Shown here one piece after another: positions 1 to 64,000 of a stretch of DNA of 64,000 nucleotides (the stretch's first letter is position 1; each line of letters begins with the position of its first letter). A program made the position numbers and the translations under genes. The notes under the pieces were generated by a model. That model had not been told where the DNA came from. It did no database searches and was given only the letters and a program-made list of their open reading frames with translations. Source of the stretch: Candidatus Binatia bacterium (lineage in GTDB: Bacteria > Desulfobacterota > Binatia > UBA9968); assembly GCA_046757725.1 (NCBI GenBank), contig JBHHYU010000006.1, positions 13,841 to 77,840 on the forward strand. The letters run 5' to 3'.

Positions 1-35
1 ATATTAACGATAAGGGGAAAGAGGCCGCTTCCATC

Positions 36-755
36 ATGAACCGCCATCTTTACGCTACGATGGCTGGATTGCCTCAGTGGGAGATCGTTTCAGATCGGGA
101 AGTGAGGGAAGTAGGGCCAATCATTCCAGATGGCAGTGAAGCTGCACAAGCCAAAAAACTTGGGAATCTCGTTTATGCCGATGCTGTGTTGTTTGGCCGG
201 CTCCTTCGCTATCGTGAAAGGGTTGGAAAAGAATGGGGTGCCAAGCGTCCGGCGTCGGTATCCTTTGTTCTAAACCTATGGGATGTAAAACGGGGAGATG
301 TGGTTTGGTCCGCCCGTTTTGAGGAAACCCAGAAGGGTCTGACCGAAAATCTTCTTAGCCTGGGAGACTTCACCCAAAGGGGGGCGAGATGGTTAAAAGC
401 CGAAGATCTGGTTCTTGATGGGGTCAAGAAAGCGGTTAATCAATTGCACCGAACCCTCTATCCGAAAAGTAATCCTAAGAACGGGACCGTGACGAAGCCT
501 ACATCTTTCGAGGGTACCAGGCCGCAGGCCGTAAGTGAGTTGAGATCACTTCCAGCCCAAGCTTATGGTGATCGAACTCCTGGGGAGCGCAGTGGTTTTC
601 CGAGGGCTTCGCTTATATGCTTGCCAAGGGTTTCGAGCCTTCTTAAACCCCCGCGATCGAGTAAAACGGACTCCCCTTCTCTGAGAACCAGGCGTAGCGA
701 AGGGACGGGATACTTCTGGGCTGCGGAAGAACCGGCCACAGCAAAACCGCTATAG
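36..755 (+). CDS. hypothetical protein, possibly lipoprotein-like. The C-terminal ~80 aa are low-complexity, so the true 3' end is uncertain
   Basis: ORF with AAGGGG/AGAGG RBS-like sequence 10-20 nt upstream of the ATG at 36. There is no in-frame stop upstream within the window. It overlaps the convergent ORF 563..1156 by ~190 bp. Confidence 0.4.
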   Translation: MNRHLYATMAGLPQWEIVSDREVREVGPIIPDGSEAAQAKKLGNLVYADAVLFGRLLRYRERVGKEWGAKRPASVSFVLNLWDVKRGDVVWSARFEETQKGLTENLLSLGDFTQRGARWLKAEDLVLDGVKKAVNQLHRTLYPKSNPKNGTVTKPTSFEGTRPQAVSELRSLPAQAYGDRTPGERSGFPRASLICLPRVSSLLKPPRSSKTDSPSLRTRRSEGTGYFWAAEEPATAKPL

Positions 756-1156
756 ACCTCATCGTTCTCCAGCTGTAACGCTTGCACCTCATCATAGTTC
801 ACAGAAAGCTCGGTAGTACGAAAGATACTCCGTTTACGGAGCAGAACTCTCTGCTCCTTTTTGTGAAAGCTGATGCTTCTTTTAAGGGAGAAGAGGAACA
901 GGGAAATGCCTAGGAGGATCAAATTCATGATGGGAAAATACCATAGGGAACCGGCCGGGCCTTGGAGCCCTTTCTGTCGGATAGCCTCCAGGATCGGGAC
1001 AGAGAGGAAGAGGAGACCAGCGGCGATACCCAAACAGAGAAAGGTAGGGAAACCCCCGCATTTCCATACAAGGTTGAGACCTTCCCGTCCTTCGGCATCA
1101 ATGCGAAATCCGAGTCGGCTTCCCATAACCTCAAATTGTGCTGGGTTACCTTTCAT
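563..1156 (-). CDS. hypothetical membrane protein (two predicted TM helices followed by a soluble C-terminal domain)
   Basis: Hydrophobic stretches FPTFLCLGIAAGLLFLSVPIL and FPIMNLILLGISLFLFSL. It lies directly downstream, on the same strand, of the radical-SAM gene ending at 1250. Confidence 0.4.
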   Translation of the reverse strand: MKGNPAQFEVMGSRLGFRIDAEGREGLNLVWKCGGFPTFLCLGIAAGLLFLSVPILEAIRQKGLQGPAGSLWYFPIMNLILLGISLFLFSLKRSISFHKKEQRVLLRKRSIFRTTELSVNYDEVQALQLENDEVYSGFAVAGSSAAQKYPVPSLRLVLREGESVLLDRGGLRRLETLGKHISEALGKPLRSPGVRSP

Positions 1157-1249
1157 GAAAACATTCAGAAAACCGAATCCAGCAAATAGAATACGGAAGA
1201 AGAGGGGGGCTTCGGAATTTCAGCTATTGACAGCTGAATTCTACACTAG

Positions 1250-2539
1250 CTAGGAGCTCTTCCGAACGCGATAGAAGCTTCTAAAACGGTTCTCCTTCAT
1301 CTGTATGAGCTGGCTATAAGACCCGAATTGCTCCTCAGGGTGTTCTACCTCATCTAAGAGATCCACAGGGTTTTCCTCGGTCTCAAAGATTCTGACCTTT
1401 TTGTAAGTGGTCGATCGTTCACCCGGGACTCGCCCCATTTCACGAATCAGATCTCGGAACTGAGCCGGCTTCATCAGTTGACCATACCCGGCGCCGGCTG
1501 CCGTGGAAATACTTTCGTTAATGAGCGTTCCTCCAAAATCATTGGCACCCGCCATGAGGCTCGTCTGGGAGAGTTTAGGGCCTTCTTTGACCCAAGAGAC
1601 TTGCAGATTGGGAATCCAGTTGTTCAACATAATACGCGACACCGCGTACATTTTCATCACTTCAGCTCCGGTTGCCCCGGCACGTAGACCGGCAATCTTC
1701 CTTCGATGATACATCGGGGCCTCTTCAAAGACAAAGCTCAACGGTACAAACTCAGTAATTCCTCCAGTCCGCATCTGGATATCTCGTAATATGCCCAAAT
1801 GGACAGCCTTGTGATGCGAATTCTCAACGTGACCGTACATGATGGTGGAAGTCGTTGGGATCCCCAAGTGATGAGCGGTCTGAATGAGGTCCACCCAATC
1901 GCAAGTACTGATACGTCCTTTAGAGATCTTTTCACGTACATCATCCACTAATATCTCGGCAGAGGTCCCCGGTAGGCTTCCCACGCCGGCGTCTTTGAGG
2001 GCGGCTAGGTAATCTCTCACGGATACACCGGTGAGTGTAGCTCCATAAAGCACCTCTTCTGGAGAAAAACCGTGGATGTGCAGATCGGGCAGAGCTCGCT
2101 TCAGGGCTCGACACAGGGTAACATAGTGCCAGCCGTCCATCCCTGGAGCCAAGCCTGCCTGAACACACACCTCGGTGGCTCCAAGCTCCCATGCCTCCTT
2201 GGCACGTCGAAGGATCTCTTCCAGCGGCAGAAAATATCCCTCCGTCGCCAGGTGACCTCGGCTAAACGCGCAAAAGCCACAGCCTTTTACACAGACATTG
2301 GTAAAATTGATGTTTCGATTGACCACGTACGTTACGATATTGCCGACGGTTTTTTCGCGAAGGTAATTTGCTACGGCCATCATTGTGAGAAGGTCGCTCC
2401 CGGAGGCGTCGAATAACTCGGTACCTTCTTTTACGGTAATGTCCTCACCGGCAAGAGCGCGATCGAGAATCCGCCCGATCGTAGGTGTCACGGTACCTAA
2501 AAGGGAATCTAGCGATGATTTGAGATGCGATAACTCCAT
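1250..2539 (-). CDS. radical SAM enzyme, CofH/MqnC/MqnE family (aminofutalosine synthase or FO-synthase-like)
   Basis: CxxxCxxC radical-SAM motif in NFTNVCVKGCGFCAFSR. Overall similarity pattern to the CofG/CofH/MqnC/MqnE family. Length 429 aa. Confidence 0.7.
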   Translation of the reverse strand: MELSHLKSSLDSLLGTVTPTIGRILDRALAGEDITVKEGTELFDASGSDLLTMMAVANYLREKTVGNIVTYVVNRNINFTNVCVKGCGFCAFSRGHLATEGYFLPLEEILRRAKEAWELGATEVCVQAGLAPGMDGWHYVTLCRALKRALPDLHIHGFSPEEVLYGATLTGVSVRDYLAALKDAGVGSLPGTSAEILVDDVREKISKGRISTCDWVDLIQTAHHLGIPTTSTIMYGHVENSHHKAVHLGILRDIQMRTGGITEFVPLSFVFEEAPMYHRRKIAGLRAGATGAEVMKMYAVSRIMLNNWIPNLQVSWVKEGPKLSQTSLMAGANDFGGTLINESISTAAGAGYGQLMKPAQFRDLIREMGRVPGERSTTYKKVRIFETEENPVDLLDEVEHPEEQFGSYSQLIQMKENRFRSFYRVRKSS

Positions 2540-2604
2540 GGGATGCGCTTTCTGGTTTGCTGTTTTGAAGACGACGAGGCCTTTACAACTTTACCCTAAT
2601 TCAC

Positions 2605-3138
2605 TTATCTCTGCGACCAATAACGAGCAAATTCTTGGAGATGCGTCAGGCTCGATAAATCCTTCATGCGGTCGAGAAAGACCTTCCCGTTAAGGTGGTC
2701 CGTCTCGTGTTGGACGACCCGAGCGTGAAAACCTGAAGCCACAAAATGCAGTTCCTGACCGTTTCTATCTCGGGCCTGGACGCGAATCGTTTTATAACGT
2801 GGAACCTTTCCCCTTAGCTCTATGATGCTTAGACACCCCTCCCAGTCCTCCTCCATCTCTTCCGAAAGTGGTTCGAACCGTGGGTTAATCAGTACTGAAA
2901 GCGGGACACTAGGCTTTCCCGGGTAGCGGGGATTATCCGCTACCTCCAGGACTACGAGTTTTTTCGCCTCATGCACCTGTACTGCCGCAAGGCCTACCCC
3001 ATCGTACTCTTTCATGGTTTCAATCATGTCGTCAATAAATTTCTGTAACTCACTTGATGCGATCTGTTCAGCAGATAGTGTATTGGTAGCTCCGCGAAGA
3101 ACCGGGTGTCCGAGCCTTGCTACCTTAAGAACCGACAT
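2605..3138 (-). CDS. def: peptide deformylase
   Basis: GCLS motif and HEXXH metal site (QHETDHLNG) in a 177-aa protein. Confidence 0.9.
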   Translation of the reverse strand: MSVLKVARLGHPVLRGATNTLSAEQIASSELQKFIDDMIETMKEYDGVGLAAVQVHEAKKLVVLEVADNPRYPGKPSVPLSVLINPRFEPLSEEMEEDWEGCLSIIELRGKVPRYKTIRVQARDRNGQELHFVASGFHARVVQHETDHLNGKVFLDRMKDLSSLTHLQEFARYWSQR

Positions 3139-3145
3139 TACCTTT

Positions 3146-3164
3146 TCTTAACATAGTTAAGAAG
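3146..3164. promoter_or_regulatory. perfect dyad TTCTTAAC-ATA-GTTAAGAA, 8 bp upstream of the def start codon, in the def / Rrf2-suf divergent region
   Basis: 8-bp inverted arms with a 3-bp spacer read directly from the sequence. Candidate operator (Rrf2-type sites are palindromic). Confidence 0.3.
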
Positions 3165-3207
3165 TTAGAGAAAGGGTGGGGAACGGGTTGGTCTCTGTAA
3201 CGAGGCC

Positions 3208-3243
3208 TTGACAATGTGGACTTAAGGAGTCTATATTTATTCG
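3208..3243 (+). promoter_or_regulatory. candidate sigma70-type promoter for the Rrf2-suf operon
   Basis: TTGACA, then an 18-bp spacer, then TATATT, located just upstream of the Rrf2 ORF. Confidence 0.3.
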
Positions 3244-3250
3244 TGGTTTT

Positions 3251-3733
3251 GTGATGAGGTCATCTAAAAGCGAGATTGAGAGAAGCTCTCTGATGAATGT
3301 GGGACGGCGCGTGGATTACGCGGTTCGTGCGCTTTCCTATCTAGCCGCCCGGTCCCGGAGTGAGATCGTTAGCAAAGCTGAGATTGAACGGAAACAGGAC
3401 ATACCACCTTACTATCTTTCAAAGATCATGAAAGATCTCGTTGCGGGTGGTCTTGTTAGATCACATGTGGGCTGTAAGGGCGGTTTTAGCCTCGCCCGAT
3501 CAGGAAGGGCGATCAGCCTTAAAGAAGTTTATGAAGCCGTGGAACGACCACTGGTGCTTATGGAATGCATTGAAAAGGGTGAAGATTACTGCTCCTATTG
3601 CGCAGCGTGCACACAAATCACTATCTGGGAAAAGGCGCAGAGACTTCTAGCGACTTACCTTGATACGGTCTCCGTGGGTGATATCGCGGATCAAGAGGGG
3701 CTGAAAACACGGATGATCGCCCTTCAGAGTTGA
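3251..3733 (+). CDS. Rrf2-family transcriptional regulator (IscR-like, cysteine cluster present)
   Basis: N-terminal wHTH pattern typical of Rrf2 proteins (VDYAVRALSYLA...KIMKDL) and a C-x-C-x2-C-type cysteine cluster (ECIEKGEDYCSYCAAC). Alternative start at 3293 (MNVGRR). Confidence 0.85.
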   Translation: MMRSSKSEIERSSLMNVGRRVDYAVRALSYLAARSRSEIVSKAEIERKQDIPPYYLSKIMKDLVAGGLVRSHVGCKGGFSLARSGRAISLKEVYEAVERPLVLMECIEKGEDYCSYCAACTQITIWEKAQRLLATYLDTVSVGDIADQEGLKTRMIALQS

Positions 3734-3780
3734 TCGGTGTTTATTCAGGATGGTGTGTAACGGGAGAGGAATATAAAAGG

Positions 3781-4551
3781 ATGCTAAGCATCGAAAATCT
3801 TTATGCGAGTGCTGGGGGCAGAGAGATCCTGCGGGGAATCAATCTCACAGTCAATCCTGGCGAGATCCACGCGGTGATGGGGCCGAACGGCTCGGGCAAG
3901 ACGACTTTGGCTCATGTGCTCTCCGGGCAGGAAACCTACAACGTAACGGCGGGTAAAGTGACCTATCAAGGAAAAAACCTTCTAGGGATGTTACCCGAAG
4001 AACGAGCGCGGGAAGGTATTTTTCTAGCCTTCCAGTATCCGGTCGAAATCCCAGGAGTGAGCACGACCTATTTTCTTAAGGCAGCGCTGAATGCGGTTCG
4101 GAAGCACCGTGGTCTTGAGGAGCTGGATGCAATGGACTTTCTGGCTCTTGTAAAGGAGAAAATGCAGTTGGTTGATATGGATCAGAGCCTCCTAAACCGC
4201 CCTGTCAATGAAGGATTCTCCGGTGGAGAGAAAAAACGTAATGAGATTCTCCAAATGGCGACGCTAGACCCGAAACTTGCGATCCTGGATGAGACCGACT
4301 CCGGTCTGGATATCGATGCACTCAAGATTGTAGCTAACGGCGTCAATGCGCTCCGGAACGAGGAGCGTGCCATGATCGTTATTACTCACTATCAGCGGCT
4401 TTTAAATTATATCGTGCCTGACTACGTTCACGTGCTTTTCGAGGGTTGTCTTGTGAAGTCCGGCTCAAAGGATCTGGCACTGGAACTCGAGGCGAAAGGC
4501 TATGATTGGGTGAAACAGGAAGTCGAGGCATCTCGCCAAGCGGGACTCTAG
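3781..4551 (+). CDS. sufC: Fe-S cluster assembly ATPase SufC
   Basis: Walker A GPNGSGKTT, ABC signature SGGEKKR, and typical SufC length. Start moved from the track ORF (3730) to the ATG at 3781 (MLSIENL). Confidence 0.9.
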   Translation: MLSIENLYASAGGREILRGINLTVNPGEIHAVMGPNGSGKTTLAHVLSGQETYNVTAGKVTYQGKNLLGMLPEERAREGIFLAFQYPVEIPGVSTTYFLKAALNAVRKHRGLEELDAMDFLALVKEKMQLVDMDQSLLNRPVNEGFSGGEKKRNEILQMATLDPKLAILDETDSGLDIDALKIVANGVNALRNEERAMIVITHYQRLLNYIVPDYVHVLFEGCLVKSGSKDLALELEAKGYDWVKQEVEASRQAGL

Positions 4552-4570
4552 AGAAAAGAAATCTAAGGCG

Positions 4571-5914
4571 GTGGTTCATATTTCAGAAGTAATTAATCGA
4601 TATTTACGCGATTTCGAGAGGTTTGAGAAGGATCGGGGCCTAAAGAGACCTGGGTGGGTTCGATCGCTCCGCTCGGCGGCCATTGCCCATTTTGCTGAGT
4701 TAGGATTTCCTACTACTCGAAATGAGGAGTGGAAATATACTAGCTTGGCACGACTGTTGGGGATCCCTTTTAGCCCCGCCCCCGTTAAGACAAACGGCCT
4801 CACAGCGGATTCTCTTGTGCGTGTTGGTCTCGATAGATCAGATGGTAGCCGGCTGGTTTTTATAAATGGGTTCCATTCGCCTGAACTTTCCTGCGTTGAG
4901 TCCCTACCGGGCGGAGTAAGGGTTGGGAGTCTTTCAGCGGTTCTTAGCAGTACTCCGTCTTTGACGGAAACTCACCTGGCTCAATATGCCGGCTATGAGG
5001 GTCAGGCCATGGTCGCCCTGAACACGGCATTCATGGAGGACGGGGCGTTCGTCTACGTTCCAGCTGGTCAGATCGTTGAGGAGCCTATTTATTTACTGTT
5101 CATAGCGGCGGGTGCAAGGCAGCCGACAGTTTCGTATCCACGGAACCTGGTCGTTGCAGGGCCCGCAAGCCGGGCGACGATCATTGAGTGTTTCACGGCT
5201 TTAGAGGCTGACGTATATTTTACAAATGCCGTTACGGAAATCGTAGTCGGTGAAGATGCGGGCGTCGATTATTACAAGCTTGAGCGGGAGAGTAAAGGGG
5301 CCTTTCACATTGGGAGACTAGAGGCCCAACTAGGTCGCGGCAGTCGCTTCAACTCTCAGTCTATCACTTTGGGAGGTAGCCTGGTCAGAAACGATGTGAA
5401 CGCCGTGTTAGACGGTGAAGGTAGTGAGTGTACGCTGAATGGTTTGTACCTGGCAAAGGATGCGCAACATATGGACAATCACACAAGGATAGATCATAGG
5501 AAGCCTCAGTGTATCAGTCGCGAGCTCTACAAGGGCGTTCTCGATGGGAAGGGCCGCGGGGTGTTTAACGGAAAGGTGTATGTAAACAAGGCCGCGCAGC
5601 ATACTGATGCGAAGCAGACCAACAAGAATCTTCTACTTTCAGAAGGGGCGTCGATTGACACCAAGCCACAACTGGAGATCTATGCCGACGACGTGAAATG
5701 CACGCACGGGTCGACGATAGGTCGGCTTGACGAAGATGCTCTCTTTTATTTGCGAGCCCGAGGTCTATCCGTCGCGGCTGCGCGTAACCTTCTCACTTAT
5801 GCCTTTGCCGGTGAACTTATCGGCAAGATTTCGGTTGAGCCGATGAGGGCCCTGGTTGACAACCTGGTGCGGACCGGGCTTCGACAAGAGATGCAGGGAG
5901 GCCAAAGGCTATGA
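4571..5914 (+). CDS. sufD: Fe-S cluster assembly protein SufD
   Basis: C-terminal beta-helix region DTKPQLEIYADDVKCTHGSTIGRLDEDALFYLRARG...YAFAGEL matches the SufD signature rather than SufB. Confidence 0.85.
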   Translation: MVHISEVINRYLRDFERFEKDRGLKRPGWVRSLRSAAIAHFAELGFPTTRNEEWKYTSLARLLGIPFSPAPVKTNGLTADSLVRVGLDRSDGSRLVFINGFHSPELSCVESLPGGVRVGSLSAVLSSTPSLTETHLAQYAGYEGQAMVALNTAFMEDGAFVYVPAGQIVEEPIYLLFIAAGARQPTVSYPRNLVVAGPASRATIIECFTALEADVYFTNAVTEIVVGEDAGVDYYKLERESKGAFHIGRLEAQLGRGSRFNSQSITLGGSLVRNDVNAVLDGEGSECTLNGLYLAKDAQHMDNHTRIDHRKPQCISRELYKGVLDGKGRGVFNGKVYVNKAAQHTDAKQTNKNLLLSEGASIDTKPQLEIYADDVKCTHGSTIGRLDEDALFYLRARGLSVAAARNLLTYAFAGELIGKISVEPMRALVDNLVRTGLRQEMQGGQRL

Positions 5915-7182
5915 AGGCTGCCCGTGAAATCGGCCCTGCCGGTGTGAAGGGAGATTTCCGGCCTCCCTTGGATTTCGAAAAGATCAGGCGGGACTTCCCC
6001 ATTCTTTCGCAGCGCGTTCATGGGAAGCCGCTCGTTTATCTCGACAATGCGGCCACTAGTCAGAAGCCGCGGATTGTAATGGATACGGTGAATAACTATT
6101 ATTCAGCGCAGAACGCTAATATTCACCGAGGTATTCATTTTCTAAGCGAGCAAGCTACGGCGGACTATGAGAGTTCCCGGGAAAAGGTAAGATCCTTTCT
6201 CAACGCGTCTGACCGTCGAGAGATTGTCTTCGTCAGAGGTACCACGGAAGGTATCAACCTCGTAGCACAGAGTTATGGGAGGAAGTTTCTTAAAGAGGGC
6301 GACGAGATCATTGTCTCCGCTATGGAGCATCATTCCAATATTGTGCCCTGGCAGATCCTTTGCGAGCAGGTTGGCGCCAAACTGCGCGTTATTCCCATCA
6401 ACCATAAGGGCGAGTTGTTGATGGATGAATATAAAAAGCTCCTGAACCGAAAAACAAAGTTTGTCACCGTGGCTCATATATCCAATGCGCTCGGCAGCAT
6501 CAATCCCGTAAAGAAGATTATCGAAATGGCGCACCACGAGAGCATTCCGGTCATGATCGATGGAGCGCAGGCCGTGCCTCACGTAAAAGTGGATGTCCAG
6601 GACCTCGGTTGTGATTTTTACGCGTTTTCCGGACACAAGCTATTTGGCCCAACGGGTATCGGTATACTTTATGGCAAAGCGGATCGGCTGGAAGCCATGC
6701 CACCGTATCAGGGTGGTGGCGACATGATCAGTTTGGTGACCTTTGAGAAGACGCACTATAATGTGCTACCCTATAAATTCGAGGCGGGGACCCCGAATAT
6801 CGCTGGCGGGATAGGGCTCGGTGCCGCCATAGACTATGTGAACGGGATAGGGCTGGAGGTTGCGGCAGTTTATGAACGGGAGCTGCTTAGGTATGCGACG
6901 GAGGCTCTGTCGACGGTCGACGGTTTGAAAATAATTGGTACCGCAAGAGAGAAAGCAAGCGTTATTTCGTTCGTCCTTGAGGGAGTGCATGCCCATGACA
7001 TCGGGACCATCCTGGACCAAGAGGGAGTGGCTATCCGCGCCGGTCACCACTGTGCGATGCCGGTAATGCAGCGATTTGGAATCCCGGCTACGGCTCGCGT
7101 CTCCCTCGCGTTTTATAACACGAGACGAGAGGTGGATACTTTGGTATGGGCAATTCGAAAAGTCATTGAGGTGTTTCGTTAA
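5911..7182 (+). CDS. sufS: cysteine desulfurase SufS (class II)
   Basis: PLP-lysine context SGHKLFGPTGIGILYG, motifs HHSNIVPWQ and RAGHHCA. Confidence 0.9.
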   Translation: MKAAREIGPAGVKGDFRPPLDFEKIRRDFPILSQRVHGKPLVYLDNAATSQKPRIVMDTVNNYYSAQNANIHRGIHFLSEQATADYESSREKVRSFLNASDRREIVFVRGTTEGINLVAQSYGRKFLKEGDEIIVSAMEHHSNIVPWQILCEQVGAKLRVIPINHKGELLMDEYKKLLNRKTKFVTVAHISNALGSINPVKKIIEMAHHESIPVMIDGAQAVPHVKVDVQDLGCDFYAFSGHKLFGPTGIGILYGKADRLEAMPPYQGGGDMISLVTFEKTHYNVLPYKFEAGTPNIAGGIGLGAAIDYVNGIGLEVAAVYERELLRYATEALSTVDGLKIIGTAREKASVISFVLEGVHAHDIGTILDQEGVAIRAGHHCAMPVMQRFGIPATARVSLAFYNTRREVDTLVWAIRKVIEVFR

Positions 7183-7652
7183 TGTCCGAGATCAGTGAAT
7201 TGTATCAGGAGGTCATACTCGACCACAATAAAAGTCCGCGAAACTTTCACCGAATAGAAGGGGCGAACCTTACCGCGGAAGGGTACAACCCTCTGTGTGG
7301 CGACCAGATCACCGTCTACATTAAACTGAAGGATGATGTGATTGGGGATATTAGCTTTCAAGGCTCAGGTTGCGCAATTTCGAAGGCATCTGCCTCCATG
7401 ATGACCGCCAGCCTAAAAGGTAAAACCAAGGCTGAAGCACGGAGCCTGTTCGAAAGTGTTCATAAAATGCTTACTGACGGGACGGTCCCCAATTCCGACC
7501 CCACTGAACTTGGGAAACTTGCCGTTCTATCGGGGGTGTGTCATTTCCCTGCACGGGTTAAATGTGCGAGCCTGGCATGGCATACATTTCAGGCCGCACT
7601 CCAAGGGCGAGGAGGGGTGATGTCCACTGAGGAAACCGTCGGGAAAGGATGA
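7182..7652 (+). CDS. sufU: SUF-system sulfur-acceptor scaffold SufU (NifU/IscU-like, zinc-type)
   Basis: Conserved Cys in NPLCGD, GSGCAISKAS and CASLAWH. Confidence 0.85.
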   Translation: MSEISELYQEVILDHNKSPRNFHRIEGANLTAEGYNPLCGDQITVYIKLKDDVIGDISFQGSGCAISKASASMMTASLKGKTKAEARSLFESVHKMLTDGTVPNSDPTELGKLAVLSGVCHFPARVKCASLAWHTFQAALQGRGGVMSTEETVGKG

Positions 7653-7688
7653 ACCCGCAACCTGACTCATAATGAGAAGATCGCAAAA

Positions 7689-8246
7689 ATGAAGGGTAAC
7701 GGACCGATAACTCTAAAGCGGGATTGCGATGCGGTCCTAATACCTAGTGGTGATAAGCAAAAACTTCCGTCCGGCAGTCAGGTATGGATTACGCAATCCT
7801 TGGGAGGCAGCTTCACTGTGATGACGGACCGTGGAGATATGGCACGTATCGCCGCCACGGATGGGGATGCCCTCGGACTGGAAATCGAGGTCATCTCGCC
7901 GGCTGAAGTCTCCGCCGCAGAGGAGGGGACCACCGACCTCGAGAATACGGTTTGGGAAGAACTCAAGACATGTTTTGACCCGGAGATTGCGATCAATATT
8001 GTCGATCTCGGGCTTGTTTACCGTTGTCGCGTGACACCCATGAAAGGTGGGGGGAAAAAGGCCGAAATCAAATTTACGTTAACAGCGCCTGGTTGTGGCA
8101 TGGGGGAGACACTTAAACTAGATATTCAAAATAAGATTCTTAGGATACCTGGAGTTGAGGAAGTTGAGGTCCAGCTGGTTTGGGATCCCCCGTGGGATCA
8201 GAGCATGATCTCGAAATCCGGCAAACAGCAACTCGGGATAGTGTGA
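7689..8246 (+). CDS. sufT: SufT-like Fe-S assembly protein (N-terminal beta domain plus DUF59/MIP18)
   Basis: DUF59 core CFDPEIAINIVDLGLVY...APGCGMG. Position in the suf operon. Confidence 0.7.
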   Translation: MKGNGPITLKRDCDAVLIPSGDKQKLPSGSQVWITQSLGGSFTVMTDRGDMARIAATDGDALGLEIEVISPAEVSAAEEGTTDLENTVWEELKTCFDPEIAINIVDLGLVYRCRVTPMKGGGKKAEIKFTLTAPGCGMGETLKLDIQNKILRIPGVEEVEVQLVWDPPWDQSMISKSGKQQLGIV

Positions 8247-8283
8247 CAACGCAAGGGGCGCATAAGGAACGGGTGCAAAGGGC

Positions 8284-8595
8284 ATGAATAAACTTGTTTT
8301 GGAGGCTGAGGTCATTGAGGCGCTACGAACCTGTTTTGATCCTGAGATTCCGGTGAATGTCTACGATTTAGGATTAATTTACGGCATCGGAGTCGACGAT
8401 GCAGGTGTTGTTGGCATTCAAATGACTCTCACCTCGCCCGCTTGCCCGGTCGCGCAATCGTTACCGGTAGAAATACAGGCCAAAGTCAAGGGTGTGCCAG
8501 GAGTAACCGAAGCCACGGTCGATATCGTTTGGGATCCCCCATGGGAGCCGAGCAAGATGTCTGAGGCGGCAAAGCTTCAGCTCGGCATGTTATAA
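8284..8595 (+). CDS. standalone DUF59/MIP18-family protein
   Basis: CFDPEIPVNVYDLGLIY...SPACPVA. Confidence 0.7.
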   Translation: MNKLVLEAEVIEALRTCFDPEIPVNVYDLGLIYGIGVDDAGVVGIQMTLTSPACPVAQSLPVEIQAKVKGVPGVTEATVDIVWDPPWEPSKMSEAAKLQLGML

Positions 8596-8624
8596 GAGGT
8601 TCCTCCTGTTCCGCCACCCTTTTC

Positions 8625-10199
8625 ATGAGTAACCAGGAAATCGGAGCCGCATGGGCTTATCATAACGGAACAAAACATTCTTATCAGAGTATCCACACCA
8701 GGCCCCACTACCTTGATTGGGATAACCAGCCGATTCCGTTTAAGGTCTATTCGCAATTACATCCTATTCCGCTGCCACAACACCTCTCATCGTCAGGGGT
8801 AGCAGCGCTTTCCGCCATCTCTTCCGATGGCTCCAAGCGAGACAGGCTCCATGTTTCCAGTAACGACACCCTGGCAGAGATTCTCTTTCTCTCCGCGGGA
8901 GTCACCCGGCGTAGACATTACCCCGGAGGGGAAATTCTGTATCGCGCCGCGGCGTGCACCGGGGCGCTTTATCACATTGATCTATACATAGTCTGTGGCG
9001 ACCTGCCGGGTTTAAAGGCGGGGGTGTATCACTTCGGACCGCATGACTTTGCCCTGAGGAAGCTCAGAGCGGGAGATTATCGATCGGTTCTGGTTCGTGC
9101 GAGTGGTAAAGAGCCAGCCATTGCCGGAGCATCCGCTGTTATTATCTGTGCCTCGACCTACTGGCGAAACGCCTGGAAATACCAGTCCAGGGCTTATCGG
9201 CACTGTTACTGGGACAATGGTACGATACTGGCTAATCTGTTGGCGGCGGCGGATGCCCGTAAAGTGGCAACACAGGTGGTTCTTGGTTTCGTAGATTCTG
9301 CGGTGAACCAGCTGTTGGGTCTTGACACCGAGCGTGAAGGATCTCTGACTCTTGTAGCGACAGGGGCTGTCCCAGCTTTAGTGCCTGAGCACTCTGCGGA
9401 TGTTCCGCCCGTAATCCTCGCGACGGTGGCACTATCGGAAAGGGAGATCCATTATCCGGGTATACGGGCCATGCATGTGGCTTCGTCTTTGGAGAGTGAA
9501 GAGGAGGTACGAGCGTGGGGTAAGCAGACTATAGGCTCGCCGACGCCCAAGCGTAACTGGGGTGAGAGATTGTTCCCGCTTCGGCCATTGGGCGACCATG
9601 AGCTTCCTCGGGATACGATTGAGGAGGTCATCTTGCGCCGCGGTTCCACCCGGCAGTTTTCACACGAGTCAATCACCTTTACCCAGCTCTCCACGATGCT
9701 TGACCGAGCAACTCGTGGGGTACCAGCCGATTATCGCTTAGCTGTAAGTTGCCCCATTAATGACCTCTATCTCGTCGTCAGTGCGGTGGAAGGGCTACCT
9801 CCCGGGGCCTATGTGTTTCACCGGGATAAACGGGTATTGGAGTTACTTAAGGAAGGTGATTTCCGGCAACAGGCGGGATACCTTGGCCTGGGACAGGAGA
9901 TCCCGTCTGATGCCAGCGTGAATATTTTTTTTCTAACCGACCTCAACACTATCCTGAAACAATTCGGTTGCCGCGGTTATCGTGTAGCTCAGCTTGATGC
10001 CGCCATCACGGGTGGGAGGCTCTATCTTTCCGCCTATGCTCTACGCCTCGGTGCTTCGGGACTCACTTTCTTCGATGATGATGTTACGGAATTTTTTTCG
10101 CCCCATGCGGCGGGGAAAAGCGTCATGTTTCTAATTGCGTTGGGTAAATCGGTGAAGAAGAAAAAACCTAGATCCGCACTGAAAGAGGATGTAATGTAA
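8625..10199 (+). CDS. SagB-type dehydrogenase (two tandem nitroreductase-fold domains)
   Basis: N-terminal AYHNGTKHSY signature of SagB-type dehydrogenases. 524 aa, consistent with a double domain. Confidence 0.7.
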   Translation: MSNQEIGAAWAYHNGTKHSYQSIHTRPHYLDWDNQPIPFKVYSQLHPIPLPQHLSSSGVAALSAISSDGSKRDRLHVSSNDTLAEILFLSAGVTRRRHYPGGEILYRAAACTGALYHIDLYIVCGDLPGLKAGVYHFGPHDFALRKLRAGDYRSVLVRASGKEPAIAGASAVIICASTYWRNAWKYQSRAYRHCYWDNGTILANLLAAADARKVATQVVLGFVDSAVNQLLGLDTEREGSLTLVATGAVPALVPEHSADVPPVILATVALSEREIHYPGIRAMHVASSLESEEEVRAWGKQTIGSPTPKRNWGERLFPLRPLGDHELPRDTIEEVILRRGSTRQFSHESITFTQLSTMLDRATRGVPADYRLAVSCPINDLYLVVSAVEGLPPGAYVFHRDKRVLELLKEGDFRQQAGYLGLGQEIPSDASVNIFFLTDLNTILKQFGCRGYRVAQLDAAITGGRLYLSAYALRLGASGLTFFDDDVTEFFSPHAAGKSVMFLIALGKSVKKKKPRSALKEDVM

Positions 10200-10283
10200 A
10201 GAGCTTATCCAGCAATAGCGGTTGAGAATTAATTGAGTTAGGCATTGATGGGGTGTATCTTAATAAAAACACGTAAGGGATGA

Positions 10284-10709
10284 GTGATGGCACGCACACT
10301 GTATGAGCAGCTTGGTGGTGAAGCCGCGCTGCGCCAGATCATAGAGACTTTCATTGATCGGGTTTTTGAAGACAGAATGATTGGTTTCTTCTTCCGGAAT
10401 GCGGACAACAGACGGATTAAGGAGATGGAGTTTCAGCTGACTGCCCGCTTCCTCGGCGCTGACGTGGAGTATCAGGGGAGACCGCTCGATGAAGTTCACT
10501 CCAAACATCCGATCATGGGTGGACAATTTGCCCGTCGACTTCAAATCCTGCGTGAAACACTTGAAACGTATCAGGTCCCCAAGCACATCCGAGATGCTTG
10601 GTTCGAACATACTGAGAGTTTAAGGTCTCTGATTACGAGGGATGCAGGCTCAGATTGCGATCCTATGCTTGCACGAGAAAAAGTCCAGGGAACCTCTCAA
10701 GACTCTTAA
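10284..10709 (+). CDS. truncated haemoglobin (2/2 Hb, group I-like)
   Basis: LYEQLGGEAALRQIIETFIDRVFED N-terminal pattern typical of trHb. About 140 aa. Confidence 0.75.
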   Translation: MMARTLYEQLGGEAALRQIIETFIDRVFEDRMIGFFFRNADNRRIKEMEFQLTARFLGADVEYQGRPLDEVHSKHPIMGGQFARRLQILRETLETYQVPKHIRDAWFEHTESLRSLITRDAGSDCDPMLAREKVQGTSQDS

Positions 10710-10798
10710 ACCGGATCTAAACCGCAAGGAAAGAATTTGTTAAGGGTGGTGGGGATGGCTGAATCATATGAAAGCTGGCGGGGTCAGGAAATGCCTCA

Positions 10799-11662
10799 GT
10801 GAAGATACGTGACCTTTATGACCAACCCGGGCTGACTCTCTCGATTGAGTTCTTCCCGCCTAAAACGGAAAAAGGGGATGCGAACCTATTAAAAGAGATT
10901 GCTGTTTTAAAAACTCTCAATCCCTCTTTTTGTTCCGTGACGTATGGAGCTGGTGGTAGCACGCGGGGGAAGACAGTGGATCTGGTAGCTCAGATCCACC
11001 GTGAGTGTGAGCTTGAGGTAATGTGCCACTTGACCGTCGTAGGACAATCGAAAGACGAGGTCCGTTCGGTCTTGGAGAAGCTAAAAGGGGAGGGCATCGA
11101 AAACATGATAGCCCTCGGGGGGGACCCGCCTCAGGGAATTGTTGACTGGACTCCGCACCCTGACGGGTTTCATCACTCGGTTGAATTGGTCAGGGAAGCG
11201 GTCACTTACCAGTGTTTTTCCATCGCTGTGGCAGGTTTTCCCGAAGTCCATCCCCGTGCCAAGAGCCGGGATGCGGACCTCAGATATCTAAAGGAAAAGG
11301 TGGATGCTGGGGCGGACGTTGTGATCACGCAGCTGTTTTTTGAAAATGAGGACTATTATCGTTACGTCGAGGACGTGAGAAGACTTGGTGTGCGCGTGCC
11401 GATCGTCCCCGGGCTTCTGCCCATCCTTTCGGTGCCTCAGGTGCGCCGCTTTACTAAACTGTGCGGTTCGAAGATCCCCCCCGGATTGGAGCACCTATTG
11501 ACGGGGGTTGAGGATGACGAAGCCGGGGCGGTGCAACTGGGTATTGACTATGCCTCGCGACAATGTGAGGGCCTGCTGACTTTCGGCGTGCCGGGGATTC
11601 ACTTCTATTCCCTTAACAAATCCTATTCCATTAAAAGCATTCTGGGCAATCTTGGTTTTTAA
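10799..11662 (+). CDS. metF: 5,10-methylenetetrahydrofolate reductase
   Basis: LSIEFFPPKT...SVTYGAGGSTR MetF signature. GTG start. Confidence 0.9.
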   Translation: MKIRDLYDQPGLTLSIEFFPPKTEKGDANLLKEIAVLKTLNPSFCSVTYGAGGSTRGKTVDLVAQIHRECELEVMCHLTVVGQSKDEVRSVLEKLKGEGIENMIALGGDPPQGIVDWTPHPDGFHHSVELVREAVTYQCFSIAVAGFPEVHPRAKSRDADLRYLKEKVDAGADVVITQLFFENEDYYRYVEDVRRLGVRVPIVPGLLPILSVPQVRRFTKLCGSKIPPGLEHLLTGVEDDEAGAVQLGIDYASRQCEGLLTFGVPGIHFYSLNKSYSIKSILGNLGF

Positions 11663-11849
11663 GATTGCCCAGATTTCTCGCTTCATTGAATTCCTGGCTT
11701 GCGGATAGTATGTTGGGCGATACGCGTAAGGGAGGACACGATTAGAAAAAGGCCGCCGTCTTCCATCGTACAATCTCCCCGTCGATTGGTAACGTTATTC
11801 TTTCTCCTTTGTTCCGGCTTAACTCAAATGTTAAGGACAGTCTGTTTTT

Positions 11850-13097
11850 ATGAGATATGAACTCTTCATTGGGCTCAGGTATTTACGTGCGCGGAGGCGA
11901 GAGACTTTTATTTCTCTTATCACGGTTATCTCGGTTCTTGGAGTCGCCATTGCCGTGACGACCCTTATTGTAACCATGGGGATCATGACGGGCTTTCAGG
12001 AACGCATATGGGACCTACTGCTAGGTTTTAACCCGCATGTCAGCCTTTCCAAGCTAGGGGAGGGTTTGGAAAATGCTGATGAACTCATCAGCAAAATTGA
12101 AGAACAAAAGGGGATCGTGGCTGCCGCTGCTACCGTCGAAGGGCAGGCCCTGATGAAATCTCGGGATCGGCAGTCTGGGGCATTAGTTCGGGGAATTGAT
12201 CCTGACCGGATTGAGCGGGTGATTGACCTTGAACGTTATATCACTGAAGGAAAACTAGGAGCCCTGAAAGCACCACAGCGAATCGAAGTCAACAGCCGCC
12301 ATGTTCTATTACCGACAATTATTCTTGGTTCTTCTCTCGCAGAGCTGTTACGTGTGAAAGTAGGTGATCTGATCCAGGTGAACTCCCCTCAAGGTCAACT
12401 TACCTCGCTTGGAGTCCTCCCGAGGGTCAAACGTTTTGTGGTGGTGGGACTGTTCGACTCGGGGATTCAGGATTACGACAGTATCTTGGCGTATATGAAC
12501 CTTCGAGATGCGCAGAAGTTTTACGGATTGGGTGATTCGGTAACGAAGATCGATATCAGGGTTAAGGATATCTATGCGGCGAAGACGGTTGTGGAGCGCC
12601 TCCATGGCTCGTTACCTCAGCCCTATGTCATCGAGGAATGGTCACGGCGGTACTCCAATATCTTTATTGCGCTTCGCCTGGAAAAGATACTGTATTTTCT
12701 AGTGCTTCTTCTCATGATAATCATTGGGGCTTTTAACATAGCCTCCACGTTAATCATGATGGTGTTGGAGAAAAAGAAGGACATCGCTATTCTGAAATCA
12801 ATGGGGGCGGCATACCGGAGCATCTGGAGGATTTTTTTGATCAAGGGCCTGATGATCGGCTTGATGGGGACAGTCTTAGGTGTGCTGCTCGGTTACGGAT
12901 TGTGTTTTTTGATTCAACAATACAGAATCGAGCTACCTAAGGGTGTCTTTCTGATCTCAACCGTACCCGTAAGTATCTATTGGAGTAATATTGCCCTGGT
13001 TGTCCTGGCCTCTTTGGTCATTTGCCTACTGGCAAGCATCTACCCGGCGCGGCATGCCGCTAGAATAGACCCCGTGGAGATTATTCGCTATGAGTAA
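11850..13097 (+). CDS. lipoprotein-releasing system permease (LolC/LolE, FtsX-like)
   Basis: N-terminal LRYLRARRRETFIS plus a C-terminal 3-TM FtsX domain. Followed by lolD. Confidence 0.85.
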   Translation: MRYELFIGLRYLRARRRETFISLITVISVLGVAIAVTTLIVTMGIMTGFQERIWDLLLGFNPHVSLSKLGEGLENADELISKIEEQKGIVAAAATVEGQALMKSRDRQSGALVRGIDPDRIERVIDLERYITEGKLGALKAPQRIEVNSRHVLLPTIILGSSLAELLRVKVGDLIQVNSPQGQLTSLGVLPRVKRFVVVGLFDSGIQDYDSILAYMNLRDAQKFYGLGDSVTKIDIRVKDIYAAKTVVERLHGSLPQPYVIEEWSRRYSNIFIALRLEKILYFLVLLLMIIIGAFNIASTLIMMVLEKKKDIAILKSMGAAYRSIWRIFLIKGLMIGLMGTVLGVLLGYGLCFLIQQYRIELPKGVFLISTVPVSIYWSNIALVVLASLVICLLASIYPARHAARIDPVEIIRYE

Positions 13098-13767
13098 TCT
13101 TCTTCAAGTCGAAGGTCTACACAAGTATTTTGTCGAGGGAGGCAAAGAGATCCATGTCCTCAAGGACCTCGATCTGGAGTTAGGTGAAGGGGAACGGCTG
13201 GCGATCGTGGGAGAGTCGGGAGTGGGTAAGAGTACACTGCTTCATATCTTGGGTACGTTGGATCGCCCCAGCGATGGAAGAGTGATCTTTCGAGGGAAGG
13301 ATCTTTCAGGGTTTAGTGACGCTGCGTTATCCAATTTTCGTAATCATCAAATCGGTTTTGTCTTTCAATTTCACTATCTATTACCGGATTTCAGTGCCTT
13401 GGAGAATGTTATGCTTCCGGCCTTGATCCGGGGTTGGGAGTGGGCGCAGGCAGTGAAAGGCGCCGGAGAACTCTTGGAAATGGTCGGATTGAAGGATCGG
13501 ATCAGGCATCGACCCGGACAACTCTCCGGTGGCGAACAGCAGCGGGTGGCCCTGGCGAGATCTGTAGTTCTGAAACCGCCATTGATCCTTGCAGATGAGC
13601 CGACAGGGGACCTGGATCCACGAATCGCAGGCGAGGTGCAAGAGATCCTGTTTCGCCTCAACGAGGAGAAAGGAGTCGCCATCGTTGTAGCAACTCACAA
13701 TCGAGGATTTGCAGCAAAAATCGGGCAACAGAAGGAACTGCGTGAAGGGAGACTTTTCTTGCTATGA
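13090..13767 (+). CDS. lolD: lipoprotein-releasing system ATPase LolD
   Basis: Walker A GESGVGKST, signature LSGGEQQR, Walker B ILADEPTG. Confidence 0.85.
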   Translation: MSNLLQVEGLHKYFVEGGKEIHVLKDLDLELGEGERLAIVGESGVGKSTLLHILGTLDRPSDGRVIFRGKDLSGFSDAALSNFRNHQIGFVFQFHYLLPDFSALENVMLPALIRGWEWAQAVKGAGELLEMVGLKDRIRHRPGQLSGGEQQRVALARSVVLKPPLILADEPTGDLDPRIAGEVQEILFRLNEEKGVAIVVATHNRGFAAKIGQQKELREGRLFLL

Positions 13768-13852
13768 TTTCGGGTATTTATTGCCTTTACAACAGTTCGT
13801 GGATTTGCTAAAAGTTGTTAGGAAGTGTTTTCAGTTAATCGAGGCGCTATCA

Positions 13853-16225
13853 ATGGGAAAGCCAGTGCTGACCTATAGGAGGAAGATCGTATTTTTTTCT
13901 CTCCTTTCTTATCTGATCCTATTTCTTTGCCCGCCGTCTCACGCGATGGGGACGGTGAGATTAAAAAAAGTAAGAGTCCGAGGTAATGTAAGGGTTGAAG
14001 TTGATGGAATCCAACTTCATCTTAAGGTTCGGGCGGGGGACCTAATTGACGCGGCCGCTATAGACCGTGATGTAAAGGCAATTTACCGTATGGGTTTTTT
14101 CGATGATGTTAAGGCAGATCTCTCTCCTGACGGGATTCTGACCTATGTTGTCAGAGAAAAACCATATGTTCGGGAGATTCGTATCCGGGGTAATGCTCAG
14201 GTTACCAGAGATAAAATCAATACCGCCCTCGGCATCCAGCCGCGCGTGATCATGGACCGGACCAAGGTCGTAGAGGGAGTTGAAAGAGTCAAACGGCTAT
14301 ACAGGGAGCAGGGCTACGTAAACGCTCAAGTGGCGTTTGCCATTCAACTTTTAGATAACAACCAGGCGATGGTACAGGTGGAGATTGATGAGGGCCGTCG
14401 CCTCTTGATCCAGAAGATCAGTTTCGAAGGGAATCATGCCTTCTCTGATGGTGAGTTGAAAGGGCTTATGGCTACCAAGGAAAAATGGCTCCTTTCCTTC
14501 GTAACGAACAGGGGAGTGTTGGATAGGGATGTTTTAACCAACGATTTAGCGATCCTGGCCTCTCATTACTATGATGACGGGTACATCAATCATAAAATCG
14601 ATGAGCCGGTGATCCTAAGGCATCGCGCGGGGATTGAGGTGGTGATTCGGATCCAGGAAGGAGATCAGTTTCGAGTGGGGAAGGTGGAGATCGGCGGAGA
14701 CCTGATTGAAGATGGGCACAAGCTCCTTGAAAAGGTAAAATTGACTACGGGGCAGATCTTCCGGGGGAGCCGTCTACGCGGGGATATCTCGACTCTTTCC
14801 AAGTTTTATTCCAGCAAAGGATTCGCCTTTGTTAAAATTGATCCGCTCACTAAAATGAATCCCGGAAAGAAAGATGTTGATATTGCCCTTGTCGTTAAGC
14901 GTGGTCCCCCCGTTCATTTCAATCGGATCATTGTTGCCGGGAATACGAAGACACGAGATCATGTGATCCGGCGGGAGCTACGCGCCGCGGAGGGAGAGCT
15001 TTTTTCCGGTAAAAGAATAACGGAAAGCAGAAATGCGTTGCGACGGACGGGTTATTTTTCAGGTGTGGAGCTGAAGACTAAAAAGTCCTCGAGGCCCGGA
15101 GCCGTTGATCTCCTCGTTGACGTCAAGGAGGGTAAAACGGGCACGTTCAGCATCGGTGGGGGTTATAGCGGTGCAGACAATTTTGTGGCTAGCGCTTCGG
15201 TAACGGAAGGAAATCTCTTTGGTCGCGGTCAGAAGGTTAATGCTAGTTTCAGTTTAGGAACACAACAGCAGGATTTTGTTCTAGGTTTTACCGAACCTTA
15301 TTTTCGTGATACACCCTTGAGTCTCGGGGTGAGCGCCTTCAATTCCAGGACGGACTTTACCACGTTTTCCTCTCGACGGACGGGGTTTGGTACGACAACC
15401 AGCTATCCTATAAAATATTTAGGTCTTCCATTTTTGAAACCCATCCGTCGGGATCCGGCCTCGGACAGCTCTGAAAAGCAGTATTCGCCGTTCATCGAGC
15501 ATATGCGCGGCGGGGTAGGTTATCAGCTTGCACGTGAAAAGATTAATAATTTTGATGACGATACCCCGGAATCGATCAGAGCCGAAAAAGGGTCTTCCAC
15601 GACCAGCAGTATTACACCGATGCTGTCGTACGATTCCCGGGATCAGGTCTTTAATCCAACGGAAGGGACAAAATCCAGCCTTGAGATCAAATATGCCGGG
15701 TTGGGAGGAGAAAACCGCTTCCTTAAAACGGATGTGAGGGTCCGCCGGTACCTTCCGCTCCTTAATGACCCGGATTTGGGAGGCGCTTATACCCTTGCGT
15801 TGGGTGGAAATCTCGGCTATGGCGTCGGATTTGAGAGGCGCGTGAACGGGAAAAAAGATCTGCCGATTTTTGAACGTTATTTTCCAGGTGGCGCTGGCTC
15901 GGTGCGTGGATTTGAGGCGAGAAGTCTGGGTCCCCAGGACGATGGAGACTCCGTGGGCGGAGACAAACAGGCCATCCTCAACGCTGAGCTATTTTTTCCG
16001 ATTCTGGAGGAACATGGGCTTCGAGGCGTAGCCTTTTTTGATACCGGGCAAGCATTTGCGGAGTCCCAGAGTTTTAATTTAAGCGACTTCAGAAGGTCGG
16101 TAGGCGTAGGGGGCCGTTGGCTTTCTCCTTTCGGTCCGATCAGTATTGATTTGGGGTTTCCTCTCAATAAACAATCGGGCGACGACACCTCGGTTGTCAG
16201 TTTTTCCGCGGGCGGTCAACGTTAA
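13853..16225 (+). CDS. bamA: outer-membrane protein assembly factor BamA
   Basis: Signal peptide, POTRA repeats and a C-terminal beta-barrel. Start moved from the track ORF (13709) to the ATG at 13853 (MGKPVLTYRRKIVFFSLL). Followed by skp-lpxD-fabZ-lpxA. Confidence 0.9.
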   Translation: MGKPVLTYRRKIVFFSLLSYLILFLCPPSHAMGTVRLKKVRVRGNVRVEVDGIQLHLKVRAGDLIDAAAIDRDVKAIYRMGFFDDVKADLSPDGILTYVVREKPYVREIRIRGNAQVTRDKINTALGIQPRVIMDRTKVVEGVERVKRLYREQGYVNAQVAFAIQLLDNNQAMVQVEIDEGRRLLIQKISFEGNHAFSDGELKGLMATKEKWLLSFVTNRGVLDRDVLTNDLAILASHYYDDGYINHKIDEPVILRHRAGIEVVIRIQEGDQFRVGKVEIGGDLIEDGHKLLEKVKLTTGQIFRGSRLRGDISTLSKFYSSKGFAFVKIDPLTKMNPGKKDVDIALVVKRGPPVHFNRIIVAGNTKTRDHVIRRELRAAEGELFSGKRITESRNALRRTGYFSGVELKTKKSSRPGAVDLLVDVKEGKTGTFSIGGGYSGADNFVASASVTEGNLFGRGQKVNASFSLGTQQQDFVLGFTEPYFRDTPLSLGVSAFNSRTDFTTFSSRRTGFGTTTSYPIKYLGLPFLKPIRRDPASDSSEKQYSPFIEHMRGGVGYQLAREKINNFDDDTPESIRAEKGSSTTSSITPMLSYDSRDQVFNPTEGTKSSLEIKYAGLGGENRFLKTDVRVRRYLPLLNDPDLGGAYTLALGGNLGYGVGFERRVNGKKDLPIFERYFPGGAGSVRGFEARSLGPQDDGDSVGGDKQAILNAELFFPILEEHGLRGVAFFDTGQAFAESQSFNLSDFRRSVGVGGRWLSPFGPISIDLGFPLNKQSGDDTSVVSFSAGGQR

Positions 16226-16265
16226 GTTGAACCTTTCTCAATTCTTCTTTTATCTGGAGGTATAT

Positions 16266-16802
16266 GTGAAAAAGTGTCTAGTGTTGTTTTTCTTAGTTCT
16301 ATTCGTAACCCCGTTATGGGCGCAGGAGTCGGTTAAACCCATCAAAATCGGTGTTGTTGATATCCAAAAAGCAATTCGGGAATCCGAAGCAGGAAAAAAA
16401 GCAAAACAGACATTTCGCGCACGGGTAAAAAGAACGGAGGCACGGCTTCTTAAGGAAAAACAGGAAGTAGAGCGATTGCAGAATGAGTTTCAGAAGAAGA
16501 GTCCTCTTCTAAAAGATGAAGAGAGGCAAACTCTCGGGAGGAACATTCAAAAGCGACAGCGCGGTTACGAGCTTAACATGCGTGACTCCCAACAAGAGTT
16601 GCGGCAGCGGGAAGCGGACATGACACGAAAGATCCTGAAGGCGCTGCATGCGGTTATTATGGAGTTAGGGAAGCGCAATAAATTTACTCTTATTGTGGAA
16701 CGTTCCCAGATTCCTTATGCGGATGGTAGCATCGACATTACCGACCAGATCATAAAGATGTACAATGATCAGACCGCTTCAAAAGGTTCCAAGGGAAAGT
16801 GA
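16266..16802 (+). CDS. skp: periplasmic chaperone Skp/OmpH
   Basis: Signal peptide, then a Lys/Glu/Gln-rich coiled coil. GTG start at 16266 ([13 protein letters not shown]). Confidence 0.8.
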
Positions 16803-17875
16803 ACAGCCAACGGAAGACCCTTTCTGAACTGGCTCAGCTTGTTGGTGGTCGAGTCGTCGGGGATGAAAATGTTGAAATACAGCGAGTCGTATCCATTGAA
16901 CATGCGGAGCATGGAGATATTACCTTTGTCGCACATCCACGTTATCGGTCCTATTTGGCCGGCTGTGGAGCGAGTGCTATCATTGTTGGACCGGAGGTCC
17001 CGCTCGCCTCGTTAGAAGAAGCAGGAAAAGGTTTTCTTCAAGTCTCCCAGCCTTATCTCGCCTTTGCTAGGATTCTCCAGTTATTTACGCCAGGCCCGGT
17101 CTACGACGGTCAGGTCAGTGCCCAGGCTAGTATTGATCCTACCGCTGTTCTCGCGGAACGGGTTACGGTATTTCCGAACGTTTATGTAGGAAAGGGAGCC
17201 AGCGTCGGTCGTGGCAGCGTCCTTTTTCCTGGTGTGTATCTGGGGGAAGAAGTGGAGGTAGGAGAAGAATGCGTGCTACACGCACAAGTCACGGTAAGGG
17301 AGCGTTGTCGTATCGGGAATCGCGTTATTCTACATCCCGGCGTAGTTATTGGCAGTGACGGTTTCGGTTACGCCGGTGAGGGGGAAGAAAGGGTCAAGAT
17401 ACCGCAAGTGGGAGCCGTTGACGTTGAGGATGATGTAGAGATCGGGGCCAACACGACGATCGATCGCGGTACACTTGGGAAGACCGTTGTCGGTCGCGGG
17501 ACAAAAATAGATAACCTAGTACAAATTGCTCACAACGTAGTTGTTGGTGAACATACGATCATTGCAGCTCAGGCAGGGATTGCCGGAAGCACGCGGATTG
17601 GTAATGACGTGGTTCTAGCCGGGCAGGTAGGTGTCGTCAATCATATCGAGATTGGCGACAAGGTGACGATTGGGCCGCAATCCGGTGTCCCCCATTCGGT
17701 TCCTTCTGGTAGCTTGCTCTCGGGGGGATTGGCAGCGGCCCCGCATCTGGAGTGGTTAAAGGTCGTTACGATGCTCCCTCGTCTGCCAAAATTGTGGGCG
17801 ACCCTCCGGCATCTGGAGCGGAAGGTTTCACGTTTGGAGGACGTGAAAAAAAAAGGAGTCAAGACCCATGCTTGA
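16799..17875 (+). CDS. lpxD: UDP-3-O-acylglucosamine N-acyltransferase
   Basis: Left-handed beta-helix hexapeptide repeats. Conserved lpxD-fabZ-lpxA order. Confidence 0.9.
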
Positions 17876-18305
17876 CGTTAAGGAGATCTTTGCTTCTCTT
17901 CCTCATCGCTATCCCTTTCTTCTGGTAGACCGGATTCTGGAGATGGAAGCGAACCAGAGAATCGTTGGTATCAAAAACGTCACCTTTAATGAAGGTTTTT
18001 TTCAGGGCCATTTTCCTGGTCGCCCTGTGATGCCCGGCGTCCTAGTATGTGAGGCCTTGGCGCAGGTGGGAGCGATTCTTGCTTTTTCTTCCAGAGGTGG
18101 CAAGGACGGTCAAAGGGTTTTTGTGCTGACCGGGCTGGATCGAGTGAGGTTCAAACGGCCGGTTGAGCCTGGAGACCAATTACGCTTGGAATTGACCCGT
18201 GTGAAGCGGCGTGGCTCTTTCTGGAAGATGAGGGGAGAAGCCACTGTGGATGGGCAGATGGTAGCCTTTGCAGAGATCTCGGCCATGGAGGTGCCCATGG
18301 ACTAA
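17868..18305 (+). CDS. fabZ: 3-hydroxyacyl-ACP dehydratase FabZ
   Basis: [13 protein letters not shown]...[13 protein letters not shown]. Confidence 0.9.
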
Positions 18306-18333
18306 GTCCGTGCATTCTGAGGATGGGTGGAGA

Positions 18334-19110
18334 ATGACTAAGATCCATGAATCGGCATTGGTAGATCCTCAGGCAGAGTTGGATCTGGATGTGGAGGTGG
18401 GCGCGTACACGATCATCGGTCCGAAGGTTAAAATCGGCCGGGGGACAAAGATCAAATCCCATGTTGTGCTGGAAGGAAATACAACCGTCGGAGAAAATAA
18501 CGTTTTCTTCCAGTTTGCAACGGTGGGCTCGATTCCGCAGGACCTCAAGTACAAGGGAGAGGATAGCCGTCTCATCATCGGGAATCAGAACACCGTCAGA
18601 GAATTTGTTTCGCTGAATCCAGGAACCACAGGTGGTGGCATGGTAACCCGCGTCGGGAACGGTAATCTTTTAATGATGTACTGCCACATAGCTCATGATT
18701 GTATTCTGGGGAACCAAAGTATCATTGCGAATGCCGCCACCCTCGGCGGTCATGTTACGATCGAAGACAATGTTATTGTTGGAGGGCTTGTCGGTATTCA
18801 CCAGTTTATAACGGTAGGGACAAATGCTATCTTGGGAGCGGGCTCAATGGTTTCCAAGGATATTCCTCCATATTGTAACGCTACGGGAGATCGGGCGAGG
18901 CTGCGGGGACTGAATCTGGAGGGACTCAAACGTCGCGGATTTAACAAGGAACAGATAAACGGTTTAAAAAGAGCCTACCGGATCATTTTTCAATCCGGGT
19001 TGAGAACCCACGAGGCGCTGAAAAAGGTAAGGCAGGAAGTTCCGAAGTCTCCTGAAGTGGAGTATCTGGCTGCTTTTATCGAGCGGTCTCAGAGAGGGGT
19101 TTGTCGATAG
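18334..19110 (+). CDS. lpxA: UDP-N-acetylglucosamine acyltransferase
   Basis: MTKIHESALVDP start and hexapeptide repeats. Start moved from the track ORF (18268) to the ATG at 18334 (MTKIHE). Confidence 0.9.
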   Translation: MTKIHESALVDPQAELDLDVEVGAYTIIGPKVKIGRGTKIKSHVVLEGNTTVGENNVFFQFATVGSIPQDLKYKGEDSRLIIGNQNTVREFVSLNPGTTGGGMVTRVGNGNLLMMYCHIAHDCILGNQSIIANAATLGGHVTIEDNVIVGGLVGIHQFITVGTNAILGAGSMVSKDIPPYCNATGDRARLRGLNLEGLKRRGFNKEQINGLKRAYRIIFQSGLRTHEALKKVRQEVPKSPEVEYLAAFIERSQRGVCR

Positions 19111-19326
19111 ACCAGACCCTGGGTAATGGTTAAGAGTGAGGGTCAGATCGTACAATCCGTTTACCCCGGCCCGAGCATCCAGTTGTTTCCGCTCGCTTAA
19201 GTTGTTTAAGCTCTTTAGGTTGTTCGATTCGTTTAGCTGGTTCCCCGTGGTGCTTTAGTCCAGCGGTTCGACCCATTACAACCTAGACTACTCGGATGGC
19301 CTGAACGAGTTAAACGTCAACTTTTT

Positions 19327-20133
19327 ATGAGAAAGCTTGGACTGATCGCTGGTAATGGGAAGTTCCCACTGATATTTGCAAAACAGGCAAAACGGGAAGG
19401 GGTCTCCTTGGTGACGGTGGCGCATCACGGGGAAACCTCAAAAGAGATTGAAGAACTGGTGGAGGGAGTCACCTGGATCTATGTCGGGGAATTGGGAAAA
19501 ATTATTCGAACCTTTCATCGTGCCGAAGTCGGAGAAGCTGTAATGGTGGGGGGTATTCGAAAGATTAAGCTTTTTTCAAACTTCAGACCGGACCTTAGAG
19601 GGGCAGCGTTTTTAGCCCGGGTCAGGAGCAGGGAAGATGACCGCCTTCTGAGGGGTATAGCCGAGGAGTTGGAAAAAGAAGGTATTAAAATTTTGGAGTC
19701 TACTCTGTTCCTTGCTGAGATCATTCCCTCCGAGGGTGTGATGACCGACCGTTCGCCGACTCCGAAGCAGTGGGAAGATGTTCGGTTTGGATTTAAAGTT
19801 GCCAAGGAGATAGGACGCTTGGGGATCGGACAGAGCGTCGTGGTCAAGAATCGGGTTGTACTAGCTGTTGAAGCGATAGAAGGGACCGATGCGGCAATCC
19901 GCAGGGGAGGAGATCTAGGAAAAGGAGGGTTCGTGTTCGTTAAGGTAAGCAAGCCGGAACAGGACCTTCGCTTCGATGTCCCTGCGGTCGGCGTGAACAC
20001 GGTGAGAGTTTTGCATGAGTGGAAAGGTGCCGTCCTGGCGGTGGAAGCCGATAAGACAATCCTTTTGGAAAGAGAGGAATTGCTCCGGGAGGCGAATAAA
20101 CGGGGGATCGCCGTGGCTGCCGTGAGCGGGTGA
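19327..20133 (+). CDS. lpxI: UDP-2,3-diacylglucosamine hydrolase LpxI (DUF1009 family)
   Basis: LGLIAGNGKFP N-terminal motif. Located between lpxA and lpxB, as in LpxI-using lineages. Confidence 0.75.
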   Translation: MRKLGLIAGNGKFPLIFAKQAKREGVSLVTVAHHGETSKEIEELVEGVTWIYVGELGKIIRTFHRAEVGEAVMVGGIRKIKLFSNFRPDLRGAAFLARVRSREDDRLLRGIAEELEKEGIKILESTLFLAEIIPSEGVMTDRSPTPKQWEDVRFGFKVAKEIGRLGIGQSVVVKNRVVLAVEAIEGTDAAIRRGGDLGKGGFVFVKVSKPEQDLRFDVPAVGVNTVRVLHEWKGAVLAVEADKTILLEREELLREANKRGIAVAAVSG

Positions 20134-20220
20134 GGAACAATGATTCAATTTAGCGCGTCGAGTCTGCTCAGTTCCTTCAAGTATCGAACGGGGAAGTTAG
20201 TGCTTTATGGAGTGTAATGA

Positions 20221-21159
20221 GTGAAACCGGTAGAGGAAGGTAAAATTCCGGTTGGGGTGGTGGGTGTTGGGTATGCAGGCCGGTATCATGCAGAGAAGTA
20301 TACGGCGTCCAACATAGCGACTCTGATAGGGGTAGCGGATATTGATGGCGATCGATCCGGGGTGGTTGGGGAAACCCTCGGGGTGACTTCGTTTACGGAT
20401 TACCGTGAATTCTTTGGTAAGGCCCGCTGCGTTAGCATTGCTGTCCCGACACACCTGCACTACCAGGTCGCTCGGGATTTTCTGTCAGTGGGAATCGATG
20501 TGCTGATAGAAAAACCTATAGCGGTCACTCTGGGAGAGGGAGAGCAGTTGGTGAGGTTGGCCCGGGAGAAAAACCTTGTGCTCCAAGTCGGTCACCTGGA
20601 GCGATTTAACCCTGCTATTCGGCGGCTAGAGAGTGTCATCCGAGAACCCAAGTTTGTAGAGTGCCATCGCCTGGCTCCCTTCGTCGACAGGGGAACCGAC
20701 GTCGATGTGGTATTGGATCTCATGATTCACGATATTGATGTGATTACAAGCTTAGTAGACTCACCGGTTAAACGGGCCGAGGCGGTGGGGGTCCCTGTTT
20801 TAACGGACAAGCCGGATATCGCCAATGCTCGCATTACTTTTTCTAATGGCTGCATTGCCAATGTGACAGCGAGTCGGGTTTCTATGAAACGCGAGAGAAA
20901 AATCCGGTTTTTTCAGCCGGATGCCTATATCTCGATTGATTACGACCAAAAGCGGGCTCAGGTCTACCGTCGGGTTAAAAAGGGAGGTGGTTGGGGTGAT
21001 ATACGAGGGGAAACCGTGGAGATCAAAGACGGAGATGCCCTAGCTGATGAGATTGAATCGTTTTTGGAAGCTGTCCGCGCCCGTCACGACCCCGTCGTGA
21101 GTGGCGAAGAGGGCCTCAGAGCTTTGGAGATTGCTTCCATGATCAGTGAGCAACTGTGA
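20221..21159 (+). CDS. Gfo/Idh/MocA-family NAD(P) oxidoreductase (GnnA-like by context)
   Basis: Rossmann motif VGVVGVGYAGRYH and EKP motif LIEKPIA. Confidence 0.8.
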   Translation: MKPVEEGKIPVGVVGVGYAGRYHAEKYTASNIATLIGVADIDGDRSGVVGETLGVTSFTDYREFFGKARCVSIAVPTHLHYQVARDFLSVGIDVLIEKPIAVTLGEGEQLVRLAREKNLVLQVGHLERFNPAIRRLESVIREPKFVECHRLAPFVDRGTDVDVVLDLMIHDIDVITSLVDSPVKRAEAVGVPVLTDKPDIANARITFSNGCIANVTASRVSMKRERKIRFFQPDAYISIDYDQKRAQVYRRVKKGGGWGDIRGETVEIKDGDALADEIESFLEAVRARHDPVVSGEEGLRALEIASMISEQL

Positions 21160-21261
21160 GCACAGAACAGACAGGGACAGTCGTTTGCAAACCTCAAATC
21201 CAGATGTATGTTCCGCGTCACCTAACTTCGGGCTGTTGGCAGAGGGATCTCTGACGCACTG

Positions 21262-22410
21262 ATGGGCGGAGCGTCGAGGGAAATCAAGCGGGTCATGCTC
21301 GTTGTTGGAGAGGCATCGGGCGATCTACACGGTGCCAATGTGGCCAGGTGTCTCTACCAGCAGAGTCCCGGCATAGAGATTTTTGGAGTCGCGGGCGTAG
21401 CCCTTCGGCGTGTAGGCGTTGAGGTTCTTGTCGATGTAGCTCAGCTGACCGGGATGGGGTTTGCTGAACTTTTGGGAAATCTGAGAACCCTTTGGCAGAG
21501 CTACCGTCTCCTGCGAAGGGTTTTGAGGGAAAGAAGGCCGCACCTCCTGATTCTGATTGATTTTCCAGAGTTCAATTTGCGTTTGGCCCGCGTGGCCAAG
21601 AAATTAGAGATCCCTGTCCTCTATTATATCAGCCCGCAGGTATGGGCTTGGCGACGGCGGCGAATTCACAAAATCGCGAAACGGGTAGACCAGATGGCCG
21701 TCGTTTTTCCGTTTGAGGTTCCACTTTATGAGAGAGAAGGGGTGCCGGTCAGTTTTGTGGGCCACCCTCTCTTGGATGTGGTCCAGCCTAGCCAATCCCG
21801 CGAGATCACGCTGAAGCAGTATGGGCTTGATCCTTCCCGGAGTACGATCGCCCTTCTTCCCGGAAGCCGAGAGCGGGAAGTCGGTTACCTTCTTCCCCCA
21901 ATGCTTCAAGCCGCAGAGCGTCTAGGCCAGCAAATGGAGGTCCAGTTTCTTATCGTTCGTGCGAGCACCGTTAATCTCTGGGACCTGCAAGAGAAGGTTG
22001 CTCGGGCTTCCATTACGATTCCCATTGCCGAGGGGAATACCTATAATAGCCTAGGCGCTTCGGATCTGGTTTGGACAGCCTCCGGGACCGCTACGGTTGA
22101 GACTGCGTTGATGCTGCGCCCGATGGTTATCGTTTACCGATTAGCCTGGTTAACCTACGGAATCGCAAGGCTTTTGGTCCAAGTCAATCACATCGGGATG
22201 GTCAATATCGTGGCAGGTGAAACGGTTGTGCCGGAGTTAATTCAGACCCATGTGACGGCTGAGAGGATCATTAAGGAGAGCAGAAATATCCTAGAGGACT
22301 CGGCCGTTCGCTGCGAAATGGTGAAAAAGCTGGCGGCAGTCCGGGGAAAACTCGGGTCTCCGGGGGCAGCAAACCGGGTCGCGGATTTAGCCCGTGCGAT
22401 GATGGTGTAA
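21262..22410 (+). CDS. lpxB: lipid-A-disaccharide synthase
   Basis: VMLVVGEASGDLHGANV N-terminal motif. Confidence 0.9.
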   Translation: MGGASREIKRVMLVVGEASGDLHGANVARCLYQQSPGIEIFGVAGVALRRVGVEVLVDVAQLTGMGFAELLGNLRTLWQSYRLLRRVLRERRPHLLILIDFPEFNLRLARVAKKLEIPVLYYISPQVWAWRRRRIHKIAKRVDQMAVVFPFEVPLYEREGVPVSFVGHPLLDVVQPSQSREITLKQYGLDPSRSTIALLPGSREREVGYLLPPMLQAAERLGQQMEVQFLIVRASTVNLWDLQEKVARASITIPIAEGNTYNSLGASDLVWTASGTATVETALMLRPMVIVYRLAWLTYGIARLLVQVNHIGMVNIVAGETVVPELIQTHVTAERIIKESRNILEDSAVRCEMVKKLAAVRGKLGSPGAANRVADLARAMMV

Positions 22411-22450
22411 TAAGGACAGTTCACAGCTCAAGGCAGACCAGGAGTTAATT

Positions 22451-24205
22451 TTGAAATTGTACTTTCGCTTGCTGCGCTATCTTAAACCGTATATTTGGCC
22501 GTACTTCTCGATCGCGGTGGTCTGTATGTTGGCCTTCAGCGGTACGACGGGGGCGATACCCTTTCTAGCACGGAGTGTGGTAGATGACATTTTTGTTCGC
22601 AAGGATGAGACGGCGCTTGCGATTTTGCCTTTTGTGATTGTTGCGGTTTTCACCGTTCGTGGGCTCATGAATTTCGGCCAGAGTTACCTTACGGATTACG
22701 TAGGGCTGCGCATTATTAAAGATCTTCGCAACCTTCTCAATCAGCATCTCCAATCCCTTTCTGTCTCGTTCTTTCAGAGCCACCCCACCGGGACCCTCAT
22801 TTCCCGAGTCAACAATGATGTTATGTTGGTACGCTCCACGATTACGGATTCCGTGGCTTCTTTGATGAGAGATGTCACTTCCGTGTTGGCCTTGACCGCG
22901 GTCGCATTTTATGAGGATTGGTTCCTGGCATCCATGGCAGTGGTCGTGTTCCCAGCATCGGTCTTGCCCATTAGCCGTCTGGGAAAAAGGGTAAGGCGTT
23001 TCACCAAGCAGGGACAGGTTGCCATAGGGAACCTCGCGTCATTTCTCCAGGAGACTATACAGGGGAACCGTATCGTCAAGGCATTTGGGATGAAAGCCTA
23101 CGAAAGCAGGAGATTCGCCGCAGAAAATGAACGCCTGTTCAAACGATTTCTCCGAGCCAGTCGCATGAAAGCCCTGGTGGCACCGGCCCTGGAGCTTTTG
23201 GCTTCTGTCGCGATAGGAGCGGTCATGTGGTACGGAGGTTCGAGGGTAATCGATGGCCACCGAACTCCAGGAGAGTTTATGGCGTTTTTGTCAGCGATGT
23301 TTCTTATGTATCAACCCTTCAGGCATATAACGAGAACCTACGCAACTATCCAGCAAGGGATGGCCGGTGCTGAGAGGATCTTTGAGGTTCTCGATGTAGA
23401 ACCAGCGATCAGGGATCGTCCCGGTGCACGGGTGGTGACCGGATTTTCTCGGGAGATCGAGTTTGCCAACGTTAGCTTCGGTTACAGTCGGAGGCTGGTC
23501 CTGAAGAATATTAACCTCAAAATAAAGGAAGGTGAGATGGTAGCGTTAGTGGGGGTGAGTGGTGTGGGTAAGAGTACTCTTTCTGCGCTGATCCCGCGGT
23601 TTTTTGACGTTACTTCAGGGAAGATAACCATCGATGGAGTTGACATCCGAGAGGTCAAGCTCGAGTCGCTGCGTTCACAGATCGGTATCGTCGATCAACA
23701 TACTTTTCTTTTTAACGATACCGTGAAAAATAACATCGCATACGGAGACCTCTCCAAGGAAATGAGTTACATTACGGCAGCTGCGAAAGCAGCCCACGCA
23801 CATGATTTTATTATGAAGTTGCCGCAGGGGTACGATACAATTATTGGTGAGTTGGGCTTGAGCCTTTCAGGTGGGCAACGGCAGAGGCTTGCCATTGCGA
23901 GGGCATTAATTAAAAATGCGCCCATCCTTATTCTGGATGAGGCGACTTCATCGTTGGATAGCGAATCTGAGAATCTAGTTCAGAGGGCCTTAGAACACCT
24001 GATGAACCGGCGTACTACTCTAGTCATTGCCCATCGGCTCTCGACGATCCGCAAGGCTAGTCGTATCATCGTGCTGGTCGGTGGATCCATTGTGGAAGAA
24101 GGGACTCATGAGGACTTGTTGGCCAGAAAGACCGAATATAGCAGGCTTTATACGCTCCAGCTTTTAGGGGGCGAGAGGCCTTTACCGGGTAAGGTCCTGC
24201 ATTGA
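22451..24205 (+). CDS. msbA: lipid A export ABC transporter (fused permease-ATPase), MsbA-like
   Basis: 6-TM N-terminal domain plus an NBD with GVSGVGKST / LSGGQRQR. Located between lpxB and waaA-lpxK. Confidence 0.85.
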   Translation: MKLYFRLLRYLKPYIWPYFSIAVVCMLAFSGTTGAIPFLARSVVDDIFVRKDETALAILPFVIVAVFTVRGLMNFGQSYLTDYVGLRIIKDLRNLLNQHLQSLSVSFFQSHPTGTLISRVNNDVMLVRSTITDSVASLMRDVTSVLALTAVAFYEDWFLASMAVVVFPASVLPISRLGKRVRRFTKQGQVAIGNLASFLQETIQGNRIVKAFGMKAYESRRFAAENERLFKRFLRASRMKALVAPALELLASVAIGAVMWYGGSRVIDGHRTPGEFMAFLSAMFLMYQPFRHITRTYATIQQGMAGAERIFEVLDVEPAIRDRPGARVVTGFSREIEFANVSFGYSRRLVLKNINLKIKEGEMVALVGVSGVGKSTLSALIPRFFDVTSGKITIDGVDIREVKLESLRSQIGIVDQHTFLFNDTVKNNIAYGDLSKEMSYITAAAKAAHAHDFIMKLPQGYDTIIGELGLSLSGGQRQRLAIARALIKNAPILILDEATSSLDSESENLVQRALEHLMNRRTTLVIAHRLSTIRKASRIIVLVGGSIVEEGTHEDLLARKTEYSRLYTLQLLGGERPLPGKVLH

Positions 24206-24211
24206 GTCGCC

Positions 24212-25510
24212 ATGGGCTATTGGATCTACAATTCCCTTCTTACTCTGGCTCTTATTTTTGCCTCACCCGTTATTCCTATACTGTTCCTGATGAAGGGAAG
24301 ATTCAGTGAGGGGCTCCTTCAAAGGCTTGGGTTTTATCCAAAGGAGATTTCGACCAAGATCAAGGGCAAGCGTCCCATTTGGATTCATGCCGTGTCAGTA
24401 GGTGAGGTGCTGTCGGCTCACCATCTGCTGCGGGAGGTCAGTAAAAGATTTCCAGAACGGAAGATTGTTCTATCTACTTTTACAGCCACAGGTAATGAGA
24501 TAGCCCGAAAATTCATGGGCCCATGTGGCGTCGTTGTTTTTCCGCCCCTAGATCACCCTTGGATTGTTTCCCGCGCCTTGAGCCTTTTTGACCCCGCAAT
24601 GTTGATAATTTTAGAGACGGAGATCTGGCCTAACCTACTTGATTTCACGCATCGACGGGGGATTCCGACGGTCCTGTTAAGCGGGCGGATTTCCGCCGGG
24701 GCGTTCCGTCATTATCGGCTTCTCAGGCTCCTTTTTTCCAGAGTCGTCCGGAAGTTCACGGCTCTCGGAATGCAAAGCGAGGAAGATGCGACGCGCATGG
24801 TCCGTTTAGGAGTCGATCCGGAAAAAATCTGGATAACAGGAAGCCTCAAACACGTGCTGCACGAGGAGATTGATCGTGATCAAACCTCTGACGCGGGAAA
24901 AGCGAGTCTCAAATTAGATCTGAAAGGCATTAGGCAAGTTTGGGTTGTGGGAAGTACGCACCGGGGAGAGGAAGAAGTGGTTTTGGATGCATTTGCGTCG
25001 CTAAAATTGCGTTTTCCCGAGCTTTTCATGGTGCTCGCACCAAGGCATCCAGAGCGCTTTGGTGAAGTCGAGCGCCTTCTGAAAAAGAGGAAAATAATTT
25101 ATCAGAAGAAAAGCGAGATGAATGGACGGGTAGGTAGAGTCGGGGATGTTATCCTTTTAGATACCTTGGGAGACCTGGACGGTTTTTATTCCATAGCGGA
25201 CGTTGCTTTTATCGGCGGGAGTTTAGTTGATGCGGGGGGGCATAACCTCCTGGAACCAGCTCGGTTTCGCAAGCCTATCCTCTTCGGCCCTTACATGACC
25301 AATTTTGCCGAGTTAACCGAGGAACTGAAGCAAATGGGTGGTGGAAGGGAGGTCCGCGGGAGGGATGATCTGGTCCGTGAGATCTCTTGGATCTTGACTG
25401 ACCAAGAACAGGCTGAGAGGATGGGAGAGCTTGCATATGGCGTGGCTCAGCGGGATCGTAGTGTGATGCAACATAGTATAGCATTGCTCTACCGATACCT
25501 GCACGAATGA
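24212..25510 (+). CDS. waaA: 3-deoxy-D-manno-octulosonic acid (Kdo) transferase
   Basis: IWIHAVSVGEV motif and GT30 family pattern. Confidence 0.9.
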   Translation: MGYWIYNSLLTLALIFASPVIPILFLMKGRFSEGLLQRLGFYPKEISTKIKGKRPIWIHAVSVGEVLSAHHLLREVSKRFPERKIVLSTFTATGNEIARKFMGPCGVVVFPPLDHPWIVSRALSLFDPAMLIILETEIWPNLLDFTHRRGIPTVLLSGRISAGAFRHYRLLRLLFSRVVRKFTALGMQSEEDATRMVRLGVDPEKIWITGSLKHVLHEEIDRDQTSDAGKASLKLDLKGIRQVWVVGSTHRGEEEVVLDAFASLKLRFPELFMVLAPRHPERFGEVERLLKKRKIIYQKKSEMNGRVGRVGDVILLDTLGDLDGFYSIADVAFIGGSLVDAGGHNLLEPARFRKPILFGPYMTNFAELTEELKQMGGGREVRGRDDLVREISWILTDQEQAERMGELAYGVAQRDRSVMQHSIALLYRYLHE

Positions 25511-25588
25511 GCGTGCGCCCAATCACTAGTCCTTCTCAGATCAGCGCAAAAGCTGACCGTTTCTCGCCCATCGCTAAATAACAGATCA

Positions 25589-26683
25589 ATGAAGCGATCG
25601 TGGGTTCAAAGAGTCTGGAAAAGGGAAGGCCTTTTTGCTTCCCTCCTTTGGATCCTCGTTCTGCCTTTGTCCTTTCTCTATGGGGCTGGAGTCCGAGTTC
25701 GTAATGGTTTTTATTCACTTAGATGGAAACAGTCGAAACACTTGCCGTGTATGGTGGTCAGTGTGGGAAATCTCACCGTGGGGGGTACGGGTAAGACGCC
25801 GACAACCTTATGGCTGGCACAGGCACTCAAAAAAAATGGGTTCAGAGTTGCAATCTTGAGCCGTGGATATAAGAGAACAGCAGGCGCCACCGTGATCCTG
25901 GACCCCGGCCTTAGTCGAGTGGTTTCTGGTGAGGGAGGGGCGGAGAACGCCATAGACGCGGGGGATGAACCCTTCATGATGGCGAAACTTTATTCGCACA
26001 AAGTGGGTGTGGGAAAGAAACGATACGAGGCAGGGAATCAAATACTCCAGAGTGAGCACGTGGACGTCTTTATTCTCGACGATGGTTTCCAGCACCGGCA
26101 GTTGAGTCGGGATATCGATCTTGTACTTTTAGGCCTGGAACATAAAGGATGGCTGATGCCTGCGGGTCCTTTTCGGGAGCCGAGAGGTGTCTTGCGTCGT
26201 GCGGACCTCTGTTTGGTCACCGGTGCCAGGGAAGAATGGGGAGCATTTTTAGCCGGTAGACAGGAAAAATCAGCCGTATTCTTCGGTTCCCTTCGACCAA
26301 AAGTCTTAGTAAGCTGGGAGGGTGAGCAGTGGCAAGAAGCTTCCTTGGGTCTATTGGTAGGGAAGAAGATCGTAGCGGTCTCTGGCATAGCCAGTGCCGC
26401 CCCTTTTTATAGAATGATTCACGACTGGGAGGGAGAGATCCTAGACACCGTTGAGTTTTCTGATCATCACACCTACTCCGCTGAGGATTGGCAAAGGATC
26501 AATCGTGCTGCCCGGCATGCCGACCTCATTATTACTACCGAAAAAGATATATTTAAATTGATGCGCTTTCCCTTCGCAAAGAAACAACTTTTGGCGTTAC
26601 GGGTAGAAATGGTTGTGGAAAATGGGTGCGCGCTGATTAAATGTGTTGCGGATGCGGTTCGAGCAAAGATGAGAGATGCCTAA
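25589..26683 (+). CDS. lpxK: tetraacyldisaccharide 4'-kinase
   Basis: P-loop [13 protein letters not shown]. Confidence 0.9.
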
Positions 26684-26692
26684 GTAGGAGCT

Positions 26693-27772
26693 ATGATTGC
26701 GGTGACCCGTGCAAGCCCAGCTGTCTTTGTCGATCGGGATGGTACGCTGATTCGCGACGTCGGTTATCTTAGCCGCCCGGGGCAGATCGAACTGTTGCCT
26801 CGGGTTCCCGAGGCCATCCGTTCAATGCAGCAACATGGACTCAAGGTAACGGTTATAACGAATCAATCAGGGGTCGCACGAGGCTTTTTTGGTGAAGAAC
26901 AGCTTCAACGGGTTCACGAGGCGTTGAAAGCACGCTTGGCGGAAAAGGGTGTTTGTCTGGATGGAATCTACTATTGTCCCCATCATCCATCCGAAGGAAG
27001 AGATCCTTACCGGGTTTCTTGTAACTGTCGGAAACCGAAGGATGGTCTTCCCAGACGGGCGGCAACCGATCTGAATGTGGATCTTGGTTGTTCCTATGTC
27101 GTCGGCGATCGGTTGTCCGACATGAAAATGGCTACTGGCATCGGAGCCAAAGGGATCCTGATCGAAGGTGAGAAAATCCTGGAGGAAAAGGAGAGCGGTT
27201 CGAAAAACCTGGTGGTAAAGGACCTTTGGGAGGCTGCACAGTGGATTATCAGTGACCTCGGCCAAGAAGAAAGAAGAAGCGCGGCGATGGAAAAAGCAAT
27301 GTTTGGAGCTGGGTGCTTCTGGGGGGTAGAAGAAGTCTTTCGTCAGTGTAAAGGCGTTATTGCTACTGCCGTGGGATATGCTGGCGGTTCCTTCGAAAAC
27401 CCAACCTACGCAGATGTGTGTACCGGAACCACGGGGCATGCCGAGGTAGTGGAGGTGGAATATGATCCGTATCAGGTGTCTTACGGGGAGCTTCTTACCT
27501 TGTTCTGGAAAAACCATGATCCAACGACATTGAACCGGCAAGGGCCGGACATAGGGTCACAGTACAGGTCCATCATTTTCTTTTATAATCCAGAGCAAAA
27601 AGCATTAGCCGAGGTCGCGAAAGAGACGCTTCAAAAGAGTGGCAGGTCCATACGGCCAATCGTCACAGAGATTATTCCAGCAGCGCGGTTCTATCGCGCG
27701 GAGGAGTATCATCAAAATTATCTTATCAAGTCGAGGTTGGGTTCTCTGTCTGGTTTTCTAAAAAAGGTGTGA
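26693..27772 (+). CDS. fusion ORF: an N-terminal HAD domain resembling D,D-heptose-1,7-bisphosphate phosphatase (GmhB), and a C-terminal peptide-methionine-(S)-S-oxide reductase (MsrA)
   Basis: N-terminal DRDGTL HAD motif plus Zn-site CPHHP...CNCRKP. C-terminal [11 protein letters not shown] MsrA active-site region. One continuous 359-aa frame with no internal stop. Confidence 0.8.
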
Positions 27773-27815
27773 AAAAAGTTAGGCACTCGAAGGACTTGCC
27801 TTCAGGAGAGCTCCA

Positions 27816-28277
27816 ATGCCGGTTCAGTTCGTCGATGTTATTCATCACAAGAAGTTAAGGGTTGGCTATAGCAAGAAAGTGCTTGCGAAAACAGATGAGT
27901 TCCATGTTTGGATTCACGGGGACCGCCCGGGTGTGAAAGGGCCGATGCATAGACACACGGCGGATGAGACCTTTTACTGTATACAGGGGGAGTGTACCAT
28001 TGTACTCAGAAAAGGCTTGAAGACAAAATTAAAGCCTGGAAGGCTCGTGTTCATCCCGAAGGGAGAATACTATCGACTGCACAATAGCGGATCTGATTAC
28101 ATGATGCTTCTGGGATCTCGGTCTGAAGCCCACAGGCATCCCCGGTTTAGTACGAAAGGCAAAAAAGTAGGTGGAAACCGCACAGCGCTGAAAACATCAT
28201 CCGGTTTCATCCGGAGAAGAACCAGAAGGGCTAAGGACAGGCAGGCAGCCGCCAGGGGGCCCGTTAGGGGTTCCTGA
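27816..28277 (+). CDS. cupin-domain protein with a basic low-complexity tail
   Basis: HRHTADETFYCIQGE...FIPKGEYYRLHN, a two-motif cupin pattern. Confidence 0.6.
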   Translation: MPVQFVDVIHHKKLRVGYSKKVLAKTDEFHVWIHGDRPGVKGPMHRHTADETFYCIQGECTIVLRKGLKTKLKPGRLVFIPKGEYYRLHNSGSDYMMLLGSRSEAHRHPRFSTKGKKVGGNRTALKTSSGFIRRRTRRAKDRQAAARGPVRGS

Positions 28278-28732
28278 GAAACTACGGTTTGATTACCCAG
28301 AAGGTAGCGAGGTGCGAGTTCGGCTTCAGAAATATCGCAGATCCGGAGTCAGGGCAGGGCAATCTCGGCTCTCCGTTAACGAGAGCGGTTCCTCAGGAGA
28401 AAACCTTCCGGCCTGAGTCAATAAGTCTGTGCCTTGACGGCCACCCCCCCCCGTCCCCTTTAGCTGGGCTCTCCAATGGCCTGCGCCTGCCTCCAACCTC
28501 CACGTCCCTATGCCTCATGTTTCCTCCCTCCGAACCGGATGCAAGGACAAACTGGTTTTGCCGGCCTGCTGACCAGGCTCTTGTTGATAAATAAGCACTT
28601 ATGGGATACTCTCGCTTAAAAACGAGCCGTGGTTGGTAGTAGTTTTTGCTATACGGACTTCCGGTGGGCTTCAGAAAAACTCGCGCTGTGATATAGGCAG
28701 TCGGGTACTAGCGTCCGAAAGCATACCCAAAG

Positions 28733-28918
28733 TTGACGGAGGAATTAGTGATGGCGATTAGTAAGGATCTTTTGGATATTCTCGCGTGCCCCAAATGTAA
28801 AGGGGACATCCATTTAAACCCATCAGAGGATGGTCTCATTTGTGAGGCATGCCATTTAATGTACCCTATTAAAGACGACATCCCCGTCATGTTGATAGAT
28901 GAAGCGGTCCAATTGTAG
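28733..28918 (+). CDS. Trm112/UPF0434-family small zinc-ribbon protein
   Basis: DILACPKCKG...CEAC...YPIKDDIPVML. Confidence 0.7.
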   Translation: MTEELVMAISKDLLDILACPKCKGDIHLNPSEDGLICEACHLMYPIKDDIPVMLIDEAVQL

Positions 28919-30062
28919 TTTTTCCCTTCGGTTTTTGGCATCAAGGCCTAAGGTTCCGATCCGAGACCTAGGCCGTGGCGAGAAGATCCTTGTGGTTCAA
29001 ACGAGCTTTCTTGGCGATACCGTTTTGAGTACCCCTCTCTTTGCGGCAATCAGAGACCGTTTTCCGGAGTCGCACTTGACTGTTCTTTCGACGCCTCAGG
29101 GTAAGAGCCTATTGGTGGAGAATCCAAATATCGACGAAATTATAACTGACGATAAAAAAGGAGAGGGACGCGGCTTGTTCGGTCTATGGCGCAAGGCCGA
29201 AGATTTAAAGCACCGAGCGTTTACCATTGCCATCACTCCCCATAAATCTTTGCGTACCGCTCTGCTCTTGTGTCTTGCGCGAATTCCGTGTCGTATTGGC
29301 TTTCGCCAGAGTGCCGGCTGGTTCTTGTATCACTGCCGGGTGGATAGGGATTCTGTCCGGCATGATGTGGATAGAAACCTGTCTATTCTCAAGGCGTTTG
29401 GAATAAACCCGGATACGTGTGCGCATAAGCTGCAGGTTCCCGTCCATCCGCGCACCCGTGAAACCGTTGAGCAACTCTTCAACTCCCTCGGAATTACCCG
29501 CAACGGGATCACGGTTGGTTTAAATCCTGGGGCGGTCTGGGCAACTAAAAGATGGACTGCCGTGGGGTATTCTGAGTTAATGATCGAGCTGAAGCAAAGG
29601 TATGGTTACCAGATCGTGCTTTTTGGAGGTCCCGAAGACCTAGGAATCATAGCTGAGATTCAAAGGCTTGCGGGTCATGTCGGCATCAGTCTGGCGGGCA
29701 AAATCGATCTTTGTGATCTAGCCGCGGCAATCGAGCGTTGCGATCTTTTTATCACGAACGATAGTGGACCGATGCATGTGGCGGTGGCATGCGGGGTACC
29801 CGTACTGGCTGTATTCTGTGCTACTACTCCCTCGCTGGGTTTTTATCCTTATTCTTCTAAGGCAGTGGTTGTGGAGAAGGCCCTAGCCTGTCGTCCGTGT
29901 AGCTCTCACGGAGGGCGGCGTTGTCCGCTTGGCACGGAAGACTGTATGCGTTTGATCAAACCCAAAGATCTGCTGAACGGTGTGGAGCAACTGCTGCATG
30001 GAAAACCTCAGGTCGGTCTTTCAGGATCGGATGTTTGCTTCCCGCAGTTTATTACTTGTTAG
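28899..30062 (+). CDS. ADP-heptose:LPS heptosyltransferase (GT9)
   Basis: KILVVQTSFLGDTVLSTPLF N-terminal GT9 motif. C-terminal region typical of heptosyltransferases. Exact start uncertain (28899 ATG or a TTG near 28935). Confidence 0.85.
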   Translation: MKRSNCSFSLRFLASRPKVPIRDLGRGEKILVVQTSFLGDTVLSTPLFAAIRDRFPESHLTVLSTPQGKSLLVENPNIDEIITDDKKGEGRGLFGLWRKAEDLKHRAFTIAITPHKSLRTALLLCLARIPCRIGFRQSAGWFLYHCRVDRDSVRHDVDRNLSILKAFGINPDTCAHKLQVPVHPRTRETVEQLFNSLGITRNGITVGLNPGAVWATKRWTAVGYSELMIELKQRYGYQIVLFGGPEDLGIIAEIQRLAGHVGISLAGKIDLCDLAAAIERCDLFITNDSGPMHVAVACGVPVLAVFCATTPSLGFYPYSSKAVVVEKALACRPCSSHGGRRCPLGTEDCMRLIKPKDLLNGVEQLLHGKPQVGLSGSDVCFPQFITC

Positions 30063-30075
30063 TTGTCTTCCTTCT

Positions 30076-30849
30076 ATGTCCACTCTTGGTGTTGTTGTTT
30101 TTAGCCTGCAAGGGATGAAGCCGCTTGCGCAATGCCTGGAGAGTGTGCGATGGGCCGATTCCATTGTGGTGCTTCATGTCGGGGAGGGAGAACCCGCAAT
30201 CGAGCCCGGCTCGCTCTCTTATCGCGTTTTTCGGGGGCTTGATGCGGCACAGCCGGTGGAGAGGATTCAACAGGAGATTCGGACGGACTGGGTGTTGCAT
30301 CTATGGGGTGAAGAGCGGGTAGGGACTGAGCTTAAAGAAGAGCTCCAAAGACTTTGCCAGACGACATCGCCCAAGGCTTCTTCCGGCTATCGAATACCTA
30401 TACGCTCCCGTGTCTTGGGCCGTTGGGTTCAAGGGAGTCTTTGGGGAACGAGTCCCTCAGTTCGCCTCCTTCATGAGGTTAGGGATCTATCGCTCGGATG
30501 GTGGGATACGGAGTGCAGAAACTTTAAAGAGGTTCCGGGGCTGGTCCAAGCTTGGATTGGGGATTATAGTTTGGCTGAACTTGATCATGGTATGGACCAT
30601 GTGCAGAGTGCTTCCGACCTCTGGATGAGCCGACTGCAAGCTATAGGCGAGGCTCCGAGTCCAGGCAGAATCGCGAAAAGTTCCGTTCATGTGTTTATGC
30701 GGCTCATGTTTATGAACGGTCTCTTTGCCGGCGGACTTGCGGATTTGACTTTGTCCACACTGGCCGCCTACGCTACCTTTTTGAGCGGTGCAAAACTATG
30801 GGAGAAAAGAAATGTTAAGGAAAAAGAAGTAAGGTCTAGGGTTCCATAG
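30076..30849 (+). CDS. degenerate GT2-like protein, paralogous to the GT2 at 41080 but lacking the DxD/DSxSxD motif
   Basis: LGVVVFSLQGMKPLAQCLESVRWADSIVVLH aligns with ISAIIVCFNEEHNIRDCLESVKWCDEIVVVDSFSTD in the GT2 at 41080. The Asp residues are replaced here (VLHVGEGE). Start moved from the track ORF (29980) to the ATG at 30076 (MSTLGVVVF). Confidence 0.55.
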   Translation: MSTLGVVVFSLQGMKPLAQCLESVRWADSIVVLHVGEGEPAIEPGSLSYRVFRGLDAAQPVERIQQEIRTDWVLHLWGEERVGTELKEELQRLCQTTSPKASSGYRIPIRSRVLGRWVQGSLWGTSPSVRLLHEVRDLSLGWWDTECRNFKEVPGLVQAWIGDYSLAELDHGMDHVQSASDLWMSRLQAIGEAPSPGRIAKSSVHVFMRLMFMNGLFAGGLADLTLSTLAAYATFLSGAKLWEKRNVKEKEVRSRVP

Positions 30850-30850
30850 A

Positions 30851-31621
30851 ATGTTTGAGGCAAAGGTGTGGGGGGATGCGCCCGCAGGTTTCAGAAGGCT
30901 CCCTATGGGCCGTAATCAGGTGATAATGATTCGCGAAGGACTAGAGAGTCTTATTCACAAAAATTGCGTGCTGCAGGGGGACCTAAAAAAAGAAGAAAGC
31001 CCCTTTTACGGGAGAGACAAGCTCTACCGCTTGCGCCTGGAAAACGGGGAAACTGCTGTGATTCGCCATTATCGCCATGGTGGTCTCATACGCTTTCTCT
31101 CGGGGGATGTATTTTTTTCGTGGCCCCCGCGTCCATTTAAGGAATTGGCTATAACCGAAGAGGTGCGTCGGAGAGGGATACCAACGCTTGAGATTTTGGC
31201 CGCCTGGATAGAAAAACTATGGGGGCCTTTTTACCGTGGGTGGTTAGTGACCCGTGAACTCAGAGGTGCAGACGACCTTTGGGCAGCTAGGCAAAGCTGC
31301 GGCTCTGGAGGCGATGATGGGGGTGCCGTGCTTAGGGCTGCGGCTCGAAGCCTTCGACGGATGCACCGGCAGGGGATATATCACAAGGATCTCAACCTGA
31401 AAAATATTCTCATTCGGCGCGAAGCAGAGGAGATCAGGAGTTATATCATTGATTTCGATAAGGCGCGACTTTTCCCGGCTCCGGTCCCCTCGGAAAAATC
31501 CCGGAAAAACCTCAAACGCCTTTATCGATCGGTCTGTAAGCTAGATTCGAAAAGGTACTATTTTTCGGAAGAGGATTGGAGCCGATTCATGAGTTTTTAC
31601 GAGGAGGCCGGGGAAGGGTGA
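30851..31621 (+). CDS. LPS kinase, Kdo/WaaP family (paralog 1)
   Basis: HKDLNLKNILI catalytic loop and IDFD motif. Confidence 0.8.
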   Translation: MFEAKVWGDAPAGFRRLPMGRNQVIMIREGLESLIHKNCVLQGDLKKEESPFYGRDKLYRLRLENGETAVIRHYRHGGLIRFLSGDVFFSWPPRPFKELAITEEVRRRGIPTLEILAAWIEKLWGPFYRGWLVTRELRGADDLWAARQSCGSGGDDGGAVLRAAARSLRRMHRQGIYHKDLNLKNILIRREAEEIRSYIIDFDKARLFPAPVPSEKSRKNLKRLYRSVCKLDSKRYYFSEEDWSRFMSFYEEAGEG

Positions 31622-32658
31622 CGCTCAATCCAACGCGTGTGCTCATTGTCCTTCACGGCTCCATCGGCGACGTAACCCGGGCCCTTCCCCTCGCCAATCT
31701 GATTCGAAGGGGTTATCCGAAAGCCAGGCTTACTTGGGCCGTCGAGTCGGCTGCCTATCCTCTAATCGAGAACCATCGATCTGTAGACGAGGTGATTCTG
31801 TTTAAGCGCGGACAGTGGTGGAAGCATTTTGTTCCCTTTCTGCAGCGAATTCGTTCAAAGCGTTTTGATCTCGTGCTTGACCTCCAGCGTCATCTCAAAA
31901 GCGGACTCATTAGCTGGGTGTCCGGAGCCCGTTATCGGCTGGGCTTTCATAGACATGACACAAAAGAGTTTAACTGGGTATTTAATAATCGGTATATTGA
32001 CGCTGCTGGGAATGGAATACCAAAGTTAACCCATTACTTGAAGTTCGCTGAGTTTCTCGGCATTGAGCCTTATCCCATTGAGTGGGGGTTCCGCTTAACC
32101 CCTGAAGAGGATGCTAGTGTCCAGCGAATCGTGGGGCGGATAGAACGGGGCTTTGCCGTATTTTTTGTTGGCAGCCGGTGGGAGAGCAAGCGCTGGTTTC
32201 CTGTGCAGGCGGCGAGATGCGCGGCGGAAATCCAAAAACGGTACGGATTAGCAGTTATCCTTTTGGGAGGAAAAGAAGATGGCGCTTTTGGAAAGGAGGT
32301 AGAGAATTCACCGTTGCTTCGGGTCTCCAATCAAGTGGGGCAGACCACCCTGCGCGAAGCCGTCGGAATACTCTCTAGGGCTGAAGTCGTTGTCGGACCG
32401 GATACGGGTCTTATGCATATATCCGCAGCGGTCGGAACGCCGGTAGTTTCCCTTTGGGGAGCGACGAACCCACTGCGAACCGGTCCGTATGGCTACCAAG
32501 ATCTGGTTGTCCGCGGGAAGGCCTCCTGTTCCCCCTGCTACCTTCGAAGATGTCCGATTGGCCGCCTGTGTATGCAGTCGATCGACATTGAGGAGGTTAT
32601 CCGTAAGGTTGACACGGTACTCTCTCAAAAGCGTCAGGTGAATGGGAATCGGATCTGA
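31618..32658 (+). CDS. LPS heptosyltransferase (GT9), second copy
   Basis: RVLIVLHGSIGDVTRALPL GT9 N-terminal motif. GTG start at 31618 overlaps the upstream TGA stop (GTGA). Confidence 0.85.
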   Translation: MTLNPTRVLIVLHGSIGDVTRALPLANLIRRGYPKARLTWAVESAAYPLIENHRSVDEVILFKRGQWWKHFVPFLQRIRSKRFDLVLDLQRHLKSGLISWVSGARYRLGFHRHDTKEFNWVFNNRYIDAAGNGIPKLTHYLKFAEFLGIEPYPIEWGFRLTPEEDASVQRIVGRIERGFAVFFVGSRWESKRWFPVQAARCAAEIQKRYGLAVILLGGKEDGAFGKEVENSPLLRVSNQVGQTTLREAVGILSRAEVVVGPDTGLMHISAAVGTPVVSLWGATNPLRTGPYGYQDLVVRGKASCSPCYLRRCPIGRLCMQSIDIEEVIRKVDTVLSQKRQVNGNRI

Positions 32659-33514
32659 ATACCGCTTCCACCGCGATGGAAGATGGAACCTACTGGTCTT
32701 TACTCAGAAATGGAGTCGGGGGTTGTGGGCGGAGGTGTTGGATTACCTGAAAGATCCAGCCGTTTCTGAACATCCGCAAATCAATCGTTTCCGTTACCCT
32801 CGAGGAGAGAATGGCGAAGAATTTTTTCTGAAGATCTATGATCGCTCCCGTTCTTTTGGGGCCTTTAAGGATACGTTTCGTGATTCCAAGGCGTTTCGGG
32901 CTTTAAGACAGGGGATATCCTTATCGGAACATGGGTTTCATGTACCTCTTATCATCGCAGCAGGAGAGGAAAGAAGTTTTAGGTTTTTAAAAAGGGCATT
33001 TCTTGTAAGTTCAGCTATAAAGGGGGTCTCTCTTCCTCAGTTTCTGGAGGAATATGCTGCCATTCCTGTTAATGTCGGGAACGTGAGAAAGAAAACGGAG
33101 TATATAAAAAAACTCGCACTGGAGACCCGTCGACTTCACCAACAAGGGTTTATTCATGGCGATCTAGTTCCGTCCAATATCGTCGCTCGAGTTGAAAAAG
33201 AAGAAGTCACCTTTTTCTTTATAGATAACGATCGAACCCGCCACTATCCCGGTTGGTTCCCCAATCTTCTTTGGAAAAGGAACCTGGTTCAGCTCAACCG
33301 CTTTGCATTGCCCGGCATCTCGCTTCAAGACCGCATGCGTTTTCTACATTTTTACGCGGGGGAGAAAACCTGGGGAAAGCAGAATCGGGGACTCATCCGG
33401 TGGCTGGAGAAAAAGACGCGACAGAGACGTGCAGAGTGCGAGCAAATTGCGAGCCAAGATAGCTTTAGGGAGCTTATGCGCTGGAAAGGTCGATTATCGC
33501 GTTATATTAAATAG
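32642..33514 (+). CDS. LPS kinase, Kdo/WaaP family (paralog 2)
   Basis: HGDLVPSNIV catalytic loop and FIDNDRTR. Confidence 0.8.
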   Translation: MGIGSEYRFHRDGRWNLLVFTQKWSRGLWAEVLDYLKDPAVSEHPQINRFRYPRGENGEEFFLKIYDRSRSFGAFKDTFRDSKAFRALRQGISLSEHGFHVPLIIAAGEERSFRFLKRAFLVSSAIKGVSLPQFLEEYAAIPVNVGNVRKKTEYIKKLALETRRLHQQGFIHGDLVPSNIVARVEKEEVTFFFIDNDRTRHYPGWFPNLLWKRNLVQLNRFALPGISLQDRMRFLHFYAGEKTWGKQNRGLIRWLEKKTRQRRAECEQIASQDSFRELMRWKGRLSRYIK

Positions 33515-33530
33515 ATAACGCATATTTATA

Positions 33531-35261
33531 ATGTATAACATTAACTCAAGATATTCCCTCGTCTTGCATCTGGCTGTGCTCGTGGGTATCTGCGGGTTAC
33601 TGTTCTTCTCTCAGTTGCCCCGTTTCCCCTTTTTTAACAAGGGGGAACCCAGGGAGGCACTAGTAGTAAAGGAAATTTACCTCCACGGTCAATGGTTGTT
33701 CCCGTTAAAACGAGGCGAGGTTGTCCCCTCCAAGCCACCACTGTTTCACTGGTCTGGCGCGCTGGCGTCCTTAGCCTCAGGTCATGTGACGGAAGCTACA
33801 GTGCGATTTCCCTCAGCTTTCTTCGCTACGATGGGTGTTTTGCTCCTCTATCTTCTGGGGTGGAAATTGTTTGACCCCCATGTCGCCTTTTTTGGCGGGA
33901 TCATCTTGGCCACGTCTGTAGGCTATCAAAACCAAGCGATCAATGCGCGGGTGGACATGACGCTGACCTTTTTTATGATTTTGATTCTCGTCATCTTTTA
34001 TCTCCTCTACCAAGGTCTTCTGGCGGGTGCTTTCTGGACCTACGGTTTTTATATCATCCTTGGGTTTAGTGTTCTGGCAAAGGGTCCTGTTAGTCTCATT
34101 CTTGCGGGTTTGATCGCAGGCGCTTTCATCGCGATAAGAAAGAGATGGGAGGCTTTATCTCGGCTCCGGTTCCATAAAGGGATCGTCCTTACGTTGCTCA
34201 TTGCGGTTTCGTGGTATGGGATAGCCTTAATGCGAGGGGGAGAGGATTTTTTTTTGCGGCAGATTATTCATGAAAATATCGCGCGCTTTTTCGTCCATGG
34301 CGCAGGGGGTGCAGGTCATCAGAAACCTTTTTATTATTATTTTCCTTATCTCTTTCTCGAGGGGCTGCCTTGGACCTTGTTTTTGCCCTTTGTGCTCTGG
34401 GAATGGTTTGCGAGCAAGGCATTTACCGACGAGCGGTCTCTATTCCTCATGTTATGGGTGGGGATAGTGTTTCTTTTTTTCTCCTTGTCCTCTGGAAAAC
34501 GTGCTGTTTATTTACTCCCGTTGTACCCGCCACTTTCTCTCCTTACAGGATTCTGGCTCAGTCAACCAGCCGAGGATAAAAGGATACGCATCATAGGGCT
34601 GAAGTGTGTGGGTTGGATTTGTCTTGTAATGGGCCTGATCTGTTTTGTTTCATTCTTGGGTATCGCGATACGGAAGGGTATCCTCGGATACCTTACCTCT
34701 TTTGGAGGGATGCTTGGTACTAAGGACCTGGCTAATCTCACCATCGTCAATACCGCGTTGAGCCAGGCAGGCGGATTGTTTCTCTTCTTTCTAGGTTTCT
34801 CGGTTATTCTCTGGACCTCATCCGGGTACCATTTCATTCGCATCAAGCCCAAGACAGCAACGGTCTGGCTGGGGTGCATCTCATTTCTTATGGGTTTGTT
34901 CGTACAGGGAATGGTCATCCCAGCTCTTGCAAAGGCCAGGAGTTATAAATTCTTTGTAACTAAGGTTCATCGTCAGTTAGGAGAAAACACGCCCCTTTCG
35001 ATCTACGGAGCGGGTTGGGACGCTACCTCAGTCGAGTTTTACAGCAACGACCGGGTTCCAGTGATTAGAGGTGATCGATTATCGCTCCTGAAGAGACTAC
35101 GAGAATCGGGGGAGTATTGCATTATGAGCGAAAGGGAATGGAAGAAACTGGGTGTATCAGGGATGCTGGCATTGCCCCCGTTGTTAAGAAGTAAGGCCAC
35201 CGGCCCTGGCGGAAAAGATCCTATTATATTAGTTCGAGATGTGTATGCCGGAGAACGATGA
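33531..35261 (+). CDS. ArnT/PMT-like glycosyltransferase (GT83/GT39 family, polytopic membrane protein)
   Basis: N-terminal KGEPREALVVKEIYLHGQW...KPPLFHW pattern. About 12 TM segments. Confidence 0.8.
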   Translation: MYNINSRYSLVLHLAVLVGICGLLFFSQLPRFPFFNKGEPREALVVKEIYLHGQWLFPLKRGEVVPSKPPLFHWSGALASLASGHVTEATVRFPSAFFATMGVLLLYLLGWKLFDPHVAFFGGIILATSVGYQNQAINARVDMTLTFFMILILVIFYLLYQGLLAGAFWTYGFYIILGFSVLAKGPVSLILAGLIAGAFIAIRKRWEALSRLRFHKGIVLTLLIAVSWYGIALMRGGEDFFLRQIIHENIARFFVHGAGGAGHQKPFYYYFPYLFLEGLPWTLFLPFVLWEWFASKAFTDERSLFLMLWVGIVFLFFSLSSGKRAVYLLPLYPPLSLLTGFWLSQPAEDKRIRIIGLKCVGWICLVMGLICFVSFLGIAIRKGILGYLTSFGGMLGTKDLANLTIVNTALSQAGGLFLFFLGFSVILWTSSGYHFIRIKPKTATVWLGCISFLMGLFVQGMVIPALAKARSYKFFVTKVHRQLGENTPLSIYGAGWDATSVEFYSNDRVPVIRGDRLSLLKRLRESGEYCIMSEREWKKLGVSGMLALPPLLRSKATGPGGKDPIILVRDVYAGER

Positions 35262-35342
35262 CGGGAGGTAGCGAGGGAAGGGCAAGAAAAACCGGCAGGC
35301 AATGGATTTACCTCCTGTGCCAGTTAAATAGAAAGGAACTGA

Positions 35343-36260
35343 ATGCCAAATCCATATATAATGCGTTCGGTTGCGGGTGCCTGGTCCGGCGAAATGGCAC
35401 CCGGAAAACGTATCTGTGATCTTAGTTGCGGAAAGGGCGGGGAAACCTCGCGTATGCTGGCGTCACGGGGGTGCCAGATTGTGGCTACCGAGTATAAAAT
35501 ACCGCCCCCGATGGGGGATTCTATTCGCCGGGTCGGAGGGGTCGATCTGAACCAATACCTGCCGTTCCAGGAGGCGACTTTCGATGGGGTTAATCTGATT
35601 GAGGTGATAGAGCATATCGAAAACCAGGCTCAGCTGGTGAGAGAGATAGCAAGGGTACTTAAAGAGGGAGGAGTAGCGGTGATCAGTACCCCCAATATTC
35701 TCAATGCTCTCTCACGTCTCCGTTTTCTCTTTACAGGGTTTCTTCGGGGAAGAGTCAGGCCGGCTCACTATACAAAGGGCCCGGGCCAAGCGCCGAATAT
35801 CTATCTCATTCACTTTTACGAGCTTTACTTTCTTCTTTTTCATTATGGCTTTGAGATCGAAGAGCTGAGGAGGACGAAGGTGAAGTCTGCCCCTGTTTTC
35901 TGCACGGTATTTCTCTACCCTTTGATGTGGCTTTTCAGTTTGGAAGCTGTCATCCGGGCAGAGAAGGATCCGCTCCAGAGGCGACTCAATTGGCGGATCC
36001 TGAAATATCTGTTCAGTCTCCCGTTGCTACTCTCCGATAATATCGTTGTGAAGGTTAGAAAGAAGACAGGTAACGAGGTCGCTCATTCGCGGGCGGGGAA
36101 GACCGCGCAGCTAGAACTTAAAAACGGATTGCGGAAGTCACGTTTGCGTTTGATTGGCGCACCTTTCATTGTGCCTGCCCTATTTAGAAGACTTCGAGGG
36201 AGATGCGGATCGAGCCTTTGCGAAAAATTTTTCTGGAGATCCTCGGGAGTAAAAAACTGA
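35343..36260 (+). CDS. class I SAM-dependent methyltransferase
   Basis: Motif I ICDLSCGKGG and motif post-I/II NLIEVIEHIEN region. Confidence 0.65.
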   Translation: MPNPYIMRSVAGAWSGEMAPGKRICDLSCGKGGETSRMLASRGCQIVATEYKIPPPMGDSIRRVGGVDLNQYLPFQEATFDGVNLIEVIEHIENQAQLVREIARVLKEGGVAVISTPNILNALSRLRFLFTGFLRGRVRPAHYTKGPGQAPNIYLIHFYELYFLLFHYGFEIEELRRTKVKSAPVFCTVFLYPLMWLFSLEAVIRAEKDPLQRRLNWRILKYLFSLPLLLSDNIVVKVRKKTGNEVAHSRAGKTAQLELKNGLRKSRLRLIGAPFIVPALFRRLRGRCGSSLCEKFFWRSSGVKN

Positions 36261-36267
36261 CCCCCTT

Positions 36268-37410
36268 ATGAAAGTAGCTCTGGCACATAAGCGATTAGAC
36301 CGGAGGGGAGGGACTGAGGCCATCTTCTTCCGAACGGCGGAAGGACTGAGGGACCGAGGGCATGAAGTGCATCTCTTCTGTGGAGAGTTTCATATAGCTC
36401 CTCCCACGGGTACTTTTTCTCATAGGGTTCCCTATTGGCCTATGGGGCGCACGGCGCGTCTGATGAGTTTTGCCTTTTTGGCTCCGAAGGTCATCAGTCA
36501 ATTCCACTGTGATCTGGTTGTGAGCTTCGGTCGGATGGTTTGCCAGGATGTGCTTCGTAGTGGCGGCGGTTCTCATCAGGTCTTTCTCCAAAAGATGGCT
36601 CAAGGATGCGGAGCGTGGAAGAAGCTTTGGTACAGGCTCAGCCCTTACCATGCGTGTGTGTTGGCTATTGAACGACGCCAATTTCGAGATGGCGGGTACA
36701 AGAAGATCTTGGCTATTTCTAAGGAAGTCAAAAGCGAAATTGTTAGTTCCTGCGGGGTCCCGCCGGATAAAGTCGTCGTGATCTATAATGGCGTGGATCT
36801 AGAACGATTTCATCCCCACAACCGGGAAAAATGGTTTGAGGAAATTCGTGCGCGTTGGGGAATTCCCTTGGAGAAACCAGTTGTGCTTTTTGTTGGAAAT
36901 GGGTTTCGGCGTAAAGGAGTGGACTTGTTACTGAAGACTTGGAGTATGGGACGCTTGCGCCAGATGGTCCTTCTCCTCGTGGGGGGAGATAGAAATATGC
37001 CCCACTATCTCCGTCAGGTCCGCTCACTCGATTTGGCAAAGGCAGTCATCTTTGCGGGAAAGGACCCAGAGGTCGAAAAATATTATGCGGCAGCGGACCT
37101 TTTCGTAATGCCCTCCTTCCAGGAAGCCTTCGGAAACGTATCTCTAGAAGCCCTGGCGTCGGGGCTACCTATTATTATCCCTTCTGGATCCGGGGCCTCT
37201 GAAATACTCGAGGGTGAACTAACGGAGGGTATCCTCCAGGATCACTCAAGCCCAGCTGAGCTGGAAACCCGTATCCTGGCGCTGCTTGATGCAAAACGCT
37301 TGCCTGTTCTATCGCGAGCGGCGCGGTCTCTAGCGGAAAGGTATTCATGGGATAAGTATTTTACAGAGTTCGAAAGGCAGATTTTGGAACACCCAGGAAA
37401 TGGAAGATGA
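36268..37410 (+). CDS. GT4-family glycosyltransferase
   Basis: C-terminal EAFGNVSLEALASGLP (EX7E-type) motif. Confidence 0.8.
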   Translation: MKVALAHKRLDRRGGTEAIFFRTAEGLRDRGHEVHLFCGEFHIAPPTGTFSHRVPYWPMGRTARLMSFAFLAPKVISQFHCDLVVSFGRMVCQDVLRSGGGSHQVFLQKMAQGCGAWKKLWYRLSPYHACVLAIERRQFRDGGYKKILAISKEVKSEIVSSCGVPPDKVVVIYNGVDLERFHPHNREKWFEEIRARWGIPLEKPVVLFVGNGFRRKGVDLLLKTWSMGRLRQMVLLLVGGDRNMPHYLRQVRSLDLAKAVIFAGKDPEVEKYYAAADLFVMPSFQEAFGNVSLEALASGLPIIIPSGSGASEILEGELTEGILQDHSSPAELETRILALLDAKRLPVLSRAARSLAERYSWDKYFTEFERQILEHPGNGR

Positions 37411-38246
37411 TCATGATAGCTGCGCCCGAGAGTAGCGAGGCTTTTCAGTCAGTCCAATCAAATAATGGCGTGACAGGCTGGGTACAGAAGGGTTTGCCGG
37501 AAGGCCTTTTCAGTGAGTTCATACGAGATCCCGGCCGTTTTCTCGATGTTCCATCCCCGCAAGTCTTAAAGAGTGAACGCAAAGTCCGAGTTATCAGGCA
37601 GACTCTAATAGATCACGAAGGAATGCCCCGGGAAGTAGTTATTAAGCAATTCCACTATTCCTCCCTCCGGCGCCGCGTGGGATCGTTTTTGACGCCGTCT
37701 TCGGCTGCCAGATGTGTCAGAGGTGCGCTGCTGTTAAAGCAATATGGGTTTGGTACGGCTAATCCGCTAGCCGTTTTTGAGTATCGAACCTGGAGAAATT
37801 GGGGCATCAGCTACTATATTACTGACGAGATCAAGGAGAGCTTTACTTTGCCCGCCTTTTGGCGTGATGTCTTGCCGACGCTGTCGAGGAAGCAAGCGCT
37901 GAGGAAAAGACGGGAGGTACTGGGAGAGGTTGCGCGGCTTTGCTACCGGCTTCATTCACTAGGGATTTATCACGGGGATTTTAAGGGGAGCAACATCTTG
38001 ATCCGACCGGGGGATGATGGAGAGTGGCAGTGTTTTCTAGTTGACGTTGACCGCATCCGAAAAAGCCGACGACTGCGCTGGTCGAAAAGGGTTAAAAACC
38101 TCGTTCAGTTGTACCGCACCCTCGGCAGACGAATGAGCATTAGAGACAAAATCTTTTTCCTCAAACGGTACTCTGAATTTTCCTGTCTATTGAGAAAAGA
38201 TCGTAAGAACCTAGCGCGTAAGGTTTTGGCTCTTAGCACGGAATAG
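37407..38246 (+). CDS. LPS kinase, Kdo/WaaP family (paralog 3)
   Basis: HGDFKGSNILI catalytic loop and VDVDRIR. Confidence 0.8.
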   Translation: MIMIAAPESSEAFQSVQSNNGVTGWVQKGLPEGLFSEFIRDPGRFLDVPSPQVLKSERKVRVIRQTLIDHEGMPREVVIKQFHYSSLRRRVGSFLTPSSAARCVRGALLLKQYGFGTANPLAVFEYRTWRNWGISYYITDEIKESFTLPAFWRDVLPTLSRKQALRKRREVLGEVARLCYRLHSLGIYHGDFKGSNILIRPGDDGEWQCFLVDVDRIRKSRRLRWSKRVKNLVQLYRTLGRRMSIRDKIFFLKRYSEFSCLLRKDRKNLARKVLALSTE

Positions 38247-38282
38247 TCCGTGCCACTGGGGTGTCAAGGGGCGGAACAGAGG

Positions 38283-39413
38283 ATGAAACTAAGAAAGGCG
38301 AAAATTTCCGTTTTATTTGTGGTGGGTGGACTTCCTTACGGTGGAATCGAAAATCTACTTTTAGACCTTCTTAGGTACCTGGACAAGAGTCGCTTCAATT
38401 GTAAGGTCATCAATCTTTCGGGCAAGGGAGTGCTTACAGAAAGGTTTTTGGAGCAAGGTGTTGAGGTTCTAAATTTGGGTTTCCACCTTTCTACACATCG
38501 TTTGGATAATACATGGCGGCTGCGGCGCCTGTTTGTGCAACTGGACCCTGACGTTGTTTTTACCTCTCAATTTGCGGGGAATCACCATGCTCGGTTGGCA
38601 GCTTTGGGCCTCGAGTTTAAGGTGATCACCCAGGTGCACAACACGAAGCGGGAGCGATACTGGGAACGAAGACTTTCGGATCGGCTTTTGGGGCGTTGGA
38701 TCACGGATCATTTTATCGCTGTTTCTAGAGGAGTACAAAAGTCTCTGAAAAATGCCGTACCGGCCTCGGCAGTAAAAACCACTCTGATCTACAATGCGGT
38801 AGGTCGTGACCGACTCGCTCTGCCGCCGGGTTATTCGCAGGAAGAATTCAGAGAGCGAGAAGGAGTTCCAACCTCTAGTTTTTTGGTTACGGCTGTTGGA
38901 CGTCTCGTTTATCAGAAAGGGTTCGACATCCTTCTTTCCGCTTTTCAACGAGTCGTGGCCGGTGCACCAGATGTGTTTCTTCTCCTAGCGGGAGATGGCG
39001 AACTGTTTCAACAGTTGGACAAGTTGATCGACACCCTGTCGCTCCGGGAGAACGTTCGCCTTTTGGGTTACCGGCGCGACGTTTCCGCTCTTCTCAGTGC
39101 TAGCGACGCATTTGTACTCCCTTCTCGCTGGGAGGGTTTTAGTATTGTGGCCCTTGAGGCAATGGCCTTGGGGGTTCCTACGGTTTTGACGGAGAGTGCA
39201 CCAAATTCGGAGGTGATCCACCACGGTCACACAGGATGGGTAGTCACGTGTAAACCTGATGCCATTGCCGACGGTATCCTATCCCTCTACCGTGATGCCG
39301 AGTTACGTTGCAAGCTGGCTGAAAATGAAAAAGCTTTGTTTCAGAGCCGGTTCAGTGCAGAGAGCTATGCTCGGAAAGTAGGTGATTTAATTTGGCAGAC
39401 AGCGAGGGGATAA
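38283..39413 (+). CDS. GT4-family glycosyltransferase
   Basis: EGFSIVALEAMALGVP motif. Start moved from the track ORF (38250) to the ATG at 38283 (MKLRKAKISVLFVVGG). Confidence 0.8.
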   Translation: MKLRKAKISVLFVVGGLPYGGIENLLLDLLRYLDKSRFNCKVINLSGKGVLTERFLEQGVEVLNLGFHLSTHRLDNTWRLRRLFVQLDPDVVFTSQFAGNHHARLAALGLEFKVITQVHNTKRERYWERRLSDRLLGRWITDHFIAVSRGVQKSLKNAVPASAVKTTLIYNAVGRDRLALPPGYSQEEFREREGVPTSSFLVTAVGRLVYQKGFDILLSAFQRVVAGAPDVFLLLAGDGELFQQLDKLIDTLSLRENVRLLGYRRDVSALLSASDAFVLPSRWEGFSIVALEAMALGVPTVLTESAPNSEVIHHGHTGWVVTCKPDAIADGILSLYRDAELRCKLAENEKALFQSRFSAESYARKVGDLIWQTARG

Positions 39414-39431
39414 CTGGATCAGCGTGGTAGA

Positions 39432-40562
39432 CTAGGTGTTCCCGACATGAGACTTGAGACCATCGTAAAGCTCCAAGGGGCTAAAATGGCGTGGCACGTC
39501 GACTTTAAAACAAGCGGCTTCTGAGAAACTTTTTTCATAAAAACTTTTATTCTTATCAAATAACTGAGTCGTGTCGAGATTACTGATCTCCAGGGCGCAG
39601 AGGTTCAGCTTTTCCAGAAATTTGCGGTATTCGTCTAAAATGATGTGTGCGGAACGTCGTGCGACATCCTCAACCGCCATGGTTTCCACCTTGAGATTGT
39701 GAGTATCGGTGCGTCTGAGGTAAAAGACCTGCCGGATCTTGCTTTTTGTGCCTATTCGCTCAGCCCCGAATAAACGTGCCGGGGATATTCTACGACGTAC
39801 CTTGTGAGGTCCATGCATCCACGATCGTAGCTTCCACTGGGAGATGTCATCCAATGAGCGGCCCCGGAGGACTCTATTCAAAAGCTTGGGACTTCTAATT
39901 GTATTATAGCCGTAGACCTGCATGTGCATGGGATACGCGTAGGCCTGCGCTTCTTCATCCGTAAGCAATATGTCGTCACTCAGATACAACCAATGACCCT
40001 CCTCCATGAAACAGAAGCCGGCGCTTGTTTTACCCGATCCGCCACACCCGGTGAAAAGAATGGCTCCACGGGAAGTGTCCGTTATAGCGCTAGCGTGACA
40101 GAAACCTTGCCCTAGTCTAAGCATGGAGAGGTGAAAGATAGGATGGATGAAGTCATAGAGAACGTTTTTAGCCAATCGCTCGGTTCGAGAAAGGAAGCTC
40201 CAGTTACGCCGTTTGTCGATCCAATGAGCTAATGCCTGGGGCCCATTGTTCGCCACCGCCCATGAGTGGCAGCTGATGACGACCCGAAGTGGGTACTCTG
40301 CGGCGATATCACCGCTCACTGTAAAAGTATAACCTGACCTTTTTTCTACTCCGCTAAATGTTTTACCCTGGGAATACAAGGAATCCCTTAAGTAAATCCT
40401 TCCGCTTTCCTGACTAGGGACGACATCCCGCACCTCAATAATCAGGTGTGGGGATTCATTTGTCGTTGGCAGTGAGTCGTATTCCTCTCGTAGGAGCGTC
40501 GCGGCGCGGTGCGAGCCTTGAATGGAGAAAATAAACCGTCCTAGCCTTTTGGCCTTTTGCAT
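39432..40562 (-). CDS. HPr-kinase C-terminal-like P-loop protein (HprK-related kinase family), function unknown
   Basis: AILFTGCGGSGKTSAGFCFMEEGHWLYLSDD matches the HprK C-domain Walker A plus the downstream G-H-x-L-[IV]-x-DD pattern. The ~170-aa N-terminal region is unassigned. Confidence 0.6.
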   Translation of the reverse strand: MQKAKRLGRFIFSIQGSHRAATLLREEYDSLPTTNESPHLIIEVRDVVPSQESGRIYLRDSLYSQGKTFSGVEKRSGYTFTVSGDIAAEYPLRVVISCHSWAVANNGPQALAHWIDKRRNWSFLSRTERLAKNVLYDFIHPIFHLSMLRLGQGFCHASAITDTSRGAILFTGCGGSGKTSAGFCFMEEGHWLYLSDDILLTDEEAQAYAYPMHMQVYGYNTIRSPKLLNRVLRGRSLDDISQWKLRSWMHGPHKVRRRISPARLFGAERIGTKSKIRQVFYLRRTDTHNLKVETMAVEDVARRSAHIILDEYRKFLEKLNLCALEISNLDTTQLFDKNKSFYEKSFSEAACFKVDVPRHFSPLELYDGLKSHVGNT

Positions 40563-41079
40563 AATCGGGCCTCAGGGTTTATGTTCTTTTGCACAATCAC
40601 ACTGGGATTGGGAACGGGGTGTTTCAAGTTATCTAGGTGGCCTCAGAGTCCGGTGCATGCCTGTTTTATGGGCCACAGAATAAAGCGAGTCGTAACCGGC
40701 AGGTCTAAGCAAAGATCCTCCTCATGGGCAGCCACGATGGCACCCGTCTCTTTAATTAACTATTGTAAAAGTATATGATTCAATTTTAGTTTTCAACATT
40801 AACTGAAAGAAAGAACTTAAGGTTCATCAGCCCAGCATCTGCTGCCTGAGCGTTTTAGTTTTTCTCCAACTTCTCTTCATTGCCCGCGTTTCATGCTCTA
40901 CCCGTGATCATAAAGACCTTTTAAGAGAGGGGTTGCTATCATTCCGAAGGAAAACTCCAGTTATTATTTGGGCAGTTCCGGGCCGGTCTGCAGACCTAAG
41001 TTGCATCGGTTAAGGAACCGATTTATTTTCTATTGATCCAGTCTCTATTTCTCCGGACAGCTACATTCGAGCTCGGAAT

Positions 41080-41871
41080 ATGGAAGATCACAGGCCTGAG
41101 ATTTCTGCTATCATCGTCTGCTTCAACGAGGAGCATAACATTCGCGATTGCCTGGAAAGCGTCAAATGGTGCGACGAAATTGTAGTAGTGGATTCTTTCA
41201 GTACCGATCGGACAGTGCAAATCTGTCGCCAGTATACGGATCGTGTTATCCAGCGTCCCTGGGCGGGATATCGTGATCAGAAGGCATTCGCACATTCCCA
41301 AGCTACCAGTGAATGGGTTTTCCTGGTAGACGCGGACGAACAGGTCTCTCCAGAACTAAGGAAGGAGATCCAGGACGCCTTGAGTCGTTTTCGGACTCGT
41401 TTTGCTGCCTTCTCGGTTCCAAGGCTGGTTTATTATCTGGGAAGATGGTGGTGGCGGGGAGGATGGTATCCCGATTATGATGTCAGGGTATTCCGCCGCG
41501 ATCGCGCTACCTGGGCTGGAACAGACCCTCACGAGAAGATTATGATTAACGGAAAGGTACTGCGGTTAAAGAAGTCCCTTTATCATTATTCGTATTCGGA
41601 CATTAGGGATCATTTAAACCGAATCAATCACTTTACCAGTGTTTCATCGAGAGAGCTGAGAGGGCAGGGGAGGCGTTGGGCGTGGGTGGATAACCTGTGT
41701 CGGCCGGCTTTCCGCTTTTTTTATTTCTATGTCTGGAAGAGGGGATTTGTCGAAGGGTTTGCAGGGCTCTTTGTTGCTGCCACGGCCGCGATCTATGTTT
41801 TTGTTAGATATGCTAAACTCAGAGAGCTCGAAATAATTGAGAAAAATGAGACAGGTGATGGAGACGGATAG
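41080..41871 (+). CDS. GT2-family LPS-core glycosyltransferase (KdtX/WaaE-like)
   Basis: ISAIIVCFNEE...VVVDSFSTD...FLVDADEQ motifs. Confidence 0.85.
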   Translation: MEDHRPEISAIIVCFNEEHNIRDCLESVKWCDEIVVVDSFSTDRTVQICRQYTDRVIQRPWAGYRDQKAFAHSQATSEWVFLVDADEQVSPELRKEIQDALSRFRTRFAAFSVPRLVYYLGRWWWRGGWYPDYDVRVFRRDRATWAGTDPHEKIMINGKVLRLKKSLYHYSYSDIRDHLNRINHFTSVSSRELRGQGRRWAWVDNLCRPAFRFFYFYVWKRGFVEGFAGLFVAATAAIYVFVRYAKLRELEIIEKNETGDGDG

Positions 41872-43006
41872 GCGACCTCTCAAAGTTCTCCATATCGATT
41901 CGGAAGAGTTATGGGGAGGTGGAGAAAACCAGGTCCTAGGGCTTGTGGACTACCTTTCCTTCCGGGGTCATACGAATCACCTTCTGTGCCACCCTGGCGG
42001 TGTCTTGTCTCGGGCCGTCCGGCAAAAAGGGTTTGCTACCTTTCCTCTCCGCATGCGGAACGATCTTGATCTGAGGCCGATGCTTCGGCTCCGTCGGCTC
42101 ATGCGGCAGGAAGCCTATGACATCGTTCATTTTCACACCAAGAGGGCTCACGCCTTGGTACTCGGGCTCGCACGGGTTCACGGTGGGCCAGGGTATGTGG
42201 TAACGAGGAGGATGGATTATCCGGTTCGAAGGGGCTGGTATAGCCGGTGTCTTTACGACAAAAAGGTAGACGGAGTTGTCGCTATCTCCCGCAAGATAGC
42301 TGACGTTTTGGTAGCGGGAGGTGTGGGGAGGGAGAGGATCCGTGTTATTTACAGTGGAATCGACCCCACCCCGTTTCAACGATCCCAACGAACTGAACAG
42401 AACATCGCTCCCATGGTGATCGGAACGGTGGCGGTGCTGGAGGAGAGAAAAGGACATCGGTTTTTATTGGAAGCGGCCTCACTGCTGAAGCGACAGGGCT
42501 TTCGGCTGAAGTTTCGGTTTGCCGGGGACGGTTCTCGCAAAGAAAGCCTCCAAAAGCTTGTGTCGCGATTGGGCCTGCGGGAAGAGGTGGAGTTTATGGG
42601 TTTTGTTTCAGATATCCCGAGTTTTTTATCTTTGACGGATATTGTGGTGTTGCCTTCTCTATATGAAGGTTTAGGGGTTGCCGTTTTAGAGGCCATGGCT
42701 GCACGAAAGCCCGTTGTGGCAACTCAAGTGGGGGGCCTCCCGGAGTTGATAGAGGATCAGATTACCGGTTTACTCGTACCGCCGAAAGATCCCAATGCAT
42801 TGGCCCAGGCTATATCCGGATTAATCAATCAACGAGGTAGCATCCAACAGATGGGGGACGAAGCCTGGAAACGCATTCAGCAGGATTTCACAGTGGAACA
42901 GATGGCAAAAAAGAACGAAGGCTATTATTATGACATTCTAGCCGGACGTAGCGATAGAGAGCTTCGAGAAATGGAAGGAAAAAACATTGCCGTCGAAAAG
43001 GACTAA
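41846..43006 (+). CDS. GT4-family glycosyltransferase
   Basis: YEGLGVAVLEAMAARKPVVA motif. Possible starts at the TTG at 41837, the ATG at 41846 or the ATG at 41858. Confidence 0.8.
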   Translation: MRQVMETDRRPLKVLHIDSEELWGGGENQVLGLVDYLSFRGHTNHLLCHPGGVLSRAVRQKGFATFPLRMRNDLDLRPMLRLRRLMRQEAYDIVHFHTKRAHALVLGLARVHGGPGYVVTRRMDYPVRRGWYSRCLYDKKVDGVVAISRKIADVLVAGGVGRERIRVIYSGIDPTPFQRSQRTEQNIAPMVIGTVAVLEERKGHRFLLEAASLLKRQGFRLKFRFAGDGSRKESLQKLVSRLGLREEVEFMGFVSDIPSFLSLTDIVVLPSLYEGLGVAVLEAMAARKPVVATQVGGLPELIEDQITGLLVPPKDPNALAQAISGLINQRGSIQQMGDEAWKRIQQDFTVEQMAKKNEGYYYDILAGRSDRELREMEGKNIAVEKD

Positions 43007-43982
43007 GCTTTCAGGTCCCTTAAGCAGATTTCGGCAAAGCCATATCCTAGTGGTCGGGGATTTGTTGTTGGATCGCTTCATTTGGGGAGATGTGCAGAGG
43101 ATTTCGCCTGAGGCGCCTGTTCCAGTGCTGCAGGTGACATCAGAGAGCTTCCGATTAGGGGGCGCCGCGAATGTCATTCATAATATCCGAACCCTCGGTG
43201 GCCGCGTTACGGCCTGTGGCGTTATAGGGCAGGATGCGATGGGGCGGAAATTACTTCGACAGCTCAAAGAGATCGGTGCTTTGACCCACGGTGTCTTTTT
43301 GGAACGAGGCTTTCAAACAATCCAAAAGACCCGTGTTATTGCCCGTCCCCGGCATCAACAAATAGTCCGGCTGGATCGGGAAAATCGTGGTAAGATTCAC
43401 AAGGGTATCCTGAAGAAAATTCGCCAATTCGTGGCAAGGCAAGTTCGTCGGTGCGACGCCTTGGTTATCTCAGATTACGGGAAGGGAGTCGTCCACTCTG
43501 AGTTATTGAACCTGGTAGCAAGTCTGATTAGGGACAGAAATCTGATCTGCGTGATGGACCCAAAAAAGGAGAACTTTGAAGGCTATCGCGAGGCTACACT
43601 GGTTACTCCGAACAAAGAAGAAGCAAGCCAGGCATCACGGATTGAGATACGGGATGAGGTCTCACTGCATGAAGCGGGCAAAAGACTTCTGCGGATGTGG
43701 CAGGCCAAGGCGATCCTAATCACTCGTGGGCCGGATGGAATGAGTCTGTTTCGACCCGCGAGGCAGGCCCGACATTTTTCCACTGAACGTCGTGAGATAT
43801 TCGATGTTACCGGAGCTGGAGATACCGTTGTTGCGGCATGTTCCTTGGCGTTAGCGAGTGGGTCGACGTACGAGGATGCAGCTGTCATCGCAAATGCGGC
43901 GGCCGGACTTGTGGGAGATGAAGTTGGAACTGTGGCGGTTTCGTTTCAGAGGCTAAAGAACTTTATCCAGGAGCAGCGATGA
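42987..43982 (+). CDS. hldA: D-glycero-beta-D-manno-heptose-7-phosphate kinase (RfaE domain I, PfkB family)
   Basis: HILVVGDLLLDRFIWGDVQRISPEAPVPVL and DVTGAGDT PfkB motif. The domain II partner is a separate gene at 47910..48383. Confidence 0.85.
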   Translation: MPSKRTKLSGPLSRFRQSHILVVGDLLLDRFIWGDVQRISPEAPVPVLQVTSESFRLGGAANVIHNIRTLGGRVTACGVIGQDAMGRKLLRQLKEIGALTHGVFLERGFQTIQKTRVIARPRHQQIVRLDRENRGKIHKGILKKIRQFVARQVRRCDALVISDYGKGVVHSELLNLVASLIRDRNLICVMDPKKENFEGYREATLVTPNKEEASQASRIEIRDEVSLHEAGKRLLRMWQAKAILITRGPDGMSLFRPARQARHFSTERREIFDVTGAGDTVVAACSLALASGSTYEDAAVIANAAAGLVGDEVGTVAVSFQRLKNFIQEQR

Positions 43983-44842
43983 AGAGCATGACGGGTTACG
44001 GTGAGGCATCATCTCAGAGTAAGTGGACGAAGGTCGTGGTCCAAGTGCGCACGCTAAACCATCGACATCTGGATATTCAGATCAGGGGCCCGCGAGAATA
44101 CCTGTCCATCGAAGAAGGGATTCGTAAAATTATCCGGCAAAAAATCTCTCGCGGGCGAGTTGACGTTTTTATGATCCGTTCACCCGTGAAAGGGCAGGGT
44201 CGAAAGTTGGAGATGGACGAAGGACTCATAACCCAGTATCTCCAATCTCTGCATCGAGTAAAGAAAAAATTTGGCCTAAAAGGGGAAATCGACATCTCCC
44301 TTTTTTTTAATTTCCCCGAGCTTTTTCATCTTCAAGACAAGGAGGTGAACAGAGGAGACGAGAGAGCGTTGGTCTTGCGTGCGCTAAATTCCGCATTAGA
44401 GAAATTGGAGGGTTCCAGGAAAAGAGAAGGAGACCATCTGAACTTGGATGTTCAATCTCAGATTCGGTGTCTTAGAAAGATTTGCGCCGGGTTAGCAAGT
44501 GAAGCGAGAAAACTTCGTCCGCAGCTTAGGAATTCCCAGGTCGTGAAGAATGGGAGAAACTCCGCTGAAACACCTAGGGAGACTCCGGAAATTAGTAATT
44601 GGACCCCTAAGGGTGATATTCATGAGGAAACGGTACGGCTCAGGAGTCACCTGGTGGAAATGACGCGATTAGTGCACCGGCGAGGCCCAATGGGCAAGAG
44701 GGTTGAATTTTTCCTTCAAGAACTACAGCGGGAGCTGAACACCATTAGCTCGAAAGTCCCTTTCTTGTCTGTTGTCCAATTGGTGCTTGCAGGGAAGGAA
44801 GCGGTGGAAAAGATAAGAGAACAGGTGCAAAATTTAGAGTAA
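43979..44842 (+). CDS. yicC: YicC-family stress-induced protein
   Basis: MKSMTGYGEAS N-terminus and the conserved yicC-gmk arrangement. Confidence 0.85.
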   Translation: MKSMTGYGEASSQSKWTKVVVQVRTLNHRHLDIQIRGPREYLSIEEGIRKIIRQKISRGRVDVFMIRSPVKGQGRKLEMDEGLITQYLQSLHRVKKKFGLKGEIDISLFFNFPELFHLQDKEVNRGDERALVLRALNSALEKLEGSRKREGDHLNLDVQSQIRCLRKICAGLASEARKLRPQLRNSQVVKNGRNSAETPRETPEISNWTPKGDIHEETVRLRSHLVEMTRLVHRRGPMGKRVEFFLQELQRELNTISSKVPFLSVVQLVLAGKEAVEKIREQVQNLE

Positions 44843-44846
44843 GCCG

Positions 44847-45500
44847 GTGGACGAATTCTCGATAAAGCGTGAAGGCGTCATTTTCATTGTATCGGCTCCC
44901 TCGGGTGCAGGTAAAACCACTCTAATTAACGGTCTTATCACGATCTTTCCGGAGATCTCGCTTTCGGTATCCTATACCACTCGTGCTCGCCGGTCAGGTG
45001 AAATTCCAGGCCGAGATTACCACTTTGTAACAGAGAAAAAATTTCAAGGCATGCGGGCTCGGAAGGAATTTGCGGAATGGGCCACCGTGCATGGGTGTCT
45101 CTACGGTACTCCGCGATCGGGCCTGGAACAAACCATCCGGCGAGGGAGGGATGTGTTGCTGGATATTGATGTGCAGGGTGCGGGGAAGATCAAAAGGTAT
45201 TATCCTCACGCAGTCTCTATTTTTGTGCTTCCTCCCTCCTGGCAAGAGCTCGAAAGGAGGCTGGCACACCGGGGGACCGATCAGCGGGAAAGTATTCAGC
45301 AACGTCTCCAAAATGCCAGGAGTGAAATCGGAAGGATTTTGCGATATGATTATTTCGTGATCAATCAAGAAATACGAGATGCGTTGGAATCTCTCAAGTT
45401 TATCGTGAAAGCAGAGAGACTCAGAATCTCCAGGATTAGAAAATGGCGGATTCCTTCTCTCCAACGTGCGCTGCCGTTGAGGCATAAGGATCATGCGTAA
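44847..45500 (+). CDS. gmk: guanylate kinase
   Basis: P-loop SAPSGAGKTT. Confidence 0.9.
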   Translation: MDEFSIKREGVIFIVSAPSGAGKTTLINGLITIFPEISLSVSYTTRARRSGEIPGRDYHFVTEKKFQGMRARKEFAEWATVHGCLYGTPRSGLEQTIRRGRDVLLDIDVQGAGKIKRYYPHAVSIFVLPPSWQELERRLAHRGTDQRESIQQRLQNARSEIGRILRYDYFVINQEIRDALESLKFIVKAERLRISRIRKWRIPSLQRALPLRHKDHA

Positions 45501-47685
45501 AGAGCTTCGGATCGGTGACTTAGTTGGAAGGGTTCAAGGTTATCATCCTACGGCCAATGTCGAGTTGATCCGGCAAGCGTATGATTTCTCGGCAAGGGTT
45601 CACCAGGGACAGAAGCGCCTATCCGGTGAACCTTATTTGATACACCCAATTGCGGTGGCAGGGATCATTGCCGACTTGAAGCTCGATGTGCCGAGTGTTG
45701 TGGGCGGGCTGCTCCACGATACGGTTGAAGATACCCTGACGAGTCTGGACGAAGTAAGAAATATTTTTGGTGAAGAGGTCGCCACGTTGGTAGATGGGGT
45801 GACAAAAATAAGCCGTGTCAACTTTGCCAGCCAGGAAGAAAAACAGGCAGAGAACTATCGTAAGATGATACTCGCCATGGCGCATGATATTCGCGTTATA
45901 CTCATTAAATTAGCCGACCGTACCCATAACATGCGGACTTTGAACCACCTTTCCGCAGACAAACAGATTCTAACAGCGCAGGAAACCTTGGACATCTATG
46001 CGCCCCTGTCGCATCGTTTGGGGATTGCCTGGATCAAGTGCGAGCTGGAGGATCTGGCCCTTAAATACCTTCAGCCTGAGATCTACTATCAGTTGAAACG
46101 GAACGTGGCTAAACGAAAGGTGGATCGAGAAAAATATATTAGTGAGGTTATTTCCATTATCAAAAAAAAGTTAGGAGCAGAGGGAATCGAAGCCGAGGTA
46201 TCCGGTCGGCCTAAGCACTTCTACAGCATTTATCAAAAGATGGAGAGTCAAAACCTCGGCTACGATCAGATTTTCGACCTCGTGGCGTTCCGAATTTTAG
46301 TGGATACCGCAAGAGAATGTTACGAAACCTTAGGAGTGATCCATTCCCATTGGAAACCGGTGGTAGGTCGTTTTAAGGATTATATTGCGTTGCCTAAGCC
46401 GAACATGTATCAGTCCCTTCATACGACCGTGATCGGTCCGCACGGGGAACGCACGGAGATTCAGATCCGAAGCCATGAAATGCATCGGATAGCGGAGGAG
46501 GGGATTGCCTCTCATTGGCGTTACAAAGATAGCGAAGCCTTCCAATTCAATGAGATTCAGCGGTTTACCTGGTTTCGGCAACTCCTTGAGTGGCAGCAGA
46601 ACCTCCAGGACCCACAAGAGTTTCTCTACAGCATCAAAGAAGACCTCTTTTCCGAGGCGGTTTATGTTTTTACACCGAAAGGCGATCTCCTCAACTTTTC
46701 CAAGGGATCTACCGTGATTGATTTTGCCTATCGCATCCATTCAGAGGTGGGTCAACACTGTTCCGGGGCCAGGGTGAACGGGCAGCTAGTTCCCCTTAAA
46801 TATATTCTACGAAGCGGGGATACGGTTGAAATTATCACGACCCCTCAGCAGAGTCCGGCCCGGGATTGGCTCAAGCTGGTCAAAAGTCCAAGGGCAAAAG
46901 GAAGGATTAGAAATTGGCTCAAATCCCAACAGAGAAATAAGAGCGTAGCCCTCGGACAGCAAATTCTGGAGGGAGATTTCAAGCGTTACAAACTCCATTA
47001 CACCGCCTTGCGGCGGGAGGGTAAGATAGAGGCCATTGCCAGGGAACTCGGAATGAAGGATGAGGAGTCCCTCCTGGCAGGTACGGGATATGGCAAAATT
47101 ATGCCGCGTCAAGTCTTGGCTAAATTGCTCCCGCCGGAAAAACTGGAGGATGGCAAGCAACAGTCAGAGGGGACTCTGGAACGCTTGTTCCGCCTTGTCG
47201 CGGGCCAACGACGAGGTTTCGGCGTTAAGGTTAACGGCGTGGGGGACAGCCTGGTTCGGTTTGCTCGGTGCTGCCATCCGTTACCGGGAGAGGCGATTAT
47301 CGGCTATATCACCCGAGGTAGGGGGGTAACCGTTCATATCTCCAACTGTCCTACTGTCCTGGAGAGCGACCCACAGCGTAAGGTTGACGTGAGTTGGCAG
47401 GATGACGGGCAGATTCCGCGCCCCATAAAGGTTCAAGTTAGCTGCGTGGATCGACCCGGACTCCTCGCAGCGATCAGTGCGGCTATCACGGGTGCGGACG
47501 TCAATATTATTCGTGCTCAGATTCGGACCTTTCCGGATCAGAAGGCTGTTAATACTTTTGAGGTCATGCTCTCGAATTCAAATCAACTCAAGCGCGTCCT
47601 CCGCAATGTCTTGAAGGTAAAAGGCGTATATAAGGCAGTCAGGGCGAAGGGTGAGGAAGCCGCCGTTAAAGAGATAATGGATTAA
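45493..47685 (+). CDS. rel: bifunctional (p)ppGpp synthetase/hydrolase RelA/SpoT
   Basis: HD domain HPIAVAGI...HDTVEDT, synthetase domain, and TGS/ACT regions. 730 aa. Confidence 0.9.
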   Translation: MRKELRIGDLVGRVQGYHPTANVELIRQAYDFSARVHQGQKRLSGEPYLIHPIAVAGIIADLKLDVPSVVGGLLHDTVEDTLTSLDEVRNIFGEEVATLVDGVTKISRVNFASQEEKQAENYRKMILAMAHDIRVILIKLADRTHNMRTLNHLSADKQILTAQETLDIYAPLSHRLGIAWIKCELEDLALKYLQPEIYYQLKRNVAKRKVDREKYISEVISIIKKKLGAEGIEAEVSGRPKHFYSIYQKMESQNLGYDQIFDLVAFRILVDTARECYETLGVIHSHWKPVVGRFKDYIALPKPNMYQSLHTTVIGPHGERTEIQIRSHEMHRIAEEGIASHWRYKDSEAFQFNEIQRFTWFRQLLEWQQNLQDPQEFLYSIKEDLFSEAVYVFTPKGDLLNFSKGSTVIDFAYRIHSEVGQHCSGARVNGQLVPLKYILRSGDTVEIITTPQQSPARDWLKLVKSPRAKGRIRNWLKSQQRNKSVALGQQILEGDFKRYKLHYTALRREGKIEAIARELGMKDEESLLAGTGYGKIMPRQVLAKLLPPEKLEDGKQQSEGTLERLFRLVAGQRRGFGVKVNGVGDSLVRFARCCHPLPGEAIIGYITRGRGVTVHISNCPTVLESDPQRKVDVSWQDDGQIPRPIKVQVSCVDRPGLLAAISAAITGADVNIIRAQIRTFPDQKAVNTFEVMLSNSNQLKRVLRNVLKVKGVYKAVRAKGEEAAVKEIMD

Positions 47686-47715
47686 AGGAGTTAGAAATGA
47701 ATCCAAGGCGCGGGG

Positions 47716-47907
47716 TCATGCGACCTTTTCAACCCGACCAGAGTGGATGCATTGGGTACAGACCAGAATGCGCTGGACGTGACCCTTTAACCGGGCCCGC
47801 ACTCTTTGGAGATTGGGCCGCCAGATTCTCTTTGTTTTATTGTTAGCGTGACTGACGTTATGTCCGACGGATCGTCCTTTTCCACAAATGGAACAAACTC
47901 TTGCCAT
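47716..47907 (-). CDS. rpmB: 50S ribosomal protein L28 (zinc-ribbon variant)
   Basis: [10 protein letters not shown]...[17 protein letters not shown]. Confidence 0.85.
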
Positions 47908-47909
47908 GG

Positions 47910-48383
47910 TTACCTCTTACACATCCTTTCAATTATCTGCGTGGAGGAATAGCCTTCCAGGTAAGGAATAACAACCACGCTCCCCCCGTCTTTTTTAACT
48001 AAATCCGCGCCAACGATCTTGCTCTTGTCCCAATCCCCACCTTTGACCAACACATTGGGTCGTAATTCGCGAATGGTCGCGAGCGGATCCGGCTCTTCAA
48101 ATAACGTAACCAAGTCTACCATTTCCAGCGCGGCAATCAACTCCGTTCTATCCTTTTCACGAAGGACCGGCCGATCGGGCCCTTTAATTCGTTTCACTGA
48201 CCTATCGCTGTTCAGAGCAACGATCAGCAGATCGCCCAGTTTGCGAGCCTCTTGAAGTAGATGTAGGTGCCCCGGGTGCAGGACATCAAAGCAACCGTTG
48301 GTGAAAACAACTTTTTGGCCTTCCTTTTTCGCTTTAGCGACAATACTCTTGACCTCGTCGATGCGCCTAATTTTTTCGTGCAC
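47910..48383 (-). CDS. hldC: D-beta-D-heptose-1-phosphate adenylyltransferase (RfaE domain II, cytidylyltransferase fold)
   Basis: [19 protein letters not shown]. Confidence 0.85.
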
Positions 48384-48659
48384 TATAGATAAACGGGTAG
48401 CATGTTCCTAAATCGAAATCAACGACAGGAACCTTCCAACGAAGCTTTGGTGGAACAGAGAAATCGCGTAGTTAGATCAAACACTTTATCCTGCTGGCTT
48501 ACCTGTCTGGCAGTAGCGCATGATCCTTATTGACTCTTTCGACCTTACGCGTTTATATTGCGGGCGATCTCGTGGGGGGGGTAGGGAATTTCTGTAAGTG
48601 CTTTGACTGGCATCGCAAAACATGCGTTATTAGAAACAAACACGTGATAGGTAACGATA

Positions 48660-49580
48660 GTGAGCGGCAAACAGTTTACAGACGATGCCTCTGGCATTAT
48701 CTTGGTCGGCGGCAAAAGCTCGCGTATGGGGCATGCTAAGGCATTGCTTCTCTTTGATGGTGAGCCGCTTATCGTGCACATCGTGCGCAACCTTAGGGGC
48801 CTGTTTGGTGAACTTGTTGTTGTGGCTGCCCCCGAGCAGGAACTGCCCTCGTTGCCGGTGAGGCTGGTACGAGACGAGGTCGCTTATCAGGGGCCGGTAG
48901 GCGGGATTTACTACGGGATCAGTGCGGCGACCAGCAATAACTGCTTTGTAACTTCGTGCGACGTGCCCTTTCTAAATCTTTCCTTGGTTTCATACCTCTT
49001 ATCTCAGATCTCGGATCACGACGTGGTTGTACCCACCTGGGAGGGTCGTCTTCAGCCATTGCAAGCCGTTTACCGGAGAAGTGTCGCCCCAATCCTAGAG
49101 AAGCAGCTGAACCGAGGCGAGTTGCGGCCGGTCTTCCTGTTTCCAAAGGTCCGTACTCGGAAGATTACTGAACAAGAGATCCGTACTGTTGATCCAAAGG
49201 GATTGAGTTTTCTCAATATGAACACGCCGGAGGCATACCAAGCGGCTTTGGCGCGGTGGCACGAGTTGCATGCTCATAGCGACTCAGCTCATGAAAAAGT
49301 TGTTTCTTGTACCGTGGAACTTTTCGGTGTCGCTCGCCTACTGGCAAAGACCCGAAAGGTCTCTCTTGCGCTGCCACAGGAGGCCACTCTCTCCCACGTC
49401 TTTTCGGCTCTGGCCGAAAGGCTGCCGACTTTGGTAGGCCCGGTTATCACCCCTGATAGAAATAACCTCACCAGCGGTAACGCTTGCAACATGAATGGTC
49501 TAGACTTTGTGCGGAACCCGAGCGTCAAGGTCAATCCGGGGGATAGTATTTTTCTTATCTCTGCCGACGCGGGAGGCTGA
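48660..49580 (+). CDS. fusion ORF: an N-terminal MobA-like molybdenum-cofactor nucleotidyltransferase domain and a C-terminal MoaD/ThiS-like beta-grasp domain ending in Gly-Gly
   Basis: N-terminal IILVGGKSSRMG.AKALL MobA motif. The last ~95 aa (VELFGVARLL...PGDSIFLISADAGG) follow the MoaD pattern with a C-terminal GG. Stop is 4 nt before the AOR start. Confidence 0.75.
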   Translation: MSGKQFTDDASGIILVGGKSSRMGHAKALLLFDGEPLIVHIVRNLRGLFGELVVVAAPEQELPSLPVRLVRDEVAYQGPVGGIYYGISAATSNNCFVTSCDVPFLNLSLVSYLLSQISDHDVVVPTWEGRLQPLQAVYRRSVAPILEKQLNRGELRPVFLFPKVRTRKITEQEIRTVDPKGLSFLNMNTPEAYQAALARWHELHAHSDSAHEKVVSCTVELFGVARLLAKTRKVSLALPQEATLSHVFSALAERLPTLVGPVITPDRNNLTSGNACNMNGLDFVRNPSVKVNPGDSIFLISADAGG

Positions 49581-49583
49581 GCG

Positions 49584-51491
49584 ATGTACGGGTTTCATGG
49601 TCGACTGCTCCATATTGATCTTACCACGAGAACTCACCGGTGGCGTAACCTTGAAGAACGCCGCCTGCGGGCGTTCTTAGGCGGCATCGGTCTTGGCACT
49701 AGCCTGCTCTACGATTTCGCCCCATCAGGGGTTGAGCCCCTTTCTCCAGCCAACCCGTTGATCTTTACCAGCGCGCCACTGGTGGGCACCGGTCTCACCA
49801 CCACAGCGAAATTTGCCGTAGTCACCAAATCCCCGCTCACCGGGTTTATCGCTGATTCACTTTCCTCCAGCTTCTTTGCCCTCGAGCTGAAGCGCACCGG
49901 TCTTGACGCTGTGGTGATCACCGGCCAGGCTGCTTCTGCAGTATACCTGTTTATCAGCAACGAAAATGTAGAGATGAGGGAAGGAAAACACCTGTGGGGA
50001 AGAAGCGCCAGCGAGACTGAGACCATCATTCGTTCTGAGCTCAAGGATGAGGGGGTACGGGTAGCGGCCATTGGCAAGGCCGGTGAAAATCGCGTACGTT
50101 TCGCCACTATCAGCAACGAGGGCCGCCATGCTGGGCGGGGCGGCGTTGGCGCGGTGATGGGGTCAAAAAACCTGAAGGCCATTGCTCTGTGTGGCCATGA
50201 TGGGGTCCATGTAGCCGATCCAAAAGGGGTCGAGGCCATCGCCGAGTCAATGCGGCACCGGAGCCTGGGCACGCTAACCGCCAAGTACCGACAGATCGGC
50301 ACTGTGGCAAATCTGGCGGTGTTCAACCGTCTCGGCACCTTGCCCAGTCGAAATTTTCAGCAGTCGACCTTCGACCACGCCGAAGCTCTGAGCGGGGAAA
50401 GCCTAACGGAGAACAACTTCAGCCGCAGGCATGGCTGTGCCTCCTGCACGATCCAGTGCGAACGCCTGTTCAAATCTCTGGCTGGAGAGGAACAACGCCT
50501 GGAATACGAGACTCTCTTTGCCCTCGGTCCCCTTTGTGGCATTGAGGATCCGGATGTGGTCCTACGCGCTGCCCATCTTTGTGACCTCTATGGCCTCGAT
50601 ACCATCAGCACCGGTGGTACACTTGCCTGGGCGATGGAGTGTGCGGAGAAGAGGTTGTTGCCTGAAGCCCCCGGCGGCGGGCTGCGCTTTGGTAATGGTG
50701 ATGGTCTGCTGGCAATTATTCCGGCGATTGCCGGGCGCAGTGGCCTCGGCGCCCTGCTGGCCGAAGGCTCAAGGGGAGCCGCTATGAAGGTTGGCAAAGA
50801 CGCGATGTACTGTGCAATGCACGTCAAGGGGCTGGAACTACCCGGGTATGAACCGCGCAGCATGAAAACCATGGCACTGGGGCTAGCGGTAAGCCCACGC
50901 GGAGCCTGCCACAACCGTTCTGGCGCCTACGAAGCCGACTTCTCAGGACAGGTCGATCGCTTGAGTGGAGATGCTGGCCGGGGCGCTCTGGTTGTGGCCT
51001 CGGAAGATTTTGCTGCGGTGCTGGACTCGCTGATTGTTTGCAAGTTCCTGCGCAAGTGCTTTAACGACTTTTATGCTGAGAGTGCGGATCTGCTCAGCAA
51101 GGTTACCGGCTGGCCTTGCTCTAACGGTGAGCTACGCCGGGTCGGCGAACGGATCCATACGCTCAAGAAACTGTTCAATCTGCGTGAGGGGTGGCGGCCG
51201 GAGGATGACTGGCTACCTCCACGATTGCTGGGCGAGGCCCTCCCGACCGGCGTGGCCCAGGGCGTAGGGTTGGCCCCGGCCGAGCTGCGAGAGATGATCC
51301 AGGGGTATTACCGGGAGAGAGAATGGGATGAGAGCGGTTTTGTTCCGGAAAAGAAGTTAAAGGAGTTGGGACTGCTGATGCCTTACCATGTCTCTCCCTT
51401 TGTACAAGAAACAAAGGGAGGAGACGGAGATGTGCCACCGAACCTCTCTGTCCCTGTCTCAAACCTCTATCTTAAACCAAGGGAGGAATAG
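49584..51491 (+). CDS. aor: aldehyde:ferredoxin oxidoreductase family (tungstopterin enzyme)
   Basis: MYGFHGRLLHIDLTT N-terminus and GLDTISTGGTLAWAMEC region. 635 aa. Confidence 0.85.
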   Translation: MYGFHGRLLHIDLTTRTHRWRNLEERRLRAFLGGIGLGTSLLYDFAPSGVEPLSPANPLIFTSAPLVGTGLTTTAKFAVVTKSPLTGFIADSLSSSFFALELKRTGLDAVVITGQAASAVYLFISNENVEMREGKHLWGRSASETETIIRSELKDEGVRVAAIGKAGENRVRFATISNEGRHAGRGGVGAVMGSKNLKAIALCGHDGVHVADPKGVEAIAESMRHRSLGTLTAKYRQIGTVANLAVFNRLGTLPSRNFQQSTFDHAEALSGESLTENNFSRRHGCASCTIQCERLFKSLAGEEQRLEYETLFALGPLCGIEDPDVVLRAAHLCDLYGLDTISTGGTLAWAMECAEKRLLPEAPGGGLRFGNGDGLLAIIPAIAGRSGLGALLAEGSRGAAMKVGKDAMYCAMHVKGLELPGYEPRSMKTMALGLAVSPRGACHNRSGAYEADFSGQVDRLSGDAGRGALVVASEDFAAVLDSLIVCKFLRKCFNDFYAESADLLSKVTGWPCSNGELRRVGERIHTLKKLFNLREGWRPEDDWLPPRLLGEALPTGVAQGVGLAPAELREMIQGYYREREWDESGFVPEKKLKELGLLMPYHVSPFVQETKGGDGDVPPNLSVPVSNLYLKPREE

Positions 51492-51493
51492 GC

Positions 51494-51673
51494 CATGCCG
51501 ACGGATGAAACACGGCGTTTACTAAAGGTGTTTGGCGTTGCAGTGACCGCGCTCGAGGATGCCGTTGAAAAAAGTGCACCGGCCGAAGAGCTGTCGAGGG
51601 CAAAAACGGAAGTGAAAAACCGCCTTGGGGAGGTTCAGGCCCTCCTGAATAGGCTTAGCTCCAAGAAGGAGTG
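51494..51673 (+). CDS. small 59-aa helical protein, coupled to the end of aor
   Basis: GGGAGG 8 nt upstream of ATG 51494. The coding frame MPTDETRRLLKVFGVAVTALEDAVEKSAPAEELSRAKTEVKNRLGEVQALLNRLSSKKE is below the 60-aa cut-off of the ORF track. Confidence 0.4.
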
Positions 51674-51720
51674 AGCCGCCGGCAGGTTCATATATGCTCC
51701 GGGTCTCAGAGAGGTAAGGC

Positions 51721-52476
51721 ATGTCTGAGTCCAGTTTTTTACAGGGGTTTCGCTTCCTTCAGGAGGGGCTTTACGATCAGGCGATTACGGCCTTTCAAGA
51801 GCTTCTGAAGCATCAACCGGACCTCGCAGAAGGGCATTTTAACCTCGGAAATGCCTACATAGGACAAAGAGATTATACGCGTGCCCTGGTGGCTTATCGG
51901 GAAGCCATCCGTCTGAAGCCTCGATTCCCCCAGGCCTATACCAATGTAGGTTTTATTTATGCGAGGCTGGGGCAGCCTGAGCGAGCCCTGGCAGCTTTTC
52001 ATGAGGCCATTGAGACGCAGCCGGATTTTGCGGAAGCCTACGTGCAGATCGGACTCACGTACCTTGAGCAAGGGCGCTATGATGATGCTGTAGCCAGCTT
52101 ACAGAAGGCGACGCAATACGCTCCGCAGCATGGGGTAGCCTACAGAGCTTTGGGGCTCGCCTATCTGCGATGTGCCGCGTACGCAGAAGCGGCTGAGGCC
52201 TTAAAAACGGCTATGCGGCTACTTCCGGAGGATGCCGAGACGCACTTCCATCTCGGCATGGTGCTGTATGAACAGGGTAATTATGCCGCTGCGTGTGACC
52301 TACTTACCTGTGCGGTGAGCCTCGAGCCTGAAAATCCACAGGCACATTTTAATCTAGCGCTGGCCTATCTTGCCTGGGGTAATAGTAAGAAGGCCGAGGA
52401 GCACTGCGTAAGGCTCCAAGGCCTCGAATCTTCTCTTGCCGCCGAGCTGCGTCAGGAGATTGATCGCTTGCGTTGA
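51721..52476 (+). CDS. tetratricopeptide-repeat protein
   Basis: Repeated 34-aa A/Y/L pattern (e.g. [33 protein letters not shown]). Confidence 0.75.
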
Positions 52477-52489
52477 GGGGTGATAGCGT

Positions 52490-53605
52490 TTACCAAAGCT
52501 GTGACTTCCCTCCTTGCACCCACCAATTGTCGCGTGCACGGATCTCCATTTCATATCCCTTCCCCGATTGCCGTGCCAGCTCATAACACCTCTTGGCCAA
52601 GGCTAAATCAATGATGCCTTGGCCGCCCTGGTTCTTGTAAAGAATGATTTGCCTGTCGTCCGTTCTCCCCTTGGCATTTCCAGCGAGCACATCCGCGATG
52701 TCCACCACCCTGTCCCAGGTGATGACCCCCTCCTGCACGGGCCAGTAGATATCTCCTTGCTGGGAATCTATCGCTTGCTCCTTAGAGAGGGCCACAATGA
52801 AGCTACATCTCCTGAGGGTCCCATCATCGATCTCTCTGCGCGGGGCGGAGATGTTTCCGCTCTTGACCAATTCGATATTGCTGCCGATGACTGAAATTAT
52901 ATACTGCCCTTCTTCGAGCCAGGAACCGTCAATGACAGGCACATTGGTATTCGTCATGCACAGGATAATATCGACATCTTTGGCCGCCAACCGAGGATCA
53001 TCCACGGTTTCAATCGGCACACCGGTGGTCTCACCCATCCTCGTGGCAAATGCCTCTCTATGGGATGGCGTTGGGCTGTAGACCTTCGCGCTCTCAATCT
53101 TTCTCAGCTCTGTTAGGCCTAGAAAGGTTGAGCTGGCTTGGTGACCTGAGCCAAAAATACCAACCCGTGTAGCATCGCGGCGCGCAAAGTGATCAAGGCC
53201 GGCCAAGCTGGTAGCAGGAGTGCGCAAGTCCGCCGTACCCCCTACGTGTCGGGGGCGATGAGCCATTATTCCCAAAAGAGTTCCGCTATCGACATCGTAA
53301 ATCAGCGCAAGCTCAGTCTGGTCGGGATTATAAGGAGGTCTTTTCTGGACAGTCCCTTGTATGGCCTTGCGATGGAGGGCCACCTGGGCTCCGATAGCGC
53401 CGTAACTCGACGATCCGCCCGCGTAGATATTCAGAACGGTATCATAGGGTACTTCTCCCATATTTCGGTGGATGTGTAGCCTCTTGCGGGGAGCATTGGT
53501 CCCTAGCGGACTGGAAATGTCCTTCAGGGCGCTTTCAGCAATGCTGACGGCTTCTTTCAATGGAATAAGTTCATCTACATCATCTGAATGAAAAAAAAGC
53601 GCCAT
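52490..53605 (-). CDS. ornithine cyclodeaminase / mu-crystallin family protein
   Basis: Rossmann GIFGSGHQA and overall OCD-family layout. Confidence 0.7.
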   Translation of the reverse strand: MALFFHSDDVDELIPLKEAVSIAESALKDISSPLGTNAPRKRLHIHRNMGEVPYDTVLNIYAGGSSSYGAIGAQVALHRKAIQGTVQKRPPYNPDQTELALIYDVDSGTLLGIMAHRPRHVGGTADLRTPATSLAGLDHFARRDATRVGIFGSGHQASSTFLGLTELRKIESAKVYSPTPSHREAFATRMGETTGVPIETVDDPRLAAKDVDIILCMTNTNVPVIDGSWLEEGQYIISVIGSNIELVKSGNISAPRREIDDGTLRRCSFIVALSKEQAIDSQQGDIYWPVQEGVITWDRVVDIADVLAGNAKGRTDDRQIILYKNQGGQGIIDLALAKRCYELARQSGKGYEMEIRARDNWWVQGGKSQLW

Positions 53606-54030
53606 AAATCAACTCCTCCCTCTATGCCGGCCTAAGTTTTAACAGCGAGCAGCAGACTGATTTCTGCTCGATCCGCTCTGCCTTTCTAAAAAACAATGAA
53701 AAGGGACAGAACAGGAAAAGAACTATCGTACCACTGTTTGGTCGTCAAGCTTGGTTAACTTCCAAAAGCGCTAGCGGAGTGGGCCGGGAGGGGAGACGGC
53801 CGTCTCTTAAAATTTAAACTTTGCCAGCAACACACAGCACCTGTTTGAGTCGCAACATCAGACTAAATAGACTCCCTCTTACCTATTCCTGCTGAACCTG
53901 CCGCACAGCACATTGAGCAAGGGGTTACATGGTGATTCAGGAGAATTGACCGGCTTGAGCCCACTTCAGTCCATAGCAGTGGGACACCCCTTTGGTGGGA
54001 GTGCAGATGCGGGTAAGAAGCGTCCGCCCC

Positions 54031-54061
54031 AAAAAAGGGGACGGGTATGGCTCCCGTCCCC
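54031..54061 (-). terminator. rho-independent terminator for the minus-strand gene ending at 54090
   Basis: On the minus strand: GGGGACGG-gagccata-CCGTCCCC followed by TTTTTT. Confidence 0.6.
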
Positions 54062-54089
54062 TTCTCGATCTCAAAAAGAGAACTACTTA

Positions 54090-54377
54090 TTATTTTACAC
54101 TGACTTTGCTAGCGGTCTTGCGATCATCGTCCGCGTCATAGGTTGCCTTGATTGATTGGCCTTCCTTGATGTCGGAGCGGTCGTCCACGCCCTTTAAATC
54201 GGTGCGGCTACCGCTAATCCGGATCTTCACCGACTTGCACGGGTTCTTAACAGTAATGTAACGGCCATCCCGCTCGATTTTCACCACCTTTCCTTTGATC
54301 TCGGCGGCTACGAGCCAGCCTGCTACGGAAAGGGTAAAAAGGGTCATTAAAACAAGGCTTAATAGTTTCTTACTCAT
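54090..54377 (-). CDS. small secreted or periplasmic protein (signal peptide plus a ~70-aa Lys/Asp-rich beta domain)
   Basis: N-terminal LLSLVLMTLFTLSVAGWLVAA signal-like segment. Own terminator downstream. Confidence 0.6.
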   Translation of the reverse strand: MSKKLLSLVLMTLFTLSVAGWLVAAEIKGKVVKIERDGRYITVKNPCKSVKIRISGSRTDLKGVDDRSDIKEGQSIKATYDADDDRKTASKVSVK

Positions 54378-54653
54378 CTTTTCTCACCTCCTTAATCTAT
54401 TCAGCATTAGGGCACCTTGTTGGATAGCAGAATTTACGTTTTTACCTATGCAGTTGCCAAGGTTTAAAAGCCTCTGCCCAAACGTGTGATTTGGATAGAA
54501 CCGCAGGGGGGGCCACACCTTCCGCCCTGCCACGTTAGAGAGTTAAAGGGTTGAAAAATCGAAAAACTCTTGTGCCCGTAGACCCTTCAACTTTTTCAGG
54601 CCCCGAGGTATCTTCCAGAGGGACAAAAATATTAGCAATCCGCGGGTGGTTCT

Positions 54654-54885
54654 ATGAACTACCCCGTAGCAAGCTGCTGGGTATCAAAAGGAACGGACTC
54701 ATGTCAACACATTGCTATCGCGCCAAGAGCCTACTCCGCCGAAGCAGGCGCTTCCGCTGCGAAGGCCGGGCGCCAAGGGCGCAAAGAAAAACATGACCCT
54801 ATTTCTCCGAACTTGGCGTGCTTTGCGTCTTTGCGGGAGCCATCGTTTTGCCATTTCCGTAAGCCACATTTTAACCGATTGCTGC
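54654..54885. repeat. 232-bp element, inverted copy 1 (partner at 59254..59485)
   Basis: The reverse complement aligns to 59254..59485 with about 11 differences. A ~165-bp core differs by a single base. Confidence 0.85.
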
Positions 54886-54902
54886 AAACAGATGAGCTGT
54901 TT

Positions 54903-55886
54903 CTACCGGTTATTCCACCCCTCACCAAACGCTTCGGCCTCCCTAAATCCTTCTTCCCTCCATTCATCAATGAGTTCGCGGACAGGAATTTTACGATGCA
55001 TCAGCCCTTTCATGAGGCTCTTATACAGAGGCGCAGATTCCGTCTGGGCGTTAACGGGGCATACGGTTAGACAAATCTTGCAACCTTCGTAGTCCTCGAA
55101 ATAGGGGCGGCAAGCCGGGGTATCCACATGCCAGCGAACGGTACCAAAAACCTCTTGTTTCTTGGGAACAATGGCATTGCCGGGACAGAAATTAGTACAC
55201 GCATTGCAGCGCAAGCACAAATCATCAAAACCGTAATCGGCAGGCGCCGGTTCGGCAACGAGCGGTATCTCAGTTGTCACAACACCAAGACGCACACTGG
55301 GGCCAAATTTCTTGGTAATCAAGGACCCATGGCGACCCAACTCGCCTAATCCGGCCTTCCAGGCAATGGGTATAAAGAGAGCGGGCCCTTCATTCGGATA
55401 GCCCACGGCATGGTAACCAAACGAACGAATAAATTGCGCCAACCGCACGGATAGATCCGAGAGCCTGTAGTAAACCCTATGAACTTCCATTTGGGACAAC
55501 GGACCCAACCGTTTCATCTCATCGAAATCCATGTGAATGGCGAAGGAGATCCCACGGTTGTGACCTTGAGGGGGTGCAGTACCGCGGACAAAGTCGAACC
55601 GATCCACGGGGGCAATACCGACGAGATCGGCACCCAGCTGCAGGGCGGTCTCCTTTACGAATCGTGTTACTCCGTCCCAATCCTTCGTTTCCAGTTTTTC
55701 GGGATTGAGGGGGCCATCGTAAAGACCGCGTTGCGCATGCTCGGCCCTCATGAACATGAAGCGACGGGTTTGCGGGTGCCGCTTCGCCTTCGTGGCTTCA
55801 CCGCGCTTTTTATCTGGGAACGGCGACTGCTTGATGGCCGGTTCTCTACCAGGTGTGAAGATGATACCTTTAGGCTCCATGGGCAC
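54903..55886 (-). CDS. QueG/RdhA-superfamily protein with two [4Fe-4S] ferredoxin motifs (epoxyqueuosine-reductase-like)
   Basis: CLRCNACTNFCPGNAI and CKICLTVCPVN motifs. N-terminal VKETALQLGADLVGIAPVD resembles the QueG N-terminus. The start appears to be GTG. Confidence 0.6.
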   Translation of the reverse strand: MPMEPKGIIFTPGREPAIKQSPFPDKKRGEATKAKRHPQTRRFMFMRAEHAQRGLYDGPLNPEKLETKDWDGVTRFVKETALQLGADLVGIAPVDRFDFVRGTAPPQGHNRGISFAIHMDFDEMKRLGPLSQMEVHRVYYRLSDLSVRLAQFIRSFGYHAVGYPNEGPALFIPIAWKAGLGELGRHGSLITKKFGPSVRLGVVTTEIPLVAEPAPADYGFDDLCLRCNACTNFCPGNAIVPKKQEVFGTVRWHVDTPACRPYFEDYEGCKICLTVCPVNAQTESAPLYKSLMKGLMHRKIPVRELIDEWREEGFREAEAFGEGWNNR

Positions 55887-56178
55887 AATCCCCTGAACTA
55901 CGAACTAACTTGAGTAATGTATTTCAAATGAAACTCATATTCAACGTGAATTTATGAGCTTTAAGGGGCGGACCGGCCCTTATTCCCAATTTAGGACAGA
56001 GAATAGTCGGTACTCCGGTCTTATTTTCAGCTTCAGTGCGGGTTTACGGAAGAGATACTGAGCCGGGTACTCCCGCCCGTGACCGGCGTAAGGTCCTCAA
56101 GCAGCCCGTTGGGGGCTCTCGCAAGGTTCCTGATCGGAACCTTCAAGGACGTTGCAAAAGAAACCCCGCACAGCTAGG

Positions 56179-56197
56179 TTGACAGAGCACCTGTCAA
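56179..56197. promoter_or_regulatory. perfect dyad TTGACAG-N5-CTGTCAA in the divergent promoter region of the cassette
   Basis: 7-bp inverted arms read directly from the sequence. Lies between the divergent starts at 55886 and 56354. Confidence 0.3.
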
Positions 56198-56353
56198 TTC
56201 GATAACGTCTGGTTCAAACCACCGGTTCGAAAGGCAGCCTTGTCTTGCCCCACTAAAGCTTGATTCTGCTAAACGTAGCCTGGTGGACGGTCATTTGCAG
56301 AAATTCCCTGCTCTTTACGGGCTTATCTGCCATAACGAGGTTTTCATTATCCT

Positions 56354-57883
56354 ATGTGTGGAATAGCGACATACGTCGGATGTCAGTCGAGTACGGTCAC
56401 CAACATGATGGACGGTATAGCTGGACGTCTCCAGCACCGAGGGCCCGACGATTCTGGGGTCTTCCACGTCGGTTCGACGGTGCTCGCTCATCGGCGCTTG
56501 TCGATCATCGACGTCGCCGGGGGAAAACAACCTATATACAACGAAAACGGCGATCTGGCCCTTGTTTGCAACGGTGAGATCTACAACCATGAGCGGCTGC
56601 GCCATGAGTTGCGGGACCGACACCGCTTCCGCACACACTCCGATTCCGAGGTTATTCTTCACCTATACGAAGATTTGGGCCCGGCATTCGTGACAAAGCT
56701 TGACGGCATGTTCGCCTTCGTGTTGAGCGACGGCGAGGAGGTCTTCGCAGCGCGTGATCCCCTCGGTATCAAGCCGCTGTATATGGGAAGCGATGCCGAG
56801 GGTGGACTGTGGTTTGCCTCCGAACTCAAGGCGCTGATCGATGTGTGTGTAGATATCAAGGAGGTCCCACCAGGATTTGCGTACACTCGCGGCACCCTGG
56901 AGCAATGGTATCATCCATTGTGGCGGGAGCCGCCGGATCGGTCTTTGATGCTCGACCCAAGTTCAATCCGGGATAGGCTTGAATCCGCGGTTGTCAAGCG
57001 GTTGATGAGCGAGGTTCCAGTGGGGGTGTTCCTTTCCGGCGGGCTCGACTCGAGCATCATCGCTGCGCTGGTGCGCCAGCACGTGGATGAGCTGCACAGC
57101 TTCTCGGTCGGATTGGAGGGGTCACCGGACATCCTCGCCGCCAGGAAGGTGGCCGAACATCTCCGCACGCGTCACCACGAGTACGTTTACACCTCTGGAG
57201 AGGTCATCCGTGTGCTCGAAGAGGTGATCGCCCATCTTGAGTCCTACGATCCCGCGTTATTGCGCAGCGCTGTGCCGTGTTACTTTGTCTCCAAGATCGC
57301 CTCGGATCACGTCAAGGTCGTGCTGAGCGGAGAGGGCTCCGATGAGGCCTTCGCAGGCTACCTTTACTTCGACAGCGTCGGTGATCCGGCTGCCCTCCAT
57401 CGCGAGTGCGTGCGATTACTGACCGGCCTGCACAACATGAACCTGCAGCGAGTCGACCGCATGACGATGGCTCATTCCATCGAGGGTCGCGTTCCCTTCC
57501 TCGACATTGACTTTCTCGATACCGTAATGGCAATCGATCCGGGTGAAAAACTTCACCGGCGCGGTCGCCCGGAAAAATGGCTACTGCGCAGCGCCGTGAC
57601 CGACCTTCTGCCGGAGTCCATTCTGTGGCGCACGAAACAGGAGTTCGCCCAGGGATGCGGTTCCGAATGGACCCTGCGGGAGTATTGTGCAGAGGTAGTC
57701 AGCGAAGGCGACTGGGCCCAGGCCACCCGGAGCTACCCCGTCGACGCGCCTCGGACAAAGGAAGAGTTCCACTACCGACGCATCTTCGAGGAGATCTTTC
57801 CGGGGGAGACATCGCGTCGGACGGTAGGGCGCTGGCGCGGTGCATTTACTTCACCAAGTGAACAGGAGGAATACAATGCCTAA
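56354..57883 (+). CDS. asparagine synthetase B-family glutamine amidotransferase
   Basis: N-terminal MCGI class-II GATase nucleophile and PP-loop SGGLDSS. Confidence 0.85.
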   Translation: MCGIATYVGCQSSTVTNMMDGIAGRLQHRGPDDSGVFHVGSTVLAHRRLSIIDVAGGKQPIYNENGDLALVCNGEIYNHERLRHELRDRHRFRTHSDSEVILHLYEDLGPAFVTKLDGMFAFVLSDGEEVFAARDPLGIKPLYMGSDAEGGLWFASELKALIDVCVDIKEVPPGFAYTRGTLEQWYHPLWREPPDRSLMLDPSSIRDRLESAVVKRLMSEVPVGVFLSGGLDSSIIAALVRQHVDELHSFSVGLEGSPDILAARKVAEHLRTRHHEYVYTSGEVIRVLEEVIAHLESYDPALLRSAVPCYFVSKIASDHVKVVLSGEGSDEAFAGYLYFDSVGDPAALHRECVRLLTGLHNMNLQRVDRMTMAHSIEGRVPFLDIDFLDTVMAIDPGEKLHRRGRPEKWLLRSAVTDLLPESILWRTKQEFAQGCGSEWTLREYCAEVVSEGDWAQATRSYPVDAPRTKEEFHYRRIFEEIFPGETSRRTVGRWRGAFTSPSEQEEYNA

Positions 57884-59156
57884 CGCCAATACACTATCAC
57901 CTACAAACGAAACCAACGGTCTCCGAACATACAGCGAGACCGTCGCTAAAGGACTATACAACAAATATATTGGTGGTCTGTTTGGAAAACACGACAACGT
58001 ACGGACCTACTGGGAGGACCAGCTAACCCGGCTCGCCCTGCGCCCGTTCGTTAATCGGATTGCCCAAGCCTGCCGCGCCGAAAACCGCGGCGTGCGCATC
58101 TTGGACCTGGGATGCGGTGCGGGGCAGGGATACGAATTGCTGACGCGTATCAACCAGAAAGACCTGAATATGGACACCGATTTGCCCTATGTGCTGCCCC
58201 CAGAAGAGATAGGTCAGTTTCTCGGCGTTGACATAAGCGATGCCATGGTTGAACAGGGCCGGCAGAACTACTCCGGCGTTTCGAACGTCGCCTTCGAGCA
58301 AGCGGATCTGTCCGAGGGACTCGGGATGGTCAAGTCGGAGTCACCCTTCGACATCTACTTCTCGTCGTACGGCGCCTTGTCTCATTTAGAAACCGCCGCC
58401 CTCCGTCAATGCTTGACTGATATCCTCTACCACGCGAGACCGGGAGCACTGGTGGTATTAGATATGGTTGGACGCTACTCGCCGGAGTGGCCGCTCTATT
58501 GGAGCACGGATAATGAAGTCGAGGACATGCACCCATACTCGATGAGTTACATGTACGACGAACAGGAGCGGCGGAAAGGCGAGATAGAGCAATTTCCCCT
58601 CCGCTTCTGGAGTAGTGTTGACGTACGTCGTATGTGCGACGAACTGGGTCAGCATCAAGGTGTCTCCTTGAAGCCGATCGAGTTCTTAGATCGCTCGATA
58701 TTCGTAGGGCGCCACACCGACACACGGGAATACCAGTGTAGCCTCCCGCGCCTCCGCAGGGTCGTAAACAAGCTGTACGAACTAAACGTCCGAACGCATA
58801 TCGAACAGCTCCGATTGGACTATCGGCCCTCGGATGGTCCCGAGGAACTCAACCGTTTCTTTAGTGAATTGGCCATGAGCTGGACGAAGGTCGTTGACTT
58901 TACGCTGAACCGGATTCAGGGCGACCGCATGGACCTCGTAGCCCTCGATGGCTGGCGCACGTTCGCTCCCGCTTTGCAGACGGCCCTGATGACAATGGAC
59001 CGAGTGATCGACAGCGTGTCCTGGATCAGTCTTGGCGATGTCCGCGCCAACATCCTGGAACCGCAGCTGGCCTACGTGCTGCAACGTCTCGAGTATACCA
59101 TGCAGCACGGATGGGGCTGTGGGCACGGTCTGGTCGTTGTGTTACAAGTGGAATAG
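57876..59156 (+). CDS. SAM-dependent methyltransferase with a ~250-aa C-terminal extension
   Basis: Motif I VRILDLGCGAGQG. The ATG at 57876 overlaps the asnB-like stop by 8 nt and has AGGAGG upstream. Confidence 0.7.
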   Translation: MPNANTLSPTNETNGLRTYSETVAKGLYNKYIGGLFGKHDNVRTYWEDQLTRLALRPFVNRIAQACRAENRGVRILDLGCGAGQGYELLTRINQKDLNMDTDLPYVLPPEEIGQFLGVDISDAMVEQGRQNYSGVSNVAFEQADLSEGLGMVKSESPFDIYFSSYGALSHLETAALRQCLTDILYHARPGALVVLDMVGRYSPEWPLYWSTDNEVEDMHPYSMSYMYDEQERRKGEIEQFPLRFWSSVDVRRMCDELGQHQGVSLKPIEFLDRSIFVGRHTDTREYQCSLPRLRRVVNKLYELNVRTHIEQLRLDYRPSDGPEELNRFFSELAMSWTKVVDFTLNRIQGDRMDLVALDGWRTFAPALQTALMTMDRVIDSVSWISLGDVRANILEPQLAYVLQRLEYTMQHGWGCGHGLVVVLQVE

Positions 59157-59253
59157 ATTCCGGGAAGCGTATTTATTGAAGCGTGAACCATATAAGGAGG
59201 TACCGAGGTGGCTAAGCTGTACTTTCATTCAATCGCTACGGGTTAATTCCCCG

Positions 59254-59485
59254 CAGCTATCGGTTAAGATGTGGCTTACGGAAACGGCAAAATGATGACT
59301 TGCGCAAAGGCGCAAAGCACGCCAAGTTCGGAGAAATAGGGGTCATGTTTTTCTTTGCGCCCTTGGCGCCCGGCCTTCGCAGCGGAAGCGCCTGCTTCGG
59401 CGGAGTAGGCTCTTGGCGCGATAGCAATGTGTTGACATGAGTCCGTTCCTTTTGATACCCCGCAGCTTGCTGCGGGGTAGTTCAT
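59254..59485. repeat. 232-bp element, inverted copy 2
   Basis: See copy 1. Contains a perfect hairpin CCCCGCAGC-ttg-GCTGCGGGG. Confidence 0.85.
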
Positions 59486-59562
59486 TTCGATTCGAATCTA
59501 CGGCGATGGGTTCCCTTACGAGCAAATATGTGTTATCCAGAAGCGTAAAAGGGAATCCTGTG

Positions 59563-60075
59563 ATGGGCAAACCGAGTTCAGATAGAATACTACCCAATGG
59601 GCTGGTTTTGTTCGTGGTTTTATTGTCATGGATATCATACGGCTATGCAGAGGCACCCGCTACTAAGGAAACCGCGGAACAATGGGAGGAGATAGCCTCT
59701 TTAAGGTATGAGGCTGCCATAGGCCACGAGTCACGGGCCGAACAGAAGGAAGCGCTTGGGAGTGAAACCCCTGGTGTGGCTCTTAGCGCTGCCGGTGATG
59801 AGAAGGTATCCGCTTCAGGCGGTTACAAAACCGCAAGCGAGCATTGGAAAAAAGCAGCTGAGGCGTACAAGGCGACGGGTGATTTAGATAATGCAAAAAA
59901 AGCCCGATACAACTCCGATCTGGCTTGGGAGTCGGCTAAACGTACGCTTCGCGAGGCAGCGGAATTGCATAAGAGGGCCGCAAAGGTGTTCGAAGACGCG
60001 AACAAACTGGGCGAGAAAATAGACGCGCTCAAAAAGGTGGCTAGTGATCTCGAAGCCTTACTGAACATGAAATAA
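59563..60075 (+). CDS. hypothetical secreted or membrane-anchored helical protein
   Basis: Signal-like MGKPSSDRILPNGLVLFVVLLSWISYGYAEAP followed by an Ala/Lys/Glu-rich helical region. Start chosen downstream of the repeat. Confidence 0.5.
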   Translation: MGKPSSDRILPNGLVLFVVLLSWISYGYAEAPATKETAEQWEEIASLRYEAAIGHESRAEQKEALGSETPGVALSAAGDEKVSASGGYKTASEHWKKAAEAYKATGDLDNAKKARYNSDLAWESAKRTLREAAELHKRAAKVFEDANKLGEKIDALKKVASDLEALLNMK

Positions 60076-60189
60076 TTGGAGTTAATTAGCAGTTCAAAGG
60101 TTTTAAAAGCGGCGGTCATTGGTGACAAGTCAATACCAACCGCCAGACAGCTTGACAAATCGTGCCCTTAAGATCTAATAGGGGCCAGT

Positions 60190-62151
60190 ATGGCAGCCAA
60201 ATGGGGGCTTTTCCTCTGTAATTGTCACCGCACACTTTCCCTCGATCCTGAGCGGCTTGTCCTTCCTACCGTCCCCAGCGTTCTCTCATTCGCAAGGGAT
60301 CCAGAGACTGAGGCTCCTAAATTTGCCTCAAGTGTCCAGAGTGAGGGACCCGATCAGGTACTGATCAGTTGCTGTGCCGGTCCCGGTCTGTTTAATCAGG
60401 CGATCAATAATGGCACGGCACCGTCTACGAAGCTGCGATTTGTTGATCTAAAAGGCCTCTGTTTTCAGGTCCATTCGGATCCCGCAGAGGCCCATGCCAA
60501 AGCAAACCGGTTGTTGTGTGCCGCGATGGAAACCGCCGAAGCGGAGACACAGGTGACCTATAATCCCTTGAATGTCGGGGGTCGTATCGTTATTGCGACC
60601 GATTCGACCCAAGGGATACAGTTCGCAGAAAAACTCCGAGACATCGCCCAGACAAGTTTTATTATCGCCCCGGATGTCCTGCCGGATCTGTCCCCGACGC
60701 TGGAGGTGACCAGGGGTCGGGTTCTGGGTGTCCAGGGCTCCTTGGGCGGCTTTCGGGTGACCGTTGAGACTAATGACGGGCCTAAACGGGGTCATCGGGA
60801 CCTGCAGGCGGATCAATTCGTATCCATATCAGAGAACGACACACCGGGTATTAAACGGCGTACGGGCTGTCATTTGCTTGTCAAGCCGGACAGGGCTGAC
60901 CTCGACGAACTTGCAATGCGCGTCCGTGACCTCATCGGTGACTTTGTCAAGCCGGTTCAGGTGGCATATAACGGCGATATCTGTGCGGGAGGGACGGCAG
61001 ACCAGAAGGGGTGTGGAATCTGCATAACCTCGTGTCCGTACGACGCCATCAGCCGCGACCCGCAAAATCATTTTCGGATGCAGGTTGATCACATGGCTTG
61101 CGAGGGGTGCGGCGCCTGTGCCTCGGCTTGTCCCACAAGCTCCCTGCGCTTTACGGAGCCCTCCCCGCATGAGCTCTATACGCGGCTCGCCGCTCTGCTC
61201 GGGCACAGACCAGGGCACAGTAACGGGGAACGTTTGACTGTTCTCTTCCATTGCGGCGAGCAGGGCAGGCGTGTACTCGAAGAGGCAGGCCGGCGGCCAC
61301 TGCCATACCCGGCGAGCGTGTTTCCCGTCGAGGTGCCGTGTCTGCGCTATGTTTCCGAGGCCAACATCCTGGCCGCTTTCCGCTTGGGTGCGGCCGGAGT
61401 CGGTCTCCTGGGCTGCGAGACATGCCAGCACGGGGAGCGGGAATTACTCTATCAGAAAGTTGACTTCTGCCGTCTGACTCTGGATGCCTTTGGCATGGGC
61501 TCTGAACGGTTGCGCCTCATGACTGCAGACCATGGTACGGAGGTGGAAGTCGTCACAGCCCTATCGAGCTTTGCCGAGAAGCTGGATAAGGCGCCTATCC
61601 ACTGGGACGGCAAACGCATCGATTCCTGGGGTAACCGGGAGGTAGTAGCCGACGCGATTCGGACCTTTATCGAACAGACAGGCCGGGAGCCCGGACGCAG
61701 GGCCCTCGATCCCTCGCAGCCCTTTGCTCTTGCGGATGTTGAGAGCTCTGGTTGTACCCTGTGTCGCTCCTGCGTGAATGTTTGTCCGGTACATGCCTTC
61801 AGCATCGAGGAGGGAAAAGGCTCATTGAGGTCTAAGGCCATTGCCTGTGTGGCCTGTGGTCTCTGCGAGAAGGTCTGCCCTGAAAACGTAATCACGCTTC
61901 GGCGGGAAATTTTCTTTGAACGGGACGCCCTCGATTACCAGACAGTAGTAGAAGACCCAATGGTCTCGTGTGGCAAGTGCGGGAAGCCCTATATCAACAA
62001 AAAGGCTCTGGAGACCATTGAGACTCGGCTGTTTTCACTTGAGTCGTTGATGGATACTTTTAGCGGTAATCGGCGAAAACTGCTCAGATTGTGTCCTGAC
62101 TGCCGTGCCGCAGAAGCCATGCTGGAAGTGGAGAAAGGCTGGAAACCGTGA
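60190..62151 (+). CDS. polyferredoxin with an embedded MvhD/FlpD-like domain (two 2x[4Fe-4S] modules plus a C-terminal CxxC...CxxC)
   Basis: Four CxxCxxCxxxCP motifs (CGICITSCP, CEGCGACASACP, CTLCRSCVNVCP, CVACGLCEKVCP). MvhD-like block VLFHCGEQG...VPCLRYVSEANILAAFRLGAAGVGLLGCETCQH. Confidence 0.75.
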   Translation: MAAKWGLFLCNCHRTLSLDPERLVLPTVPSVLSFARDPETEAPKFASSVQSEGPDQVLISCCAGPGLFNQAINNGTAPSTKLRFVDLKGLCFQVHSDPAEAHAKANRLLCAAMETAEAETQVTYNPLNVGGRIVIATDSTQGIQFAEKLRDIAQTSFIIAPDVLPDLSPTLEVTRGRVLGVQGSLGGFRVTVETNDGPKRGHRDLQADQFVSISENDTPGIKRRTGCHLLVKPDRADLDELAMRVRDLIGDFVKPVQVAYNGDICAGGTADQKGCGICITSCPYDAISRDPQNHFRMQVDHMACEGCGACASACPTSSLRFTEPSPHELYTRLAALLGHRPGHSNGERLTVLFHCGEQGRRVLEEAGRRPLPYPASVFPVEVPCLRYVSEANILAAFRLGAAGVGLLGCETCQHGERELLYQKVDFCRLTLDAFGMGSERLRLMTADHGTEVEVVTALSSFAEKLDKAPIHWDGKRIDSWGNREVVADAIRTFIEQTGREPGRRALDPSQPFALADVESSGCTLCRSCVNVCPVHAFSIEEGKGSLRSKAIACVACGLCEKVCPENVITLRREIFFERDALDYQTVVEDPMVSCGKCGKPYINKKALETIETRLFSLESLMDTFSGNRRKLLRLCPDCRAAEAMLEVEKGWKP

Positions 62152-62173
62152 CACAGAAGCTGATAAAGGGAGA

Positions 62174-62245
62174 GTTCAAAACGTTCAACTTGTTCAAGGC
62201 GTTCAAACGATTCAAACCATTTGAACCATATTGAACAATTGGAAC
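62174..62245 (+). repeat. hexamer array: five direct (G/A)TTCAA at exactly 9-bp spacing, then two inverted TTGAAC and a TGGAAC, ending 10 nt before ATG 62256
   Basis: Hexamers at 62174, 62183, 62192, 62201 and 62210. TTGAAC at 62221 and 62231. TGGAAC at 62240. Confidence 0.8.
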
Positions 62246-62255
62246 AAGTGGAAGT

Positions 62256-62699
62256 ATGGAGACGAGAGAGAAGCAGAAACGCAGAAAAGGCAAACGTGGG
62301 AGGCGGAAGAGTAAGGAGTTGATGGATGCGGCCCTTGATGCCTATATCCGCCATCTGGCACTGGAAAAATGGCGTCAGGTGACCGATCTCCAAGAGACTC
62401 TTGGGGTTGATGTGGGGCAGGCGGTCCGTGATGTCGGATGCTTTCCGGAAAGGGGAGCCTATGGAAACATCTGGGAGCGATGGTGGCAGACCCATGTTGT
62501 CGGCATTCATAATGCGGAGACCTCACCGCTAATCGAGCACATTGAGGCGGCGGTTCAGGGTGCGCTCGAAGAGGAGATCGTCACTCGACAGAAGCAAGAA
62601 GATGTAACGGTAGAAGATACCCTGGGCTACAAAGCCTTTCTGGATTCCGCTATGGACCACTTGTTTGAGGAAGAAGAGGGGTCCATCGAGGAGATGTGA
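62256..62699 (+). CDS. hypothetical protein (basic N-terminus, acidic C-terminus)
   Basis: Stop overlaps or abuts the start of the TorD-like gene (TGA-ATG at 62697-62702). Preceded by the GTTCAA array. Confidence 0.55.
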   Translation: METREKQKRRKGKRGRRKSKELMDAALDAYIRHLALEKWRQVTDLQETLGVDVGQAVRDVGCFPERGAYGNIWERWWQTHVVGIHNAETSPLIEHIEAAVQGALEEEIVTRQKQEDVTVEDTLGYKAFLDSAMDHLFEEEEGSIEEM

Positions 62700-63434
62700 A
62701 TGGATCAGGTAACGGTCAGAGACAAAGCGCTGGTACAGTTCCGCTACAACTATTACGGCTTGTTCGTTCGGTTCTGGTCGAGGGAACCGGCAGCGGAATT
62801 CATTGCGTCTCTAGAAGAGGGTATTCAAGATCGAATGGAGGCTGCTGCTACGCTTCACCCGCGCATGGGGGAAGGGTGGCGGCACATTCGGCAGTTTCTA
62901 GCCCAAGGCAAACCCGAGGAGGCAGCCGAAGAGTTTACCGAGCTTTTTCTCAGTCCCTTTGGTTCTCAAGTCAACCCCTATGAGTCCTATTATCTCACGG
63001 GCCACCTGTTCAGGGCTCCCCTTGTGGTCCTTCGTGGCTTCCTTGAACGTCTCGGTTTGGAGAGAGAACAGCAAGAATTTTCTGAGCCTGAAGATGTGCT
63101 GGCGTTCGAACTGGAAGTCATGCGCTGGCTGATTGGCAAGCAGATGGCGACAGAAAATGAAGGGGAAGAAACGAGTTGGTTGCAACTTCAGGCTGATTTT
63201 CTCAGAGAGCATTTGCTCGTCTGGGTTCCCACCTGTACGGAGGATATAGAGAGGGCTCAACAGGCGCACTTCTATCGTGGCGCTGCCATAATGCTCCGTG
63301 CCTTTCTTGAGTTGGAGCACACTCTCTTCCGCGACTGGGGACTGGATCAGATAGTGTCCCTTGCGGAGGCTAGAAAACGTTACGGGGTGAAACCAATCTG
63401 GAAAGGTCCAACCTTTGATGTATCCGGCGATTAG
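62700..63434 (+). CDS. TorD/DmsD/NarJ-family redox-enzyme maturation chaperone
   Basis: ELFLSPFGSQVNPYESYYLTGHLF region typical of the TorD family. Confidence 0.7.
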   Translation: MDQVTVRDKALVQFRYNYYGLFVRFWSREPAAEFIASLEEGIQDRMEAAATLHPRMGEGWRHIRQFLAQGKPEEAAEEFTELFLSPFGSQVNPYESYYLTGHLFRAPLVVLRGFLERLGLEREQQEFSEPEDVLAFELEVMRWLIGKQMATENEGEETSWLQLQADFLREHLLVWVPTCTEDIERAQQAHFYRGAAIMLRAFLELEHTLFRDWGLDQIVSLAEARKRYGVKPIWKGPTFDVSGD

Positions 63435-63582
63435 CCTGAAAATTCCTTGCCTTCCGGCGAACAGCACCTTGAACGATTTCTTTTGTCGCGCAGTTTTTTT
63501 TCCTTGACAGGTATTTGACTAAGTGATACCGGAGACAGTACATAGACGTAAGTTTCTCACTTAGGAGAGGAGGTCACCGACC

Positions 63583-63831
63583 ATGATCGAAGGCTACATA
63601 AAGAAAATGGACCTGGTGCAACGAACTGCGGTTATTACTACTGAGGACGATCAGGATATAACAATCACTTTCCCTGAGGAAGCTAACATTGAAGTCGCTG
63701 AAGAAGAAACCATGGGAACTGTTGGGGGGGAACTGGCAGACCTCCAGGAAGGATTTTACGTAGAGGTAGAGGTGGGGAGGCAGGATACTGAAGGCAAGTG
63801 GAGCTGCGGTTCCTTGGTCTGTGTGAGCTAG
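63583..63831 (+). CDS. small acidic hypothetical protein
   Basis: GGAGAGGAGG RBS immediately upstream. 82 aa. Confidence 0.5.
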   Translation: MIEGYIKKMDLVQRTAVITTEDDQDITITFPEEANIEVAEEETMGTVGGELADLQEGFYVEVEVGRQDTEGKWSCGSLVCVS

Positions 63832-63874
63832 GGGCTGTTTGACATGGCTCTTTCATGCATGGGGGGGCATACAT

Positions 63875-64000
63875 ATGAAACGAAACGTGAAGCCTAAAAA
63901 TATTCATCCGCGACGGCAATTTCTTGCCGGTGTCCTGGCAGGTGTTGGTGGCGTCGTGGCTTGGTTGTGGACCCGAAAAGCGGTGCGCGCGGCACCAAAT
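63875..64000 (+). CDS. N-terminal fragment of a Tat-exported protein (runs off the window)
   Basis: MKRNVKPKNIHPRRQFLAGVLAGVGGVVAWLW contains a twin-arginine RRxFL motif plus a hydrophobic core. Confidence 0.55.
   Translation, partial: MKRNVKPKNIHPRRQFLAGVLAGVGGVVAWLWTRKAVRAAPN

What the first reader, a model, noticed from the sequence alone, without database searches (positions are those of the whole stretch)
62174..62245. Perfectly 9-bp-phased GTTCAA hexamer array, then inverted TTGAAC copies, immediately upstream of a start codon
Five direct (G/A)TTCAA hexamers start at 62174, 62183, 62192, 62201 and 62210, an exact 9-bp period. The array then flips to two TTGAAC hexamers (62221, 62231) and a TGGAAC (62240), and ends 10 nt before ATG 62256. 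At the direct-to-inverted junction, TTCAAA-cca-TTTGAA forms a dyad. A 9-bp phase places successive sites on progressively rotated faces of the helix. This is unlike the usual 10-11-bp phasing of cooperative activator sites. It resembles iteron-like or response-regulator direct-repeat arrays. Alternatively it could be an RNA-level repeat in the 5' leader of the small gene. It is too short-period and too short-unit to be a CRISPR array.
Basis: seen in the sequence. Interest (0 to 1): 0.5.

Follow-up and report, generated by a model that had tools for sequence, protein, structure and literature searches.

The report
Repeat-built palindrome between two operon genes
The 9-bp-phased GTTCAA array is real and conserved, but it is best read as one arm of a ~90-bp hairpin-forming repeat element sitting between two genes of a molybdoenzyme operon, not as a row of regulator binding sites.

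Summary
Observation confirmed. Five (G/A)TTCAA units lie at an exact 9-bp period (62174-62215), followed by TTGAAC, TTGAAC, TGGAAC and a fourth unit, TGGAAG. None is expected by chance, and two independent assemblies carry the identical sequence.

The array fills the 104-nt gap between a 4Fe-4S/FlpD gene and a conserved 147-aa gene. Both belong to a Candidatus Binatia operon that encodes a molybdoenzyme and its maturation factors.

Related operons that lack fdhD at this junction nearly all carry a hairpin there, made of tandem units followed by their inverted copies. The unit sequence and the period differ between them: 9 nt for GTTCAA, 7 nt for ATCTCAA/TGCAAAT, and 6/13 nt for CGTGCTCG. So the palindrome is what is kept, not the hexamer or its helical phase.

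The GTTCAA version is strongly conserved: 86% column identity against 38-42% at four-fold sites of the neighbouring gene. Copies also occur at three other intergenic sites, in either orientation, one of them on a phage-like contig.

Best reading (about 0.5): a small dispersed palindromic repeat, like REPIN or cyanobacterial STRR hairpins, that acts as an intercistronic stem-loop. A DNA-binding-protein array remains possible (about 0.2). Transcription and function were not tested. I class it as a new variant of a known kind, of moderate interest.

The parts
60190..62151 (+). Upstream cistron: a 653-aa 4Fe-4S / FlpD-domain protein ending in the conserved ...EKGWKP*.
   Evidence: ORF list. Pfam hits Fer4_7 4.7e-18 and FlpD 6.7e-16. 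The same gene lies upstream in the related loci.
62152..62173 (+). Non-repeat 5' flank of the spacer (CACAGAAGCTGATAAAGGGAGA). It is conserved with L031 and L012.
   Evidence: Alignment A2.
62162..62252 (+). Whole GTTCAA-family palindromic element, taken as the envelope of the family profile match.
   Evidence: nhmmer with the family alignment gives E 1.1e-22 and finds no other match in the 64-kb window. A strand-neutral hairpin alignment over 62181-62255 gives 28 Watson-Crick pairs, 4 transition (wobble-type) pairs and 3 mismatches.
62174..62215 (+). 5' arm: five direct (G/A)TTCAA units at an exact 9-bp period (62174, 62183, 62192, 62201, 62210).
   Evidence: The hexamers are invariant in L031, L012 and the inverted copies in L012 and L013.
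62211..62225 (.). Apex dyad TTCAAA-cca-TTTGAA. Relative to L031, this copy has an extra 9-nt unit inserted here.
62221..62254 (+). 3' arm: inverted units TTGAAC (62221), TTGAAC (62231), TGGAAC (62240) and TGGAAG (62249). It ends 1 nt before the ATG and overlaps the only Shine-Dalgarno-like GGAAG.
62256..62699 (+). Downstream cistron: a conserved 147-aa all-helical protein with an arginine/lysine-rich N-terminus. It has no Pfam family and no PDB fold match.
62700..63434 (+). TorD/NarJ-type (Nitrate_red_del) chaperone gene. Its ATG directly follows the stop codon of the small gene (ATGTGAATG).
62148..62234 (+). Candidate 28-codon ORF (GTG...TGA, MTQKLIKGEFKTFNLFKAFKRFKPFEPY*) that overlaps the upstream stop codon and runs through the 5' arm. 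Considered unlikely to be real.
   Evidence: Read from the sequences. L031 has an ATG at the same place and the same reading frame. L012 has CTA there. The variable positions of the array fall on codon positions 1 and 2.

Best explanation
The array is the 5' arm of an imperfect palindrome of about 90 bp (62162-62252). Its arms are built from 9-bp units, each a GTTCAA hexamer plus 3 variable bases.

It is one copy of a small family of dispersed, hairpin-forming intergenic repeats. The family resembles REPINs and the short tandemly repeated repetitive (STRR) hairpins of cyanobacteria.

Here it fills the gap between the 4Fe-4S/FlpD gene and the 147-aa gene of a molybdoenzyme operon. Other lineages carry fdhD at exactly this junction.

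When the operon is transcribed, the element would fold into an interrupted stem-loop: 6-bp helices separated by 3x3 internal loops. The outer part of the stem covers the weak Shine-Dalgarno region and ends 1 nt before the ATG. The most likely effect is post-transcriptional. It could set the expression ratio between the upstream and downstream cistrons by limiting translation start of the small gene, by acting as a decay barrier, or by serving as a processing site.

On this reading the exact 9-bp phase is a by-product of how the palindrome is built and grows, by unit duplication and extension at the apex. It is not a helical-phasing device for a protein.

Shown here: the palindromic architecture, its conservation at this junction with different unit sequences, strong purifying selection on the GTTCAA version, and extra copies elsewhere in either orientation. 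Inferred, not shown: co-transcription, folding in vivo, the regulatory effect, and any mobility mechanism.
For: 1. Architecture is conserved but sequence is not. In operons where the Fe-S gene directly precedes the small gene, the spacer holds tandem units followed by their inverted copies. The units are unrelated between families:
- GTTCAA in the window, L031 and L012
- ATCTCAA/TGCAAAT heptamers in L016, L018, L020 and L022
- CGTGCTCG in L023 and L034
- TAGTG in L024
- CAGC in L038
.

2. Hairpin stability is specific to this junction. 10 of 14 distinct spacers fold with z <= -2 on at least one strand, against 2 of 17 other spacers of the same operons (Fisher p = 0.001).

3. A strict scan for the direct-then-inverted architecture over the window plus 28 loci found it only at this spacer, apart from one GC-rich coding hit. 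It gave 1 hit in 20 shuffles.

4. Purifying selection is strong. Four-fold degenerate sites of the adjacent Fe-S gene are 38-42% identical among the window, L031 and L012. The spacers have 86% mean column identity, and every hexamer of the 5' arm is invariant.

5. Indels respect the hairpin.
- The window has one extra 9-nt unit at the apex relative to L031.
- L020 equals L022 plus a 28-nt palindromic insert at the apex.
- L104 has GC-rich inserts that are complementary to each other, one in each arm.

6. The family is dispersed and orientation-independent.
- An inverted copy forms a ~95-nt insertion between the small gene and the TorD-like gene in L012 and L013. Every other locus has adjacent or overlapping genes there.
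- A truncated inverted copy lies 8 nt upstream of a TPR gene in L018.
- A full copy lies between two co-directional phage-like genes in L104 (nhmmer E 1e-12; -53/-44 kcal/mol).

7. Loci that carry fdhD at the junction have spacers of only 3-38 nt and no hairpin.

8. A precedent exists. STRR hairpins between hupS and hupL are proposed to act on transcript stability or translational coupling (PMC2670836). REPINs are hairpin-forming mobile doublets (PMC3116915).
Against: 1. The window's own copy folds only weakly on the coding strand (-19.5 kcal/mol, z -1.0). It folds better on the opposite strand (-26.1 kcal/mol, z -3.6).
2. Across 17 spacers, G.U-type pairs are as frequent on one strand as on the other (35 against 33). 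Nothing therefore points specifically to a plus-strand RNA structure.
3. Among family-1 copies the GTTCAA arm is much better conserved than the TTGAAC arm. Selection on pairing alone does not predict this. It would suit recognition of the direct array.
4. Only one copy lies in the 64-kb window.
5. No transposase or REP-associated tyrosine transposase (RAYT) was seen among the 8 neighbouring ORFs scanned. No terminal inverted repeats or target duplications were identified.
6. No transcript data are available.
Confidence: 0.5

Rival explanations
1. Operator array. A multimerising DNA-binding protein reads each GTTCAA-N3 unit on duplex DNA in direct or inverted orientation. From my own knowledge, this is how the ribbon-helix-helix proteins omega and ParG, and MetJ, read arrays of 7-8-bp units. 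It would control the small gene and a few other genes.
For: - The hexamers are invariant across lineages whose synonymous sites are near saturation.
- The direct-repeat arm is clearly better conserved than the inverted arm.
- Further arrays lie just upstream of the start codons of other genes: the TorD-like gene in L012 and L013, a TPR gene in L018, and a phage-like gene in L104.
- Orientation independence fits duplex recognition.
Against: - Orthologous spacers of operons with 65-75% identical proteins use unrelated units and other periods (7 nt, 6/13 nt), yet keep the palindrome.
- No promoter-like site lies in or near the spacer, and the position is intercistronic.
- No regulator gene is adjacent.
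- The neighbouring 147-aa protein is highly conserved across loci with different units. It has no Pfam domain and no PDB fold match.
- Indels keep the two arms complementary.
Confidence: 0.2
2. Operon-specific, vertically inherited cis-regulatory RNA hairpin. It would be an intercistronic stabiliser, an RNase III-type processing site or a translation gate, with no mobile or dispersed character. The other copies would be local duplications or coincidences.
For: - Structure is enriched at this one junction.
- The non-repeat 5' flank is also conserved among the window, L031 and L012.
- Family-2 spacers are homologous between the two deep clades of the operon (nhmmer E 1e-7).
- In L012 the stem extends through G.U pairs into a U7 tract on the coding strand.
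Against: - Copies lie at three unrelated sites, including a phage-like contig, and in the opposite orientation.
- Wobble pairs show no strand bias.
- The window copy folds weakly on the coding strand.
- The sequence family at the same site has been replaced wholesale between close relatives. L031 and L023/L034 are sisters in the small-protein tree but carry GTTCAA and CGTGCTCG units respectively.
Confidence: 0.2
3. The array is translated. A 28-codon ORF (62148-62234) overlaps the stop codon of the Fe-S gene and would give an F-K/N-x repeat peptide, either as a coupled micro-ORF or through a corrected gene model.
For: The window has GTG, and L031 has ATG, overlapping the upstream stop codon. 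Both share the same frame and the same TAT-TGA end. Three of the five differing codons ahead of the array are synonymous (read).
Against: - L012 has CTA at the start position.
- The variable positions of the array fall on codon positions 1 and 2, giving T/S, L/S and A/P changes.
- The other spacer families have no such ORF.
- Inverted copies cannot encode the peptide.
Confidence: 0.03
4. A neutral by-product of replication slippage and template switching, with no function.
For: Unit number varies between relatives and growth occurs at the apex. Both are typical of slippage or snap-back synthesis.
Against: Spacer identity is 86% against 38-42% at neutral sites. A hairpin persists at the same junction in many lineages.
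Confidence: 0.05

Closest known systems
Cyanobacterial STRR (short tandemly repeated repetitive) hairpins, e.g. in the hupS-hupL intergenic region
   Same: Short tandem units are followed by their complement and can form a hairpin. They sit in an intercistronic spacer of a metalloenzyme operon. The proposed roles are transcript stability or translational coupling, and the function is still unproven (PMC2670836). Orthologous spacers here (L016, L018, L020) even use heptamers.
   Different: The organism is Candidatus Binatia, not a cyanobacterium. The window's family has a 9-nt unit, made of a hexamer plus 3 free bases. Abundance per genome is unknown, and only one copy lies in 64 kb.
REP / REPIN / BIME elements (repetitive extragenic palindromes, REP doublets forming hairpins)
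   Same: Small, non-coding, extragenic and hairpin-forming. They are found in either orientation between genes of operons and dispersed to several sites. Hairpins are predicted in ssDNA or mRNA (PMC3116915).
   Different: The arms here are arrays of 9-bp units, not two copies of a 20-25-nt REP. No RAYT gene was seen near it. High copy number is not shown.
TAACTGA heptamer direct repeats upstream of start codons in Beggiatoaceae, Cyanobacteria and Bacteroidetes
   Same: Arrays of a short unit lie within a few nucleotides of start codons. They are often intergenic within operons. They are proposed to be post-transcriptional regulator sites (PMC4679880).
   Different: Those arrays are almost all purely direct: 169 direct sets against one indirect. 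They are contiguous heptamers and are not palindromes.
Plasmid iterons, response-regulator direct repeats and ribbon-helix-helix operator arrays (omega heptads, ParG boxes, MetJ metboxes). This comparison rests on my own knowledge.
   Same: Multiple short units in direct and inverted orientation lie close to a gene start.
   Different: Those sites sit at promoters or origins. They have a cognate protein gene nearby, and their sequence is conserved with that protein. Here the position is intercistronic, no such gene was found, and the units are replaced in orthologues while the palindrome is kept.

Membership tests
Response-regulator direct-repeat sites / iterons | Repeat period close to one or two helical turns (10-11 or 21-22 bp), so that the sites lie on one face of the helix. 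| tested here: not met
   The period is exactly 9 bp in the window. It is 7 bp or 6/13 bp in orthologous spacers.
Response-regulator direct-repeat sites / iterons | Location at a promoter (overlapping or upstream of the -35 hexamer) or at a replication origin. | tested here: not met
   No sigma-70-like site lies in or near the spacer. The array fills a 104-nt gap between co-directional cistrons and ends 1-10 nt before the ATG. The scan covers only sigma-70-type promoters.
Response-regulator direct-repeat sites / iterons | The same recognition sequence is kept at orthologous loci. | tested here: inconclusive
   GTTCAA is kept in 3 lineages (window, L031, L012). It is replaced by unrelated units in at least 4 other spacer families of equally related operons.
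Response-regulator direct-repeat sites / iterons | A cognate DNA-binding protein (Rep or a regulator) is encoded nearby. | tested here: not met
   The neighbours are an Fe-S protein, a TorD-like chaperone and a 147-aa protein with no Pfam hit. That protein has an all-helical model with no PDB match at E <= 0.001.
REP / REPIN | Imperfect palindrome or inverted doublet in extragenic space, predicted to form a hairpin. | tested here: met
   Strand-neutral hairpin alignment gives 28 Watson-Crick pairs. Fold z is -3.6 on the minus strand. Family members reach z -5 to -6.5.
REP / REPIN | Many dispersed copies per genome. | tested here: inconclusive
   One copy lies in the 64-kb window. Copies occur at 3 other kinds of site in other genomes or contigs.
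REP / REPIN | Association with a RAYT (REP-associated tyrosine transposase) gene. | not tested
   Only 8 neighbouring ORFs were scanned against Pfam, and none was a transposase. The rest of the genome is not available.
Cyanobacterial STRR hairpins | Tandem short units (usually 7 nt) that, with their complement, can form a hairpin between genes. | tested here: met
   The architecture is met, with a 9-nt unit here and 7-nt units in orthologous spacers. The definition comes from PMC2670836.
Cyanobacterial STRR hairpins | Cyanobacterial host and genome-wide abundance of the same heptamer. | tested here: not met
   The source is annotated as a Candidatus Binatia bacterium. Relatives are Binatia, Deltaproteobacteria-labelled and unclassified MAGs. 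Abundance is not shown.
Intrinsic terminator | G+C-rich hairpin followed by a U tract. | tested here: not met
   No terminator-like site lies in the spacer. The stem is A+T-rich (38% GC) and no T run follows it in the window. L012's copy does have a T7 tract.
Any curated RNA family (Rfam 15) | A covariance-model match. | tested here: not met
   No match at E <= 1 in 59000-64000 on either strand.

The most novel reading that the evidence does not exclude
This junction may host an undescribed class of modular palindromic elements. Their arms would be arrays of 6-9-nt units. They would grow by self-templated extension at the apex, replace one another at the same intercistronic site, and spread to other intergenic sites, including a phage. 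On this reading the strongly conserved direct GTTCAA-N3 arm is the recognition array for a dedicated protein, either a mobilising enzyme or a filament-forming DNA binder with a 9-bp step. The junction would also be a recombination seam. Gain or loss of fdhD happens there, and so does the swap between two deeply diverged downstream modules.
Probability: 0.15. Interest if true: 0.65.

Novelty: new variant of a known kind. Interest (0 to 1): 0.42.

Why it matters
Hairpins built from tandem units in intercistronic spacers have been noted for decades in cyanobacterial hydrogenase operons, and their function is still unproven. This case offers a second, phylogenetically remote system with a natural comparative series. 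One junction carries at least five unrelated unit families, or none where fdhD is present. The adjacent synonymous sites are near saturation, so the selective constraint can be measured. The structure-versus-sequence question can therefore be tested directly with arm-swap and hexamer-swap reporters. It may also help explain how expression of maturation factors is balanced in an uncharacterised molybdoenzyme operon of Binatia and Tectomicrobia. For annotation, it warns against reading phased short repeats next to a start codon as regulator sites.

Tried and rejected
- Rfam search of 59-64 kb at E <= 1: nothing.
- Sigma-70 promoter and intrinsic-terminator scans: nothing in the spacer.
- Sliding 100-nt fold scan of the whole window, looking for more repeat-built hairpins: the other strong hairpins are ordinary, and this element ranks only 14th, on the minus strand.
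- Test for strand bias of wobble pairs, to separate an RNA-level from a DNA-level structure: 35 against 33, uninformative.
- Idea that the 147-aa protein is the binding factor: its model is confident (pLDDT 84) but has no PDB match, and the protein does not co-vary with the unit type.
- First impression that 54768-54835 and 59302-59371 were further elements of this kind: they are parts of a 232-bp inverted repeat pair.
- Viral-contig scan for three phased GTTCAA units: at least 120 hits, but only L104 resembles the element in both arms. The rest are plain tandem arrays.
- Viral scans for the family-1 core with apex (0 hits) and for the family-2 core (8 chance hits without repeats).
- SECIS, CRISPR and attC readings were considered and dropped on the sequence alone. 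The upstream stop codon is UAA in several loci. The units are too short for CRISPR. The attC R'/R'' core motifs are absent.
- nhmmer with families 2-5 against all held DNA: no copies outside the orthologous spacer.

Full report
**1.

The sequence shows GTTCAA at 62174, 62183, 62192 and 62201, and ATTCAA at 62210, an exact 9-bp period. TTGAAC follows at 62221 and 62231, TGGAAC at 62240, a further degenerate TGGAAG at 62249, and ATG at 62256. The junction dyad TTCAAA-cca-TTTGAA lies at 62211-62225.

The five-unit pattern never occurs in 100 dinucleotide-preserving shuffles of the window, even with 3 mismatches allowed. The single hexamer is not enriched (37 found, 37.1 expected). Tandem Repeats Finder reports period 9. 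Two independent assemblies from other sequencing runs carry the identical 104-nt spacer.

**2. Context**

The array fills the gap between two cistrons.
- Upstream is a 653-aa 4Fe-4S/FlpD protein gene (60190-62151).
- Downstream is a 147-aa gene (62256-62699).
- A TorD/NarJ-type chaperone gene follows directly (62700-63434).

The exact protein is annotated as a hypothetical protein of a Candidatus Binatia MAG. In related contigs the operon continues with two small ORFs and a ~940-aa molybdopterin oxidoreductase. In several lineages an fdhD gene sits exactly where the array sits here.

The 147-aa protein is well conserved, and a confident model shows it as all-helical. It has no Pfam family and no PDB fold match. 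Nothing marks it as a nucleic-acid binder.

**3. Comparative evidence**

I collected about 40 related loci. Where fdhD is present, the spacers are 3-38 nt and hold no hairpin.

Where the Fe-S gene directly precedes the small gene in the Binatia-like clades, the spacer is 57-136 nt. It almost always consists of tandem short units followed by their inverted copies. The units differ between families.

| Loci | Units |
|---|---|
| window, L031/L032, L012 | GTTCAA / TTGAAC |
| L016, L018, L020, L022 (L014 degenerate) | ATCTCAA / TGCAAAT-type heptamers |
| L023, L034 (L036 partly) | CGTGCTCG / CGAGCACG |
| L024 | TAGTG / CACTA |
| L038 | CAGC / GCTG |

The period is 9 nt only in the GTTCAA family. 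It is 7 nt in the heptamer family and in L024, and 6/13 nt in the CGTGCTCG family.

Ten of 14 distinct spacers fold with z <= -2 on at least one strand. Only 2 of 17 other spacers of the same operons do (Fisher p = 0.001). A strict scan for the direct-then-inverted architecture found it only at this junction in about 260 kb of held DNA.

What is conserved at this site is therefore a repeat-built palindrome, not a hexamer and not a helical phase. This is the main argument against phased regulator sites.

**4. The GTTCAA version is under strong constraint**

Four-fold degenerate sites of the adjacent Fe-S gene are only 38-42% identical among the window, L031 and L012. Their spacers align with 86% mean column identity, with every hexamer of the 5' arm invariant and the N3 positions partly free.

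Family-2 spacers are likewise recognisably homologous between two deep clades of the operon.

Indels respect the hairpin.
- The window has one extra 9-nt unit at the apex relative to L031.
- L020 equals L022 plus a 28-nt palindromic insert at the apex.
- The copy in L104 carries GC-rich inserts that are complementary to each other, one in each arm.

**5. The family is dispersed**

Copies occur at three sites besides the Fe-S/small-gene junction.
- L012 and L013 carry a second copy in the opposite orientation. It forms a ~95-nt insertion between the small gene and the TorD-like gene, where every other locus has adjacent or overlapping genes. It matches the window's element down to the N3 spacers.
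- L018, whose own junction holds a heptamer-type element, has a truncated inverted GTTCAA copy 8 nt upstream of a TPR gene.
- An IMG/VR contig (L104) has a full copy between two co-directional phage-like genes (nhmmer E 1e-12; -53/-44 kcal/mol).

Within the 64-kb window there is only the one copy. The orientation relative to the flanking genes is therefore not fixed. That fits a hairpin, which folds from either strand, or a DNA-level element. It does not fit a single-stranded RNA motif read by a protein.

**6. What does not fit neatly**

- The window's copy is only marginally stable on the coding strand (-19.5 kcal/mol, z -1.0). It is clearly stable on the other strand (-26.1 kcal/mol, z -3.6).
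- Across 17 spacers, wobble-type pairs are equally common on the two strands (35 against 33). I cannot say whether RNA or DNA is the level at which the structure matters.
- Among family-1 copies the direct GTTCAA arm is much better conserved than the inverted arm. This would suit recognition of the direct array by a protein.
- No transposase was seen nearby, and I found no terminal repeats or target duplications.

**7. Interpretation**

My best reading (about 0.5) is that this is a copy of a small dispersed palindromic repeat resident in an intercistronic gap. In the polycistronic transcript it would act as an interrupted stem-loop. Its base covers the weak Shine-Dalgarno-like GGAAG and abuts the ATG, so it would tune expression of the downstream maturation genes relative to the Fe-S gene. 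The 9-bp phase would be a construction feature.

The rivals are:
- a duplex-DNA operator array for a multimerising protein (about 0.2)
- a purely operon-specific RNA hairpin (about 0.2)
- a 28-codon micro-ORF (about 0.03)
- a neutral slippage product (about 0.05)

Co-transcription, folding in vivo and any effect on expression are inferred, not shown.

**8. Comparison with known systems**

- The closest parallel is the cyanobacterial STRR hairpin in the hupS-hupL spacer. It has the same architecture and the same kind of location, and its function is equally unproven (PMC2670836).
- REPINs share the hairpin-forming, extragenic, dispersed and orientation-free character (PMC3116915). They differ in being REP doublets tied to RAYT genes.
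- TAACTGA arrays share the proximity to start codons but are purely direct (PMC4679880).
- Membership in the iteron / response-regulator class fails on period, location and cognate protein.
- There is no Rfam match.

I therefore class the element as a new variant of a known kind and rate it of moderate interest.

**9. A side result**

The small protein and the TorD-like chaperone split into two deep clades, with 35-54% identity between them. The Fe-S protein is 64-84% identical across all loci and shows no such split. Gain or loss of fdhD also happens at this junction. The spacer may therefore mark a recombination seam. I did not test this rigorously, and bootstrap values were not inspected.

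Noticed in passing
window 54654-54885 and 59253-59485: A 232-bp inverted repeat pair, 99% complementary over 146 nt and 91% over 89 nt. It brackets a 4.4-kb segment that encodes a Fer4 protein, an asparagine synthase and a methyltransferase. Each copy contains its own small GCGC(C/A)AAG / CTTTGCG hairpin. It could be an invertible or transposed segment, or an assembly feature.
   Followed up: partly
window 62256-62699, and homologues P0001-P0062: The 147-aa protein belongs to a conserved family without a Pfam domain. It has an Arg/Lys-rich N-terminus and a confident five-helix model with no PDB match. It always lies between the FdhD or Fe-S gene and the TorD-like chaperone of a molybdoenzyme operon, in Binatia, Tectomicrobia/Entotheonella, Methylomirabilis and SAR324-labelled MAGs. 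It is probably an unrecognised maturation factor.
   Followed up: partly
Junction at window 62152-62255, compared with L029, L030, L033, L039 and L041: fdhD is present or absent at exactly this junction. The small protein and the TorD-like chaperone fall into two deep clades (35-54% identity), whereas the Fe-S protein is 64-84% identical across all loci. This suggests module exchange at the spacer.
   Followed up: partly
L012 4406-4503; L013 2420-2512 and 1999-2030: A second, inverted GTTCAA-family element is inserted between the small gene and the TorD-like gene. L013 has in addition lost the first spacer together with the basic N-terminal codons of the small gene, leaving the invariant Met23 as the likely start.
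   Followed up: yes
L104 3080-3210 (IMGVR_UViG_3300003324_000458): A full GTTCAA-family palindrome lies between two co-directional phage-like genes on a contig classed as viral. It hints that the family travels on, or is shared with, a phage or prophage of these bacteria.
   Followed up: partly
window 19181-19325: Three direct copies of a ~19-nt unit (AGTTGTTTAAGCTCYTTA) lie in the 216-nt gap upstream of the ORF that starts at 19327. A partly complementary stretch (CTGAACGAGTTAAACGTCAAC) lies just before the ATG. The match to the GTTCAA-family profile is weak (E 0.64), and the fold z is only -1.6.
   Followed up: partly
window 62148-62234: A 28-codon ORF (GTG start overlapping the Fe-S gene's TGA) runs through the 5' arm. 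L031 has an ATG at the same place and the same frame and stop, whereas L012 has no start codon. It is probably a consequence of nucleotide conservation rather than a gene.
   Followed up: partly
window 63435-63582: The 148-nt spacer after the TorD-like gene contains a T8 run and then a perfect TTGACA hexamer about 70 nt upstream of the 82-aa gene. The downstream structural genes may therefore form a separate transcription unit. The simple promoter/terminator scan did not call either feature.
   Followed up: no
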